The notes under the pieces were generated by a model, which had not been told where the DNA came from, did no database searches, and saw only the letters and a list, made by a program, of their open reading frames with translations. DNA of 64,000 nucleotides. Origin: a virus. Numbering within the stretch: position 1 is the first letter of the stretch; each line of letters starts with the position of its first letter. The position numbers and the translations under genes were made by a program. Positions 1 through 64,000 of this stretch are shown here, piece by piece. The stretch lies in the IMG/VR virus record IMGVR_UViG_3300026484_000295, positions 32,001 to 96,000 of that record; one strand, given 5' to 3'.

Positions 1-359
1 TCTGCAGGCGCTAAATCCTTCAATGCTTCATTGATTTCATCTACCGCCGTTGATATTTTTGTTGTAGTACTAAATTCAAATAAACCATCCGGATAATATT
101 CGCCGTCCCTTGTAAAACCAATTTCATCTGAGCCTAATAAAACAACTTCTAATATATGTGGTTCATAAGGTAGTCCAGTCTGAGGATCCAATTTTAGATT
201 AACACTTTGAAATTTTCCAATAGAAGTATTATACCAAATCCTGCCTAATCGCCACTCTGATTCGGGTGGTACAGCATCTAAAGTTTCTGGTACTAAATTT
301 TTAATTTTAGCATTTGGGCTCATATTTAGATGTTGTTTTAAATAAAAATCTGCTGACAT
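1..359 (-). CDS. Virion structural/fibre protein, N-terminal part (runs off the window start)
   Basis: Not in the ORF track. ATG at 359 follows a GGAG SD. Reads MSADFYLKQHLNMSPNAKIKNLVPETL...GRIWYNTS, resembling the N-terminus of 46705..48975 (NSKFSNLVIENL...GRLWFNNT). Confidence 0.65.
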   Translation of the reverse strand, partial: MSADFYLKQHLNMSPNAKIKNLVPETLDAVPPESEWRLGRIWYNTSIGKFQSVNLKLDPQTGLPYEPHILEVVLLGSDEIGFTRDGEYYPDGLFEFSTTTKISTAVDEINEALKDLAPA

Positions 360-442
360 ATATGCTCTCCGTTTTTATATCATTTTTATATATTTATTCA
401 TTTTTTTGTAAAATATTATTAATTCAATTAAAGAGGAACTAT

Positions 443-1171
443 ATGAAAAAAGAAACACTAGACGAATTAACTAAATTACAAGATGCCCTAAATGAGTTGA
501 TAACTCCAAATTGGAAATCTAATCGCAATGAATTAGATTTTATGGTTGCAAACCATCAGGAAATGGCAGAATTGATTGATACTGAATATATTGATACTGA
601 TGGACAAAAGCATGCATTAGGTTGGAAATGGTGGAAAGGTGCAGAGGGTCAAAGAACTATGGATTATGTTGATTGGGATTCAATGCATGAGGGTGTGAAA
701 AATAATATTAAAATCGAATTAACCGATCTACTATTTTTTACACTTTCTCAAAAGGTACTTGGAGACCTGACAGGTGAAGATGAAACTATACAACTTAGTG
801 AGAATGATTGGATTAACTTTGTAAGCATTTCAGCAAACAATTTACTACAACGTCCTGGTGCAGCTTTAATGCTAATCTTAGAATTAGCAAATAAAATCGG
901 CTTCAATATAAGTGCGTATTATATAGCAAAACATACTTTAAATCATATCAGGCAACTATCAGGCTATAAAGATGGGACATATGTAAAGGTTAATAAAGGT
1001 ATTGAAGACAATGAATTATTACACTCTGTTATTGAGCATATTTCTATCAATGACATAGATAATAACTTTGTAAACATAGCCGATAAAATTATTGATGATA
1101 CATATGATATTTTTAATGTTGATAATAAAGATAGAATGACTATTCTAAAATGGAAAAATATTCTAAAATAA
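443..1171 (+). CDS. dut: Dimeric all-alpha dUTPase (dUTPase_2 family)
   Basis: Motifs EMAELID, WKWWK, IKIELTDLLFF, KHTLNHIRQLSGYKDGTY-K and EDNE match the Campylobacter-type dUTPase. ATG 443 follows an AAGAGG SD. Confidence 0.85.
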   Translation: MKKETLDELTKLQDALNELITPNWKSNRNELDFMVANHQEMAELIDTEYIDTDGQKHALGWKWWKGAEGQRTMDYVDWDSMHEGVKNNIKIELTDLLFFTLSQKVLGDLTGEDETIQLSENDWINFVSISANNLLQRPGAALMLILELANKIGFNISAYYIAKHTLNHIRQLSGYKDGTYVKVNKGIEDNELLHSVIEHISINDIDNNFVNIADKIIDDTYDIFNVDNKDRMTILKWKNILK

Positions 1172-1181
1172 AGGCAAAGGT

Positions 1182-1607
1182 ATGGAAGATAAAAATCTTG
1201 AAGAATTATCAGAGAACGAAATAGTTGATGCATTGATTACACCTATACAACCTCCAGCTAATTCTTTAGAAGAAAGCGGAGATGAATTGAGAGCTATGGG
1301 TTTTAGAGATATTTCGGAGGCTGATGATAAACAAGTCATGGAAGAAGCTATGAAAAATATTCAGATTACTAAGCTTTTATCAGATGCATCTCGAGGAACA
1401 AAAGACAAAAAATCTATTAAAGATTACTTAGAACAACATATTAAATTTTTAGAAAGTGTGTCTCCAGGTAAATCATTAACAGACATTATTGAAAAAATAA
1501 CTGTTGAACATGCAAAAGCAATTTTAAAAACAACAGCAAAACAATCTGATGTTCCAGATGCAGTAATAAAAAAACATTTGAAAACATTGAAGAAAAAATA
1601 TACTTAA
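1182..1607 (+). CDS. Hypothetical protein
   Basis: 141-aa ORF with an SD, co-oriented with its neighbours. Confidence 0.7.
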   Translation: MEDKNLEELSENEIVDALITPIQPPANSLEESGDELRAMGFRDISEADDKQVMEEAMKNIQITKLLSDASRGTKDKKSIKDYLEQHIKFLESVSPGKSLTDIIEKITVEHAKAILKTTAKQSDVPDAVIKKHLKTLKKKYT

Positions 1608-1656
1608 TTGTATAATTATATATGAAAACAAATTAAAAACAAAAAGGATTTAAAAA

Positions 1657-1953
1657 ATGGCAATAGAATTTGATACAGAAGTTATGGAAAATGCAATGAG
1701 AGCATCACTAATTATCGCTCAACAAGAAGAAATTTTAAATGAAGCTTTAGGTACTCTTGCAGCAGATTTTGGTGTAAGTAAAGGTATCGCTAAAAAAATA
1801 ATTAAAGCTTTTGCAGCAGATAAAATTGAGAAAACTCAAGAAAAAATGGAAGATGAAAGAAGTGCATTAGCAAACGCAGATTTAATGTTAGAAGCTGTTG
1901 AAAATATGTCTTTTGAACCAGAAGATTTATTAGATGAAGAAACTGAAAACTAA
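1657..1953 (+). CDS. Small helical protein, possibly T4 DsbA/GapR-like DNA-binding protein
   Basis: 98 aa. The pattern 'EEILNEALGTLAADFGVSKGIAKKIIKAF' loosely resembles DsbA/DUF2312. TGTATAAT and an SD lie upstream. Confidence 0.4.
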   Translation: MAIEFDTEVMENAMRASLIIAQQEEILNEALGTLAADFGVSKGIAKKIIKAFAADKIEKTQEKMEDERSALANADLMLEAVENMSFEPEDLLDEETEN

Positions 1954-1975
1954 AATTTAAAGCAAGGTTTATTTT

Positions 1976-2806
1976 ATGAAAAATATCAAACATAATCAAT
2001 CTCATACTAACGAATATGAGATTGAAATCCCTATACCAGTAACAAAGCCTAAAAATATATCTGTCTTTGACGATCAACAAAGAAATATAGCGGTTTTGCG
2101 TATATATGGTGAAATTGATGAACCCTCAGAATATATTGAAGAACTATCAAAATTAAATAATTTATCACATCAATATGATGTTATTGAAATTACACTTAAT
2201 TCACCAGGTGGAAGTCTTAATACTGCTGTCGATTTAGCTTCAATTATTAATAACTTTCAGCATGTTGTGACTATTGGTAAAGGTGAAGTGGCTTCTGCTG
2301 CATTTATGATTTGGACTATGGGAGATATTAAGGTCGTTACTGATTACTCTATGTATATGGCTCATAGAGAATCATATGGCATGTATGGTAAAACTTCAGA
2401 ACATAAAGCTGCTGCCAATGTTTTTGGTGAAGTATATGAAGAATTATTTGAAGATTGTTTTGGTAATATTTTAACTAAAGAAGAAAAACAAATTGCAGAA
2501 AGAAGCGAAGCATGGATTTCCTATAAAGACTTACTATCTCGTCCAGGTGTAATTTCGTATGACAGTTATATTGAACCGGCTAATCCATATTCTATTATGG
2601 ACACTTATATTTCAAATGATGGTAAAATGTTTATGTTTGATAATGAAATCGGAGCATTTAGAACTATCAAAATTAAATATGGTAATGAGATTATTACCGA
2701 TATGACCGATTATCTTTATGGAATTACAGCAATTACAAAATTACCAAAGATTAAAAATAAACCTTCTAAAAATGTAAAATTAAAGAAAAAGAAGGATAAC
2801 AAATGA
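1976..2806 (+). CDS. ClpP/crotonase-fold protease-like protein
   Basis: IYGEID, LNSPGGS, VASAA (catalytic Ser) and MAH (His) motifs. Confidence 0.75.
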   Translation: MKNIKHNQSHTNEYEIEIPIPVTKPKNISVFDDQQRNIAVLRIYGEIDEPSEYIEELSKLNNLSHQYDVIEITLNSPGGSLNTAVDLASIINNFQHVVTIGKGEVASAAFMIWTMGDIKVVTDYSMYMAHRESYGMYGKTSEHKAAANVFGEVYEELFEDCFGNILTKEEKQIAERSEAWISYKDLLSRPGVISYDSYIEPANPYSIMDTYISNDGKMFMFDNEIGAFRTIKIKYGNEIITDMTDYLYGITAITKLPKIKNKPSKNVKLKKKKDNK

Positions 2807-3693
2807 TACCAAACCAACCAGTAAAAGTAGATGTCGAAGAAGCACAAGATTTAGCAAATATTAAAACATCAAAAATTAAAATAGGACTAGATGATATAGA
2901 CAATTTTATCAAAGATGAAATTAAAGATAGTTTTTATATGAAATTTTCTAATGGAGATTTTGAAAAATCATGGTCAGAGTATAAATCAATTCCTGTATTT
3001 TTAGCAAAAGGAAATATTTATGATCTGGTACCGGAAGGTATTTCTAAAGAGACACATTATGTATTACGTTTAGTTGCAACATGGCATGTTGAAAAAGCAT
3101 TAAATGCTTTAAAATTCGATACTGATAATGATGATAATCTTAAAATAGATACCTCTATGGGTAATATTGGTACAGCGGGACGTATAGCAAAAATATGGGC
3201 AGGAAATACTTTAGATTCTGAAAATATTAGAGAATATGGTGATGGAAGATTTACAAAAATGCCAAGACTTGCAGCATTTCCAGCATCTGAAAAAGATAGA
3301 AAACGACCTGTTACTGTTAATATTGAAAATGCTGGAATTGGAAGTGTATGTTCCCACCACTTCCTACCATTCAGTATTACGAATGATAATAATAGCAGAA
3401 TAGTAATTTCATACATTCCAAAAGATAAACTATTAGGCTTAAGTAAAATCGGCAGATTTGTAGAGTGGTGTTTAAATAGGCCGTCATTGCAAGAAGAGGT
3501 AACTGCACTAATTCATGAAAAAATTTCTAAAATTGCAGAAACTGAAGATGTGTACGTTGGTCTTTTTAATATTGTTCACAGTTGTGAAACTACTCGTGGT
3601 GCAAAACAATATTCTACTACTACAACTGAAGATTATAGCGGTGTATTTGATGACCCGATTATGAGAAGTACTATTTTAGATGGAATCAAATAA
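2803..3693 (+). CDS. folE: GTP cyclohydrolase I
   Basis: TAGRIAK, SVCSHHFLPF, GLSKIGR, RPSLQE and HSCETTRG Zn/GTP motifs. Confidence 0.9.
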   Translation: MIPNQPVKVDVEEAQDLANIKTSKIKIGLDDIDNFIKDEIKDSFYMKFSNGDFEKSWSEYKSIPVFLAKGNIYDLVPEGISKETHYVLRLVATWHVEKALNALKFDTDNDDNLKIDTSMGNIGTAGRIAKIWAGNTLDSENIREYGDGRFTKMPRLAAFPASEKDRKRPVTVNIENAGIGSVCSHHFLPFSITNDNNSRIVISYIPKDKLLGLSKIGRFVEWCLNRPSLQEEVTALIHEKISKIAETEDVYVGLFNIVHSCETTRGAKQYSTTTTEDYSGVFDDPIMRSTILDGIK

Positions 3694-4147
3694 AATACAG
3701 ATAGGAGGTTATGATACTCATAACCTCAGCGACAATTCAGTTTTTTTTGCATCAAAACATAAAAAATCAAAAATATCTTTCATTATACATAGCATTACAA
3801 TTATAAATGATTCAGAAATATTTAAAATTTTATTAAAAAATAAGTTTATTATTCGTATAATGAAGTTTAAAGATGAACAAACACAACAACCATCACTTGT
3901 TATAGACTTTGTTGACACAATATCAAATCAAATTAAGTCTAAACCCAATAAAATATTTTATAATGGTGTTGGTGTTGGTGGATTTTTATTTGAATTAAAT
4001 TATATTTCCCAATGGGAAATACCTATTATTGATAAGCTATTAAGATCTTTCGTTATAGGTTCTAAAGAAGATTTTTTGGAAATTATCAAATCATATAATC
4101 TATTTTTAAATAGTGAAACACAATTATTCATCGAAACCCATTTTTAA
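3680..4147 (+). CDS. Hypothetical protein
   Basis: 155-aa ORF overlapping the folE stop. Confidence 0.6.
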   Translation: MESNKIQIGGYDTHNLSDNSVFFASKHKKSKISFIIHSITIINDSEIFKILLKNKFIIRIMKFKDEQTQQPSLVIDFVDTISNQIKSKPNKIFYNGVGVGGFLFELNYISQWEIPIIDKLLRSFVIGSKEDFLEIIKSYNLFLNSETQLFIETHF

Positions 4148-4874
4148 AAGGTATAAATTGAACTATTCACCATATTCATTTTCCAAAATTAACACTTACA
4201 AACATTGCCAAAAAAAATTTGAATGGACTTACGTAAATAAAAAAAATATCGATAAAAATTATAGTGATCCTACATATTTTCAACGAGGACGCTTCATACA
4301 TCAATATATCGCAAAACGGTTATTAGGTCAAAATATAGAAATAAATGGTTATTCATCAATAGAAATAGATGATAAATTAGATTTGATAGACCGGGCAGAT
4401 AAAGCATTGGAAAATGAATATATAAATATAACGTTCGATTTTGATATTACGGAAGTAGAACAACCTATTAAATTAGATAAATCTTGTAAAATTTCTAAAT
4501 CAAAAAAAGATAGCATGTTTACGGGTTTTATAGATTATTATGCAGTACATGATAACTTAGGTACAATCGTTGACTGGAAAAGTGGAAAATTTAGAGATAA
4601 TCCAAGTTTTGAACAATTACAATTATACTCTATATGGCTAATAGAAAAATACCCACAAATAGATGAAATCGATTTACTTTATTATTATATCGAACATAAT
4701 AAATTTAATATCTTAACAATAGATAAAGAAGCGGTTATTAAATTTCGAGATAGTCTATTATATGATATTTCTACGATAGAAAAAACTGATACTTTTTCTA
4801 TTAATCCATCTAAACAATGTGTGTATTGTCCTTTTTTTGAATCTTGTTTAGATGAATTTAATATTCTAATTTAA
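4113..4874 (+). CDS. Cas4/AddB-like PD-(D/E)XK exonuclease with Fe-S cysteines
   Basis: YSFSKINTYKHC, GRFIH, GFID...VDWKSG, QLQLY and a C-terminal CxxCxxxxxC. The real start may be the TTG at 4158. Confidence 0.85.
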   Translation: MKHNYSSKPIFKRYKLNYSPYSFSKINTYKHCQKKFEWTYVNKKNIDKNYSDPTYFQRGRFIHQYIAKRLLGQNIEINGYSSIEIDDKLDLIDRADKALENEYINITFDFDITEVEQPIKLDKSCKISKSKKDSMFTGFIDYYAVHDNLGTIVDWKSGKFRDNPSFEQLQLYSIWLIEKYPQIDEIDLLYYYIEHNKFNILTIDKEAVIKFRDSLLYDISTIEKTDTFSINPSKQCVYCPFFESCLDEFNILI

Positions 4875-5213
4875 ATTATATTGTTCTTGAATTAGAGCAG
4901 ATAATGCATTTTTAAGTATATCTTCATATTTACTTTTCGATGCTGGTCCTGCTAGATTACCATAAACTTTACCTTTTTTCATAAATAAAACTGCTGGTAA
5001 TGTATTCATCTGAAAATAAGAAGCTACTTTGTGTTGTTCTAATATACGACATAGATAAATATCTACTTTCCCTTTTAAACGTTCATCAAATTCTTTAAAT
5101 ATTTCTAGAATCCGAGTTTTAGTTGGTATATCATCTGAATAAAATAATATATATTGTGCTTTATCTTCTAATAAAAATGCATCAACATTTTCATCTGTTA
5201 AATCTTTTATCAA
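4866..5213 (-). CDS. Thioredoxin-fold protein lacking CxxC
   Basis: 'YFQMNTLPAVLFMKKGKVYGNLAG' follows the thioredoxin C-terminal pattern. The active-site position reads SDDIPT. Confidence 0.65.
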   Translation of the reverse strand: MIKDLTDENVDAFLLEDKAQYILFYSDDIPTKTRILEIFKEFDERLKGKVDIYLCRILEQHKVASYFQMNTLPAVLFMKKGKVYGNLAGPASKSKYEDILKNALSALIQEQYNLN

Positions 5214-5287
5214 TTCTATCTCCTTTGTTATATAGATTAATTTTACATTTTTTTGTAAAATATTAAAAAAGAAAATAAGGAAAATAT

Positions 5288-7819
5288 ATGAATAACCTTT
5301 CTAAAAAGGCAACAGATTATTTAAAACATTTAAATGACTTGGATATTGCATGGTTTGAAGATAAAAATTCAAAGTTTGTTATGCTATTTGAAAAACCTTC
5401 ACAAGTTAAAGCTATAAAACCTGTTATGGGCTCTACAAAAGATACAAAACATATTAAAAATATTTCTCTTGCTGGCCATACAATGAGACTAAAGAATTTT
5501 GATGAATATAATACTAAACTAAAGGACAAATCATGGTATAAAATGGTTAAAGATAAAGATTTACCGTTTATACCTGATAACTATGAGTTAGTTGTTAAAG
5601 AAAAATCAACAGGTAAATTTAAAACCGATTATCAAGAAATGGTTTTAAATGCCAAGCGGGCATTTGATGAAGCTGATTGGATTGTTTTAGGTGTTGATCC
5701 TGATAATGAAGGGTGTGCATTAGGGATGGAAGTTATTATGAAATGTAATGCTGAAGATAAAGTAATCGGTATGGTTAATATGTCCAAACTTGATTTTCAT
5801 TCATTAAAAGAAGAAGTTAAAACTTTAGATAAAATACCTTTTTGGAATATGGCTCAGAGTGGTTTTGCTAGAGGAGAGTTTGACTGGGCTTTTGGTTTAA
5901 ATAATACTATTTTAGCATCGGTATTATTAGGCGGTGGACAAACATATCATATCGGCGGCGTAAAATCACCAGTTATAAGAATGGTAGTAGATAGATTGAA
6001 TCATATTAAAAATTTTAAGCCTGTTAAATACTGGAGATTTGGAGGGTTAGCAAAACATAAAGAATCTGGTGTAGAATTTAATTATATTATAAAAATTAAA
6101 CAAGATGATACAGACATTATCAAAACTCAAAAAAATATAGATAAACTTGAGAAGGAATTAGAGTCCATCGATAAAGATAATGAAATCAATAAAGATAAAG
6201 TTTCGTCATTATATAATGAATTAGGCAAATTAAGATGGAAATTAAATGAATCGGTTAAAGAATTTGAGAGTTCAGAGAGAGATATTTATTCAAGTAAAAT
6301 GAGAAAAAAAGTTGAAAATGCTATAAAAGAGGGTATGAATTTTAAAGTGAGTAAATACGTACAAAAAAATAATCTCACTCAAAATCCACCTTTAGCATAT
6401 TCATTAACCGACTTACAATCGGAGGCAGGAAATTTACATAATTTTACTCCTGCAAAAACATTGGCTACAGCACAGAAATTATATGAAGGTCAATGGCAAT
6501 CTTATCCTAGAACAGATAATAGATATTACGCAAGTGGTGAAATGTCAAATATTAAAAAAATAATACCAAATTTATTGAATTTATCATCATTTAAAAATGT
6601 TAATATTCCTACCCCGTTTAAAGTAAAAACCGGAGTATTTAATAGTGCGAAAGTATCAGCCCACACAGGTTTGGCACCAACAGCAAAAGAAATGACTGAT
6701 AAATCATTATCCGGAGAACAAAAAATTATTTTTGATATGGTTGCGACAAGATACCTTATTCAATTCATGGATAAATTTGAATACTATAAAGTAGAAATGG
6801 ATGCCGATATTGATGATGATATATATCTGACTACCTTCCAAAATATCCAAACTAAAAAAGGTTGGAGAGAATTATATAATCCGGCTAATATGTACGGTTT
6901 TACTTATGTAGAACAACAAACTTTACCAACAATGAAAAAAGGCGATGACATCGAAATCATCACAATAGAAAAAGAATCATTAGAAACCAAACCAAAACCT
7001 ATGTTTAGTGAATTCAGTTTATTAAAAGGCATGGAAAATATTTCTCGTATATATCCAGAATTAGAAGGATTAGAAAAAGGTATAGGAACTCCGGCTACAA
7101 GAGCAAGCATATTAGATGCTTTATTTAAATCAAAATATCTAATTAAAAAAGGCAGAGTCATTGATGCAAGTGAAAAAGCAATAATACTTACAAATTTATT
7201 ACCTGATGAAATGACTAACCCTAAATTAAGAGCTGATATGGAAGCAAAACTTAATCAGATCGTTGATGGTAGTTTGACAAAAAAAGAGTATGAATTAGAG
7301 TTTAAGAAAATGGTTGAAGAACAGGCTAAAAAATTATATGAAATAGGCAAAAAACATAAAATTGAAATAATTGATAAAGCTACTTTACCTCCTAGTGAAG
7401 CACAATTAAAATTTGCAAAAACTATGGAGAAAGAATTAAATATAAAAATTCCTAAAGAAGCTCTAGAACTTAAAGATGAATTAACCAAATGGCTTAAAAA
7501 ACATGAAAAGAAGATGCCTAATTTGCTTTCTGATAAACAGGTTGCATTTTTAACTGAATATGGTCAGGATGATGAAGAAATCATAGCAATATTAGAAGCC
7601 AATGCTAAAAGAGAAATGACAAAAGAACAAAAATTCAAAGCATCTAAATGGTTAGGAACTTATATGCGAACTAGTGAATATCAGAAAAAGAGAGCTGCAA
7701 AAGCAGCTGCTACTAGAAAACGTAATAGAGAAGCTAAAATGAAAGCTATGGGCATTGAAACCCCAACAGTTTCTATAAAACGTCCACGTAAAAAGAAAGA
7801 GAAAAAAGAAAATAAATAA
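5288..7819 (+). CDS. Type IA DNA topoisomerase (topo III-like)
   Basis: EKPS, GH, DPDNEG toprim motifs; AQKLYE, SYPRTD (catalytic Tyr), GIGTPATRASI; basic C-terminal tail. Confidence 0.93.
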   Translation: MNNLSKKATDYLKHLNDLDIAWFEDKNSKFVMLFEKPSQVKAIKPVMGSTKDTKHIKNISLAGHTMRLKNFDEYNTKLKDKSWYKMVKDKDLPFIPDNYELVVKEKSTGKFKTDYQEMVLNAKRAFDEADWIVLGVDPDNEGCALGMEVIMKCNAEDKVIGMVNMSKLDFHSLKEEVKTLDKIPFWNMAQSGFARGEFDWAFGLNNTILASVLLGGGQTYHIGGVKSPVIRMVVDRLNHIKNFKPVKYWRFGGLAKHKESGVEFNYIIKIKQDDTDIIKTQKNIDKLEKELESIDKDNEINKDKVSSLYNELGKLRWKLNESVKEFESSERDIYSSKMRKKVENAIKEGMNFKVSKYVQKNNLTQNPPLAYSLTDLQSEAGNLHNFTPAKTLATAQKLYEGQWQSYPRTDNRYYASGEMSNIKKIIPNLLNLSSFKNVNIPTPFKVKTGVFNSAKVSAHTGLAPTAKEMTDKSLSGEQKIIFDMVATRYLIQFMDKFEYYKVEMDADIDDDIYLTTFQNIQTKKGWRELYNPANMYGFTYVEQQTLPTMKKGDDIEIITIEKESLETKPKPMFSEFSLLKGMENISRIYPELEGLEKGIGTPATRASILDALFKSKYLIKKGRVIDASEKAIILTNLLPDEMTNPKLRADMEAKLNQIVDGSLTKKEYELEFKKMVEEQAKKLYEIGKKHKIEIIDKATLPPSEAQLKFAKTMEKELNIKIPKEALELKDELTKWLKKHEKKMPNLLSDKQVAFLTEYGQDDEEIIAILEANAKREMTKEQKFKASKWLGTYMRTSEYQKKRAAKAAATRKRNREAKMKAMGIETPTVSIKRPRKKKEKKENK

Positions 7820-7832
7820 TTCTTTTTTTCTC

Positions 7833-7840
7833 TATAAATA
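7833..7840 (+). promoter_or_regulatory. T4-type late promoter TATAAATA
   Basis: Exact motif about 20 nt upstream of the 7862 ORF. Confidence 0.6.
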
Positions 7841-7861
7841 AATTAAAAAAGGATTGTATGA

Positions 7862-8170
7862 ATGACACTGCTTGAATTAAATGAATCCCTTTCTCTAAAT
7901 TTTGAAAACGGCATTATTGTATATTTGGATAAATCGAATAAAACGTTTAGATTTATGGATCCAAAAGATAGTAAACGTCGAGGTTTAACAACAACTATAA
8001 AAAATAAAAACGATTATAAAAAACTAACACGTTATTATAAAATTGATAGCAGCTTTGATGAGTTTGTACCTTTGAGTAATGAATTTAAGAAAAATAATAA
8101 GTCAAATGAAATGAGAAAAGTTTTAGCTGCTATGCAAAATGATATTCTTAAATTAACTAAAGGTATATAA
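7862..8170 (+). CDS. Hypothetical late protein
   Basis: 102-aa ORF after TATAAATA and an AAGGA SD. Confidence 0.65.
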   Translation: MTLLELNESLSLNFENGIIVYLDKSNKTFRFMDPKDSKRRGLTTTIKNKNDYKKLTRYYKIDSSFDEFVPLSNEFKKNNKSNEMRKVLAAMQNDILKLTKGI

Positions 8171-8172
8171 TA

Positions 8173-9126
8173 ATGGCTTATGGGCATTATTCTCGACGTT
8201 ATTCATATGAAAGTCCATCACCGGTAGAAGTATCAGATACCGATATAAAGACCTTATTTGATACTCTTAAAGAACAAATAGAAAATAATAAATTAAAAGA
8301 TATAAGATCAACATTATCTAAACTAAAATTATCTTCAAATGAAAAATATAAAGATTATGTCGGGTTTAATGCTGTAATTATAGCTTATATACACGCATTA
8401 AAAATAGGCAGTAATAAAGCAATAAATAGTTTAGAAAAAACTATTTTTAAAAAAAATTTTACATTTGATGGGTTAAATATTATATCGCTTTCTAAAATTC
8501 TAAAAAATGATTTTAAATTATTTATAGATCAATATCTGATACATAAAAACGCAATATACACAATAAATGATAATGAAACTATTACCTTTTTATTCTTAAA
8601 TTATCCTACTGAAACAGAAATAATTATTCAAAATGGTAAAATTAGTAAATTTATAAAAGGGCAGGATAGATTAAATGTAATACTATCAATAATTAAGTAT
8701 TCTAAGTTATTTGAAACTATTGTAACTAGTTTAACAACTTTGTATGGTATCGAATACGTAGATAAATTCTCGATTAAATATGATACTTTGAAAAAAATTC
8801 ATGATGAAATAATCTTAAAACCAAAAAACCTCTTAAAGTCTCTATTAAATGATTTTTACTATATTATATATAGAGAATTTATAACTGCAGATATTTTAAG
8901 TTATGATTTAGAACATAAATTATTATTAGAAATTACACAAAAAAATTATATTGACTCTATACTAAATATAAGTGAAAAAAAACTTTTTGAATTATTATAT
9001 TCAATTAAAGATCCTGTATTGCGCACTAATTTTATAGTTAGTTCTGAAAAAGTATTATCATTAATTATTAAAAATGGAGATAATACACTCATCCCTGATG
9101 AAATAAAGGACATATTTCTTTTTTAA
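8173..9126 (+). CDS. Hypothetical protein
   Basis: 317-aa ORF with no recognisable motif. Confidence 0.65.
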   Translation: MAYGHYSRRYSYESPSPVEVSDTDIKTLFDTLKEQIENNKLKDIRSTLSKLKLSSNEKYKDYVGFNAVIIAYIHALKIGSNKAINSLEKTIFKKNFTFDGLNIISLSKILKNDFKLFIDQYLIHKNAIYTINDNETITFLFLNYPTETEIIIQNGKISKFIKGQDRLNVILSIIKYSKLFETIVTSLTTLYGIEYVDKFSIKYDTLKKIHDEIILKPKNLLKSLLNDFYYIIYREFITADILSYDLEHKLLLEITQKNYIDSILNISEKKLFELLYSIKDPVLRTNFIVSSEKVLSLIIKNGDNTLIPDEIKDIFLF

Positions 9127-9176
9127 AAAAATTGTAAAATATTATACAAATAACACAGTATAATAAGGTATTTACA

Positions 9177-9299
9177 ATGACACTATCTCACAAAAAAATA
9201 AAATCTATTAAAAAAGTTAAATATTATGATAAAGTATATGATATAACTATGAAGTCCAATCCACACACATTTTTTGCTAATAATATTCTAGTCCATAAC
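9177..9299 (+). mobile_element. Split intein C-terminal half (IntC, 41 aa)
   Basis: Has its own start codon and SD, ends His-Asn followed by Ser, and has no N-terminal intein blocks in frame upstream. Confidence 0.88.
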
Positions 9300-17979: not shown

Positions 17980-18699
17980 TTAATTGCCTCTTTGACTATC
18001 ATATTTATAAGTGTCTTTAACGAGTTTATTAATTTTTTCTTCTCTTTCTATAATTTCATTAATTTTTTCAATTCCATTTGAAAGATCGGCTCTCATTTTG
18101 GTTTCATCAGATAAAAGTTTTGACGATAATTTATCCATTTTATCTTTATATGGCTTTATAAGTTTTTTTGACTCATCACGTAAATTCCATTCATTTGCTA
18201 AATAATATAAAACGGTTTGAGCTACAACTTTACTATCCGCTAAATCATCTTCAACATCAATTATATTTCCACGAATATTATTTCTTAGTACAGATTTAGC
18301 ACTTATTTTTTTAATTGTTTTATAAGCTTCTTTATATGGTTTTACGTCTTCACTTGTAAAGTTTTTTTGAGAACGATCATCCGCATCATCCGGTGATACT
18401 ATTGGTGTCCCGTCTTCATTTACTTGTCCAGGATTATTTTCAATACGTAATTTATCACCTGTTCCACCAATTTCAAATGCTGGAGCATTGTATGCACCTT
18501 CTTCTCTTGGTCCATTTATAGCTTCTATAAAGTTATCGTCAACTGGTTGTATATTAAATTCCTGTACTGATGAAATCATATCATCTGGAAGTTCTACGAC
18601 GTTCCACCCAGATATATCTCCACCAAGTGCAATATTATCACCTTGTGGAGTAGTACCACCTATCGTTTCAATATTATTTGTTTTAAATATTCCTACCAT
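17980..18699 (-). CDS. Putative fibre partner/assembly chaperone (paralog 3)
   Basis: GGTTPQG and DVEDDLAD motifs shared with the 20346 and 23049 ORFs; follows a fibre gene. Confidence 0.55.
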   Translation of the reverse strand: MVGIFKTNNIETIGGTTPQGDNIALGGDISGWNVVELPDDMISSVQEFNIQPVDDNFIEAINGPREEGAYNAPAFEIGGTGDKLRIENNPGQVNEDGTPIVSPDDADDRSQKNFTSEDVKPYKEAYKTIKKISAKSVLRNNIRGNIIDVEDDLADSKVVAQTVLYYLANEWNLRDESKKLIKPYKDKMDKLSSKLLSDETKMRADLSNGIEKINEIIEREEKINKLVKDTYKYDSQRGN

Positions 18700-18710
18700 T
18701 ATATTTCCTC

Positions 18711-20330
18711 CTAGTTACCTGAATTAGCATCAAAATGATGTAAATGATATGACATATTACCAAAATAAGATGCATTTTGAGGTGTAGATGTATTATATTT
18801 TCTAATTTGTCTCCAACCACACCATCCATATCCCCATCCACCAGCAACAGTTATAGACGTTCCGTTACCCGATGAAGCCGAATGTGAAAAATAGTTTCCT
18901 GTATTTCCAAAATATGATGAATTACTAGGACTAGCAATGGTAATAACTTCAATTGAACCTTTTGGATTCCACCAACCGCCAAAGATAAAGCCTTTGATAC
19001 CATCAGTATTACCAACGTTACACCATCTGTGCCATCTTAAGCCACCAAAATAAGTTCCGTTTGATGGTGTTGAAATAGTGATATAATCCATATCTTTTGA
19101 TACACCCCACCACCACCAATGTTGTCTTCCACCGGCATTAACACCTTTAGTTCCATCAGTAATATGTGTTTGAGACCATTTTCTACCTCTATATGCCGTA
19201 CCAAAATTCTTTGAATTTGAAGGAGTAGTAATTGTTACATATTCAATATCTGATCTAGCAGACCACCAACTATTCCATCCTCCTGAAAATACACCTCTTA
19301 CACCGTCCGATACACCTTGAGCACCAACAGCTCTCCAAGTAGCATTTCCAAAATATTGTCCATTACCAGGTGTAGCAAATGTAACGTATTCATAAGTAGA
19401 AGACCATTGGTGACCCGGCCAACCACCTGTATGCCACAACCCTCTATTTCCACCAGTTACACCAATCGGTGAAAGAGTCATTTGTCTCGGAGCCCCAAAA
19501 AATTTAGCATTCATAGGAGTACTTATCTGCACATAAGTATATTCATTAGGACCTTGACCACATTTCCATCCTCTAGACATAACCATTCTATCACCTTGGA
19601 AACCCTTAACAATACGTCCTAATTTTACAGCATTATTAACATCATATACTAATTGTCCAAATTTTGCATTTGAACTATCAAATTTACCAATACTACGTTT
19701 AACAACGGCAGTACCCGTAGATTTATTCAATATAATAACACCTGTTGGTATTTTTGAAACATCATCCTCATTAGAATTAACCGTATAGATAAATGAATCT
19801 TTAGTAATATGATATTTCCCTCTATCACCAAGATAAATAGATCGATCTCTAATATAAAGTGTTTTGAATCTTAATGAAAACGAACCAAGATCAAACATTT
19901 CATTTCTTGATGGTGTGATATTACCAGAAGTTGAAAATTTTTCTTCAACTGTTAGTGCACCACTAATTGTACCACCAGATTTATCAAATTTATCATCTAA
20001 ATTTACATACCCTAGTACCCAATCTTTGATTTCTTGAATACTCTTTCCACCTATTTTACTGACATTAAAACCCCAGTCAGTACCATTAAATAGTTTCAAT
20101 GTATTCGTTGACGTATCAAACCACATTTGACCAGGTAATGAATTTTCAGGTTCATCTTCACTTGCTAAATTTTCAAGTATCTTAATAAAATTTTGGTTTA
20201 AATCTTCAATATATGATTCCGCACCCCTACCTATTAATGCAGTTGATACGACATCTTTTAAGATTTCTTTTGAACTAATATCAGCTATTACTTCATTTTG
20301 AGTATTCTTAACTGTAATTACCGTTGTCAT
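18711..20330 (-). CDS. Putative receptor-binding/tail fibre protein with propeller-like repeats (paralog 3)
   Basis: N-terminal ILENLA..P..PGQMWFD anchor; about 6 YxTIxTPxNxxxFG repeats; ends SGN. Confidence 0.7.
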   Translation of the reverse strand: MTTVITVKNTQNEVIADISSKEILKDVVSTALIGRGAESYIEDLNQNFIKILENLASEDEPENSLPGQMWFDTSTNTLKLFNGTDWGFNVSKIGGKSIQEIKDWVLGYVNLDDKFDKSGGTISGALTVEEKFSTSGNITPSRNEMFDLGSFSLRFKTLYIRDRSIYLGDRGKYHITKDSFIYTVNSNEDDVSKIPTGVIILNKSTGTAVVKRSIGKFDSSNAKFGQLVYDVNNAVKLGRIVKGFQGDRMVMSRGWKCGQGPNEYTYVQISTPMNAKFFGAPRQMTLSPIGVTGGNRGLWHTGGWPGHQWSSTYEYVTFATPGNGQYFGNATWRAVGAQGVSDGVRGVFSGGWNSWWSARSDIEYVTITTPSNSKNFGTAYRGRKWSQTHITDGTKGVNAGGRQHWWWWGVSKDMDYITISTPSNGTYFGGLRWHRWCNVGNTDGIKGFIFGGWWNPKGSIEVITIASPSNSSYFGNTGNYFSHSASSGNGTSITVAGGWGYGWCGWRQIRKYNTSTPQNASYFGNMSYHLHHFDANSGN

Positions 20331-20345
20331 TTTTTCTCCTCTCCC

Positions 20346-20951
20346 TTATAGTTTCTTAGTTAAATAATAGTTATCTACTATTTTAGCTATTTCTACTTCT
20401 AAGTCTACAATTTCTTCTATTTTTTCTAAATCATTCTCAATAGTTGATAATGATTTTATACTACTTGAAATAGCTTCTTGAATTGAAGGAAAAATATCTT
20501 TGAACTTACTTTTAGATTTTTCATTCTCATCTTTATCATTCCAATCATCAACTGCAAATACCATTAAAGATTGAACTAATTTTTTAAGATCCACTAAATC
20601 ATCTTCAACGTCTTTCATTTCCCGTACTTTTGCACGAGTTACAAGTTTCAATTTAATATTATTTATAAAGGATTTTGCAACTTCCATATCACTTTTATCT
20701 TTTTCAGATAAATTAAAATTTGTAGATTCTGGAGCACCGTCATCTTCTTCTACTTGCGTTGATAGCAATTTTAAACCATTCGCTATAATAGCATCAACAG
20801 CAATAAAATCAAATTCATTATAATTATGAATTTTCTCCATTGGACAATCTGCTAAATTCCAACCTTCATAATATGCTAACCCTATTTCAATTCCCTGAGG
20901 GTGAACTCCACCAACTCCAGGGATAATATTTTCTTTATATATCACATACAT
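20346..20951 (-). CDS. Putative fibre partner/assembly chaperone (paralog 2)
   Basis: YKENIIPGVGGVHPQGIEIG and DVEDDLVD motifs. Confidence 0.55.
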   Translation of the reverse strand: MYVIYKENIIPGVGGVHPQGIEIGLAYYEGWNLADCPMEKIHNYNEFDFIAVDAIIANGLKLLSTQVEEDDGAPESTNFNLSEKDKSDMEVAKSFINNIKLKLVTRAKVREMKDVEDDLVDLKKLVQSLMVFAVDDWNDKDENEKSKSKFKDIFPSIQEAISSSIKSLSTIENDLEKIEEIVDLEVEIAKIVDNYYLTKKL

Positions 20952-20962
20952 CTTATATCTCC

Positions 20963-23035
20963 TTAATTACCCGAAAATGCTGCTGGGTATCTTAACCCGA
21001 TTGTAGCATTGCCAAATTTTGTTGCAGTACCACCATTAGCATACGAAATACTGTCTAGTGTTCTAGAATAACTACTACCACCTGCTGCTACCATTATAGA
21101 ATCATTTGAAACTGGTGTTGTTGAGTGTCTAGAATATGTTAAGTTACCAAATTGACTAGAATTACTAGGTGTTGCCAATGTTAATTTTTCTATACTATTC
21201 AAGTTGCTACCATTATAATGACCTCCGGCCCATAGACCATGAATACCATTAGATGATGCACCAGTCCAACCTCTACTTTGTTGCATTTTACCAAAAATAA
21301 TTGCATTTGATGGAGTTGATAAACTTACATATCTAAATTCCTGATTCGACCATCCATTAACACCTCTATCAAAAATTGCTTTTGTACCATCCGATACAGC
21401 CGCATTCCAATATGATGATGTTCCTAAATTTCCGTATTGTACAGCGTTCATTGGTGTTGCAAAGAGTACATAATTAGAAATCGTTTGATTGTATCGCCCA
21501 CCAAATATAACAGCTCTGTTACCGTCTGATGCAGCTTCAGCTCTCCAACCACCATAAAATCTTCCAAAATTCACAGCATTCATTGGTGTGGCAATCGTAA
21601 CATATTGAATACCCGTATAATTATGTTGGTGAAACGATAATCCTCTTGTTGAATCTGAAGCTCCTGCTGAATGACCTCCGGTTCTACATGTACCGAAATT
21701 TACGGCATTAGCTGGCGTAGGAATATTTATTTTTTGGATAATACCATGGTTCCATGAACCCATAAAAATACCTATATCACCTTTAAAACTATAATTATTT
21801 CCACCTATTACTGAACCATATTTTGAATCTTGTGATAAGGTTCTGAAAGTGCCGTTTGATGTACTAGCTTTAAAATTTGATTTTTTAACTATAGCTTCCC
21901 CTGTAGCTCTATTAAGTATTAATGAACCTGCTGGAACATTTGTAACAGAATCTGTTTCTTTTTCAACAGTATAAACAAATGAATTTTTATTAAATTCTTT
22001 ACCCACACCCATATAAATTGATGCATTTTCTGATAAGTGTAATGATCTATATCTTTTTGAAGGAGAACCTAAATCTTGAATTTCATTACCTGTCGGTATA
22101 ATATCCTTAGCTGGATGTAATGTATTGGATAATACTATTGAACCATTAATAGTTCCACCTGTTCGATCATATTTAACAGATAAATCAACACCTGATAGTA
22201 TATAACTTCTAAGTGATGTTAAATCTTTTCCATCTAAAGTTTCTGCTGATAAACTCCATGTATCGCCATCCCAAACTAATAAATTTGAATTAGGCATAGG
22301 ATTGCCATTTGAATTCGTTAAAGAGGTTAATGCTGTATGAGGACCCATACCTTCCGATGGAACTAATGATTCAAATGCTACTTGTGCATATGCATGTTTC
22401 TTTTCATCATAACCCTTTAAATCTTCTGATATAATACCAAATTTACCAGTACCAATCGCAGCATATGGATAACGCCAGTTCCTTTTCACTTTATGCCATG
22501 CTTTAGATTTTAATAAATCCATTCGTTTATTTAAATCCTTATTAGTGCCAATTGCATCGTATGAAACCATTATAAACATATCGTTTTCAGCAATAGTTCC
22601 AAGTTTTCTAGCCAACTGTGTTCTAGCCGCATTTGAACCATATGTATCATAATACCCAATAGATTTAACTTTTGTTCTAAAATTGGAATCAAAGATAACT
22701 AATGCTATACCTCTTCGATTTTTAATTCTAATCCCAGTATTACCTGCAAATTGTATATATCTACTAGCATTATAATTTAATCCTGTACCTCGTACATTAA
22801 TAATATTAGAGCCCTTTTTAGAATACCATAACTGACCAACAACAGGATTAGTAGGAGCTTTTTTTGAGGCAAAGTTTTCCAATAAAGCATAGAAGTTTTC
22901 ATTAACTTCTTTTAAATATGTTTCTGTACCCTTACCAAAAAGATTTATAGGTGTTGTTGAACTATCAATCGTTCCATCATTTATAGATGCAACAACCTTA
23001 TTTGATGTGTTTCGTATTTCAATATTTCCAGCCAT
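20963..23035 (-). CDS. Putative receptor-binding/tail fibre protein with inserted ILEI-like domain (paralog 2)
   Basis: LLENFA..P.NPVVGQLWY anchor; RGIALV..YDTYGS..VSYDA..RYPYAAIG insert; TPxNAxxFG repeats; ends SGN. Confidence 0.7.
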   Translation of the reverse strand: MAGNIEIRNTSNKVVASINDGTIDSSTTPINLFGKGTETYLKEVNENFYALLENFASKKAPTNPVVGQLWYSKKGSNIINVRGTGLNYNASRYIQFAGNTGIRIKNRRGIALVIFDSNFRTKVKSIGYYDTYGSNAARTQLARKLGTIAENDMFIMVSYDAIGTNKDLNKRMDLLKSKAWHKVKRNWRYPYAAIGTGKFGIISEDLKGYDEKKHAYAQVAFESLVPSEGMGPHTALTSLTNSNGNPMPNSNLLVWDGDTWSLSAETLDGKDLTSLRSYILSGVDLSVKYDRTGGTINGSIVLSNTLHPAKDIIPTGNEIQDLGSPSKRYRSLHLSENASIYMGVGKEFNKNSFVYTVEKETDSVTNVPAGSLILNRATGEAIVKKSNFKASTSNGTFRTLSQDSKYGSVIGGNNYSFKGDIGIFMGSWNHGIIQKINIPTPANAVNFGTCRTGGHSAGASDSTRGLSFHQHNYTGIQYVTIATPMNAVNFGRFYGGWRAEAASDGNRAVIFGGRYNQTISNYVLFATPMNAVQYGNLGTSSYWNAAVSDGTKAIFDRGVNGWSNQEFRYVSLSTPSNAIIFGKMQQSRGWTGASSNGIHGLWAGGHYNGSNLNSIEKLTLATPSNSSQFGNLTYSRHSTTPVSNDSIMVAAGGSSYSRTLDSISYANGGTATKFGNATIGLRYPAAFSGN

Positions 23036-23048
23036 TTTTTACTCCTTC

Positions 23049-23696
23049 CTAACCTATCTTTTTTATCTTTTCAATATAATTAGATTTAACAATTCTTGAA
23101 ATAAATGTTTCATCTTTTATGATTTTTGGTATTTTATTTAAAAATTTAGTATCATTTACTCTAATATCTTTTTCATTTATCGTTGATACTAAACTGTCCA
23201 TCAACTCTTTCATAGGAAAATTAGCTTTTTCAGATTCTGATTTCATTTCATAATCTTCTAAGATATATCTCAATAAAAATTCTATTAAAAGTTTAGTATC
23301 CGATAAATCATCCTCAAAATCTTTAAATTGTCTTATCTTAGAACGTGTTATAAATTTTAATTCTAATTTATCTATATATTCTTTAGATAATGAGATTAAT
23401 TTTAATTCTTCTTCGCTTGAACCGAATTGTTCATTTTCTAAAGCTATTTCATTTGGCATGATATCCATATCTTCCTGTATAGGCTGATATGTTTCATTAT
23501 TCAACATCATACCTACGGCTATTGATTTAGGGATAGGATATAGTTTAAATTCTGAATATTTATCAAATTCTTCTTCAACCATAGCACATAATTTCCACCC
23601 ATTATATTCAGCCATACCTATTTCTATACCATCAGGATTAACTCCACCAACTAAAGGTATAACATTTTCTTTATATATTGCATATATTATATTCAT
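23049..23696 (-). CDS. Putative fibre partner/assembly chaperone (paralog 1)
   Basis: YKENVIPLVGGVNPDGIEIG and DFEDDLSD motifs. Confidence 0.55.
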   Translation of the reverse strand: MNIIYAIYKENVIPLVGGVNPDGIEIGMAEYNGWKLCAMVEEEFDKYSEFKLYPIPKSIAVGMMLNNETYQPIQEDMDIMPNEIALENEQFGSSEEELKLISLSKEYIDKLELKFITRSKIRQFKDFEDDLSDTKLLIEFLLRYILEDYEMKSESEKANFPMKELMDSLVSTINEKDIRVNDTKFLNKIPKIIKDETFISRIVKSNYIEKIKKIG

Positions 23697-23709
23697 AATT
23701 TTAATCTCC

Positions 23710-25350
23710 TTAATTTCCTGAAGCGCCAGAAGGTCTAGACCCTCTTCGCATCGTCATATTTCCAAAATTAATAGAATTCATAGGTGTTTGGATAGTTACT
23801 GATTCCATAGTATTATCCCACCATGTTGCTGCAGATACACCAGTTATACCATTTGATAAACCTATTCCCGCACTATTTCTACTTCTTCTAGTTCTTCCAA
23901 AATCAATACCATTACTAGGAGTAGCTATGGTAATATATTCAATATAATTATTAGTCCAATTACCATCCCATCCACCAAAATATAGGCCTTTAATAGTATC
24001 TGTTAGTGCTGATCCAGCTGGTCCTCTATGTCTTCTAGTACTACCAAAATAAATTGAATTTTTTAAAGTTTGAATAGTAATGTATTCTAATCTACTAGAC
24101 CATCCTCTTCTTGAATAACCACCAAATACTCCTCTTGTTCCAGAAGATACTGCCGATCCCCAATATCCTTGTTTAATAGTTCCAAATTTAGATGAATTAC
24201 CAGGTGTTTCTATTGTAATATAGGTTGCGATATAATGGTGTCCTCTAGGACCTGGTGTTCGAGCATTATAACCTGGACCAATGATACCCTTTGTCCCATC
24301 CGATACTGATGATGATCCATAATTCTCATAACCGATAGTTCCAAAATATGTAGCATTACTAGGAGAAGCAAAAGTAACATAGTCCATTTTTCCATTATGT
24401 GACCCATGCGAACCATTCCAACCACCTTGGAAAACTCCTCTTATTCCACTAGACATACCTGCACCCATATGACTTCTACCATATGTTAGATTTCCAAATG
24501 ATTGACCATTACCAGGTGTAGAGATAGTTATTTTTTCAATTGATGCATTACGATGACCACCAACAGAACCCCAACCTCCGGCTATCAATCCAATATCACC
24601 TAAAAATCTAAATTTATTCCCACCTATAACAGCTGAGTTTTGTTTATCATCAGCTAGTTTTCTAAATGTTTTATTATTAGCACCAAAAATACCAGTTGAT
24701 TTCTTAATAATAGCTTCACCTGTTTCCTGATGTAAAATAATTGCTCCTACTGGAAATTTTGACACATCAGAATTATCATTTTCAACAACATATACGAAGT
24801 TATTAGATTTAAACTTTAAACCTTTAGACTTATCACCTAACGTAATACCATCTTCTTTTAAATAAATATTTCTAAATCTATTATTTTTTCCACCAAGATT
24901 TGATTGTTCTGTTACAACGGGTAAAATTGATTTTTGAATTTGTACTGCTCCTGAAATATCTACTTCACCAGTAATAGTACCGCCAGTTTTAGATAATTTT
25001 CCAGTTGTATCCAATCCGGATAAAACATACTCACGCACACCGTCTAGTGTTTTTCCACCAATTTTATCGGCATTTGAAAGCCACTCAGAATTAGTTCTGT
25101 AATTAATTCTGTTATTAGCTTTGTCATACCATATCTGTCCTTCAACAGCTCCATCATTAGTAGATGCTTGAGGTGGTGTACTTTCACCTGCAAAATTTTC
25201 TAATAATTTAACAAAGTTGTCATTTATATCACCAATAAAATTTTCTACATTTTCACCAATTAGTGATGTTTCAAATGTTGAATTTATAGTATTTTCGGCA
25301 ATAGTGGCAATTTCTTGATTTTCAGTATTATATACTTTAATTTCAGCCAT
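23710..25350 (-). CDS. Putative receptor-binding/tail fibre protein with propeller-like repeats (paralog 1)
   Basis: LLENFA..GQIWYD anchor; TPxNxxxFG repeats; ends SGN; late promoter upstream. Confidence 0.7.
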   Translation of the reverse strand: MAEIKVYNTENQEIATIAENTINSTFETSLIGENVENFIGDINDNFVKLLENFAGESTPPQASTNDGAVEGQIWYDKANNRINYRTNSEWLSNADKIGGKTLDGVREYVLSGLDTTGKLSKTGGTITGEVDISGAVQIQKSILPVVTEQSNLGGKNNRFRNIYLKEDGITLGDKSKGLKFKSNNFVYVVENDNSDVSKFPVGAIILHQETGEAIIKKSTGIFGANNKTFRKLADDKQNSAVIGGNKFRFLGDIGLIAGGWGSVGGHRNASIEKITISTPGNGQSFGNLTYGRSHMGAGMSSGIRGVFQGGWNGSHGSHNGKMDYVTFASPSNATYFGTIGYENYGSSSVSDGTKGIIGPGYNARTPGPRGHHYIATYITIETPGNSSKFGTIKQGYWGSAVSSGTRGVFGGYSRRGWSSRLEYITIQTLKNSIYFGSTRRHRGPAGSALTDTIKGLYFGGWDGNWTNNYIEYITIATPSNGIDFGRTRRSRNSAGIGLSNGITGVSAATWWDNTMESVTIQTPMNSINFGNMTMRRGSRPSGASGN

Positions 25351-25392
25351 TATACTTTCTCCTTAAACTTATAAGTTACTCCAATTTTTAAT

Positions 25393-25400
25393 TATTTATA
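25393..25400 (-). promoter_or_regulatory. T4-type late promoter TATAAATA for the fibre cassette operon
   Basis: Exact motif upstream of 25350. Confidence 0.6.
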
Positions 25401-25450
25401 CTCTTTAAAACCTTTTTTGTAAAATAAAAATAATTCAATTTAAATAAGAG

Positions 25451-26596
25451 GTGAAAATGAAAAATTTAATATTAGATTTCGCAAATCTAACTGCTATCAC
25501 TCGTTTTGGTGCTATGTCAAAAGACTCTTCAACACTAATGATGAGTGATGAAGAATGGATAAATTATTTCTTAGATACTATGCTGGTTAGTATCGCAAAC
25601 TATGTAAACGTATTAAAAGCAGATAGAGTCATACTGACATTAGAAAGTAGATCATGGAGAAAAACATACTATCCACTTTATAAAGCTAATAGAGATGCAG
25701 GAAAAGAGGCCGATGATAAATTAGACTTGTTTTATGAAGCTGTAAATAAAGCTGCAGATTTTATGAAAGATTTTACAAATGCTATCGTTTTACGAGCTGA
25801 TGAAGCAGAGGGAGATGATATAATTGCCGTTCTAGCTCAAAAATTTTCTACTGAAGGTGATACCACCATAATAGTTTCTACCGATGGAGATTTTAAACAA
25901 TTACTAAGATATAAAGGGGTTAAAATTTTTAACCCTATTAAAAAAATATATGTATCTGGTGGATATTCACATTTAGATTATATTACTAAATTAGTTAAAG
26001 GTGATGCAGGAGACAATGTTCCATCATCGTATCCCCGTATTAAAAAAGATATTTTAGAATCTATTGCTACAGATGAATCCCGCTTAGAAAGTGAATTTGA
26101 TAAAGTAGATAAAATGATTGAGAGACAAAGATATTACATAAGTAACTTTTTAGAAATTGACAATATTCCAGATGATTTAACTGAAGAAGAATGGTCTGAA
26201 GTACTATCAATAGCTAGAGAAAAAAAAGATAAAATAAAAGATGATGTTAAATTAGCAAAAAAAGAAAATAATTTTAAAGACGATGAAAAATTACAAATGA
26301 AAGATAAGCACCTAAAAGACATTATTAAATTGGCTAAAAAAGAGGATATAACTGAAAGTAAACTATTCAATGTTATAAATTCATTTAGGGATGGATTTAA
26401 AAGAAATGAAAAATTAATTTGTTTAAAAATAGATAATATTCCTGAACACGTAACTGATGCAATCCTCAATGAATTAAATAAAGATCATTCACAAACAAAA
26501 CAGTCAGAATTTTTAAAGTTTGTAAGGAAACATAAATTACGTGAATTTGCATTTGGTTTTGAGTGGAATACATTAAAAAATATAAAATCAGTTTAA
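25451..26596 (+). CDS. T4 RNase H-like 5'-3' exonuclease
   Basis: LILDFAN, SWRK.YYPLYKANR, EGDDIIA, VSTDGDFKQL and GDAGDNVP motifs; charged helical insertion. Confidence 0.9.
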   Translation: MKMKNLILDFANLTAITRFGAMSKDSSTLMMSDEEWINYFLDTMLVSIANYVNVLKADRVILTLESRSWRKTYYPLYKANRDAGKEADDKLDLFYEAVNKAADFMKDFTNAIVLRADEAEGDDIIAVLAQKFSTEGDTTIIVSTDGDFKQLLRYKGVKIFNPIKKIYVSGGYSHLDYITKLVKGDAGDNVPSSYPRIKKDILESIATDESRLESEFDKVDKMIERQRYYISNFLEIDNIPDDLTEEEWSEVLSIAREKKDKIKDDVKLAKKENNFKDDEKLQMKDKHLKDIIKLAKKEDITESKLFNVINSFRDGFKRNEKLICLKIDNIPEHVTDAILNELNKDHSQTKQSEFLKFVRKHKLREFAFGFEWNTLKNIKSV

Positions 26597-26625
26597 TTTA
26601 AGTTAAAACTTTTTATAATCATTAT

Positions 26626-27564
26626 ATGAATAATCCTTTCAAAAATAAATTTGTGGTCAATCTACATCATGCTGATTTTGACGGTGCAGTATCTGGTTCA
26701 TGTGTAAAAAGCTGTTTAGGCGAAAGTGTAATCTCTAAAAGTGTAGCTATAGCAAAAGCAGAATCAGAAATAAGAAAAATTATAAATGATGTTGATGTAA
26801 TCTTATTAACAGATTTAGGTTTATATCCAGATGATAAAAATAACGACTTAATAGATAAAATTAAAGATAATAAAATAATCATTTATGACCACCATATTAA
26901 TTCAGCATCAGAAAATATGTTTGCAAACTTACCAAAAACAAGTGTAAGTGTTTTAGAAAATGATATTTGTGGTGCAACATTAACATGGATAAAGATGATA
27001 GAATATTTCCCTTCTAATTCCTTTTTATACGAATTGGAAGATATCGTTTATTTGAGCGATGTCTATGATATGTGGCGTATAGATAATAAAGACTTTGAAT
27101 ATGCTGTTAAGATTAATGATTTATTAGACTATCAGATTGGATACAACCCAGATCAGTTTAGAGATCGATGGTTAAAAAATCCGAATCCATTTAAATTAAC
27201 AAAAAAAGAACATAAAATAATCGATACAAAACAAATAAGAGGTGAAAGAAATTTAAAAGAATTAGAAGAAAATGCTATTATTTTTGAATATAAAAATATT
27301 ATAGTCGTTTTATCAGAAGCATCATCACCAACCGATTTTATAAAAATGAAATTTATGAATTATATTTTAGATGAAGAAAATGTTGATATGTTTATATTTA
27401 AATATCCCAATACGACGCAATGTTCTGTGAGAATACCATCAGCATCATCAATATCGGACTTAAATGATTGGTATAATGACTTTGGGTGTAAGGGCCATTC
27501 ACACGCTGGCGGAATACCAGTAAATGAATACCCAAAATTAGAGAAAATACTAAAAACTATTTAG
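26626..27564 (+). CDS. DHH-family phosphoesterase
   Basis: HHADFDG, TDLG, YDHH, CGA, DVYDMW and GHSHAGG motifs. Confidence 0.88.
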   Translation: MNNPFKNKFVVNLHHADFDGAVSGSCVKSCLGESVISKSVAIAKAESEIRKIINDVDVILLTDLGLYPDDKNNDLIDKIKDNKIIIYDHHINSASENMFANLPKTSVSVLENDICGATLTWIKMIEYFPSNSFLYELEDIVYLSDVYDMWRIDNKDFEYAVKINDLLDYQIGYNPDQFRDRWLKNPNPFKLTKKEHKIIDTKQIRGERNLKELEENAIIFEYKNIIVVLSEASSPTDFIKMKFMNYILDEENVDMFIFKYPNTTQCSVRIPSASSISDLNDWYNDFGCKGHSHAGGIPVNEYPKLEKILKTI

Positions 27565-27790
27565 TAACTTTTTCTTTCATTAAAACTACAGCAGCTTCAA
27601 TTGCCAAGTTCAACATATGCGATGCAAAATCAATCCCAAGTTCCTTAGCTTCAGCTATAACTTTTTCTCTTTTTTGCGCTCCAGTCAATTTATCATTTAA
27701 TGCTACATTATTTACAAGATCTTTTATTTTTCCAAAAATATCTGCACCAATAATATAATTCATTACTTTATCTAATAACCATTTCCACAT
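27557..27790 (-). CDS. Small late protein (possibly holin-like)
   Basis: 77 aa; 'LTGAQKREKV...LNLAIEAAV' pattern; has its own late promoter. Confidence 0.45.
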   Translation of the reverse strand: MWKWLLDKVMNYIIGADIFGKIKDLVNNVALNDKLTGAQKREKVIAEAKELGIDFASHMLNLAIEAAVVLMKEKVTK

Positions 27791-27805
27791 TTTTAATCTC
27801 CTTAT

Positions 27806-27839
27806 TAATGTTGGGTATAATTATTTATACCCAACATTA
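27806..27839 (-). terminator. 15-bp perfect inverted repeat containing a late promoter
   Basis: TAATGTTGGGTATAA-TTAT-TTATACCCAACATTA, with TATAAATA on the minus strand at 27822-27829. Confidence 0.6.
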
Positions 27840-27842
27840 TAT

Positions 27843-30800
27843 TTATCTAGTTCTTGCTGATTGAGCACCTAATATTTTTTTAGTTTCGGTAGTCAATAAT
27901 GTATTTGCTTCTGTTTTTGAATATGTTTGAGAAGCATCAGTAACTGATAAATCATTACCATTAGCATCTGTAAATACATAATTAATATCTGTAATACCTT
28001 CACCAATATTACTTATATGATTATCTAACCAAGCACTGATCTCATATGATGTTGCACTATCCATACCAGCTAAATAATTTGCACCATCTTTAATTAAAGT
28101 ATCGATTTGTATTTTTGTATAATATCTAACACCATCTGGCATATCTATTGAAATATTCAATCTATCAAACCATTTTTGTATATCATCACTATTAATACTA
28201 TCAATACCATTTGCTAATTGTAATGATTTTCTTATAATTTCAATAATTTCAGCTTTATTATAGTTTCCTGTTAAATCTGGAATAGGTCTAAATTCATCTG
28301 CTCTTGGATAAGTATTACCAAATTCATCAGTACCATCTTGAACTTCATACCCTAAAGCACTAAACGTACCTGGATCCGATGGATTAATATTATCAATCCA
28401 AGCTTCTAAACCAATATTAGTACTGTCACCCGTATGGAATAATCGCAACATATCATCAGTAACATCAGTACCATTTTCTAAAATATTCTGTGTTATTCTC
28501 TGTAAACCTTCTATTAAAATCAATTTAATTTCTAATTTAGTAAAATATCCAGATGCATCACCCTTAATAGTTGATATTAAAGACTTCATTTTAGAAGCCC
28601 AATTATCCAATCTTAGTTTAGTCACTCTTACAGCTTCATCCATATTTGTAGTAGTAACATATTTTATATTATCCGTATAATCTTTAGGATTCCATCCTAA
28701 TTGTACCGCATGCCCACCATATTTTTCAGAATACATAGCATCAATTCTATACCACCCGGCTACAGCAAAATCGTAAGAATATGCTGTATCTCTACAACAA
28801 TATTTATTTGATGCAATTTTCTCTTCATTTATATAAATTGCATGTGGATCATCACCATTCATTTTAACATAATCTAATTTAAAAGGTTTTTCAACAAATA
28901 TCCAAGTTGTATATATAGCATGATAATTATGAACATTACCCCAAACAGTTGGACCAGCAATATAACCTTTATTCCAAACTTTTCCTAATCTATCAGTATA
29001 AGTTTTTGTAAAATCTACTACTTTTACTTCTTTTTCTGCTAACGGAGTTCTACCATTTTCTATAAAATCTTTTTTAAGATCTAAATGTCTTGTTCCTAAC
29101 CAACCATCAAATCTAGTACCTTTAAAAGCCCAGTTCTCAAGTTTATCAGAACCAACTGGTGGAAGAATTCTAGCAGATGAAGCTAAAACTAACCCTTCAT
29201 AAATCAATTCTAACGATTCTGCTCTAGAATAAATTTCCGTGTCAGCATCCAATGATAAATCTTTTACCGATAATCGTCTAATCCATCTATCAAGTGTTTC
29301 ATCATCTAGCATTGTCTCACTTACAATAGATTTTAAAACTGTTACTAAAAATTTCATAAATTCTGCTTTTGTATAAGGTCCTTCCATATTTTCAACAAAT
29401 GAATTTACCATTCCAGTTATTTCCTCTCTTGTAGGTCTAGCTCCAGCTGTAAATGCATCAGTTGTATTATAATCTGTTAAACCAAGAATAGTATCTATTA
29501 AAAGACTTGTTGAAATATCTTTAGTAAATACATTAGCACTTAAATCGGCTAAATTAATATTAGTCGTTTCAAGACTTTGAGTTAATTCTTCATCTTTAGT
29601 ATCCATATCCTTTCGTACTGAAGCTTCAACTTTTGCTATATTATCATAAATTAAATTTGCCGTCGTATTAATATAACTCGTTGTTTGATCGAATCTTAAA
29701 TTAGTAGCAACCGAAAACTCATCTAAATCTTTAAATCCTTTTTCAACATTGGCTTCTAAATCTTCAATTCTTTTTCTTTGATCATTAGCATCAATTCTTA
29801 AATCAAAAATATCTCTAGTATTAATTTCATCATATAATAAACCATCCGGTCTATAAGTTGTTCTAGACACCATAGAACCACCGGCTTTATAATCTGCTGA
29901 GAATAACCAATTTAACATAACTTTAAATTTTGCCTTTCTATCTCTACCAACTGATGAAGTTTCTAATGTTGCAGCATTTTCATCAACAAGTGTGAAACCC
30001 GAAATATCATCTGCAAAATCTTCTATATCTTCAGATACATGTATTCCATTAATAAAGAATGATGTCCCATTATCATTAAATTCTGGATGATATACACCTT
30101 GATTTCTTCTATTTACAATAGCAACCGGAATTGCATATACGTAATTATTATGAGATAAATTCGTTGGCTCTTCTACGGTAAATAGAGCATCATCAAATAA
30201 TTTTCCTTCTTTATACAATAATGAATTTGGATTACTTGCTTGAATTAATGTTCCACCAGCAAATATTTGTAAGGTTTCAGTAATTGGTTGTCCAGTTGCA
30301 TCTTCTCCAACTTCTTGTGTAACAATTCTACTAGTAACTGGAGATTTCCCTTGGAATCTTAATCCTTCAGACATATATGGTGATGTCCCTTTAAAAAAGT
30401 TATTAAATAAGTTCAACCCAACAATTCTAGTTCTATATCTTATTTGTACTAATTTATCACCGTCAAAATAAAGGTTATGGTCTGCATTATGAAAAATAGT
30501 TTTTCTTTCTTCATCACTTAATTCGGATAATTTCCATCCTCTACCAATAGTATTATCTTCAACAAATGTTTCATCAATAAGTTTCTTTTCTTTATCTGTA
30601 ACAGAATCAAATGCAGTTCCATCATAATAGTTATACACAATATTACTTTTTTGAAATGATTGACAATATTGTTTCGCTCCATCTGGAATTGCTGCTGTCT
30701 CACCATTAACAGTATCATAAAATATATGATCAAAAATAACAGTATCAATATTATCAGATGTAGACCCTTGATATTGTACATTTCCAAATGGGAATATAAA

Positions 30801-33800
30801 ATCTGTTTCATCAACGGCTTCATGCCAAACTTCAATAAATACCAAATCTTTTCTTTCTAGTACAACAATATCAATAAGATCGAATTCATCATTACGTCTA
30901 ATAGTAACTTCTTGACCAATTTCCTCAAGCATAGTTAAAGTTAAGTCCTGACCCTCTTGAATATAATCTAGTCCTTCAATCCAATTAATTTCTTCATATA
31001 TAACTTCAAATGGGATTTCAGCCCCATCATCTTCTTCAATATTAAAATCGATAGCAAATGTAATTTGTCCACCTTCAGAAATAACACGTTTAGATGTAAA
31101 CTCTTCAGCACCAGTAGATAATAATCTTACAACAACTTGGTCTCTATCTTTGGTATCTAATATAGTAAATGTTTTACCAAATCGGTAATAACCTACTTTT
31201 GGTACTGTTATATCTTCCCATGTATTTTGTAGTTCTGTCTCAACACCATTAATATTACGTGTTATAAAGAATCCTTCATCATTTTCTTCAACCATAAAAG
31301 TTCTAGTATATTTGTAATAATAAACAATATTTCCATCTTCATCTAATAATGGATTTCCATCTTCACCATACTTTACAAGTTTTAAAACAAACTGATCTAA
31401 ATCTGATGATAATATATCAATAACTTTTTGTTTTTCTGACGGTGTTAAAATCATCGTATTGGTCATATTATTAATGTATTCTTCATTTAGATCATTAACC
31501 ATATCATCAACCATAATTTCTTTAGCTTTTTGTAAGTAAGAAACAACTTTTACATCATCTAAATTTAAAATATTATTTCCATCATTATCAACAATAAAGT
31601 ATTCTAATGATACATTGTCCGATAGTGATAATTGTTCTGCATTTTTAGCCCACTCAATATCAAAATTACTAAACCAATTACCTGTTAAATCAGAATCAAT
31701 TTCTAAATATTGTCTTAATAACTCTTTTTGCAAATCATCCGATTCTCGTAATAAGCTTCGTTTTAATATAGGATTTCCTAATGAATCAACTTTAGTTTGT
31801 CCAATAAATTTATAAAATTTTAAATTTTCTTTATCAAAGACTACATCACCATTTTTAAGTACTTTACCTTCGGGTAAAGTTTCACCCATAATCCATGTAT
31901 ATTCATGTCCTTCAATAACTTGTGGTACAACAATATCAAATTTATTTTTATTAATATCAAATGGCACAGTTACCTTTGGTTGTGGTTCTTTAGTAATAAA
32001 ATCTATTTTGAGTTCTGCCTGTGGAGCTTGTATTCTTTTTAATACCATTATATCTGTCATTGTACCATATAAAAGAGTAAGAATATTTTTAGATAAGAAA
32101 TACCCTTCACCATAAATCATTGCTGGATCTTCATTTACTGCTACCGTTTGTAAACCAGTTAAACGCAATGTAAAATCATTTGCTCTATTTCCAGTATATT
32201 CTCCAAAATAAGTAATTTTTTCTAATGTAAGAATATATGATTCTAATGATGTATTATTATCTATAAAGAAATTTTGATCGTCTAAAATAAATAAATTTTC
32301 GCCATCTTGAGCTGCTATTTTTTCAATAGTATAAGGGTCTTTTTTAACAACTGTTAATTCGCCAGAAATACTATCTTGCTCCCAAACATGTCTAATAATA
32401 GTAAATCTAATAACATCATTCTTATCAGCATTAAAGATTTTATAATTTTGACCTTTTCTTTCATACTCTAATTCTTGAACTGTTACATCTTCCCAAAATA
32501 CTCCACCTTCTACAACTGCTATAGTTTTATTATCAACTGGCATAGCTTCATATGAAAGAGCAGAACCCAAATATTGAAAATATTTATCATCTTTTTTAAC
32601 AATATCATTATAATCTAATTGTTCACCAGGTAATAATTCCTGTCCATCTGTCCAATTAAAACTATTTCCAGTTAATGGTTCTGGCATAACAATTATACCA
32701 TTATCATTAGCCCAATGGCCATCAATATCATTTGTTGGTGTTCCAGTTTTTTCTAATCGTAAAATAATATCTTTTTTTCCAACACGCTTAATATATAATG
32801 TATCACCTTTATTAATTTCTTCATTAAATTCTAAAGGTTTATCTAAACTCAATAATCCATCTATCTCATAATCACTATAAATTGAAAGTGATTGTCCATT
32901 TCTAGTCAATTCAATATTACCTTGAATAATATTAAAATCAACAGGAATAACTAAGTTTAATACATCTTCTAATACCTCTTCAGTTTCAAATACAGGCATT
33001 ATATCATTATAAGAAATTGTTATAGGTGTTTCGACGCCATCTTCGGAAATTGTTACCATTTTAAGATTATCTTCAGAATCTACATAAACATAAACTTTTG
33101 TACTATCAGATTTTTTCTCAAAAACTCTATAACCGTTAACGTCAGTTAATTGAATTTCTTGTTTTGATTCATCTAAAATATATGTTCTTAATGATTCATT
33201 ATCAATATAAAATGTAAGATTATTAGCAACATAAATCATAATATCTGAATGCTTATACGTATCAGAATTATCTAATGTACCTTCAAAAATTTCTTGGACA
33301 TCATTCGATGGTGTATATAAGTTACCTCTACTATCAAGAAAGTAAATATCCCCATCTGATTTTTTATAATATTTTGTACCAACTTCATGATAATAATAAA
33401 ATACTTTACCGGCACTATGAGTATATAATTCACTATTAAGTGTAGTTATTAAAATATTTTCCGTAGTGATTTTAACAGCTCTATTAGCATTAACATCATT
33501 ACTAGTATAATTGCCATCAGCATCTAAAGTACTAACAATATTACCACCATTACCAACCATTAAAGTATCTACTCTATAATAATTAATTTCAGTTGTATCA
33601 ATAGTATGTATATCTTTAACATCATAATCATCTAAATTATCTTGAACTGTTATAGTTGTAGCAATATTACCATCAGTATCAGTTATATCTGCCACATCAA
33701 CATATTTTACATAAGATTTATCGACTACTATTTTAGATGCTCCAGCTGTTGCAGGAATATAATTTCCATCTGCATCTTTTCGTAATGTACCATCTTCATA

Positions 33801-34973
33801 TAACCAAACAAAATCTCCTGATGCATACGTTTCATCATTAAGTTGTTTTGAATAAGGATAATAAAAATATTTTTTTCCTGTATTTAAATACATTCTTATA
33901 TTTTTATCTTCTATATATTCATTTCCATGATTGTCAGTTTGAACTTCAAATCCTTGTTCAGATACAATTACTTTATTAAGAATATCAGTATCAAGACCAT
34001 TTATTGTTTGTGTAGTAATATTATATGTTACTAGCATAGGTTGCGTTATTTCAGATTCAACCAATACACCATTTTCTTCAACAAATCTAGTAACTGTCAT
34101 AGTATCCAAAAATACATCGGAGTCATTATGTTGTAATCTTACCTCTGTAGCATCATTAGATACCGATGGCACTATATCAAAAATTCTTGAGGTATCAGGA
34201 TCAATATATTGCGCTACAGCTTCAGAATTATAAATTCTTTCAAATTGAAAAGTATTACCAAAATCTATTGAATATCGAGTATATGGTTCTACTAAAGGAT
34301 CTGCATCCGGATCGGTTTCAATATATGATGTTCCATCATCTCTTAAATAGAAAACATTACTATCTTCATCCATATAATAATATTTTAGAACATCACCGTT
34401 AATCATTTGATCTATATCAATCTTATATTCATCAGTTATTCTATTAGTTACTGTAATAGTTATTGCAGAATCAGTTATTACTTTTTCATTAATAATAGTT
34501 TTTTTAGGTTGGAAATTTAATACCATATCGTTATCTTCTGGAAAGAAAACTGGAAGGTTTGGAGCAATAGGAAGTTGCATCATTTTTGATATATCTTGAC
34601 CAATATCACCTTTAGTATAATTAATATTATAACCTGCTACATTAATACCTCTTTTTTGACCATCAATGGTTTGTGGTTCAAATGGCGATTCATTCTCATC
34701 TAAATTTGAAATCCATACACCTGTATCTGCCTGTTCACCATTTCTAAATGGTACGAAATTTCTATTGATTTCAATAAACCCAGATTTCTCTAAGTTACGT
34801 TTATTAACTTCAATATCCCTTTCAATATGCGTTGTTTCTGGTAATCCAAATACAACATCTATTTCAGCAATTTTTGCTTCTAAATAATCCGAAAATGCTG
34901 CTGATACATTATTGAGATCGTTATCAATTTTCTCAAATACTTCACTATGAAGTTGATCTAATCTAATACCCAT
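27843..34973 (-). CDS. Giant virion fibre/structural protein with a PA14-like domain
   Basis: 2376 aa, acidic. Shares blocks with 36509..39793. GDDPHAIYIN...GWYRIDAMYSEKYGGHAVQLGW is PA14-like. Confidence 0.65.
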   Translation of the reverse strand: MGIRLDQLHSEVFEKIDNDLNNVSAAFSDYLEAKIAEIDVVFGLPETTHIERDIEVNKRNLEKSGFIEINRNFVPFRNGEQADTGVWISNLDENESPFEPQTIDGQKRGINVAGYNINYTKGDIGQDISKMMQLPIAPNLPVFFPEDNDMVLNFQPKKTIINEKVITDSAITITVTNRITDEYKIDIDQMINGDVLKYYYMDEDSNVFYLRDDGTSYIETDPDADPLVEPYTRYSIDFGNTFQFERIYNSEAVAQYIDPDTSRIFDIVPSVSNDATEVRLQHNDSDVFLDTMTVTRFVEENGVLVESEITQPMLVTYNITTQTINGLDTDILNKVIVSEQGFEVQTDNHGNEYIEDKNIRMYLNTGKKYFYYPYSKQLNDETYASGDFVWLYEDGTLRKDADGNYIPATAGASKIVVDKSYVKYVDVADITDTDGNIATTITVQDNLDDYDVKDIHTIDTTEINYYRVDTLMVGNGGNIVSTLDADGNYTSNDVNANRAVKITTENILITTLNSELYTHSAGKVFYYYHEVGTKYYKKSDGDIYFLDSRGNLYTPSNDVQEIFEGTLDNSDTYKHSDIMIYVANNLTFYIDNESLRTYILDESKQEIQLTDVNGYRVFEKKSDSTKVYVYVDSEDNLKMVTISEDGVETPITISYNDIMPVFETEEVLEDVLNLVIPVDFNIIQGNIELTRNGQSLSIYSDYEIDGLLSLDKPLEFNEEINKGDTLYIKRVGKKDIILRLEKTGTPTNDIDGHWANDNGIIVMPEPLTGNSFNWTDGQELLPGEQLDYNDIVKKDDKYFQYLGSALSYEAMPVDNKTIAVVEGGVFWEDVTVQELEYERKGQNYKIFNADKNDVIRFTIIRHVWEQDSISGELTVVKKDPYTIEKIAAQDGENLFILDDQNFFIDNNTSLESYILTLEKITYFGEYTGNRANDFTLRLTGLQTVAVNEDPAMIYGEGYFLSKNILTLLYGTMTDIMVLKRIQAPQAELKIDFITKEPQPKVTVPFDINKNKFDIVVPQVIEGHEYTWIMGETLPEGKVLKNGDVVFDKENLKFYKFIGQTKVDSLGNPILKRSLLRESDDLQKELLRQYLEIDSDLTGNWFSNFDIEWAKNAEQLSLSDNVSLEYFIVDNDGNNILNLDDVKVVSYLQKAKEIMVDDMVNDLNEEYINNMTNTMILTPSEKQKVIDILSSDLDQFVLKLVKYGEDGNPLLDEDGNIVYYYKYTRTFMVEENDEGFFITRNINGVETELQNTWEDITVPKVGYYRFGKTFTILDTKDRDQVVVRLLSTGAEEFTSKRVISEGGQITFAIDFNIEEDDGAEIPFEVIYEEINWIEGLDYIQEGQDLTLTMLEEIGQEVTIRRNDEFDLIDIVVLERKDLVFIEVWHEAVDETDFIFPFGNVQYQGSTSDNIDTVIFDHIFYDTVNGETAAIPDGAKQYCQSFQKSNIVYNYYDGTAFDSVTDKEKKLIDETFVEDNTIGRGWKLSELSDEERKTIFHNADHNLYFDGDKLVQIRYRTRIVGLNLFNNFFKGTSPYMSEGLRFQGKSPVTSRIVTQEVGEDATGQPITETLQIFAGGTLIQASNPNSLLYKEGKLFDDALFTVEEPTNLSHNNYVYAIPVAIVNRRNQGVYHPEFNDNGTSFFINGIHVSEDIEDFADDISGFTLVDENAATLETSSVGRDRKAKFKVMLNWLFSADYKAGGSMVSRTTYRPDGLLYDEINTRDIFDLRIDANDQRKRIEDLEANVEKGFKDLDEFSVATNLRFDQTTSYINTTANLIYDNIAKVEASVRKDMDTKDEELTQSLETTNINLADLSANVFTKDISTSLLIDTILGLTDYNTTDAFTAGARPTREEITGMVNSFVENMEGPYTKAEFMKFLVTVLKSIVSETMLDDETLDRWIRRLSVKDLSLDADTEIYSRAESLELIYEGLVLASSARILPPVGSDKLENWAFKGTRFDGWLGTRHLDLKKDFIENGRTPLAEKEVKVVDFTKTYTDRLGKVWNKGYIAGPTVWGNVHNYHAIYTTWIFVEKPFKLDYVKMNGDDPHAIYINEEKIASNKYCCRDTAYSYDFAVAGWYRIDAMYSEKYGGHAVQLGWNPKDYTDNIKYVTTTNMDEAVRVTKLRLDNWASKMKSLISTIKGDASGYFTKLEIKLILIEGLQRITQNILENGTDVTDDMLRLFHTGDSTNIGLEAWIDNINPSDPGTFSALGYEVQDGTDEFGNTYPRADEFRPIPDLTGNYNKAEIIEIIRKSLQLANGIDSINSDDIQKWFDRLNISIDMPDGVRYYTKIQIDTLIKDGANYLAGMDSATSYEISAWLDNHISNIGEGITDINYVFTDANGNDLSVTDASQTYSKTEANTLLTTETKKILGAQSARTR

Positions 34974-35146
34974 TATATTTCTCCTGTTTATAAAATTTTA
35001 AGCTTAAAATTCGTTGATGAAAAAGTGTGGGGAGCAGGAGTGTATTATGAAGAACTATAAAAGTATATTATAAAAACACTAATGCCGACACACCAGTCAT
35101 TATTTAATCAATTCGAGTCGGTTTCACAGAATTGATTTACTGTTTT

Positions 35147-35154
35147 TATTTATA
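35147..35154 (-). promoter_or_regulatory. T4-type late promoter TATAAATA
   Basis: Exact motif about 175 nt upstream of the 34973 ATG. Confidence 0.55.
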
Positions 35155-35168
35155 CTTAAATTTACTTT

Positions 35169-35627
35169 TTAATTAGATATTATAATTATGTCGCTACGTT
35201 TTGAATTGGGGATAATAATACTATTATCTTCTTGGCAATATTCTAAAGTAGATAATTTTAAACCATTTCTTGTAACTTCAAATGAATTATTTACAATATC
35301 GAATGAAGGTGTAAGTTTTTGTTCTTTTTTTCGTAATTTAAATTCATCTCTACGTTTTACGGGTGTCAATTCAACCCATCCATCACCATGAAATAATTTT
35401 ACTGTTTGTTCATTGGTATCATACCATAATTGTCCGGGCATAGGATTTTCTGGAGGATTATTGCCTGCAAAATTTTGTAAAATTTTTAATAAATTTTCAT
35501 TATTTGTTTTAACTATATCACCTGCGCCCTTTCCAACTAATTTTATACCTGCGAGTTCTTTAATTGTTTTATTAGGTACTTCAACAATAGATGCATGATT
35601 ATCAGTTTGTGTTAATACGATTCCCAT
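35169..35627 (-). CDS. Short fibre-anchor-domain virion protein
   Basis: ENLLKILQNFA..PPENPMPGQLWYD anchor plus a VTRNG module. Confidence 0.6.
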   Translation of the reverse strand: MGIVLTQTDNHASIVEVPNKTIKELAGIKLVGKGAGDIVKTNNENLLKILQNFAGNNPPENPMPGQLWYDTNEQTVKLFHGDGWVELTPVKRRDEFKLRKKEQKLTPSFDIVNNSFEVTRNGLKLSTLEYCQEDNSIIIPNSKRSDIIIISN

Positions 35628-35694
35628 AAGGTATCCTTATTTTTATTTTGTATTATTTATGTATTTTTATAAGATATTTTGAAGAAAGTTATGA

Positions 35695-35720
35695 TTCTAT
35701 GGGTTTAAAAACCCATAGAA
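35695..35720. terminator. Hairpin downstream of the 35726 ORF
   Basis: TTCTATGGGTTT-AA-AAACCCATAGAA inverted repeat. Confidence 0.55.
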
Positions 35721-35725
35721 AAGAA

Positions 35726-36472
35726 TTAGTTATAGTCTGCTGATAAAATATCAGAAATGATATTCTGTCTCTCAACATATTTATTTATTGCATTTGAATC
35801 ATGCGGTGTTAAATTATCACCATTAATCTGTTTAATTAATGCAGTTAATGCATTAGACATATCAGCGATTAAATCTTTGTCATCACCAACTTGTACATTA
35901 ATTTCTTGTCTAACAAGAATCTTTTTAATTGATTGTTCTTTGTCATCACTTAATGACGGTATTGGTCTAGCAGGTGCTGAGGTAATACCTCTGAATCCAG
36001 CTAAATAGCCATTATTAGATTCTAAATCATTTCTTAATTCTAAAGCAACAGTATAAGGTGTCTGGTGTACCTCTTTAACTTTATGTGTTTCTCTAGTATA
36101 GTGATCATAGAACTCTTTCTCAACCGTTATTGTACCTTCAGTACATTCAGCAATTCTTGCTTTAATATTTGCTTGAACATCCGGTGTCAAAGGATTGCCA
36201 TTTCTATCACCATTTTTTAGTTTTAACTCTAAAGTCTCTCGTTCAGCATCCATTTTTTGTAAATCTGTTTGAGCCTTAAACCAAGCATCTTCAATACCTA
36301 TTAATTCTCGTTCCGCTTCACCTTTTAAAGTTGTATTAGCAATAGAATTGATAACTTTCTGGTTGTCAATTCCTGATAATCTTTCGATTAAATTTTCTGC
36401 TGCTGTAAACGAATACTCTGCAACTCTTGTAACTGTTCCATTATTAAATGAATATTTGTATTTTGTAACCAT
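35726..36472 (-). CDS. Putative fibre partner protein
   Basis: C-terminal 'VRQEI..QVGDDKDLIAD' resembles the chaperone-like paralog motif; follows the 1094-aa fibre. Confidence 0.5.
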   Translation of the reverse strand: MVTKYKYSFNNGTVTRVAEYSFTAAENLIERLSGIDNQKVINSIANTTLKGEAERELIGIEDAWFKAQTDLQKMDAERETLELKLKNGDRNGNPLTPDVQANIKARIAECTEGTITVEKEFYDHYTRETHKVKEVHQTPYTVALELRNDLESNNGYLAGFRGITSAPARPIPSLSDDKEQSIKKILVRQEINVQVGDDKDLIADMSNALTALIKQINGDNLTPHDSNAINKYVERQNIISDILSADYN

Positions 36473-36496
36473 TATAAATCTCCTTTATTAGAGTTC

Positions 36497-36510
36497 AAGG
36501 GCGAACCCTT
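36497..36510 (-). other. UUCG-tetraloop hairpin between fibre and partner gene
   Basis: AAGGG-TTCG-CCCTT on the minus strand. Confidence 0.5.
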
Positions 36511-39500
36511 AAACTGCATCTCCAAAATAATATGGAAGTTTAATTTTTCTATGTCCAACTTTAACCATATTTCCTGTACCACCATTATCATCTGTTGTTT
36601 CACCATCAACTACAACAAATTGATTGTTATCTAGTTTATATGCAACACCATTAATATCAACATCCATATCTAACTCTTTATATAAAAGTTTCAAGAACAT
36701 TTCACCTCTAACAGAAGTAATATATGGTAAAATTTTAATAGCTGGACCATTACCTGCTAAATCAACTTCAGCATGAGTTAAAATTGACCATTCATTATTT
36801 AAAACTGCTCCATCTTCACCTTTATTTACTAAGTAAGTTGAAAGTGGAATTCTTTTTGCTGCACCTTTTGAACCAAGTGGAGCATCATGAATTGAAACTT
36901 TATCCATTAAATTAGATATAGCTTTGCATCCTAAATCTTGTTTAAGAGCATTACCCAACCAAATATCACCTAACATATCTACTTTTGTTGAAACTGTAAT
37001 AGATGTTGGGTTAGATGAAACTTCATAATAAATCTCAACTATAGCATCATCTGTAAATGTTTCCCAGTTAATAGCAATAGTATTATTATTAGTTAAATAA
37101 ACTGAATTTTCAAATCCAAATGTAGCAGGCGTTTCATCTACTTGATCAATAATTGATTTACCATTATTTGATGCCGTGATTTGTGTTAAAAAGGCTTTTT
37201 TTCCAGCTTTTTTATCAGTTGTTACAATAACTTTTTTGATAGTCTCTACTGGTTTAGACAATTTAAAAAATTTAGTGTTTGTATAAACTTGTTTATTTTG
37301 ATTATCATCCCATATACCACTAATAACATCTCTTGGTAGCATAGAATCACCTTCCTCATTAACAACCATAGCAGTACCTAAATTTCCATACATTTTCCAA
37401 CCCTCAGAATAACCACCTTTATCAGTAATATCAATCCAAGTATTTGTATCGGTTTCATCTATTGAAAAATAACCTGCGTTATCAGTTTGCGTACCTTGAA
37501 TATCATTTAAATTTTTTGTAGCTCCTCTATAAACATAATAATTTTGACCTGTAAATGCAATATTACCATTTTCTAAAATAGTGTCAGCATCTAAATCATT
37601 ACCAGTATGCATAGAAGTACTAAATTTAAATGAATTTCCTTTTGGATCTCCAATTATATCTGCAAATAATTGTGATTTTCTAGCAGCTCTATCTTTTGGT
37701 GAAACTAAAATAAATTCTGTAACTTCATCAATGTAAATTGCGCCGTCTGAAATTACTATTTTTTGGATTAAATTTCCATCAATATCAGTTTGTTCTTCAC
37801 CATTTGTATCTAAAACAGGCATTAATTTTACTTGTACTCTTCTAGTGAATTTATTAGAATAAAATGGTCTTGGATTGGTATCCGTTGACTCAACACCAGG
37901 TCTTACAAATAAAGAAGATGTATAACCGCTTGTGATATTCGTAGCAATTTTAGCATCCATACCAGTAATTTCGCTTCCATCTGCAAGTTTATAGTAAATT
38001 GGCAATTCAGTAACATAACCATAACCTTTTACGTTCTCACCATTATCCATTAAATATGAACCGTCAGCTTGTTGTACTAAAGCATTTTGAGCAATATTAC
38101 CTTCCCAATGATATAGATGGTTTTCTTGCTCCCATCCTCTTTGTTCACCAAGAATGAATTTATTAAATTCTTGTTCTAGTATATATACCAAATCTAATTG
38201 CTTATTAATATCAATTCTTAAATCATGTACATCAACTTCATTAACTTCATCATAATATAGTCCGTCATATCTTCCAGAAATACCAGAATTCATATCACCA
38301 CCAATAACAAATCCGGCAGCATTATCATATGAAGCTAAGATGGTTGTTCTATCAAATAACCAATTCATCATAATTTCATATTTATCTTCCCAAGTTGCAC
38401 CAGTTGTAGATGATGCTAGAGTAGCATTAGCAATATCCATTAGTGCAAATCCTATAATATCATCAGATTCATCATAATCTGCAACTAATCTTAAACCATC
38501 TCTAAATCTTGCAGAACCATTAGGATTAAATATTGTATCAAAAACACCTGTATTTCTTCTTGAAACTACAGCTAGAGGTAATGCAAATACATAACCATCT
38601 TGTGATAAATCTGTCGTATATTCTGTTGAATATGTACCATTAAGCGAATGTGGATTATCTTCATTAAAAGGAGCTAATATTTTATAATTATCATCAGAGT
38701 TGTTAATAGTACCTAGTTTACCTTGCGCTTTAATTACTGATGTTGCATCATTATCTTTTGTATATCCTAATACAGTAGTATCTGTTAAAAGTGTAGCAGG
38801 ATTCTTAGCAAAAGAGACAACTCTTACTCTATACCTAATTTGTACAAGTTTATCACCATCTACAAATATATTATGTTTATAATTTGCTGCAATTATATTT
38901 TTATAAGCAGCTTTTAAATTAGTCCATTGCCAACCTCTACCTTTTGGTTTTTCAGTTGTTGTTTCATTACCATTTTGATCAATTTCTGTTAGAGTAATTG
39001 AATCACCATCGAATGATTCACAATAACCTACCTCACCTGTAAAATATTCAGTAGCTATACCATCTGCATTTTCACCAGTATATTGTACATTACCATATGG
39101 GAAAACAAATCCAGTTTCAGTAATATCCTCTCTCCATACTTCTAAAAATACTAATTCATCTCTTACTAATTCATCAACTGTATTTGGTGCGTCTGGTAAA
39201 TTTATTGCCATTAATTTATTATCAGTAATTACCTCGCTATTAGGGATAGTACCTTGTATTGTTAAATTGATACCATCAACTAATACTTCAGTTAATTCAC
39301 CTGTACTTGGATCTAATGTATCTTCAGTATAACCATTAGCATTCAATAAAAAGAAATTTTCAAACCAGAATTTCTTAATAGCATTTTCACCTTCTCCAAT
39401 AATACCGGCAATTCTTGGAATTCCATCATTTGCTAACATCGACTTATTAATAGTTTTAGAACTATTAATTTTACCACCAAATTCTAAGAAACCAGAACCA

Positions 39501-39793
39501 GTTGTAATTTGTTTTCTTGCTGTTGAAGCAGAATCAATAGCATTTCTGCCTGGCAAATATATAGCATTTGCGTTTGTTAATTCCCAGTCAGCTCCCTCAC
39601 CAGTACCATTCCAAATTTTCATTAAACTTGTTGTTGTATCGAACCATCTATACCCTACCGTTGGTGCCGCAGGTGCATCTGGACCAACAGTATATTGTAA
39701 CGACGTTTCAATTTGTTGTTTAATTGCAACGTCTTTCTCATCAACTTTACTCATAATTTCATTGTGTAGTTGATTTAATCGTATCAAAGACAT
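36509..39793 (-). CDS. Large virion fibre/structural protein
   Basis: P.AP.VGYRWFD; shares ELVFLEVW, FPYGNVQY, DGDKLVQIRYR, RRNxG and DGLYYDE blocks with the 2376-aa protein. Late promoter at 39826-39833. Confidence 0.65.
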   Translation of the reverse strand: MSLIRLNQLHNEIMSKVDEKDVAIKQQIETSLQYTVGPDAPAAPTVGYRWFDTTTSLMKIWNGTGEGADWELTNANAIYLPGRNAIDSASTARKQITTGSGFLEFGGKINSSKTINKSMLANDGIPRIAGIIGEGENAIKKFWFENFFLLNANGYTEDTLDPSTGELTEVLVDGINLTIQGTIPNSEVITDNKLMAINLPDAPNTVDELVRDELVFLEVWREDITETGFVFPYGNVQYTGENADGIATEYFTGEVGYCESFDGDSITLTEIDQNGNETTTEKPKGRGWQWTNLKAAYKNIIAANYKHNIFVDGDKLVQIRYRVRVVSFAKNPATLLTDTTVLGYTKDNDATSVIKAQGKLGTINNSDDNYKILAPFNEDNPHSLNGTYSTEYTTDLSQDGYVFALPLAVVSRRNTGVFDTIFNPNGSARFRDGLRLVADYDESDDIIGFALMDIANATLASSTTGATWEDKYEIMMNWLFDRTTILASYDNAAGFVIGGDMNSGISGRYDGLYYDEVNEVDVHDLRIDINKQLDLVYILEQEFNKFILGEQRGWEQENHLYHWEGNIAQNALVQQADGSYLMDNGENVKGYGYVTELPIYYKLADGSEITGMDAKIATNITSGYTSSLFVRPGVESTDTNPRPFYSNKFTRRVQVKLMPVLDTNGEEQTDIDGNLIQKIVISDGAIYIDEVTEFILVSPKDRAARKSQLFADIIGDPKGNSFKFSTSMHTGNDLDADTILENGNIAFTGQNYYVYRGATKNLNDIQGTQTDNAGYFSIDETDTNTWIDITDKGGYSEGWKMYGNLGTAMVVNEEGDSMLPRDVISGIWDDNQNKQVYTNTKFFKLSKPVETIKKVIVTTDKKAGKKAFLTQITASNNGKSIIDQVDETPATFGFENSVYLTNNNTIAINWETFTDDAIVEIYYEVSSNPTSITVSTKVDMLGDIWLGNALKQDLGCKAISNLMDKVSIHDAPLGSKGAAKRIPLSTYLVNKGEDGAVLNNEWSILTHAEVDLAGNGPAIKILPYITSVRGEMFLKLLYKELDMDVDINGVAYKLDNNQFVVVDGETTDDNGGTGNMVKVGHRKIKLPYYFGDAV

Positions 39794-39894
39794 ATTATTC
39801 TCCTTTTCTTGTATAATTTCATTTTTATTTATAACTAATATTCTAAAATTAACTTTTAATAAATACAGATTATAAAATTATTATTTTACAATTT

Positions 39895-41616
39895 TTAATA
39901 TTTTTTTAAAATGCGTTTCCCACTATCTGTATAAATTAAAAATCCATTCATCAACATATTTTCTTTGATAGTTAGATTATTATCATATAATTCTATATAA
40001 GCCATTACATTAGTATGATCTAAACTATTACATGGAATAAATATATCCTTTTTATTATAATACAATGATTCCGAGATTGACCCTTCAAAACTAAAGTTAA
40101 TCTTAAAAAATAAATCTAAATATAAATTAAATCTCCTATCAATAGATACTATTATAGATTTATCAATCAATGATAAAATATCTATAAATGGATTAGTATT
40201 AAAATCTATTTCTGGATATATTGCAAATTGTTTAATTTCTATATTTTTTTTATGATTTGAAATCCCCATTACAGCTAGGAGTTCATTATTAAAAAATGCA
40301 CCATACATTTTTGTAAATGGTAAACTGATATTATATAAATGTTCATTTAAAAAATTAAAGCCCGTTGTTGTATCAATCATTTTAATTTCGAGTTCATCAA
40401 CATCCATTTTTTTTATTTTGTATTTTAATTTATAAAGTATAATTTGCTTGCAATACTCTTCATAATATGACCATTCGTATTCATAAAATTGTATTAAGTT
40501 TATATCTAAATTATCAGCATTTAAACTATTATCAATATAAGATGTATCTTTAGAAGTTGATGGCGATAAAATCTCTATAATAATATTTGTTTTTAAAATT
40601 TCTACTTTATCCAATTCTACTATCTTAAAATTATATCCTATCAAACCTAAAAAGCACTGGATTTTATTTAAAATATTTTTTCTATTATCTAGTATAGGAT
40701 TACATTGAGCACAAATAGGCAAATTATTAATATCAATTACGCTTTTAATTATACTATTACATGTCTTACATTTAAAAGTGTAAATATATTCGCTATCATA
40801 TATTTGCAAATCATCAATAAGAGTAACAAATATATTATCTTTAAATTTTTCAAAAATTTTATTATTAGTAGCGTTATCAATTTTTGATATAGATATAGGG
40901 TTTTTTTGTGCAGAATAACTGTCATATTTTGAAATAATTGTATTTTTACGTTTTTCTAAAATAGTTTTATTCTTTATAGGAAATATAGTTCCAAATTTTT
41001 TTAAATTTGTATCGTATGCTTTTTTTCTAATATAATCTAATGATAAAGGGTTGGGTACACCATACTTCATTAAATTAGTGGTTATTGTTTTATTTCTAAT
41101 TTCCTGAGATTGTTGAGCGTATTCCACACCATATTTCTCTATCATTGTTTTTTTTATTTTTTCTTTTGTACTATCCAATTTTGCAATAGAATCTACACCA
41201 TATTTTTCTTTAACTGTTTTTTTTATTTTTTCTTTTGTACTATCCAATTTTGCAATAGAATCTACACCATATTTTTCTTTAACCGATAATTTCAATTTCT
41301 TTTTTTGTTTATCATTTTGTAAAGGGTGTTCTGCCCCATAATTTTTAAGAAAGGTTATTTTTTGATTGTGTTCTTTTGAACAGCCTAAATTAAATATATT
41401 AGTACGTTCATTAAATGAGGCATACTTCGAACAATTTTTAAATTGGCATTTTGGAGGAGCATCCATATCCCTTATCAATAAATACCATTGGGCTTTTATA
41501 GATAAAGTCGGGTATCTCTTATTTAGATACCCAATAAGTTCTTTTGAAAAGTTTTTAAAATAAATATTTTTTTTAGTCTTATAATATTCAATTTCTGCTT
41601 TTAATTTAATTTCCAT
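39895..41616 (-). CDS. Hef-like homing-endonuclease-related protein with KYGV repeats (nuclease motif looks degenerate)
   Basis: Cys motifs, several (E/K)KYGV repeats, CKTC..CAQC and a C-terminal 'DRRF...DSG' pattern. Confidence 0.6.
   Translation of the reverse strand: MEIKLKAEIEYYKTKKNIYFKNFSKELIGYLNKRYPTLSIKAQWYLLIRDMDAPPKCQFKNCSKYASFNERTNIFNLGCSKEHNQKITFLKNYGAEHPLQNDKQKKKLKLSVKEKYGVDSIAKLDSTKEKIKKTVKEKYGVDSIAKLDSTKEKIKKTMIEKYGVEYAQQSQEIRNKTITTNLMKYGVPNPLSLDYIRKKAYDTNLKKFGTIFPIKNKTILEKRKNTIISKYDSYSAQKNPISISKIDNATNNKIFEKFKDNIFVTLIDDLQIYDSEYIYTFKCKTCNSIIKSVIDINNLPICAQCNPILDNRKNILNKIQCFLGLIGYNFKIVELDKVEILKTNIIIEILSPSTSKDTSYIDNSLNADNLDINLIQFYEYEWSYYEEYCKQIILYKLKYKIKKMDVDELEIKMIDTTTGFNFLNEHLYNISLPFTKMYGAFFNNELLAVMGISNHKKNIEIKQFAIYPEIDFNTNPFIDILSLIDKSIIVSIDRRFNLYLDLFFKINFSFEGSISESLYYNKKDIFIPCNSLDHTNVMAYIELYDNNLTIKENMLMNGFLIYTDSGKRILKKY
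41146..41283. repeat. Perfect 69-bp tandem duplication (2 copies, 23 aa)
   Basis: Units 41146-41214 and 41215-41283 each encode VKEKYGVDSIAKLDSTKEKIKKT. Confidence 0.9.
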
Positions 41617-41622
41617 AACATA

Positions 41623-42855
41623 TTATTTTGTAGCCAACCATTCTTTTCTGATTGAGGCATTATCATCAAAAAAGATTTGCATTAATTCATCTAAATGACC
41701 TTGATCGGTAATATTAAAGGCGTATTCCTCTAAATTTGAAAATACGTACTCCCAATCCGGTTTTTGCATAGAACCCAACCCTTTAAAGTAATCTATTTTC
41801 CACGAATCATCAACTGTACCAGATTCTTTAGCTTCATCAAATTCCTGTCTATTTGAATAATACAATACTTTTTTACCTTTTTTTGCAGCAATCATAGGAA
41901 ATACAATTCTATTGATAAATGGATTTTCATGATCCCAAAACAATTCTGGGAAATATTCATGAAATAAATTAACAACAAGATTATTAATGGCACTTCCGTC
42001 TGGGTCAGCATCAGTAGCTATATAAATTTTTGAATATTTTAATTTTGTATCAAAAGCAGGTCGCAACCATTTATGAAATCTATCTAATTTAGCATCAGAA
42101 TTAGCTTTTTTAATCTCTATATTTTGTGTTGATTTTGGTATTTTTTTAAGTAGCATGGATACCCTATGCCATTTTTTATCAAAATATACTTCATCAATAT
42201 CATTACAGATTAATGTTGTTCTACCTATTTTAACTTCATATTTAACACCATTTTTTCTAAATCCTCTAAATTCCCATTTTCTTCTAAAATGAAAGTAATC
42301 TGGATCTGAAAGATCAGAAATTGTAGCATCACTCGCTTCTATTTTTTGAATGTAGCCACGATATAATTTTTCATTATCTACTAATTCATCAACACTAACC
42401 CATTTTTTATTTAAGTGAAATTTATCTTCTGAGCTAACAATTACTGTTTTAATTATAGGCTCACCTTCCTTATCAACTTCAAAAATACTTTCAAATGTCA
42501 CCTCATATATGCGTGCATTATCACTAATCACCCAATCACCCATTTGTTCGTTAAACTCTAAATTTATTGCTGTAATTATATCAGCTACTTCATCATTATT
42601 CATTGCATCTATTGGTGCCTTACCATAGACATTTAAAACTTTACCTTTTAATGGCATTCCAGCTTGTGTTTCTGGATCTCTAATTTCAGTAAACGAAGCT
42701 ATTGCAGAATTATGTGTCAATAATCCATTTTCAAGAATAAATGTTTCATTATCTTCTACTTGTATATCATTCATATTAATGACTTTATTAGTACTATAAA
42801 CACTATTAATTTCTACCATATCAAATTCATCAATATTTATTTCATTCAATTGCAT
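41623..42855 (-). CDS. Split-intein C fragment fused to the type IIA topoisomerase TOPRIM portion (T4 gp39-C/gp60-like)
   Basis: aa 1-49 end DIQVEDNETFILENGLLTHN. The +1 residue is Ser of SA from the EGD-SA motif. PLKGKVLNV, ATDADPDG, YFKGLGS and RKEWL follow. Confidence 0.9.
   Translation of the reverse strand: MQLNEINIDEFDMVEINSVYSTNKVINMNDIQVEDNETFILENGLLTHNSAIASFTEIRDPETQAGMPLKGKVLNVYGKAPIDAMNNDEVADIITAINLEFNEQMGDWVISDNARIYEVTFESIFEVDKEGEPIIKTVIVSSEDKFHLNKKWVSVDELVDNEKLYRGYIQKIEASDATISDLSDPDYFHFRRKWEFRGFRKNGVKYEVKIGRTTLICNDIDEVYFDKKWHRVSMLLKKIPKSTQNIEIKKANSDAKLDRFHKWLRPAFDTKLKYSKIYIATDADPDGSAINNLVVNLFHEYFPELFWDHENPFINRIVFPMIAAKKGKKVLYYSNRQEFDEAKESGTVDDSWKIDYFKGLGSMQKPDWEYVFSNLEEYAFNITDQGHLDELMQIFFDDNASIRKEWLATK
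42709..42855 (-). mobile_element. Split intein C-terminal half (IntC, 49 aa)
   Basis: Has its own AAGGAG SD and ATG, carries blocks F/G and ends His-Asn followed by Ser. Confidence 0.87.
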
Positions 42856-42957
42856 TTAATCTCCTTATGTTATGTTTATTTTACATTTTTTTATGCCACA
42901 ATCTAAAACTTCTATCAATATCACTCTTATTAATTTAATAGTAATGAAATTATATTA

Positions 42958-43221
42958 TTATTTGGGTAGTTCACCAACCAAATATTTTTTTATTAATTCA
43001 TCAGGGTAGTCTTCTTTAAACTACTTATATAACGATTCAAATTTATTATATTGTCTGAAATTAGTGTTTGATATGCAATTGTAGTTTTTATAAGGTTCTA
43101 TGTTAGTTTCAATTTTATATTGGTGTTCAAACTAACCAAATGATGGTATAAGTGAAACGTAATAAATGTCTTCTCTTATACCAAAATAATATTTTAAGAT
43201 GTCGATTGTTTTAAGGTTCTT
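42958..43221 (-). pseudogene. Possible decayed ORF
   Basis: One frame of about 88 codons is interrupted only by two TAG codons and has no start codon. Confidence 0.3.
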
Positions 43222-43222
43222 A

Positions 43223-43858
43223 TTACTGTACGTCACTTAAACTAGTAATAACTTTATCAATGAAGCCTTCTTCTGCTGCTTCTTCCGGAGATAGCCACCA
43301 ATCTCTATCAGTTTTCTTTTTCATCTCTTCAAAAGAAGTTTTGCCACCTGTAAATTCTGATAAATATCTATTTAATTTTTCATAGAGTTTTCTCGTTTCT
43401 TCAACACTTCTTTCCATATCAACATACTGTGTACCACCTTGAATACCACTCATTACTTGATGATACATCAATCTACTATTTGGAAGTGAATAACGTTTAC
43501 CCTGTGCTCCACCAGATACTAAAAATGACCCCATAGATGCAGCACTACCAATACAAATAGTAACAACATCATTAGGTATCAAATTCATAGTATCCAACAC
43601 AGCCAAACCATCAGAAACACTTCCGCCGGGAGAATTAATGTAAAAATAAATATCTGCTTCTGGATCTTCAGATGATAATACTAATAGTTGCATAATAATT
43701 GACATAGCTGACTGATTATTTACATCACTATTTAACATAACAATTCGGTCTTTTAAAAGTCTTGATGGTAAGTCAAAACTACGTTCTCTATCTCCATCAT
43801 TCTCAATTACAATGGGAGCGTATGCTGCTTTCGGCTTTAAGTTTTGTTCTAAATTCAT
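43223..43858 (-). CDS. clpP: ATP-dependent Clp protease proteolytic subunit
   Basis: SRLLKDRIV, YINSPGGSV, AASMGS, MYHQ and DRDWWLS motifs. Confidence 0.95.
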   Translation of the reverse strand: MNLEQNLKPKAAYAPIVIENDGDRERSFDLPSRLLKDRIVMLNSDVNNQSAMSIIMQLLVLSSEDPEADIYFYINSPGGSVSDGLAVLDTMNLIPNDVVTICIGSAASMGSFLVSGGAQGKRYSLPNSRLMYHQVMSGIQGGTQYVDMERSVEETRKLYEKLNRYLSEFTGGKTSFEEMKKKTDRDWWLSPEEAAEEGFIDKVITSLSDVQ

Positions 43859-43915
43859 TATATTCCTTCTAAAATTAATTTATCATATTATATATTATTC
43901 TACATTAATTTAATA

Positions 43916-44332
43916 TTAAATCATAGATATATAATTTAATAAATCTGTTGTTATACTAGTTTCAGGCTCTATATTTTGTATAGCTTGAAAATTCTCTTTA
44001 AATCTTTCTCTATGATCATATATATCTATTATATTTTTTTCTATATTAAAAGTACCTGGAATAGATAATCTTTTATATTTTAGTTCGTACATATGAAATA
44101 ATAAACTTCTGGGTGCATTCCTATCACTTATATAAATATATGTCAATGTATTAAAGCCATTTTTAATCAAATATAATTTCCTATAAAATGGTAAACCCCA
44201 TAATATATGATGAAATTCATAAATATCTTGATCATCACCTATTAATTTTAAAAATAATTCAGGTTTACTTGTTTTTAAAACTTGCATTATTATTTCAAAT
44301 TGTTTTATAGCAGGATTTTCTTGATGCTTCAT
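43916..44332 (-). CDS. Hypothetical protein
   Basis: ORF in a translationally coupled minus-strand run. Confidence 0.6.
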   Translation of the reverse strand: MKHQENPAIKQFEIIMQVLKTSKPELFLKLIGDDQDIYEFHHILWGLPFYRKLYLIKNGFNTLTYIYISDRNAPRSLLFHMYELKYKRLSIPGTFNIEKNIIDIYDHRERFKENFQAIQNIEPETSITTDLLNYISMI

Positions 44333-44664
44333 GAAAAAATCACTTTACCAGTTATACTTTTATTACTAATATTATTAATACATCTCCATCTTTTGAGTTT
44401 TTCAAATTCATTAGGTATAACATCAACAATAGTCTCCATAATTGTTGTTGATGTACCCATTAACACTTTTTCTTTTTTAGGATTTGCTCTAGGTATTTTT
44501 GACACATTGAGATCATTTAATCCTATTTTTTGACGCATTAAGTCATATGATCTAACATGTTCGAAATAATTAAGGATTGATTGAGCATATAATAGTTCTT
44601 TCTTTAAATATTTAACTCGTTGTTGATACCATATCCATTGCTTTATTCTTTTAATATCAACCAT
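44329..44664 (-). CDS. Hypothetical protein
   Basis: ORF in the coupled run. Confidence 0.6.
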   Translation of the reverse strand: MVDIKRIKQWIWYQQRVKYLKKELLYAQSILNYFEHVRSYDLMRQKIGLNDLNVSKIPRANPKKEKVLMGTSTTIMETIVDVIPNEFEKLKRWRCINNISNKSITGKVIFS

Positions 44665-44936
44665 TTTTTAAATCCGCCTCTTTTTTTAAGTTTATTAATC
44701 CTTGCAGTTTCTATTTCATCTCTATAAATACCTTGAAATTCAGCCATAGCATATATAACCTCTATGACATCAGCATACTCTTCAATATCATTAAATGCGG
44801 TTTCTGAAAGCTCTTCTAATTCTTCATATATTTTATCTTTTAAAAAAATAAATTTTTCTGAAATATCTTCAGCAATATACATTCTATCAGTATCGATAAT
44901 AGATTCGTAGTTATCTCTAATCAATTTACTCATCAT
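44643..44936 (-). CDS. MazG-like NTP pyrophosphohydrolase
   Basis: KLIRD, KIYEELEE, EEYADVIEV and K..KRGGF motifs. Confidence 0.8.
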   Translation of the reverse strand: MMSKLIRDNYESIIDTDRMYIAEDISEKFIFLKDKIYEELEELSETAFNDIEEYADVIEVIYAMAEFQGIYRDEIETARINKLKKRGGFKKWLILKE

Positions 44937-45126
44937 TTACCCTTATAAATTTTTGTTGAAATTCTTCAATACTCCTAATATATGGGTTGTGATTGTCTTT
45001 ATTTAATTCAATATAGCCTATGGCTGGCACCCATTCATTATTAATTTGAATTGAACAAAAAAATTTAGGAATATAAATTTTATTATTCTTATAATGTCTA
45101 TAACCGGTATCAATTGTTACACTCAT
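44926..45126 (-). CDS. DUF1653-like protein
   Basis: YRHYKN...Y.RS..EF..KF pattern. Confidence 0.65.
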   Translation of the reverse strand: MSVTIDTGYRHYKNNKIYIPKFFCSIQINNEWVPAIGYIELNKDNHNPYIRSIEEFQQKFIRVNDE

Positions 45127-45380
45127 AATTGTACACCAGTCATATCAGCAACATATATAAGTAGATTTAATGTAGATTTACCATTTATAGGATTTACATC
45201 AGTAGAAATTTTTAATGTATCAACAATATCAATTGCCAACCATTTATTTTTCTTATCTTTCTCAGATAATGAATTACGTACTTCCAATCCAACAACTTGT
45301 TCTAAATCATTTAACATATCTATATCTATTGATATGCTTATAGCTTTCCATTTTCTATTTTTCCTATACATAGTTACCAT
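45123..45380 (-). CDS. Hypothetical protein
   Basis: 85-aa coupled ORF. Confidence 0.55.
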   Translation of the reverse strand: MVTMYRKNRKWKAISISIDIDMLNDLEQVVGLEVRNSLSEKDKKNKWLAIDIVDTLKISTDVNPINGKSTLNLLIYVADMTGVQL

Positions 45381-45388
45381 ACTATACC

Positions 45389-45619
45389 CTATTCTTGAAT
45401 TAATAGATGATCAATTTGAATTTTTAAATCTTCCATCTTTTTCATAGTTAATTCTTTAGTTTTAGAATCCCATATACCCCATAAATGCGAGGGTGATGAT
45501 TTGACTATCCGATCTGATGTTTTAAAAATATATTTGTAAACTCTTTCTTCCGGTTTAAATTCTATGTCTAAAATTGGTAAAGTTTTAAAAATTCTACCAT
45601 CATCTAATCTAGCAATCAT
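45389..45619 (-). CDS. Stand-alone intein (Hint) middle-fragment-like protein
   Basis: VYKYIFKTSDRIVKSSPSHLW resembles intein block B and KKMEDLKIQIDHL resembles N4. No N-terminal Cys block and no His-Asn end. Confidence 0.55.
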   Translation of the reverse strand: MIARLDDGRIFKTLPILDIEFKPEERVYKYIFKTSDRIVKSSPSHLWGIWDSKTKELTMKKMEDLKIQIDHLLIQE

Positions 45620-46047
45620 AATACACTTTCAACGAATGAAGGACATTCAATACTTATTTTTTTATATAAATCTTTATGTATATTTAAAATATTATTCATT
45701 TTTTTAATAATATCATCCGATACATATAAAAAATATTTTTCTGCATCATCTCGAGTCTTAAAAAATTTAAGCCCTTTTGAATTTGCTTCCCATCTAGATA
45801 ATTTAGTACCATCTTTCATTACAAGTGTTAAACGTGTTATAGAATCATCATCACACCAATAGCTTCGATCGCCTATTTCGATTGAAACTTCTTGTGGCTC
45901 GATGTAATCAACATCTACATGCTGTTTTTCATCACCCGCATATTTCTCAATTCTTATTCCAGAAACCCAAAAATTCTTATTCTCTTTTTTCACAGCCGAA
46001 CGTAAAACAGTTTTTGGAGAAACTTGTGTAATTACTCTTGACATCAT
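45616..46047 (-). CDS. Hypothetical protein
   Basis: 143-aa coupled ORF. Confidence 0.6.
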   Translation of the reverse strand: MMSRVITQVSPKTVLRSAVKKENKNFWVSGIRIEKYAGDEKQHVDVDYIEPQEVSIEIGDRSYWCDDDSITRLTLVMKDGTKLSRWEANSKGLKFFKTRDDAEKYFLYVSDDIIKKMNNILNIHKDLYKKISIECPSFVESVL

Positions 46048-46256
46048 TAATTACCATTATTATAATCGTATAGTTTTTTTGCACCATAAGCTAAAGCTAC
46101 AGAAATTCCGCCGTCAAATATCCCTGCTATTAACATAGCTGCCCCACCTGCACCAACCCAATAAGTTTCTTCATGTTTTAATGCACTTTTAAAATCGATT
46201 TTCGAACTTTTTGATTTATTTTTCATTCTTTCATAAGCATTCGTTCGTTTTTTCAT
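46047..46256 (-). CDS. Small membrane-associated hypothetical protein
   Basis: Basic N-terminus and a Gly/Ala-rich hydrophobic segment. Confidence 0.55.
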   Translation of the reverse strand: MKKRTNAYERMKNKSKSSKIDFKSALKHEETYWVGAGGAAMLIAGIFDGGISVALAYGAKKLYDYNNGN

Positions 46257-46312
46257 CTTTAGACCTTTTTAAAATATTTCTAAATTATATATTAATTTAT
46301 CTTAAAAAATTC

Positions 46313-46498
46313 TTAATTCTTCCAGCCAGATATTTTTGATTTACCATCCAAAACATTAATAACATCCTCAATCTTTTGAGCAATTTTAATAATATCTCTT
46401 TTTTCTATATGTGATTTATTAATAGTTTTTTCAACCATAATGATTGTCAAATCTATCCATGCTTCTAATTGTTTTAATAAAATTTCTTCTTGAGTCAT
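46313..46498 (-). CDS. Hypothetical protein
   Basis: 61-aa ORF with an AGAGGA SD. Confidence 0.55.
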   Translation of the reverse strand: MTQEEILLKQLEAWIDLTIIMVEKTINKSHIEKRDIIKIAQKIEDVINVLDGKSKISGWKN

Positions 46499-46659
46499 GT
46501 ATCTAATCCTCTTAAAATTTTTCCTAATATTGCGTTTATTTTGAACATTTCATTCCGGAGATATTCTTTATTTTGAACAATATTAATTTGGGAAAAGTCA
46601 ATTGATTTTAAATTTTGTGAGATTTTCTGGAGGTTGATTTTTATACTCTGTTGATCCAT
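46495..46659 (-). CDS. Small hypothetical protein (54 aa, not in the ORF track)
   Basis: MDQQSIKINLQK...RGLDT; ATGA-coupled to the 46498 ORF; TGTAAAAT at 46685-46692. Confidence 0.5.
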   Translation of the reverse strand: MDQQSIKINLQKISQNLKSIDFSQINIVQNKEYLRNEMFKINAILGKILRGLDT

Positions 46660-46704
46660 ATAAAATAATCCCTTTTTAGAGATTATTTTACATTTTTTTT
46701 AATT

Positions 46705-48975
46705 TTAGTAACCCTGAATTACATATCTTATTTGTTCGGCGTCGCCACTAGCTAATGAAATTTTTACTGTATTTACATCAATAACTTCAGTTACAACCAA
46801 ATCAAACCGCCATACAGATTCTGTAGAATCATATACCTGTACTGAGACATCAACAAATTCAGTATTAAGATTATGGGCAATAGTATATGTATCTGATGCA
46901 TCTTCTTCTGCCACTTCACCTTTAACATATCTATTTTCAATATCATTTATTTTTGTATTCACTAATGAAGCTATACCATCCAATGTATTTTTTAGTGAAT
47001 CAGCATTTAATTCAATTGTTGGATTAACTATATTTGTATCAGATTCTGTATATCCTTCATATCCAACAAAATTAGTACCATTACCAGCAGTAGTAGCAAT
47101 CAAATTATCATAATTTGTTTTAATAGTATTATCTAAAAGAATATCAGCATTAAATAATGATGTTGCACTAGAAATATAATTTGTTGTTGAATCAGCATTA
47201 TAAGTATCAGATGATAAACCAGATGCAGAATTAACATTATCAATTCTTTCTCCCAATGCATTATCATTAGAGGTTCTTATTGATATTTCATCATCGATAT
47301 TTGTTTGTAAATTTGTTTCAGCATTAGTTGCTCTCGTAACTTCATTATCAATATTTGAATCCACTTCATTGATTGCATTTACTAAAGTATCTTTTGCTTC
47401 AGTAGTTAAATTATCTAAATCGCCAACTTTACCATCTACTTGACTTTCAATATTTGTAACTCTCGAATCGATAGATGTAATATCGTCTGAATTAGTTTTA
47501 ATAGCAGAATCCAATGTTACTGTGGCATTATGAACACTTGTTGCAGATGAAATATAATTTGTTAAAGCTTCAACAACATAGGTGCCATCATCATTTAATC
47601 CTGTTCCAGTTTCAATTCTATCAATTTCAGATTGTAGTGATGTATTAGCATTAGTTCTATTTGTAACCTCATCATCAATATGAGCATCAACTTCATTGAT
47701 TGCATTTACTAAAGTATCTTTTGCATCAGTAGTTAAATCAGCTAAATCACCAGTTGCACCACCAACGTCAGACTCTAAATCAGATATTCTATCATCCAAT
47801 GCATTATCAGCATCTGTTCTAGCCGTAACTTCATTATCAATATTTGTTTGCAATGTATTATCTGCATTAGTTCTATTTGTGGTTTCATCCACTAAGTCTG
47901 AGGAAACAGTATCAATATTTGATTGTAATATATTATCCGCAGTATCAACATATTCTTCTGTTGCTATTTTTTTAAGTGTACCATTATCTTGTACTTCAAC
48001 TTGATCTAATGTTTCATTCCATTGAATTATTGTTGTTAATCCATCATTTCCTCTATCAACCTCTAATCCTGCATTTTCAGTTGGATCAACAGCACCAATA
48101 CCATCATTCAATGTTATAATATTATCAGCTACTTTTAATGTTTCAGTTTCTATTGTTGTTGTTGTACCACTTACAGTTAAATCACCATGAATAATTAAAT
48201 TATTTGAAAATGTAGTATCTGCAGCAACAGTTTGTGATGTAGAAGTCGTTTTATTTAAATAATTATTTGATAAATCATTATTAGTATCTATAATTGATTG
48301 AGTATTAGTATCAGTATTAGTATCGATTTCATTAATTGCATTTACTAATGTATCTTTTGTGTCAGTAGTTAAAGTGGTTAAATCTCCTTCTACTGATATT
48401 GCTCTAGATATTTCATTATCGATATTGGTTGTATTAGTATCAGCATTAGTATCGATTTCATTAATTGCATTTACTAATGTATCTTTTGTGTCAGTAGTTA
48501 AAGTGGTTAAATCTCCTTCTACTGATATTGCTCTAGATATTTCATTATCGATATTGGTTGTATTAGTATCAGCATTAGTATCGATTTCATTAATTGCATT
48601 TACTAATGTATCTTTTGTGTCAGTAGTTAAAGTGGTTAAATCTCCTTCTACTGATATTGCTCTAGATATTTCATTATCGATATTGGTTTGTATTGTTGTA
48701 TCTGCTGTAGTTCTATCTGATATTTCTTGAGCAATTGCATCAGTATTAGCTTGTACGTCAGCACTATTATCAATACCAATAGGTTTTATTTCAACTGATG
48801 TTCCAGCTTCATCTAAAAATCCACCTTTAAACGTTTTATCAGTATTATTAAACCATAAACGTCCAACAGACTCTACGCCTGTTAATGATGGGTCTGATGT
48901 TAAATTCTCAATTACTAGATTTGAAAACTTACTATTTTTAGCGAGTTCGGGATTATGTAATTTTATTTTAGCCAT
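46705..48975 (-). CDS. Coiled-coil fibre protein with internal repeats
   Basis: Five GDLxxLTTxxKDTLVNAINE repeats; GLEVDRG module; C-terminal HNLNT domain. Confidence 0.7.
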   Translation of the reverse strand: MAKIKLHNPELAKNSKFSNLVIENLTSDPSLTGVESVGRLWFNNTDKTFKGGFLDEAGTSVEIKPIGIDNSADVQANTDAIAQEISDRTTADTTIQTNIDNEISRAISVEGDLTTLTTDTKDTLVNAINEIDTNADTNTTNIDNEISRAISVEGDLTTLTTDTKDTLVNAINEIDTNADTNTTNIDNEISRAISVEGDLTTLTTDTKDTLVNAINEIDTNTDTNTQSIIDTNNDLSNNYLNKTTSTSQTVAADTTFSNNLIIHGDLTVSGTTTTIETETLKVADNIITLNDGIGAVDPTENAGLEVDRGNDGLTTIIQWNETLDQVEVQDNGTLKKIATEEYVDTADNILQSNIDTVSSDLVDETTNRTNADNTLQTNIDNEVTARTDADNALDDRISDLESDVGGATGDLADLTTDAKDTLVNAINEVDAHIDDEVTNRTNANTSLQSEIDRIETGTGLNDDGTYVVEALTNYISSATSVHNATVTLDSAIKTNSDDITSIDSRVTNIESQVDGKVGDLDNLTTEAKDTLVNAINEVDSNIDNEVTRATNAETNLQTNIDDEISIRTSNDNALGERIDNVNSASGLSSDTYNADSTTNYISSATSLFNADILLDNTIKTNYDNLIATTAGNGTNFVGYEGYTESDTNIVNPTIELNADSLKNTLDGIASLVNTKINDIENRYVKGEVAEEDASDTYTIAHNLNTEFVDVSVQVYDSTESVWRFDLVVTEVIDVNTVKISLASGDAEQIRYVIQGY
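48302..48688. repeat. Three near-perfect 129-bp tandem repeats (43 aa)
   Basis: Units start at 48302, 48431 and 48560; one mismatch was noticed. Confidence 0.9.
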
Positions 48976-49003
48976 TATTAAATTTCTCCATTATAATTTA
49001 TTA

Positions 49004-49450
49004 TTATTTATTAAGATGAAGAAATTTATTGATATTATAATTTAACACTTCTACTGGAGTCATTTCCAGTTTTATAGATTCAATAACTTTATCATTTTTA
49101 TCAATAATAAAAAAGGATGGAGTACCTTTCATATCATAATGTGAAGATAAATAATCAAACATTGAAATGTTTTGGCGCCATATATCCGAAATATCCTTAT
49201 CCCATATAATATCAGATGGATTTAATGGATTGTCAGATAGCAACTGTTTATATGCATTTAATGGATTTTTTGATTTAAATATTGCTTGTATGGCTAATTC
49301 ATCCATAGGACTGAATGGAGCCAATAACAATTTACGTGTCAATGGTATTTTTTCACACATATCATTTTTTTGTAGTTCTCTACAAACCGAACAATTTGGA
49401 TTGGTCACAATCAATAACGAATATTCTGTTTTTTTATCTATTACTATCAT
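49004..49450 (-). CDS. Thioredoxin-fold oxidoreductase (DsbC/G-like)
   Basis: TNPNCSVC and GTPSFF motifs; adjacent to nrdA. Confidence 0.7.
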   Translation of the reverse strand: MIVIDKKTEYSLLIVTNPNCSVCRELQKNDMCEKIPLTRKLLLAPFSPMDELAIQAIFKSKNPLNAYKQLLSDNPLNPSDIIWDKDISDIWRQNISMFDYLSSHYDMKGTPSFFIIDKNDKVIESIKLEMTPVEVLNYNINKFLHLNK

Positions 49451-49510
49451 AATTTATTCTTCCTTTTTTATATAATATTTATGATTATATATAGGAAGAA
49501 ATATATATTT

Positions 49511-51907
49511 TCACCCACTACAACTTATGCATTCCTCTTTTTCTGAAACATCAGATGAATTTTTTTGGACACTCCTAATATAATATACAGTTTTCATGTT
49601 ACGTTCCCATGCATACATCAATGTTTCATACATATATTTTGCATTTACTTCTGGTAAATTTAAATTAAATATCAATTCCATCGATATACCCGTATCTGTC
49701 CATTTTTGTATTATAGAAATTATACGCACTACATCTTTTTGGGGGATATTTTTAAATTCTTGATAGAACCACATTTTATCTTTGATAAATGGTGGCATTA
49801 TTGGTACTGCACCTTTAGAATTTTTATCAACATAAAATTTACTAAAAATTGGCAATACCGATGCCGAACACCCTTGCACTAACGATGAACTTGTATTTGG
49901 AGCTATCATATGTAGATGTGAATTTCTAATACCATATTTCTCAAGTCTATCAAAGGTTTTCATCCATCTATCTGGATTATCCGTATTTTCTTTATACCAT
50001 TGTCTATCTCTACCTAAAATTAATCCTTTAGACCACTCTGAGCCATCATATTTTGGATATTTTCCTCTTTCTTTAGCTAAATCAATCGATGCATTAATAG
50101 TATAGTAAGCTATATTCTCAAATAATTTATCAACAACTTCATCAGATTTAGTATATGCGATATTACGTTTAGCTAAATAATCAGCTAATCCCATAGAACC
50201 AACACCAATAGTTCTATATATGTTATTATGGATTTCTCCTTCTTTAATAGGAACATCAGTAAAATCTATAGCATTATCCAATAATCTTACCGCTGTTTCA
50301 CAAGCACTATGTAAATCGGCTTCATCTTCTATGTTGGCAAGATTAATACTATTCAAATTACAAGTATGTACTAGCCCTGCTTCAGTTTCTCTTATAATTT
50401 TAAATTTACCATTTTCTTCTTCAATTTTATTCTCGATCACCTTAGATGGTCTAAAATTTGAATATGATTCTTGACATAAATTACCATTACCAATCATACC
50501 ATCATGCTTATTTGGATTAGCTCTATTCATAGCATCTTTAAAAGTTAAATAAGGCATACCCGTTTCAACTTGAGTTTTCATTATAGTTTTAAATAATTCT
50601 CTTGCTTTTGTACGTCTAACTAATTTTAATACTTTATATTCATCCTCTCTTCCAGAAATTAATCCGCTATACGTAGCATCAAACTCCTCATCATATAATT
50701 CAGTTAAATCAATATCAGCCTCTTGACCAATTTTTAAAATCATCTTTTCGATTTTTCTATAAACTTTTTCAAATGTTTCACCCCAAGATTCTGCTAAATC
50801 AACATTAAGTTTTTTCTTAATTTCATAAGGATCAACCATAAACCAGTCTTGGTTCTTTTTATTTCTACGCATAAATTCATCAGGAATAACAACCTGTGGA
50901 AATATATCAAATGCCTTTGTTCGTTGATCACCATTTTCCGTTTGAAGTTCTAAAAAATCCTCAATATCCATATGCCATATATCTAATGCAACAGTACAAG
51001 CTCCAGCTCTTTTCCCTTGTTGATTAACAGCTACAACAGTATCATTAACATTTCTAATCCAGGGTACCACACCACCAGAGGCATTTGGCATTTGTCCAAT
51101 CCATGAACCTTTACAACGAATTCTAGAAACGTTTAAACCAACTCCTCCACCATTCTTAGATATTTCAGCAATTTGATCAATAACATAATAAATACTATCT
51201 CTTGAATCATCCATTGCTGCAATAAAACAACTCGATAAATTACCAAATGGTTTTCTTAAATTCATAAGCATAGGTGTGGCTAGAGATAATTTTCGTTGTG
51301 CCAATTTTTCATAAGTATCTTTAATTCTATCCAACCTTAATTCTTTTGGTTGATTTTTTTCAATTAATAATGCAGCAGTTAAAAATGCCTCTTGAGGTAA
51401 TTCCCACGGTTTAGATCCACGTGTTAATAAATATCTGTTTATCATTAAATTTGCACCAGCATAATCAAATGACATATCATAATTAACATTAAGAAATTTA
51501 CCAATAGTTTTAATCTCCGATTCATCATAATAATCTAATATCGATGATTCATACAAATTCTCTTTTATAGACTGTTTAATATGTTTTAAATAACTATCAT
51601 AACCAAATGTCTCATAACCTTTTTCAAATTTTACATCTTTATATAGATCCATAAGTTTTAGTCTTGCCGCTAAAATTCTCCAATCCGGTTCATCAATGGA
51701 AGTTAGTTGCAATGCAGTATCAATCAAATTTTCCTGTATTTCTTTAGTCGTCATGTTATTACGAAATCTCATATGAATATTTGATTCTAGTTCAATAGGA
51801 TTTACATTCAACCCATCAGCAGCCCATTCAATAACCTGTCTTATTTTTGTTATATCTAATGGGGTAATATCTCCGTTTCTCTTTACTATTTTATAATGTT
51901 TGGCCAT
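49511..51907 (-). CDS. nrdA: Ribonucleoside-diphosphate reductase alpha subunit (class Ia, ATP cone)
   Basis: VKRNG cone, ATP..N, LSSCF, GGGVG, NLCQE, CNLNS, APNTSSS, KTVYY and C-terminal CISC. Confidence 0.96.
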   Translation of the reverse strand: MAKHYKIVKRNGDITPLDITKIRQVIEWAADGLNVNPIELESNIHMRFRNNMTTKEIQENLIDTALQLTSIDEPDWRILAARLKLMDLYKDVKFEKGYETFGYDSYLKHIKQSIKENLYESSILDYYDESEIKTIGKFLNVNYDMSFDYAGANLMINRYLLTRGSKPWELPQEAFLTAALLIEKNQPKELRLDRIKDTYEKLAQRKLSLATPMLMNLRKPFGNLSSCFIAAMDDSRDSIYYVIDQIAEISKNGGGVGLNVSRIRCKGSWIGQMPNASGGVVPWIRNVNDTVVAVNQQGKRAGACTVALDIWHMDIEDFLELQTENGDQRTKAFDIFPQVVIPDEFMRRNKKNQDWFMVDPYEIKKKLNVDLAESWGETFEKVYRKIEKMILKIGQEADIDLTELYDEEFDATYSGLISGREDEYKVLKLVRRTKARELFKTIMKTQVETGMPYLTFKDAMNRANPNKHDGMIGNGNLCQESYSNFRPSKVIENKIEEENGKFKIIRETEAGLVHTCNLNSINLANIEDEADLHSACETAVRLLDNAIDFTDVPIKEGEIHNNIYRTIGVGSMGLADYLAKRNIAYTKSDEVVDKLFENIAYYTINASIDLAKERGKYPKYDGSEWSKGLILGRDRQWYKENTDNPDRWMKTFDRLEKYGIRNSHLHMIAPNTSSSLVQGCSASVLPIFSKFYVDKNSKGAVPIMPPFIKDKMWFYQEFKNIPQKDVVRIISIIQKWTDTGISMELIFNLNLPEVNAKYMYETLMYAWERNMKTVYYIRSVQKNSSDVSEKEECISCSG

Positions 51908-52068
51908 TCTTGAAATCCCTTTTAAATCTGTTATTTGTATAATATATTGGATATATTTATAGTGTTAGTTTATACTATTTTATGAAAATTTTACAATATT
52001 TTTTTTCTTTTTTAATTTATCATATTTTAGAGAATAAATAAAGAAAATATAATAAAAAAGGATTAATA

Positions 52069-53535
52069 ATGGCTTATGATAGTTCTGGATTTGCAGGCGA
52101 CATACACACAGCAGTAGGAAAATCTGATGTTGTAATGATGCATTATGAATTAAAAATTGGTACTATTGATAATAAGGGCGATTTAACATTGCTAGCTGAT
52201 ACATATTCATATAAAACTGGCACATCATTGTCCGAAATAAAGTGGGGCTTTGTTAATTCCGGTTCATTTGGTGATAAAACTGATGCAAATATAACATTTA
52301 CATTACATGATATTGCCGGTGAAACTTTCCAGAATTTTATGAAATTACAAACAGGATCATATTGGATTTATTTTAAAGGTCCAGATTCAACTGGTTCTCT
52401 TTGGTCTGGTGATGCGGCAATATATGTACCTGATAGAGAAGGTTGCTCTGTTGAATTTTCACCAACTCAAGGTTTTACATACACCTTTACTGGAAAACCT
52501 ATGTTAATGCATGCTAGATCTGAATATGTTACAAATACTGAAGAAATAGAAGTTAATGGGTGGACTGAACCAGGAACAAATTTTATGCAGTTTTTATCAG
52601 AACTTGAAACTGAATGGAATACTGCAGCAAAAAACCACAATAAATGTAATGCAAAAACAATTAAGCTTAATTTTGGAAATCCATCAAATAAATTATGGTT
52701 GACTCCAATCCATAGAGTTGAAAAAACAGAAGAAAATGTTAGAACTATTGAACCATATAAGATTGCAGCAGGTAAAACTATATCCGATGCTATCATAGAT
52801 TTCTTCAATATTATATTCTTAAACGAAAAAGGTGTAAAAAATGATAAACCCACTATTGAAGTAAATTTTGAAAAAACTGAGGGCGATATTATACATATCG
52901 ATGTTAAAATTTGGGGTCTAGAAGATGAAAAAAGTGTAATTAGTTCAGATAAAATTTGCATTGGTACCGATGATAACTGTAATGGTTCCAGATTCAGAGG
53001 ACAATTAGTTGGTATGGATTTTAAACCTCTTTTAGCACTATTAGCAACACAAGTAATTGATGAAGAACTTGCAAATACAGGAACGGGTAAAGGTTCTGCT
53101 GAAACAATAGGACAATGTTTACCAGAAAAAAATACACCTATCGAAGGTCAAACACACACTCAAGTAACTGGAGCTAATAATCCTCATGAATTTGCAGCTG
53201 ATGGATCTTGGGCAGGTATAGATACTCTTTTAAATAAACTAAAATTTCCGAAATTCGTGATTGAAGTTGAATTACCATATTCATATGGATTTACTCCAAA
53301 AATACATGGTGGTTTATTAAAAGATGCTATTGAAGGGTCAACTGGAGGAGGAATACATATTATGCAAGGAACTCAACTTGATTTCTTCTGGTATACTTCC
53401 CCAGACTGCGATAAATTAGACTTAGTGAAAGGAATTTCAAATAAATATCGTATTTCAACCGTAACACATACAATAGGTTTAAATGGTAATTCAACACAAA
53501 TTAAATTATCACACTTATATTTTGCAAACCAGTAG
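52069..53535 (+). CDS. Putative baseplate hub/tail protein (gp27-like)
   Basis: Ends YRISTVTHTIG...TQIKL, typical of hub folds; precedes the gp5-like gene. Confidence 0.5.
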   Translation: MAYDSSGFAGDIHTAVGKSDVVMMHYELKIGTIDNKGDLTLLADTYSYKTGTSLSEIKWGFVNSGSFGDKTDANITFTLHDIAGETFQNFMKLQTGSYWIYFKGPDSTGSLWSGDAAIYVPDREGCSVEFSPTQGFTYTFTGKPMLMHARSEYVTNTEEIEVNGWTEPGTNFMQFLSELETEWNTAAKNHNKCNAKTIKLNFGNPSNKLWLTPIHRVEKTEENVRTIEPYKIAAGKTISDAIIDFFNIIFLNEKGVKNDKPTIEVNFEKTEGDIIHIDVKIWGLEDEKSVISSDKICIGTDDNCNGSRFRGQLVGMDFKPLLALLATQVIDEELANTGTGKGSAETIGQCLPEKNTPIEGQTHTQVTGANNPHEFAADGSWAGIDTLLNKLKFPKFVIEVELPYSYGFTPKIHGGLLKDAIEGSTGGGIHIMQGTQLDFFWYTSPDCDKLDLVKGISNKYRISTVTHTIGLNGNSTQIKLSHLYFANQ

Positions 53536-53560
53536 AATTTTATAATAAATGGAGAAATAA

Positions 53561-55477
53561 ATGAGTACATTTGATGAAAATGGTAGAAGAGAAATAAATC
53601 GTCTTAGAAATGTCGATGGGAATGGTGTTTTTGGAATTGCAAAAGTAATTGGTCGTGCCGATCATACTAATCAAGGACGTATCAGAATTGATGTTGAAGC
53701 ATTAAAAAGGAACGTTGAAGATTCAGAACAAGTACATACTGATGCAAAAAATAAAGAGATTGAACGATATAAATGGGCCGAACTATTATCACCAATAAGA
53801 GGTGAAGGTCATGGTGTATATTGTGTTCCAGAATATGGAGATTATGTATTTTATACATATATTAATAAATTATATATTATATTAGGATCGATTAATAGTC
53901 CTAGTTTAAATTTTCCTGGAACAAATATTCCAGTTGAAGCTCAAAATATGCAAAACAACTCATTAGAATACAATTCATCCCATTGGCCTAATTTAACAAC
54001 TCGAGGACTACATTTAGCTAAACCTGTTTTAGGTGATGTATTTCAACCAGCTTCATTTCTTCATAGATGGAGAAAAAATGATCATTTAATGTACAATACA
54101 ACAAAAATTCACGATAAATGGGGTTCAGCAGCAAAATTAGTTGAACATAGATCTGCAGAAAATAATTTTTTACAGATGGTAGATATAGGAAATCATAGTA
54201 TTTCTCCTGGTACAGCTGGGAGAAATCATAAAAAATATTCCCCAGTTAGACAATCAGATTATAGAGATTTATGGGAGGGTTTTAATATAAATAAAGAGTT
54301 TTGGACTCAAAGAACTGACAAACCACCATTATCACATGAATCACAATATATTAAATTAGCAACAAATGGTCATGATTATCATGAAGAGCCACACCCAGAT
54401 ACCGGAGCCGATTTACCTGATAAAGTACGAGGTGAAATTCGTTTAGATGATAGAATAACCGATGGTACACATGAAACTTCAAAAACTTATTGTCCTATTT
54501 ATCAAACATTGAAAGTAGCAATAGGGGATGAGAGATACGTTAATGATAAAATGCCGAAAGTTCCTTGGATTGCTGGAGCACCATTTAGAAGAAAACTTAA
54601 AAAATGGATTGAAGATACTGGGGATAAATATGATCCAGAAAATCAGCATTTTAATGTAGGTCATTATTTAACTTTATCTAATACAATTTATAAACGTAGA
54701 GCAATGCTGTCTACAAAAAAAGGGCATCAACTGGTCATGTCTGATATTGATTTTGATGAAAAAGTCCTATTAAATTCATATAGAGGCAAGCATATTTATA
54801 TGGAAGATGGATTACCAGACCTTTATGATGCTATGTGGTTTGCTTCACAAAAACATCATATGTTGTTTGTTGATCATATGCAAACACCATATTTAATCGA
54901 TGATATGGGAGAAGAAAGACATAGATTATTAGATCCAAATCAAATTGACTTTTCTTCATATCAATTAATTCAAACAGAAAAATATCAAAAAATATGGCTT
55001 GCTGATAGTCCATTATGTCCAAGGATTCATGCACATACAACATCAGGACATGAATTATTATTATTAGACCATGATCAAGGGACCATTGGTCATATGCAAG
55101 CATCTAACAAAGGCAAAATACAACTAACAACCAATGATAAACAAATGCAAATTACTATGGATGTTGAAAATGGTGATATTACTATCCAAAATCATAACCT
55201 TGTAGGTAAAGGTGCTGGTGGTAAACCATTTACTGGTGATATTAGTATATATGCAGCAAACAATCTATTATTACACGCTGATAATATGATTCAAATGAGA
55301 GCAAATTTGGGTTATGATATTCAATCATCTGAAGGATCGTATAATGTAGTAGCTTGTGGTATTTCTCATTCTACTCCTTGTGGAGCCCCAACTATACCAG
55401 AAGTAATAAGACCAACGGTTTTAACAGATATTGATGTAACAGAAGGTGTATTAATAAATAAATTTGATCCAAGTTAA
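53561..55477 (+). CDS. Baseplate spike protein (gp5/VgrG OB-fold)
   Basis: D..NQGRIRI...WAELLSP..G.G.G.Y.VPEYGD.V motif; T..GH..L.D repeats; beta-helix-like C-terminus. Confidence 0.7.
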   Translation: MSTFDENGRREINRLRNVDGNGVFGIAKVIGRADHTNQGRIRIDVEALKRNVEDSEQVHTDAKNKEIERYKWAELLSPIRGEGHGVYCVPEYGDYVFYTYINKLYIILGSINSPSLNFPGTNIPVEAQNMQNNSLEYNSSHWPNLTTRGLHLAKPVLGDVFQPASFLHRWRKNDHLMYNTTKIHDKWGSAAKLVEHRSAENNFLQMVDIGNHSISPGTAGRNHKKYSPVRQSDYRDLWEGFNINKEFWTQRTDKPPLSHESQYIKLATNGHDYHEEPHPDTGADLPDKVRGEIRLDDRITDGTHETSKTYCPIYQTLKVAIGDERYVNDKMPKVPWIAGAPFRRKLKKWIEDTGDKYDPENQHFNVGHYLTLSNTIYKRRAMLSTKKGHQLVMSDIDFDEKVLLNSYRGKHIYMEDGLPDLYDAMWFASQKHHMLFVDHMQTPYLIDDMGEERHRLLDPNQIDFSSYQLIQTEKYQKIWLADSPLCPRIHAHTTSGHELLLLDHDQGTIGHMQASNKGKIQLTTNDKQMQITMDVENGDITIQNHNLVGKGAGGKPFTGDISIYAANNLLLHADNMIQMRANLGYDIQSSEGSYNVVACGISHSTPCGAPTIPEVIRPTVLTDIDVTEGVLINKFDPS

Positions 55478-55492
55478 AAAAAGGAGTTAAAA

Positions 55493-55915
55493 ATGGCTGC
55501 AAATCCAATCGATATGAGTCCAGTACCACCACAAGCTAATAATAATCATAGAATTATTCAACTGCCACAAGATTTCGGTGATGGTGGAGGACAAAGAACA
55601 CAAATCATTACTATGCAAGGGCATGAAATAATTATGTTAGACTCTCCAAGTGGTAGGAGTAAAATTCAAATAACTACGAGTGATGGTTCACAACAATTAA
55701 TCTTAGATGAAATGAATAAGACATTTTATATTGGTGTTGCTGATGCAGATACAAAAATAGTAATAGAAAGTGATGCTAAAATTGAGATACGCTCTAGACA
55801 AGATATTTTTGTTGATGCACCAAATATAAACTTTAATTGTGAAGACTTTGATGTTCAAAAAGACCAACAACCTTCACACCCACCAACAACACCAAAAGAT
55901 ATGGGTTATGAATAA
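55493..55915 (+). CDS. gp5 C-terminal-like spike-associated protein
   Basis: TMQGHEIIMLD..KIQITT repeats paralogous to the upstream gene. Confidence 0.55.
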   Translation: MAANPIDMSPVPPQANNNHRIIQLPQDFGDGGGQRTQIITMQGHEIIMLDSPSGRSKIQITTSDGSQQLILDEMNKTFYIGVADADTKIVIESDAKIEIRSRQDIFVDAPNINFNCEDFDVQKDQQPSHPPTTPKDMGYE

Positions 55916-56777
55916 TTTAGAAATTTTAATCACTCAATTATTAGAAAATGATGAATTTGCTTTGATACCATTTAATAAAAATATTGATGTCGAACTAAAA
56001 TTTTATTTTGATTTTTTTATCAATTTAAAAACGGATTTATTATTACGTAATTTATTAAAATACCAGGATCATAATAATTTTGATAAAGCTTTAAATATAA
56101 TAATTCACTATAAAGATAAAATTTCGGATAGTAATATAATTTTAGATTTTAAAACTTTTTTAATAATTAAAGATATATTTACAAAAAATAAACAGTTTGA
56201 ATATGAGTGTACTTTCTATAAAGAAATTACTAAGCAAGTTGTAGCTGGTGAAATATTATTCATCGATAATAAATTATTAGATTTTATATATAATAATGAT
56301 ATTGACAATTATATAAAAATAGCATTAAAACTGGATATAAATGATGCAATAAATAAAATTTTTGATAAAGACAAATATAAAATATTTAATTGGTTAAATA
56401 ATCATCCTAATAAATTTACCGAATTAAAAAAATTAAATCAACCATATTTTATTCTTACCAATATGAATAGTAGATTAGATATAAATGATGAAACATTAAA
56501 ATATTTCTTTGAAGTTGCTCCAATAGATATTTCACTATATAAAAACCTACGCCAGAATTTATCATTGGAAATCATATATAAATATAGTAAAAATAAGGTT
56601 TCAGATGAATTTATTTTTGAACTCGTCGAAACCTTTGACGATATAGTTTTTATTTTAAACTTAAATAATTTAAATCTAAATACTCTAAATTCCTTTATGA
56701 ATAAGATTAAAAATGATTTTCCACATGTTTACAATAATCTTAATTCTTTATTACTTATGAAAAAGGAAATTCTCTAA
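55908..56777 (+). CDS. Hypothetical protein
   Basis: Long ORF; the ATG at 55908 overlapping the upstream stop is the preferred start. Confidence 0.6.
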   Translation: MNNLEILITQLLENDEFALIPFNKNIDVELKFYFDFFINLKTDLLLRNLLKYQDHNNFDKALNIIIHYKDKISDSNIILDFKTFLIIKDIFTKNKQFEYECTFYKEITKQVVAGEILFIDNKLLDFIYNNDIDNYIKIALKLDINDAINKIFDKDKYKIFNWLNNHPNKFTELKKLNQPYFILTNMNSRLDINDETLKYFFEVAPIDISLYKNLRQNLSLEIIYKYSKNKVSDEFIFELVETFDDIVFILNLNNLNLNTLNSFMNKIKNDFPHVYNNLNSLLLMKKEIL

Positions 56778-56815
56778 TAAATAAATAAAAAATATATTAG
56801 AGATGGAGAAATGAT

Positions 56816-59800
56816 ATGGGTTTAATCGTTAAACACGCAGATGGGAGTGAATTCCTTAATATTGCGAATAAAACATATGATGATGTATCAACAAGTTTAA
56901 AATTACCAGGTAAAGGTGTTTTAAATTGGGGTGAGGCATATGTAAATAATTTTGTACACTTACTAGAAAATTTTGCTAGTTCAATTGAACCACAAAACCC
57001 ACAAGTTGGTCAATTATGGTATAATACGGGTTCAGGTGTTTTATCAGTTTATACAATAGGACAAGAATGGGAAATAATTAATAAAGATACGGATATTGAA
57101 GCTAAATTTGATGCTTTAGTTGCTGAATTACAAGAAAGTAATGCAGGGACTATACCTCCAACAGATGTATCTATTGGTACTACTTGGTTCGATACAAACG
57201 TAAACGTATTAAAAGTTTTTAATGGTACTGAATGGGTTTCATTTGGTTTCAATTCAATAGCATCTTTTATTCAACCTAGTGATAGCGAGGCGTCAGATTT
57301 ATGGTATGATAAGAATATTAATAATCTTAAAGTTTATGACGGTTCACAATTTCAAAGGTTAATTTCGACTATTGAAAGTACAAATCAACCAACTAATTCG
57401 CCTGTTGGTCAATTTTGGACAAATACTACAACAGGTCAAATATTTATATACAAACAAGAACCATCTACAGGTGAATATTATTGGCAAGAATTAGGAGCAG
57501 AAATTGTTACAGAAGGTGATGTTTTACCGACCGTTGCCAAAACTGGTGCATTACATATAACTCGTACATCTTTTTCAAATATCCTATATATTAATAAAGG
57601 TACTAAAACTTCTCCTGTATGGGTTGAAATTCCAGAATTTGGTGGCGCTATAAAATCCGTAAATGAGCCTGTTGATGCTAAAGATGGTATGTTTTGGTTA
57701 GATGGGAATGATGTATTAAAAATTAGAAAATCTGGAGTATGGACAGATATTGACCAAACTGCAATTTCATATATTTCCGAAACAATGCCAACAGATGCTA
57801 AAGATGGTATGATATGGTTCGATACTTCAACTGGTTCTATGAAAATTAAAGTTGGAAGTAATTGGGAAGCTGTACAAGATACAGGATTAATTGAATATGG
57901 TGTAGCCCCAATTTCACCAAAAGAAGGACAATTATGGTTCGATAATACAAGATCTGAACTAAAGATATTTAACGGCACTTCGTGGATAGTTGTTAATAAT
58001 TCAAGTACTATCGTAAGTTATCAAACCCCGTTAGATGCTACTACTGGGCAATTATGGTTAGATACTACAAGTTCAGAATTAAAAGTTATGAAAGATGGAA
58101 GATGGGCCGCTTTACCAGAAAATGCTAGAGCACATCTAACAATTCCTGCTAGTCCTAAAAATGGTGATATGGCTTATGTTAATAACGCATTAAAAATATA
58201 TGATGGTTCTGATTGGAAAGATATTAATATAAATATCGATAATAGTACAACAGGAGATAATGTATCAATTAATTATGATGAAATTTCACATGAAATAGTT
58301 ATAGTTTCAGATGGTATCTCAACAAGAGTGCCTCTAGCAGTTAGTAGAGACGTTATTGTTGAGAATGTGGGTATAACATCTGACGTTGTTGAAGTTATAC
58401 ACCCAGATATAAGTGAGGGCGAACGAAGAATTATTAATATACAGAAGGTTAATTTAAATAGATCTTTTTTCGTTTTTAGAAATGGTAGATTTACTGATAA
58501 TTATTATACAGACTCCCAGGATTTAATTCTTAATAATGCGGCTGGAGATGATGAAATCGATATTTTACAATTTAATGGCGATATTTCTATAAATTATATA
58601 GTTAAAAAATTTAAATCAACTATTAATGGCAATTTTACTATTGATAACTATACTAGAACATTAGAAGAACAAGAAGAATACGATATTATTAAAGCTGAAT
58701 ATGATGCTAAGCTAGTTGAATTAATCGCACAGTACGGCGATAATAGTTCTGAAAGTGATTTAACTGATGCTGATTGGACTATATTGGATGAAATCGAAAG
58801 TAGATTCCCTGTTAAAATATCAAATCAAATAGCAGATTTATCATTAGGGTCTATTATAGTATTTAAAGAGGGTATTTTTATACCCACAGACGATTTATCA
58901 ATCAATGAGTTAAATGAAAATAAAATTATTATTCCTAACACGAATGCAGGCGAAATTTATACAATCATACAATTGATTGCGGGTAATGACTATAAATCAT
59001 CATTCTTCAATCGAGAAAATTCTTTTACTATTGGATCAGTTGAAGATACAACAGAATCAGCTCTAAATGTTGCAGGTAAAATGATGACTGATATGCTTCA
59101 AGCTGCTTCAAAAAATACTGCTGGATATGGTGAAGTTGATGTAGATTATGTTTTTAACAATACTGAAAAAACTGTTACCTTCAGTTTGATGAATATTGAT
59201 ACAAACTATCATTTCTTTGTAACTAGAAATAATCTTTTTGTTTCACCAGTAAATTATACAGTAGATACAATTAATAACACATTAACAATGCATGCTAATT
59301 CTTTAGATGAAATACGATTTTTTCAATTCTATTTACCACATAATTATGTACCTATTGAATTTAATTACAAAGAAGCTTTAGCTGCAAATGAAGGATGGAT
59401 AACAATCGAATTAAGTCAAGATTTTGACTTAAATAGTCCTCTACTAGTATATAGAAATGGTATGCTACAAGAATCAGCAAACATCAATATTATTACTCAA
59501 GAAACACTTGTTGATGATAATGGCATTACATATACCGTTGATGGATTAAGAAAAGTACAAATTTTTGGAGATGCAGAAACAAATGATGAATCTGTATCTG
59601 GAGTACAAATAGGTGATATCGTAACTATTATGCAAGTTTCACAACCGGAATTTTATAATATTTATTTAGAAGAATTTGGTGCAACAGTTGATGGTTTTAA
59701 TATTTTTACCTTTAATGATATAGACAGCCAAAAAGATATCTTAGTATATAGAAATGGTATGAAATTAGATGATGTAAGTTTCTATATTAATGATGATGGC

Positions 59801-60811
59801 AAATTAGTAGTCTCAGATTGTAATGGACCAACAATCGATGAACTTAATATCGATCCTAATGCTAGAGGCGATACAATTATCGTTTATCAATTTTTTACTA
59901 AAGATGTAATAGCTGAAGATGATTTAACATTCACTAAGGAAATAATTACAGCTACAACAGATGGTTATGAATACTTCCAATTACAAAATACAGAATTTAT
60001 AGCGGATGAATTCCTTTTAGTATTTAAAAATGGTCAATTAATTACAAGAAAACAACCTGAATCTGAAGATACAAATCAAACTCAAATAAATACATATAAA
60101 GTGTTTGCTGAAAGAGTTTATAATAATACAGTCCCAGCCTTAGATATTAACGGTGATCCAATTTATGATAGTGAAGGTAACCCAGTATTAAATGTTGATC
60201 CTGAAGATTATACAGATATTATGGCATTCAGTTTAGATAATGTTGTAGCTGGTGAAGAGATAGTAATATATGAATTTAATAAAAAAGTTACTAACGTAAA
60301 TAATTTATCTAGCGAAAATCATTATGAAATTCTTCCTAAAAATAATATCCAGCGAATTTATACTTCTAAGTTTGACCAATTATCAAACTTAACAATGGTA
60401 TTTCAAGACGGTTTAATTATCGATAGAAAAGTAGATAGTAATGGTAATGATAATGCTAGAATCGATGGAATGTTTAGAATATTAGATCAATATGCAGTCG
60501 ATAACATTACAAAATCAATCATAGTTAATGATTGGAAAGTGGGTGGTAAATTAAGAATTCAACAATTTACAGCACAATCATCAGATATAAAAACAATCAC
60601 GTTAAGCGTAACAATATTAGCAGATGGAACATATGATGTATTTTTACCAAACAATGAATCATATACACCTAATGCTGGAGCAATTGAAGTGTATGTTGAT
60701 AGACAAATCCAATGGACTGGTGAAGATTATCAAGAAGTTGCTAATAATAGAATAATGTTTACCAGACAACTTATGAAAGATCAAGTTGTAAAAATGATTA
60801 TAAGAAAATAG
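56816..60811 (+). CDS. Long fibre/baseplate-associated virion protein
   Basis: LLENFA..P.NPQVGQLWY anchor, about 10 P..G..W.D repeats and multiple V(F/Y)(R/K)NG modules. Confidence 0.7.
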   Translation: MGLIVKHADGSEFLNIANKTYDDVSTSLKLPGKGVLNWGEAYVNNFVHLLENFASSIEPQNPQVGQLWYNTGSGVLSVYTIGQEWEIINKDTDIEAKFDALVAELQESNAGTIPPTDVSIGTTWFDTNVNVLKVFNGTEWVSFGFNSIASFIQPSDSEASDLWYDKNINNLKVYDGSQFQRLISTIESTNQPTNSPVGQFWTNTTTGQIFIYKQEPSTGEYYWQELGAEIVTEGDVLPTVAKTGALHITRTSFSNILYINKGTKTSPVWVEIPEFGGAIKSVNEPVDAKDGMFWLDGNDVLKIRKSGVWTDIDQTAISYISETMPTDAKDGMIWFDTSTGSMKIKVGSNWEAVQDTGLIEYGVAPISPKEGQLWFDNTRSELKIFNGTSWIVVNNSSTIVSYQTPLDATTGQLWLDTTSSELKVMKDGRWAALPENARAHLTIPASPKNGDMAYVNNALKIYDGSDWKDININIDNSTTGDNVSINYDEISHEIVIVSDGISTRVPLAVSRDVIVENVGITSDVVEVIHPDISEGERRIINIQKVNLNRSFFVFRNGRFTDNYYTDSQDLILNNAAGDDEIDILQFNGDISINYIVKKFKSTINGNFTIDNYTRTLEEQEEYDIIKAEYDAKLVELIAQYGDNSSESDLTDADWTILDEIESRFPVKISNQIADLSLGSIIVFKEGIFIPTDDLSINELNENKIIIPNTNAGEIYTIIQLIAGNDYKSSFFNRENSFTIGSVEDTTESALNVAGKMMTDMLQAASKNTAGYGEVDVDYVFNNTEKTVTFSLMNIDTNYHFFVTRNNLFVSPVNYTVDTINNTLTMHANSLDEIRFFQFYLPHNYVPIEFNYKEALAANEGWITIELSQDFDLNSPLLVYRNGMLQESANINIITQETLVDDNGITYTVDGLRKVQIFGDAETNDESVSGVQIGDIVTIMQVSQPEFYNIYLEEFGATVDGFNIFTFNDIDSQKDILVYRNGMKLDDVSFYINDDGKLVVSDCNGPTIDELNIDPNARGDTIIVYQFFTKDVIAEDDLTFTKEIITATTDGYEYFQLQNTEFIADEFLLVFKNGQLITRKQPESEDTNQTQINTYKVFAERVYNNTVPALDINGDPIYDSEGNPVLNVDPEDYTDIMAFSLDNVVAGEEIVIYEFNKKVTNVNNLSSENHYEILPKNNIQRIYTSKFDQLSNLTMVFQDGLIIDRKVDSNGNDNARIDGMFRILDQYAVDNITKSIIVNDWKVGGKLRIQQFTAQSSDIKTITLSVTILADGTYDVFLPNNESYTPNAGAIEVYVDRQIQWTGEDYQEVANNRIMFTRQLMKDQVVKMIIRK

Positions 60812-60864
60812 CTTTTTCTTATCACTCCTTTATATAAATAAATATATAAAGGAGGGCTTATTTC

Positions 60865-61527
60865 ATGAGTAAATATTTCAATAACACAGAGTCATTATCT
60901 ACACCTATTTCAGAAGTCTCAGAAGAAAACGACTCAATCATACCCACACATATTCAACAATTAGATGACAGCGGAAAATCTAATCTTCAATCAAAATTAA
61001 ATAGTACCTTTGATGATGAAATAAAGAGAGTTGCTTCTCAATCTGCAATTATAGATGATAGTATGGACGAACTCAAAAAAGTTACAGATTCATATACCGA
61101 AATTGAAAATGCTTTAAAAAAATTTAAACCATTAGAATTATTCGAACGTTTGAATCAAATAACATTTTTGATGATTGAAATGAGGAACAGATTGGATGCT
61201 ATTGAGAATCATTTGAAAATTGATGAAGAAAAACCACCAAAATCACCAATAGAACATTTTAATGAGTCTTCTTATAATAAAGATAATGATCTTATGAATC
61301 CAAAAGTTGTTAAAGAGCAATTAAATAATATACAGAGGGGAGGTATCCCAACCATACCCAATGAAAATTATATTGAAAATGGTGCAAATTTAGAAGAAAT
61401 GTTTCCTGGTAAACCAGATGAGGCATATCAAGCAGCATATAAAAGTTTAGCTGAAAATCAAGATAAATTAAATACTCAAACTACCTCAAAATCTCCAAAA
61501 GGAGGGATTCAAGGTATTAGATTCTAA
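60865..61527 (+). CDS. Hypothetical late protein
   Basis: TATAAATA at 60833-60840 and a GGAGG SD. Confidence 0.65.
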   Translation: MSKYFNNTESLSTPISEVSEENDSIIPTHIQQLDDSGKSNLQSKLNSTFDDEIKRVASQSAIIDDSMDELKKVTDSYTEIENALKKFKPLELFERLNQITFLMIEMRNRLDAIENHLKIDEEKPPKSPIEHFNESSYNKDNDLMNPKVVKEQLNNIQRGGIPTIPNENYIENGANLEEMFPGKPDEAYQAAYKSLAENQDKLNTQTTSKSPKGGIQGIRF

Positions 61528-61529
61528 AT

Positions 61530-62171
61530 TTACCACCCTTGGATTGTTTGTGAACCATCATTACCCCATGTTTTAGTCCACAAACTAGATGTAGAATTGT
61601 AACTCCAGCCTGTTGGATCTGGAGTTACTAATTTTTCCTTTTGTGAAAAACTTTCAGTATTACGAAATGACATAGGAAATACCATAATCTTATGACTGTT
61701 TAGATACGACTCCATCGTTTCTTCCATTTCATAATTAAGTGTTACTAAATAATCTATTTTTTTTAAAAAATCTTCCTTTTTATTTAAACTAGGATAAATA
61801 GATTTAATATTTAATTTTTCTTGTTTTAATTTTTTTATCTCATTAAATTCATCTCTAGTTGTTACGTAATGAAAATCTCTAGAAGGAAATAAGGGTATCA
61901 TATATTCTAATAAACGTTTATTAAATGGTAAAAAAGCAAATTGATCAGATATAGGACTATTAAATAAAACTGTCAATGTACGTTCTATTTCTCGTTTTAA
62001 TGCATATATCATTTCATCTGATAATTCTAAATCATCATCAGCAATAACTCCAATATTTAAATTATTAATTTGAATAGACTTCTTTGCAGGATTTATATCT
62101 TTATTTTTTTCTATATCTAAATTATCATCAGATCTACTGGTTATTTTATATATTAAATCTTTATAGTTCAT
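61530..62171 (-). CDS. Hypothetical late protein
   Basis: TATAAATA on the minus strand at 62191-62198. Confidence 0.6.
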   Translation of the reverse strand: MNYKDLIYKITSRSDDNLDIEKNKDINPAKKSIQINNLNIGVIADDDLELSDEMIYALKREIERTLTVLFNSPISDQFAFLPFNKRLLEYMIPLFPSRDFHYVTTRDEFNEIKKLKQEKLNIKSIYPSLNKKEDFLKKIDYLVTLNYEMEETMESYLNSHKIMVFPMSFRNTESFSQKEKLVTPDPTGWSYNSTSSLWTKTWGNDGSQTIQGW

Positions 62172-62273
62172 ATAGTAATCCTTTTTTCTTTATTTATACA
62201 TTGTCAATCTTTTTTTATAAAATATTTATTTTATTGAATAAATAAGATTAAATTAATTAGGAGTTTCGACATT

Positions 62274-62975
62274 ATGCAACTTAAAGAACTAAAAGCTATA
62301 TATGAAGCTAGAGATCAAAATGAAAATAGACTTTTTAAATATTGTTCATTTGAATGGATTTTAGATTTACTAAAAGACGGCCAAGTATATTCATATGATA
62401 AATCATTGAGAGATCAAAGAAAAGGTATTATTGATGGTAAAAACTGGATAGCATTAACAACTAAACGTAGTTCAACAATCAACCAATACTTAGAAGAATA
62501 TGGTACTATTGAAGTAACATTTGATAAGGAATTATTAAAGAAAAGTAACGAAATATTTACAGTTAGATATTCTACTGAATGGCTAGATAAAAGACCAAGT
62601 ATTTTATCATTTATAACAAAAGGCAAATATAAAAGTTCTAAAGATTATTTTAAAGAAAATTATAAAAATATAAATTGGAATAACACCGATAATTTTTCAT
62701 TAAAATTCTTTGATGATTATATGAATAATGGTATATTAGATATTGATTTGATTTTATCTGAAATGTCGGTTGCAGAAATTGAAGATTATATATATGATAC
62801 CAATTATATACCTTTTGAGAATTATATAAATTCTTTAGGAACCGAAGATGAATTAGTTATCGTTGACTCCCCTTTAACTTTAGTTAATGATGCAATTCTA
62901 CAAATTGTTGTTCCAAGACGTTATAAAGAAAAAATAAAAGAGTACGAAACAGAATATAAAATTCGATACGAATAA
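62274..62975 (+). CDS. Hypothetical protein
   Basis: 233-aa ORF with an AGGAG SD. Confidence 0.6.
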   Translation: MQLKELKAIYEARDQNENRLFKYCSFEWILDLLKDGQVYSYDKSLRDQRKGIIDGKNWIALTTKRSSTINQYLEEYGTIEVTFDKELLKKSNEIFTVRYSTEWLDKRPSILSFITKGKYKSSKDYFKENYKNINWNNTDNFSLKFFDDYMNNGILDIDLILSEMSVAEIEDYIYDTNYIPFENYINSLGTEDELVIVDSPLTLVNDAILQIVVPRRYKEKIKEYETEYKIRYE

Positions 62976-62978
62976 TTT

Positions 62979-63533
62979 TTAAATTACAGCTGATTTAACA
63001 CTTGAAAAATAATCAGTTGTGTTTTCATTAGAGGCCGTTGCTGCAGCACTAGTTAAAATATTGGTACTACTAGCCGTAGTACTTTGTCCTGTTGTTACGG
63101 AAACAACTCCGGCTCCAAGAGATGAACTGATTATAGCCTGACCACTTGAATCAGGCTCCATACCAAGTGCACCACCGATGGTATTTGTTGTTAGTCCTAT
63201 TCCATCACCTAATGTTGATGAAATGGTACCGATACCTGTATCCAATCCAGAACCTATAAATTTTCCTGCTTCCGCTATTGAAGGACCAGCTAAAGCCATA
63301 CCTAAATCAGCGATAGCATTTAACAAAGCATTATTGCCAGATCCACAAGGATCATTATTAACATCCCCAGAACCTTGTCCTCCTCCGGCACCACTAGGAC
63401 AAGGTTTTGCTCCTAACAGATTACGCATAGCAGAATCAGCCGTATTACCTAATATTCCAGTTATAGCTGAACTTGTTCCACTTGTCAATGATACTGATGC
63501 TAAGGGGGATAAAACATTGTCTGGATCAAACAT
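62979..63533 (-). CDS. Gly/Ser/Thr-rich putative virion protein
   Basis: Low-complexity ORF downstream of the tail-tube-like gene. Confidence 0.5.
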   Translation of the reverse strand: MFDPDNVLSPLASVSLTSGTSSAITGILGNTADSAMRNLLGAKPCPSGAGGGQGSGDVNNDPCGSGNNALLNAIADLGMALAGPSIAEAGKFIGSGLDTGIGTISSTLGDGIGLTTNTIGGALGMEPDSSGQAIISSSLGAGVVSVTTGQSTTASSTNILTSAAATASNENTTDYFSSVKSAVI

Positions 63534-63572
63534 AATTATTCCTTTTTATATTTATTTATCAATTATTTTGAT

Positions 63573-63998
63573 TTATATCCAAATAGGACTATTACCTTTT
63601 TTTAATACTCTAGGGGATGATCCCTGAATAACATTAAATTTTTCTACCTTAAATACAGCTTGTACAGTATATATAGTTTCATCACCTTCATCATCAGCCG
63701 CATCAAAATCAAAACTACTTAATACAGCATTTTCAAATTTATATTCTAAATGATTATTTGTTTCAACACTTAAATCATATATAGAAAATACAGGAATTAA
63801 TATCGAATCTCTTAAAAGAAAAGTACCAGTATTACCAACAGATTTATGATCCCATACATCACCAGTAAAATACGAATATAAAGTCGAAACTGTTTTATGA
63901 TCAACATCATCCCAAAATGTAACACTAACATCACCAATATTATATTTTACTGGGTATTGACGTTTAACATTAAATCGAATTTGTTCAATACTCTCTAT
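63573..63998 (-). CDS. Tail tube-like protein (gp19/gp48/gp54 fold), C-terminal part
   Basis: Open frame from the window end: RFNVKRQYPVKYNIGDVSVTFWDD...YKFENAVLSSFDF...VQAVFKVE. Confidence 0.6.
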   Translation of the reverse strand: MESIEQIRFNVKRQYPVKYNIGDVSVTFWDDVDHKTVSTLYSYFTGDVWDHKSVGNTGTFLLRDSILIPVFSIYDLSVETNNHLEYKFENAVLSSFDFDAADDEGDETIYTVQAVFKVEKFNVIQGSSPRVLKKGNSPIWI

Positions 63999-64000
63999 AT

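Follow-up and report, generated by a model that had tools for sequence, protein, structure and literature searches.

Can the middle of an intein, without either of its ends and without a host protein, exist as a gene in its own right? Inteins are known as one-piece or two-piece elements, and fragments that carry no extein are usually dismissed as debris. The question is raised by a 76-aa open reading frame in the window, by which we mean the whole 64,000-nucleotide stretch of DNA analysed here (G000:32001-96000, where G000 is a 172-kb IMG/VR phage record with an estimated completeness of 61%). The source is a giant marine phage with the gene content of a T4-like jumbo phage (ClpP, MazG, RNR, topoisomerase II and PolB). 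The first-pass annotation read the ORF as the central part of a Hint domain, and proposed that it completes a three-piece intein in trans, possibly one shared between targets, or else acts as a regulator of splicing. The features at the centre of the question are the following:

45389-45619, minus strand: gene for the 76-aa free-standing, Hint-like middle fragment (from the ORF, an AF2 model and its family)
45479-45499, minus strand: block-B-like motif SSPSHLW within that gene (residues 41-47), which fits [ST]xxHxW in a 36-sequence alignment
45616-46047, minus strand: upstream 143-aa gene, overlapped through ATGA; neither an N-extein nor a short IntN
45123-45380, minus strand: 85-aa gene that lies downstream and usually neighbours members of the family; not an IntC
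41623-42855, minus strand: C half of topoisomerase II, with a 49-aa IntC ending THN/S; an ordinary two-piece partner

The ORF itself was described correctly, to which it may be added that it lies on the minus strand. Its ATG overlaps the TGA of the upstream 143-aa ORF as ATGA, and the codons ahead of it in its own frame read TGA-AAG-TGT-ATT-ATG, which places a stop 3 codons ahead of the start. An in-frame stop occurs 2-6 codons 5' of the ATG at all six family loci examined. No slippery site is present at the ATGA overlap, and a scan for promoters and terminators yielded a site count not above that of shuffled sequence. The 2.5-kb spacing from the topoisomerase IntC gene is also accurate, with 2,534 bp separating the start of that gene (42855) from the end of the 76-aa ORF.

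The same two overlapping ORFs are found in a relative, G001 (IMGVR_UViG_3300026521_000003, 290 kb), where the ATGA arrangement is kept and the amino-acid identity is 95% for the 76-aa protein and 92% for the 143-aa protein. The two copies of the 76-aa gene are 93% identical in nucleotides, with 13 synonymous and 4 non-synonymous differences, and the resulting dN/dS is 0.06; the comparable values between G000 and G001 are 0.07 for MazG and 0.13 for the upstream 143-aa gene. An exhaustive phmmer search of 1.8 billion representatives returned seven relatives, each of 77-85 aa, together with one WD40 protein. A profile search recovered 34 family clusters (at 90% identity) with lengths of 76-85 aa, all of them stand-alone and without a Pfam domain, and some members sit on contigs of 179-347 kb. 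Neither the exhaustive phmmer search nor a profile search restricted to longer proteins found a longer or fused relative, and tblastn against GenBank phages gave no match to the 76-aa protein.

The 76-aa ORF is a real, selectively maintained gene, not debris. A decaying, functionless remnant of a broken intein-bearing gene would, like this ORF, be without everything that splicing needs, and a place among abundant mobile intein and endonuclease elements, with an IntC gene 2.5 kb away, would suit it. Such a remnant would not be expected to show the low dN/dS just given, nor to remain intact, with start and end unchanged, in 34 clusters down to about 40% identity while its flanking genes vary among lineages. 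We regard this explanation as extremely improbable.

Conservation within the family is concentrated in a few places. Only Y28, H45 and W47 are invariant in the 36-sequence alignment, while L5, D7, G8, R9, F11, T13, V27, K29, T34, R37, S41, S42, V49, W50, M62, L72 and L73 are conserved in at least 90% of the sequences. The best-conserved regions are an N-terminal hairpin and block B, which has the form [ST]xxH, with S42 replaced by Thr in the member P0008. The family was found only in an intein-rich clade of phages. Because all of the family loci recovered come from one syntenic clade, the co-occurrence of the family with a split topoisomerase is not independent evidence.

Is the family related to Hint domains at all? 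The proposed Hint-like middle with a block-B His is supported by Pfam, by a family HMM, by VIA-align structural comparison and by the ESM Atlas, each of these lines being weak. The two most divergent members, P0003 and P0008, match the Pfam Intein_splicing model (PF14890, Hint clan) over profile positions 38-91 (E 0.0024) and 39-85 (E 0.0026), at about 18 bits. The gathering threshold of 35.8 bits is not reached, since the best member scores 18.1, and only 2 of the 36 members match; the protein encoded in the window matches nothing in Pfam or PHROG, and 34 of the 36 have no Pfam match. Genuine split pieces from the same phages score no better: a genuine TerL IntC of this clade matches Intein_splicing with an E value of 0.0014 (18.9 bits, positions 43-93), and the genuine topoisomerase IntN does not match the model.

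The family HMM was run against 4,890 stop-to-stop ORFs from G000, G001 and a third record, G002, and the topoisomerase N-half gene gave the best non-self match, at E 6.8e-4. In that match, residues 46-92 of the 95-residue topoisomerase IntN pair with family positions 29-75, His45 falls on the block-B His, and the alignment reaches within three residues of both C termini. Next among the intein-bearing ORFs come the PolB IntNs, aligned on VTEDHSIMV. Comparison by hhalign with five atypical TerL IntCs also aligned block B, with an E value of 0.02 when 9 family sequences were used and 0.095 with 36.

The AF2 model of the 76-aa protein is all-beta and compact, with a pLDDT of 93 from only 9 sequences. 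In a wide VIA-align search of 48,161 chains with this model, inteins made up 14 of the top 50 and the Npu intein came first (Z 5.6, 59 aa, rmsd 2.5), and a PolII mini-intein also matched (Z 4.8, 48 aa, rmsd 1.7). All of the intein matches map between approximately residues 28 and 130. As a control, the model of the neighbouring 85-aa protein was put through the same wide search and drew no intein into its top 50. Feature matches in the ESM Atlas were to short viral proteins with Intein_splicing, Hint_2 or PT-HINT, at scores of 0.90 or below. Against these matches, a Foldseek search of the model gave E > 0.6, and profile searches of PDB sequences found no intein. A BFVD fold search produced nothing useful.

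A small phage beta protein unrelated to inteins, in which the "block B" and the order of strands resemble a Hint domain by chance, would account for the sub-threshold Pfam score, the Foldseek E value, the structural Z scores (all below 6) and the failure to reach a PDB intein by profile. The same motif also drew the spurious WD40 match noted above. That protein, P0005, is a 1,414-aa bacterial WD40 protein in which 8 repeats were matched through VY..F...G.R.VT.S.DHTARVWD. A WD40 relationship was rejected as motif-level noise, as the phmmer match rests on the repeated DHTARVWD-type motif, and the match indicates that the block-B motif alone readily finds unrelated beta proteins. However, five independent methods agree on both the family and the sub-region, bona fide intein pieces of these phages do no better in Pfam, the best non-self ORF for the family profile is a true IntN aligned in register, and the control model drew no inteins. 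The Hint resemblance exceeds chance, and a chance likeness is unlikely to be the explanation. Hint ancestry of the family is likely, on several weak but concordant lines among which there is no single strong test.

One fold covers the model more widely than any intein. The AXH domain superposes on 64-68 of the 76 residues (rmsd 1.9-2.8, Z 5.3-5.8), while inteins superpose well only over residues 25-76; Pfam gave no sequence match to AXH (ataxin-1/HBP1). This superposition, the compact and closed AF2 model, the loss of the basic tail that faces the IntC and the presence of the 85-aa gene next to the 76-aa gene in most lineages could all be understood if the protein were a Hint-derived but autonomous small beta domain with a job unrelated to splicing, perhaps one carried out with its 85-aa neighbour. 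Such an exaptation would leave the retention of [ST]xxH unexplained, along with the restriction of the family to an intein-rich phage clade, and the G002 lineage keeps the 76-aa gene without the 85-aa partner. A confident, self-contained AF2 domain suits an autonomous protein as well as it suits a docking fragment. We consider exaptation a doubtful possibility, but both it and a chance likeness are rivals to be taken seriously.

The immediate neighbours might also be thought to supply the missing ends of the intein. The idea that the 143-aa, 76-aa and 85-aa genes together represent one broken intein gene was rejected, as the Cys and Asn of the supposed junctions are not conserved. The Cys in the tail of the 143-aa protein (...E-C-PSFVESVL) gives way to Tyr in one homologue (92% identical) and to Asp in another (40% identical), and at the start of the 85-aa protein (MVTMYRKNRKWKAISISIDIDMLNDLEQVVGLEVRN/S), the "VRN/S" of the window copy reads QDNL, REKL or KETL in homologues. 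Further evidence against the trio is that in other lineages each of the two neighbours is absent or has another gene in its place, quite apart from the lack of a slippery site. In L034, L050 and L052, the gene immediately upstream of the family member is not the 143-aa one. The 85-aa gene, which in 5 of 6 lineages abuts or overlaps the 76-aa gene, is replaced in G002.

Some features of these neighbours can be recorded in their own right. In the 143-aa family the C-terminal tail is conserved as [C/Y/D]P[S/A/H]F..[S/E][V/I]L, and the window's protein shows weak matches only, to DUF3212 (E 0.014) and phrog_470 (E 0.01). The AF2 model of the 85-aa protein has a beta-alpha-beta-beta arrangement (pLDDT 76) and likewise gave only weak matches, to the Rpb7 N-domain and dodecin; the invariant residues of its family include R6, K7, N8, K10, W47, D51, D54, N63, P64, A78, D79 and G82. 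In every related locus, the cluster of small genes has upstream of it a conserved gene for a 756-aa fibre-like protein with near-identical tandem repeats (NIDNEISRAISVEGDLTTLTTDTKDTLVNAINEIDTNADTNTT; window 46705-48975, minus strand).

Where in an intein would the 76-aa fragment belong? The N terminus of the family (M-x-x-x-L-x-D-G-R-x-F) aligns with the first residues of the long TerL IntCs of this clade, and hence with the atypical split site; the IntC starts used in this comparison read ...VLTPDGWSDF... and ...IKTTEGYKSF.... The C terminus (...HELLIQ) matches the last residues of the topoisomerase IntN (...HKLLRKKGL), at the canonical split site. The family covers the segment from the N-terminal split site to the canonical one, as a middle piece should, and in these alignments the fragment corresponds to the part of an intein between the natural split sites, from about residue 30 (after block A) to about residue 100.

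What lies outside those limits is missing from the protein, just as the first-pass annotation had stated for block A, blocks F and G and the extein. The protein starts at Met1, with no Cys1 or Ser1 joined to an N-extein. It ends ...DHLLIQE in the window, with no HN[CST] and no (H)N followed by a Cys, Ser or Thr C-extein, nor does the gene downstream show a conserved Asn junction. Lacking Cys1, the block F/G Asn and any extein, the 76-aa protein cannot splice or cleave anything by itself. In addition, where the topoisomerase IntN ends in a basic tail, HKLLRKKGL, the counterpart is acidic, HELLIQGWED. The topoisomerase IntC is very acidic, and the acidic tail argues against binding to it.

The invariant Trp raises the possibility of a different intein chemistry. 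Class 3 inteins, as Tori et al. are said to have described in 2010, have a Trp-Cys-Thr triplet (block B position 12, F4 and G5). The Trp at block B position 12 is present in the family as HxW, with W47 invariant in 36 sequences. The Cys at F4 is not found, as the protein has no block F and all of the IntCs seen have Asp at F4, and a pattern scan of G000, G001 and G002 found no class-3-like IntC.

The decisive question for a three-piece intein is whether any N and C pieces in these phages are without a middle of their own. The phage joins several essential enzymes by split inteins, and the pieces found in the three records, besides the topoisomerase C half listed above, are:

G001:176790-178421: N half of topoisomerase II, ending SEGD/CIDSNTK..., with a 95-aa IntN that has block B FSKNHKH
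G000:20144-20959, outside the window: PolB IntN, 118 aa, with its own block B VTEDHSIMV
9177-10331 of the window, plus strand: C fragment of PolB, with a 41-aa IntC ending VHN/S; an ordinary two-piece partner
G001:275182-275802 (plus), 279367-280170 (plus) and 196327-197670 (minus), loci L015-L029: TerL in three genes with two atypical inteins, IntN 33 + IntC 112 aa and IntN 41 + IntC 114 aa
G002:184957-185400 (minus), 169358-170113 (minus), 230001-230798 (plus) and 200201-201526 (minus), loci L059-L074: TerL in four genes with three atypical inteins, 32+117, 33+108 and about 46+111 aa
G001:225480-226100, plus strand, L026/L031: C half of a DnaB/gp41-type helicase, with a 36-38-aa IntC (MILDEIVNIEK...ILTHN/S)
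G002:159019-159603, minus strand: the same type of helicase IntC

The proposal that the 76-aa protein completes the nearby topoisomerase intein does not survive this inventory, because the N half in G001 has a 95-aa IntN with its own block B. IntNs of about 25-35 aa on the partner genes had been expected if a separate middle were needed, and IntNs of about 100 aa with a block B if it were not; those of topoisomerase (95 aa) and PolB (118 aa) are not short and carry a block B each. Block-A-only IntNs were found only in TerL (two in G001 and three in G002), and the three-piece reading fails there as well: each of these short IntNs (32-46 aa) is paired with a long IntC (108-117 aa) that carries its own block B. 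Two pieces suffice to make up each of the topoisomerase, PolB and TerL inteins, so the 76-aa fragment is not an obligatory third piece for any of them. What stands of the original interpretation is a maintained, free-standing, extein-less, Hint-like middle; what falls is its role as the third piece of the topoisomerase intein.

Several other observations on the split genes may be mentioned here. The genes for TerL, the large terminase, lie far apart in the relatives, spread across as much as about 80 kb and over both strands, and one middle TerL gene opens with an IntC and closes with an IntN. The G002 lineage is richer in inteins, with a 1,066-aa ORF that carries two inteins (G002:63427-66627, plus strand), a ribonucleotide reductase with several intein pieces (106990-110468, plus) and a 682-aa ORF with a contiguous intein (1110-3158, minus). 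Genes for large proteins with KYGV-type repeats adjoin split-intein genes, one after the topoisomerase C half (window 39895-41616, minus; matching Pfam DUF7487) and one between the TerL pieces (G001:275793-277973, plus). They are possibly homing-endonuclease-like genes that stand free in "fractured gene" loci.

The helicase is the obvious remaining candidate for a true middle piece, that is, for a natural three-piece split intein in which the 76-aa protein is obligatory. Its IntC occurs in both G001 and G002, and the N half was found in none of G000, G001 and G002 by searches with Pfam DnaB_C, phrog_239 and the full PA5oct helicase, nor in the 15.9 kb of G000 that extend past the start of G001. 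An N piece, a C piece or both would then fall in the approximately 10% of the genome that lies outside the records. The helicase IntC of G001 and G002 closely resembles gp41-1. The natural IntN of gp41-1 is a full 88 aa, and this counts against a middle-less helicase intein. Moreover, the family profile resembles the topoisomerase IntN and not the helicase intein, and no unpaired block-A-only IntN was found in the approximately 305 kb searched of a genome estimated at 335 kb.

The anatomy of the family is more favourable to an obligatory middle piece. The two ends of the fragment coincide with both natural split sites, and both split types are in use by the same phages. The block-B TxxH, needed only for chemistry at the N junction, is among the few invariants in 36 sequences. 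In addition, when the IntNs of gp41-1 and Npu are cut artificially into N and M pieces, they still splice (10.1101/2023.01.30.526203). Against these points must be set the inspected inteins that are complete without the 76-aa protein, namely topoisomerase, PolB, two of TerL in G001 and three of TerL in G002. We judge an obligatory third piece to be very unlikely.

Engineered systems provide the closest parallels for such a piece. Three-piece split inteins were engineered by Sun, Yang & Liu in 2004, as cited in 10.1101/2023.01.30.526203, and M-intein systems have been built from Ssp/Rma DnaB, Npu DnaE and gp41-1 (10.1101/2023.01.30.526203). With gp41-1 and Npu, the N, M and C pieces splice only when all three are present, and natural three-piece inteins are not proven, according to the same source (10.1101/2023.01.30.526203). 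Like an engineered M piece, the 76-aa protein has no extein, carries block B, is encoded by its own cistron, and has as its limits an N-terminal cut that follows block A and the canonical one ahead of blocks F and G. Engineered M pieces, however, are required by partners that have no middle, whereas the candidate partners inspected for the 76-aa protein have their own; no dependent N and C pair was found in G000, G001 or G002.

Two kinds of natural split intein are also similar in part. Atypical TerL split inteins include AceL-TerL (25+104 aa) and GOS-TerL (37+115 aa) (PMC11766414), and the TerL layout of this clade, with a short IntN and a long IntC carrying block B, is of the same type (PMC11766414). 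The likeness of the 76-aa N terminus to the starts of the clade's long TerL IntCs resides in x-L-x-D-G-R-x-F, and the spacing to block B is similar too, with 37 residues from Gly to His in the 76-aa protein against 31-32 in those IntCs. Atypical IntCs, however, run through blocks F and G into the C-extein, whereas the 76-aa protein stops at the canonical split site. The other kind comprises the canonical IntNs known from "fractured genes" in phages (gp41-1, NrdJ-1 and others; Dassa et al. 2009, PMC2677866) and the phage's own topoisomerase IntN, residues 46-92 of which give the best sequence match to the family. Unlike a canonical IntN, the 76-aa protein has no N-extein, no block A and no Cys1, and its tail is acidic instead of basic. 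The 76-aa gene is probably a truncated paralogue of a canonical IntN, because its closest detectable relative within the phage is the topoisomerase IntN.

A third parallel comes from engineered caged split inteins, in which one half of a split intein is bound by a truncated fragment of its partner and cannot assemble until that fragment is displaced (PMC12321220). The 76-aa protein similarly is a catalytically incompetent, truncated fragment that could occupy the docking surface of a half. The engineered cages are fused in cis to the half that they block, whereas the 76-aa protein is a separate polypeptide.

We tentatively favour the interpretation that the 76-aa protein is a non-splicing Hint fragment that docks in trans and modulates split inteins, which comes close to the splicing regulator offered as an alternative in the first-pass annotation, and we prefer it to the obligatory third piece. 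The fragment would dock onto a complementary Hint fragment, of which intein-rich phages have an abundance, and its partner might be a short block-A-only IntN or a short IntC. Once docked, it would act as a modulator, the natural counterpart of the engineered truncated-partner "cage", and could delay, buffer or chaperone the assembly of split-intein halves.

Not every feature of the family fits so simple a binding role. A pure binder has no obvious need for the block-B His, and its invariance counts against one. In the Hint fold, the side formed by the conserved N-terminal hairpin and block B is turned towards block A and the N junction, and not towards the C-terminal strands by which an IntC is held. 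This conservation on the side that faces block A, together with the acidic tail, keeps a catalytic reading alive and weakens the notion of a simple IntC decoy. A natural three-piece intein with this protein as its middle (used by the helicase, or shared among several pairs of short IntN and short IntC), or a dedicated natural "cage" by which the trans-splicing of essential phage enzymes is timed, seems quite unlikely to us. We know of neither a natural three-piece middle nor a dedicated natural cage as a published system.

If the protein were after all an unrelated beta domain, the finding would reduce to an ordinary small phage protein family. What has been found is a probable middle-of-intein fragment that is kept as a gene across an intein-rich clade of giant phages, under strong purifying selection and with its block-B His invariant. 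The 76-aa protein would offer a naturally evolved part for engineered caged and three-piece intein systems. For the phages themselves, any of the roles considered here, whether as gatekeeper, third piece or recruited Hint half, would be a new layer in natural protein splicing.
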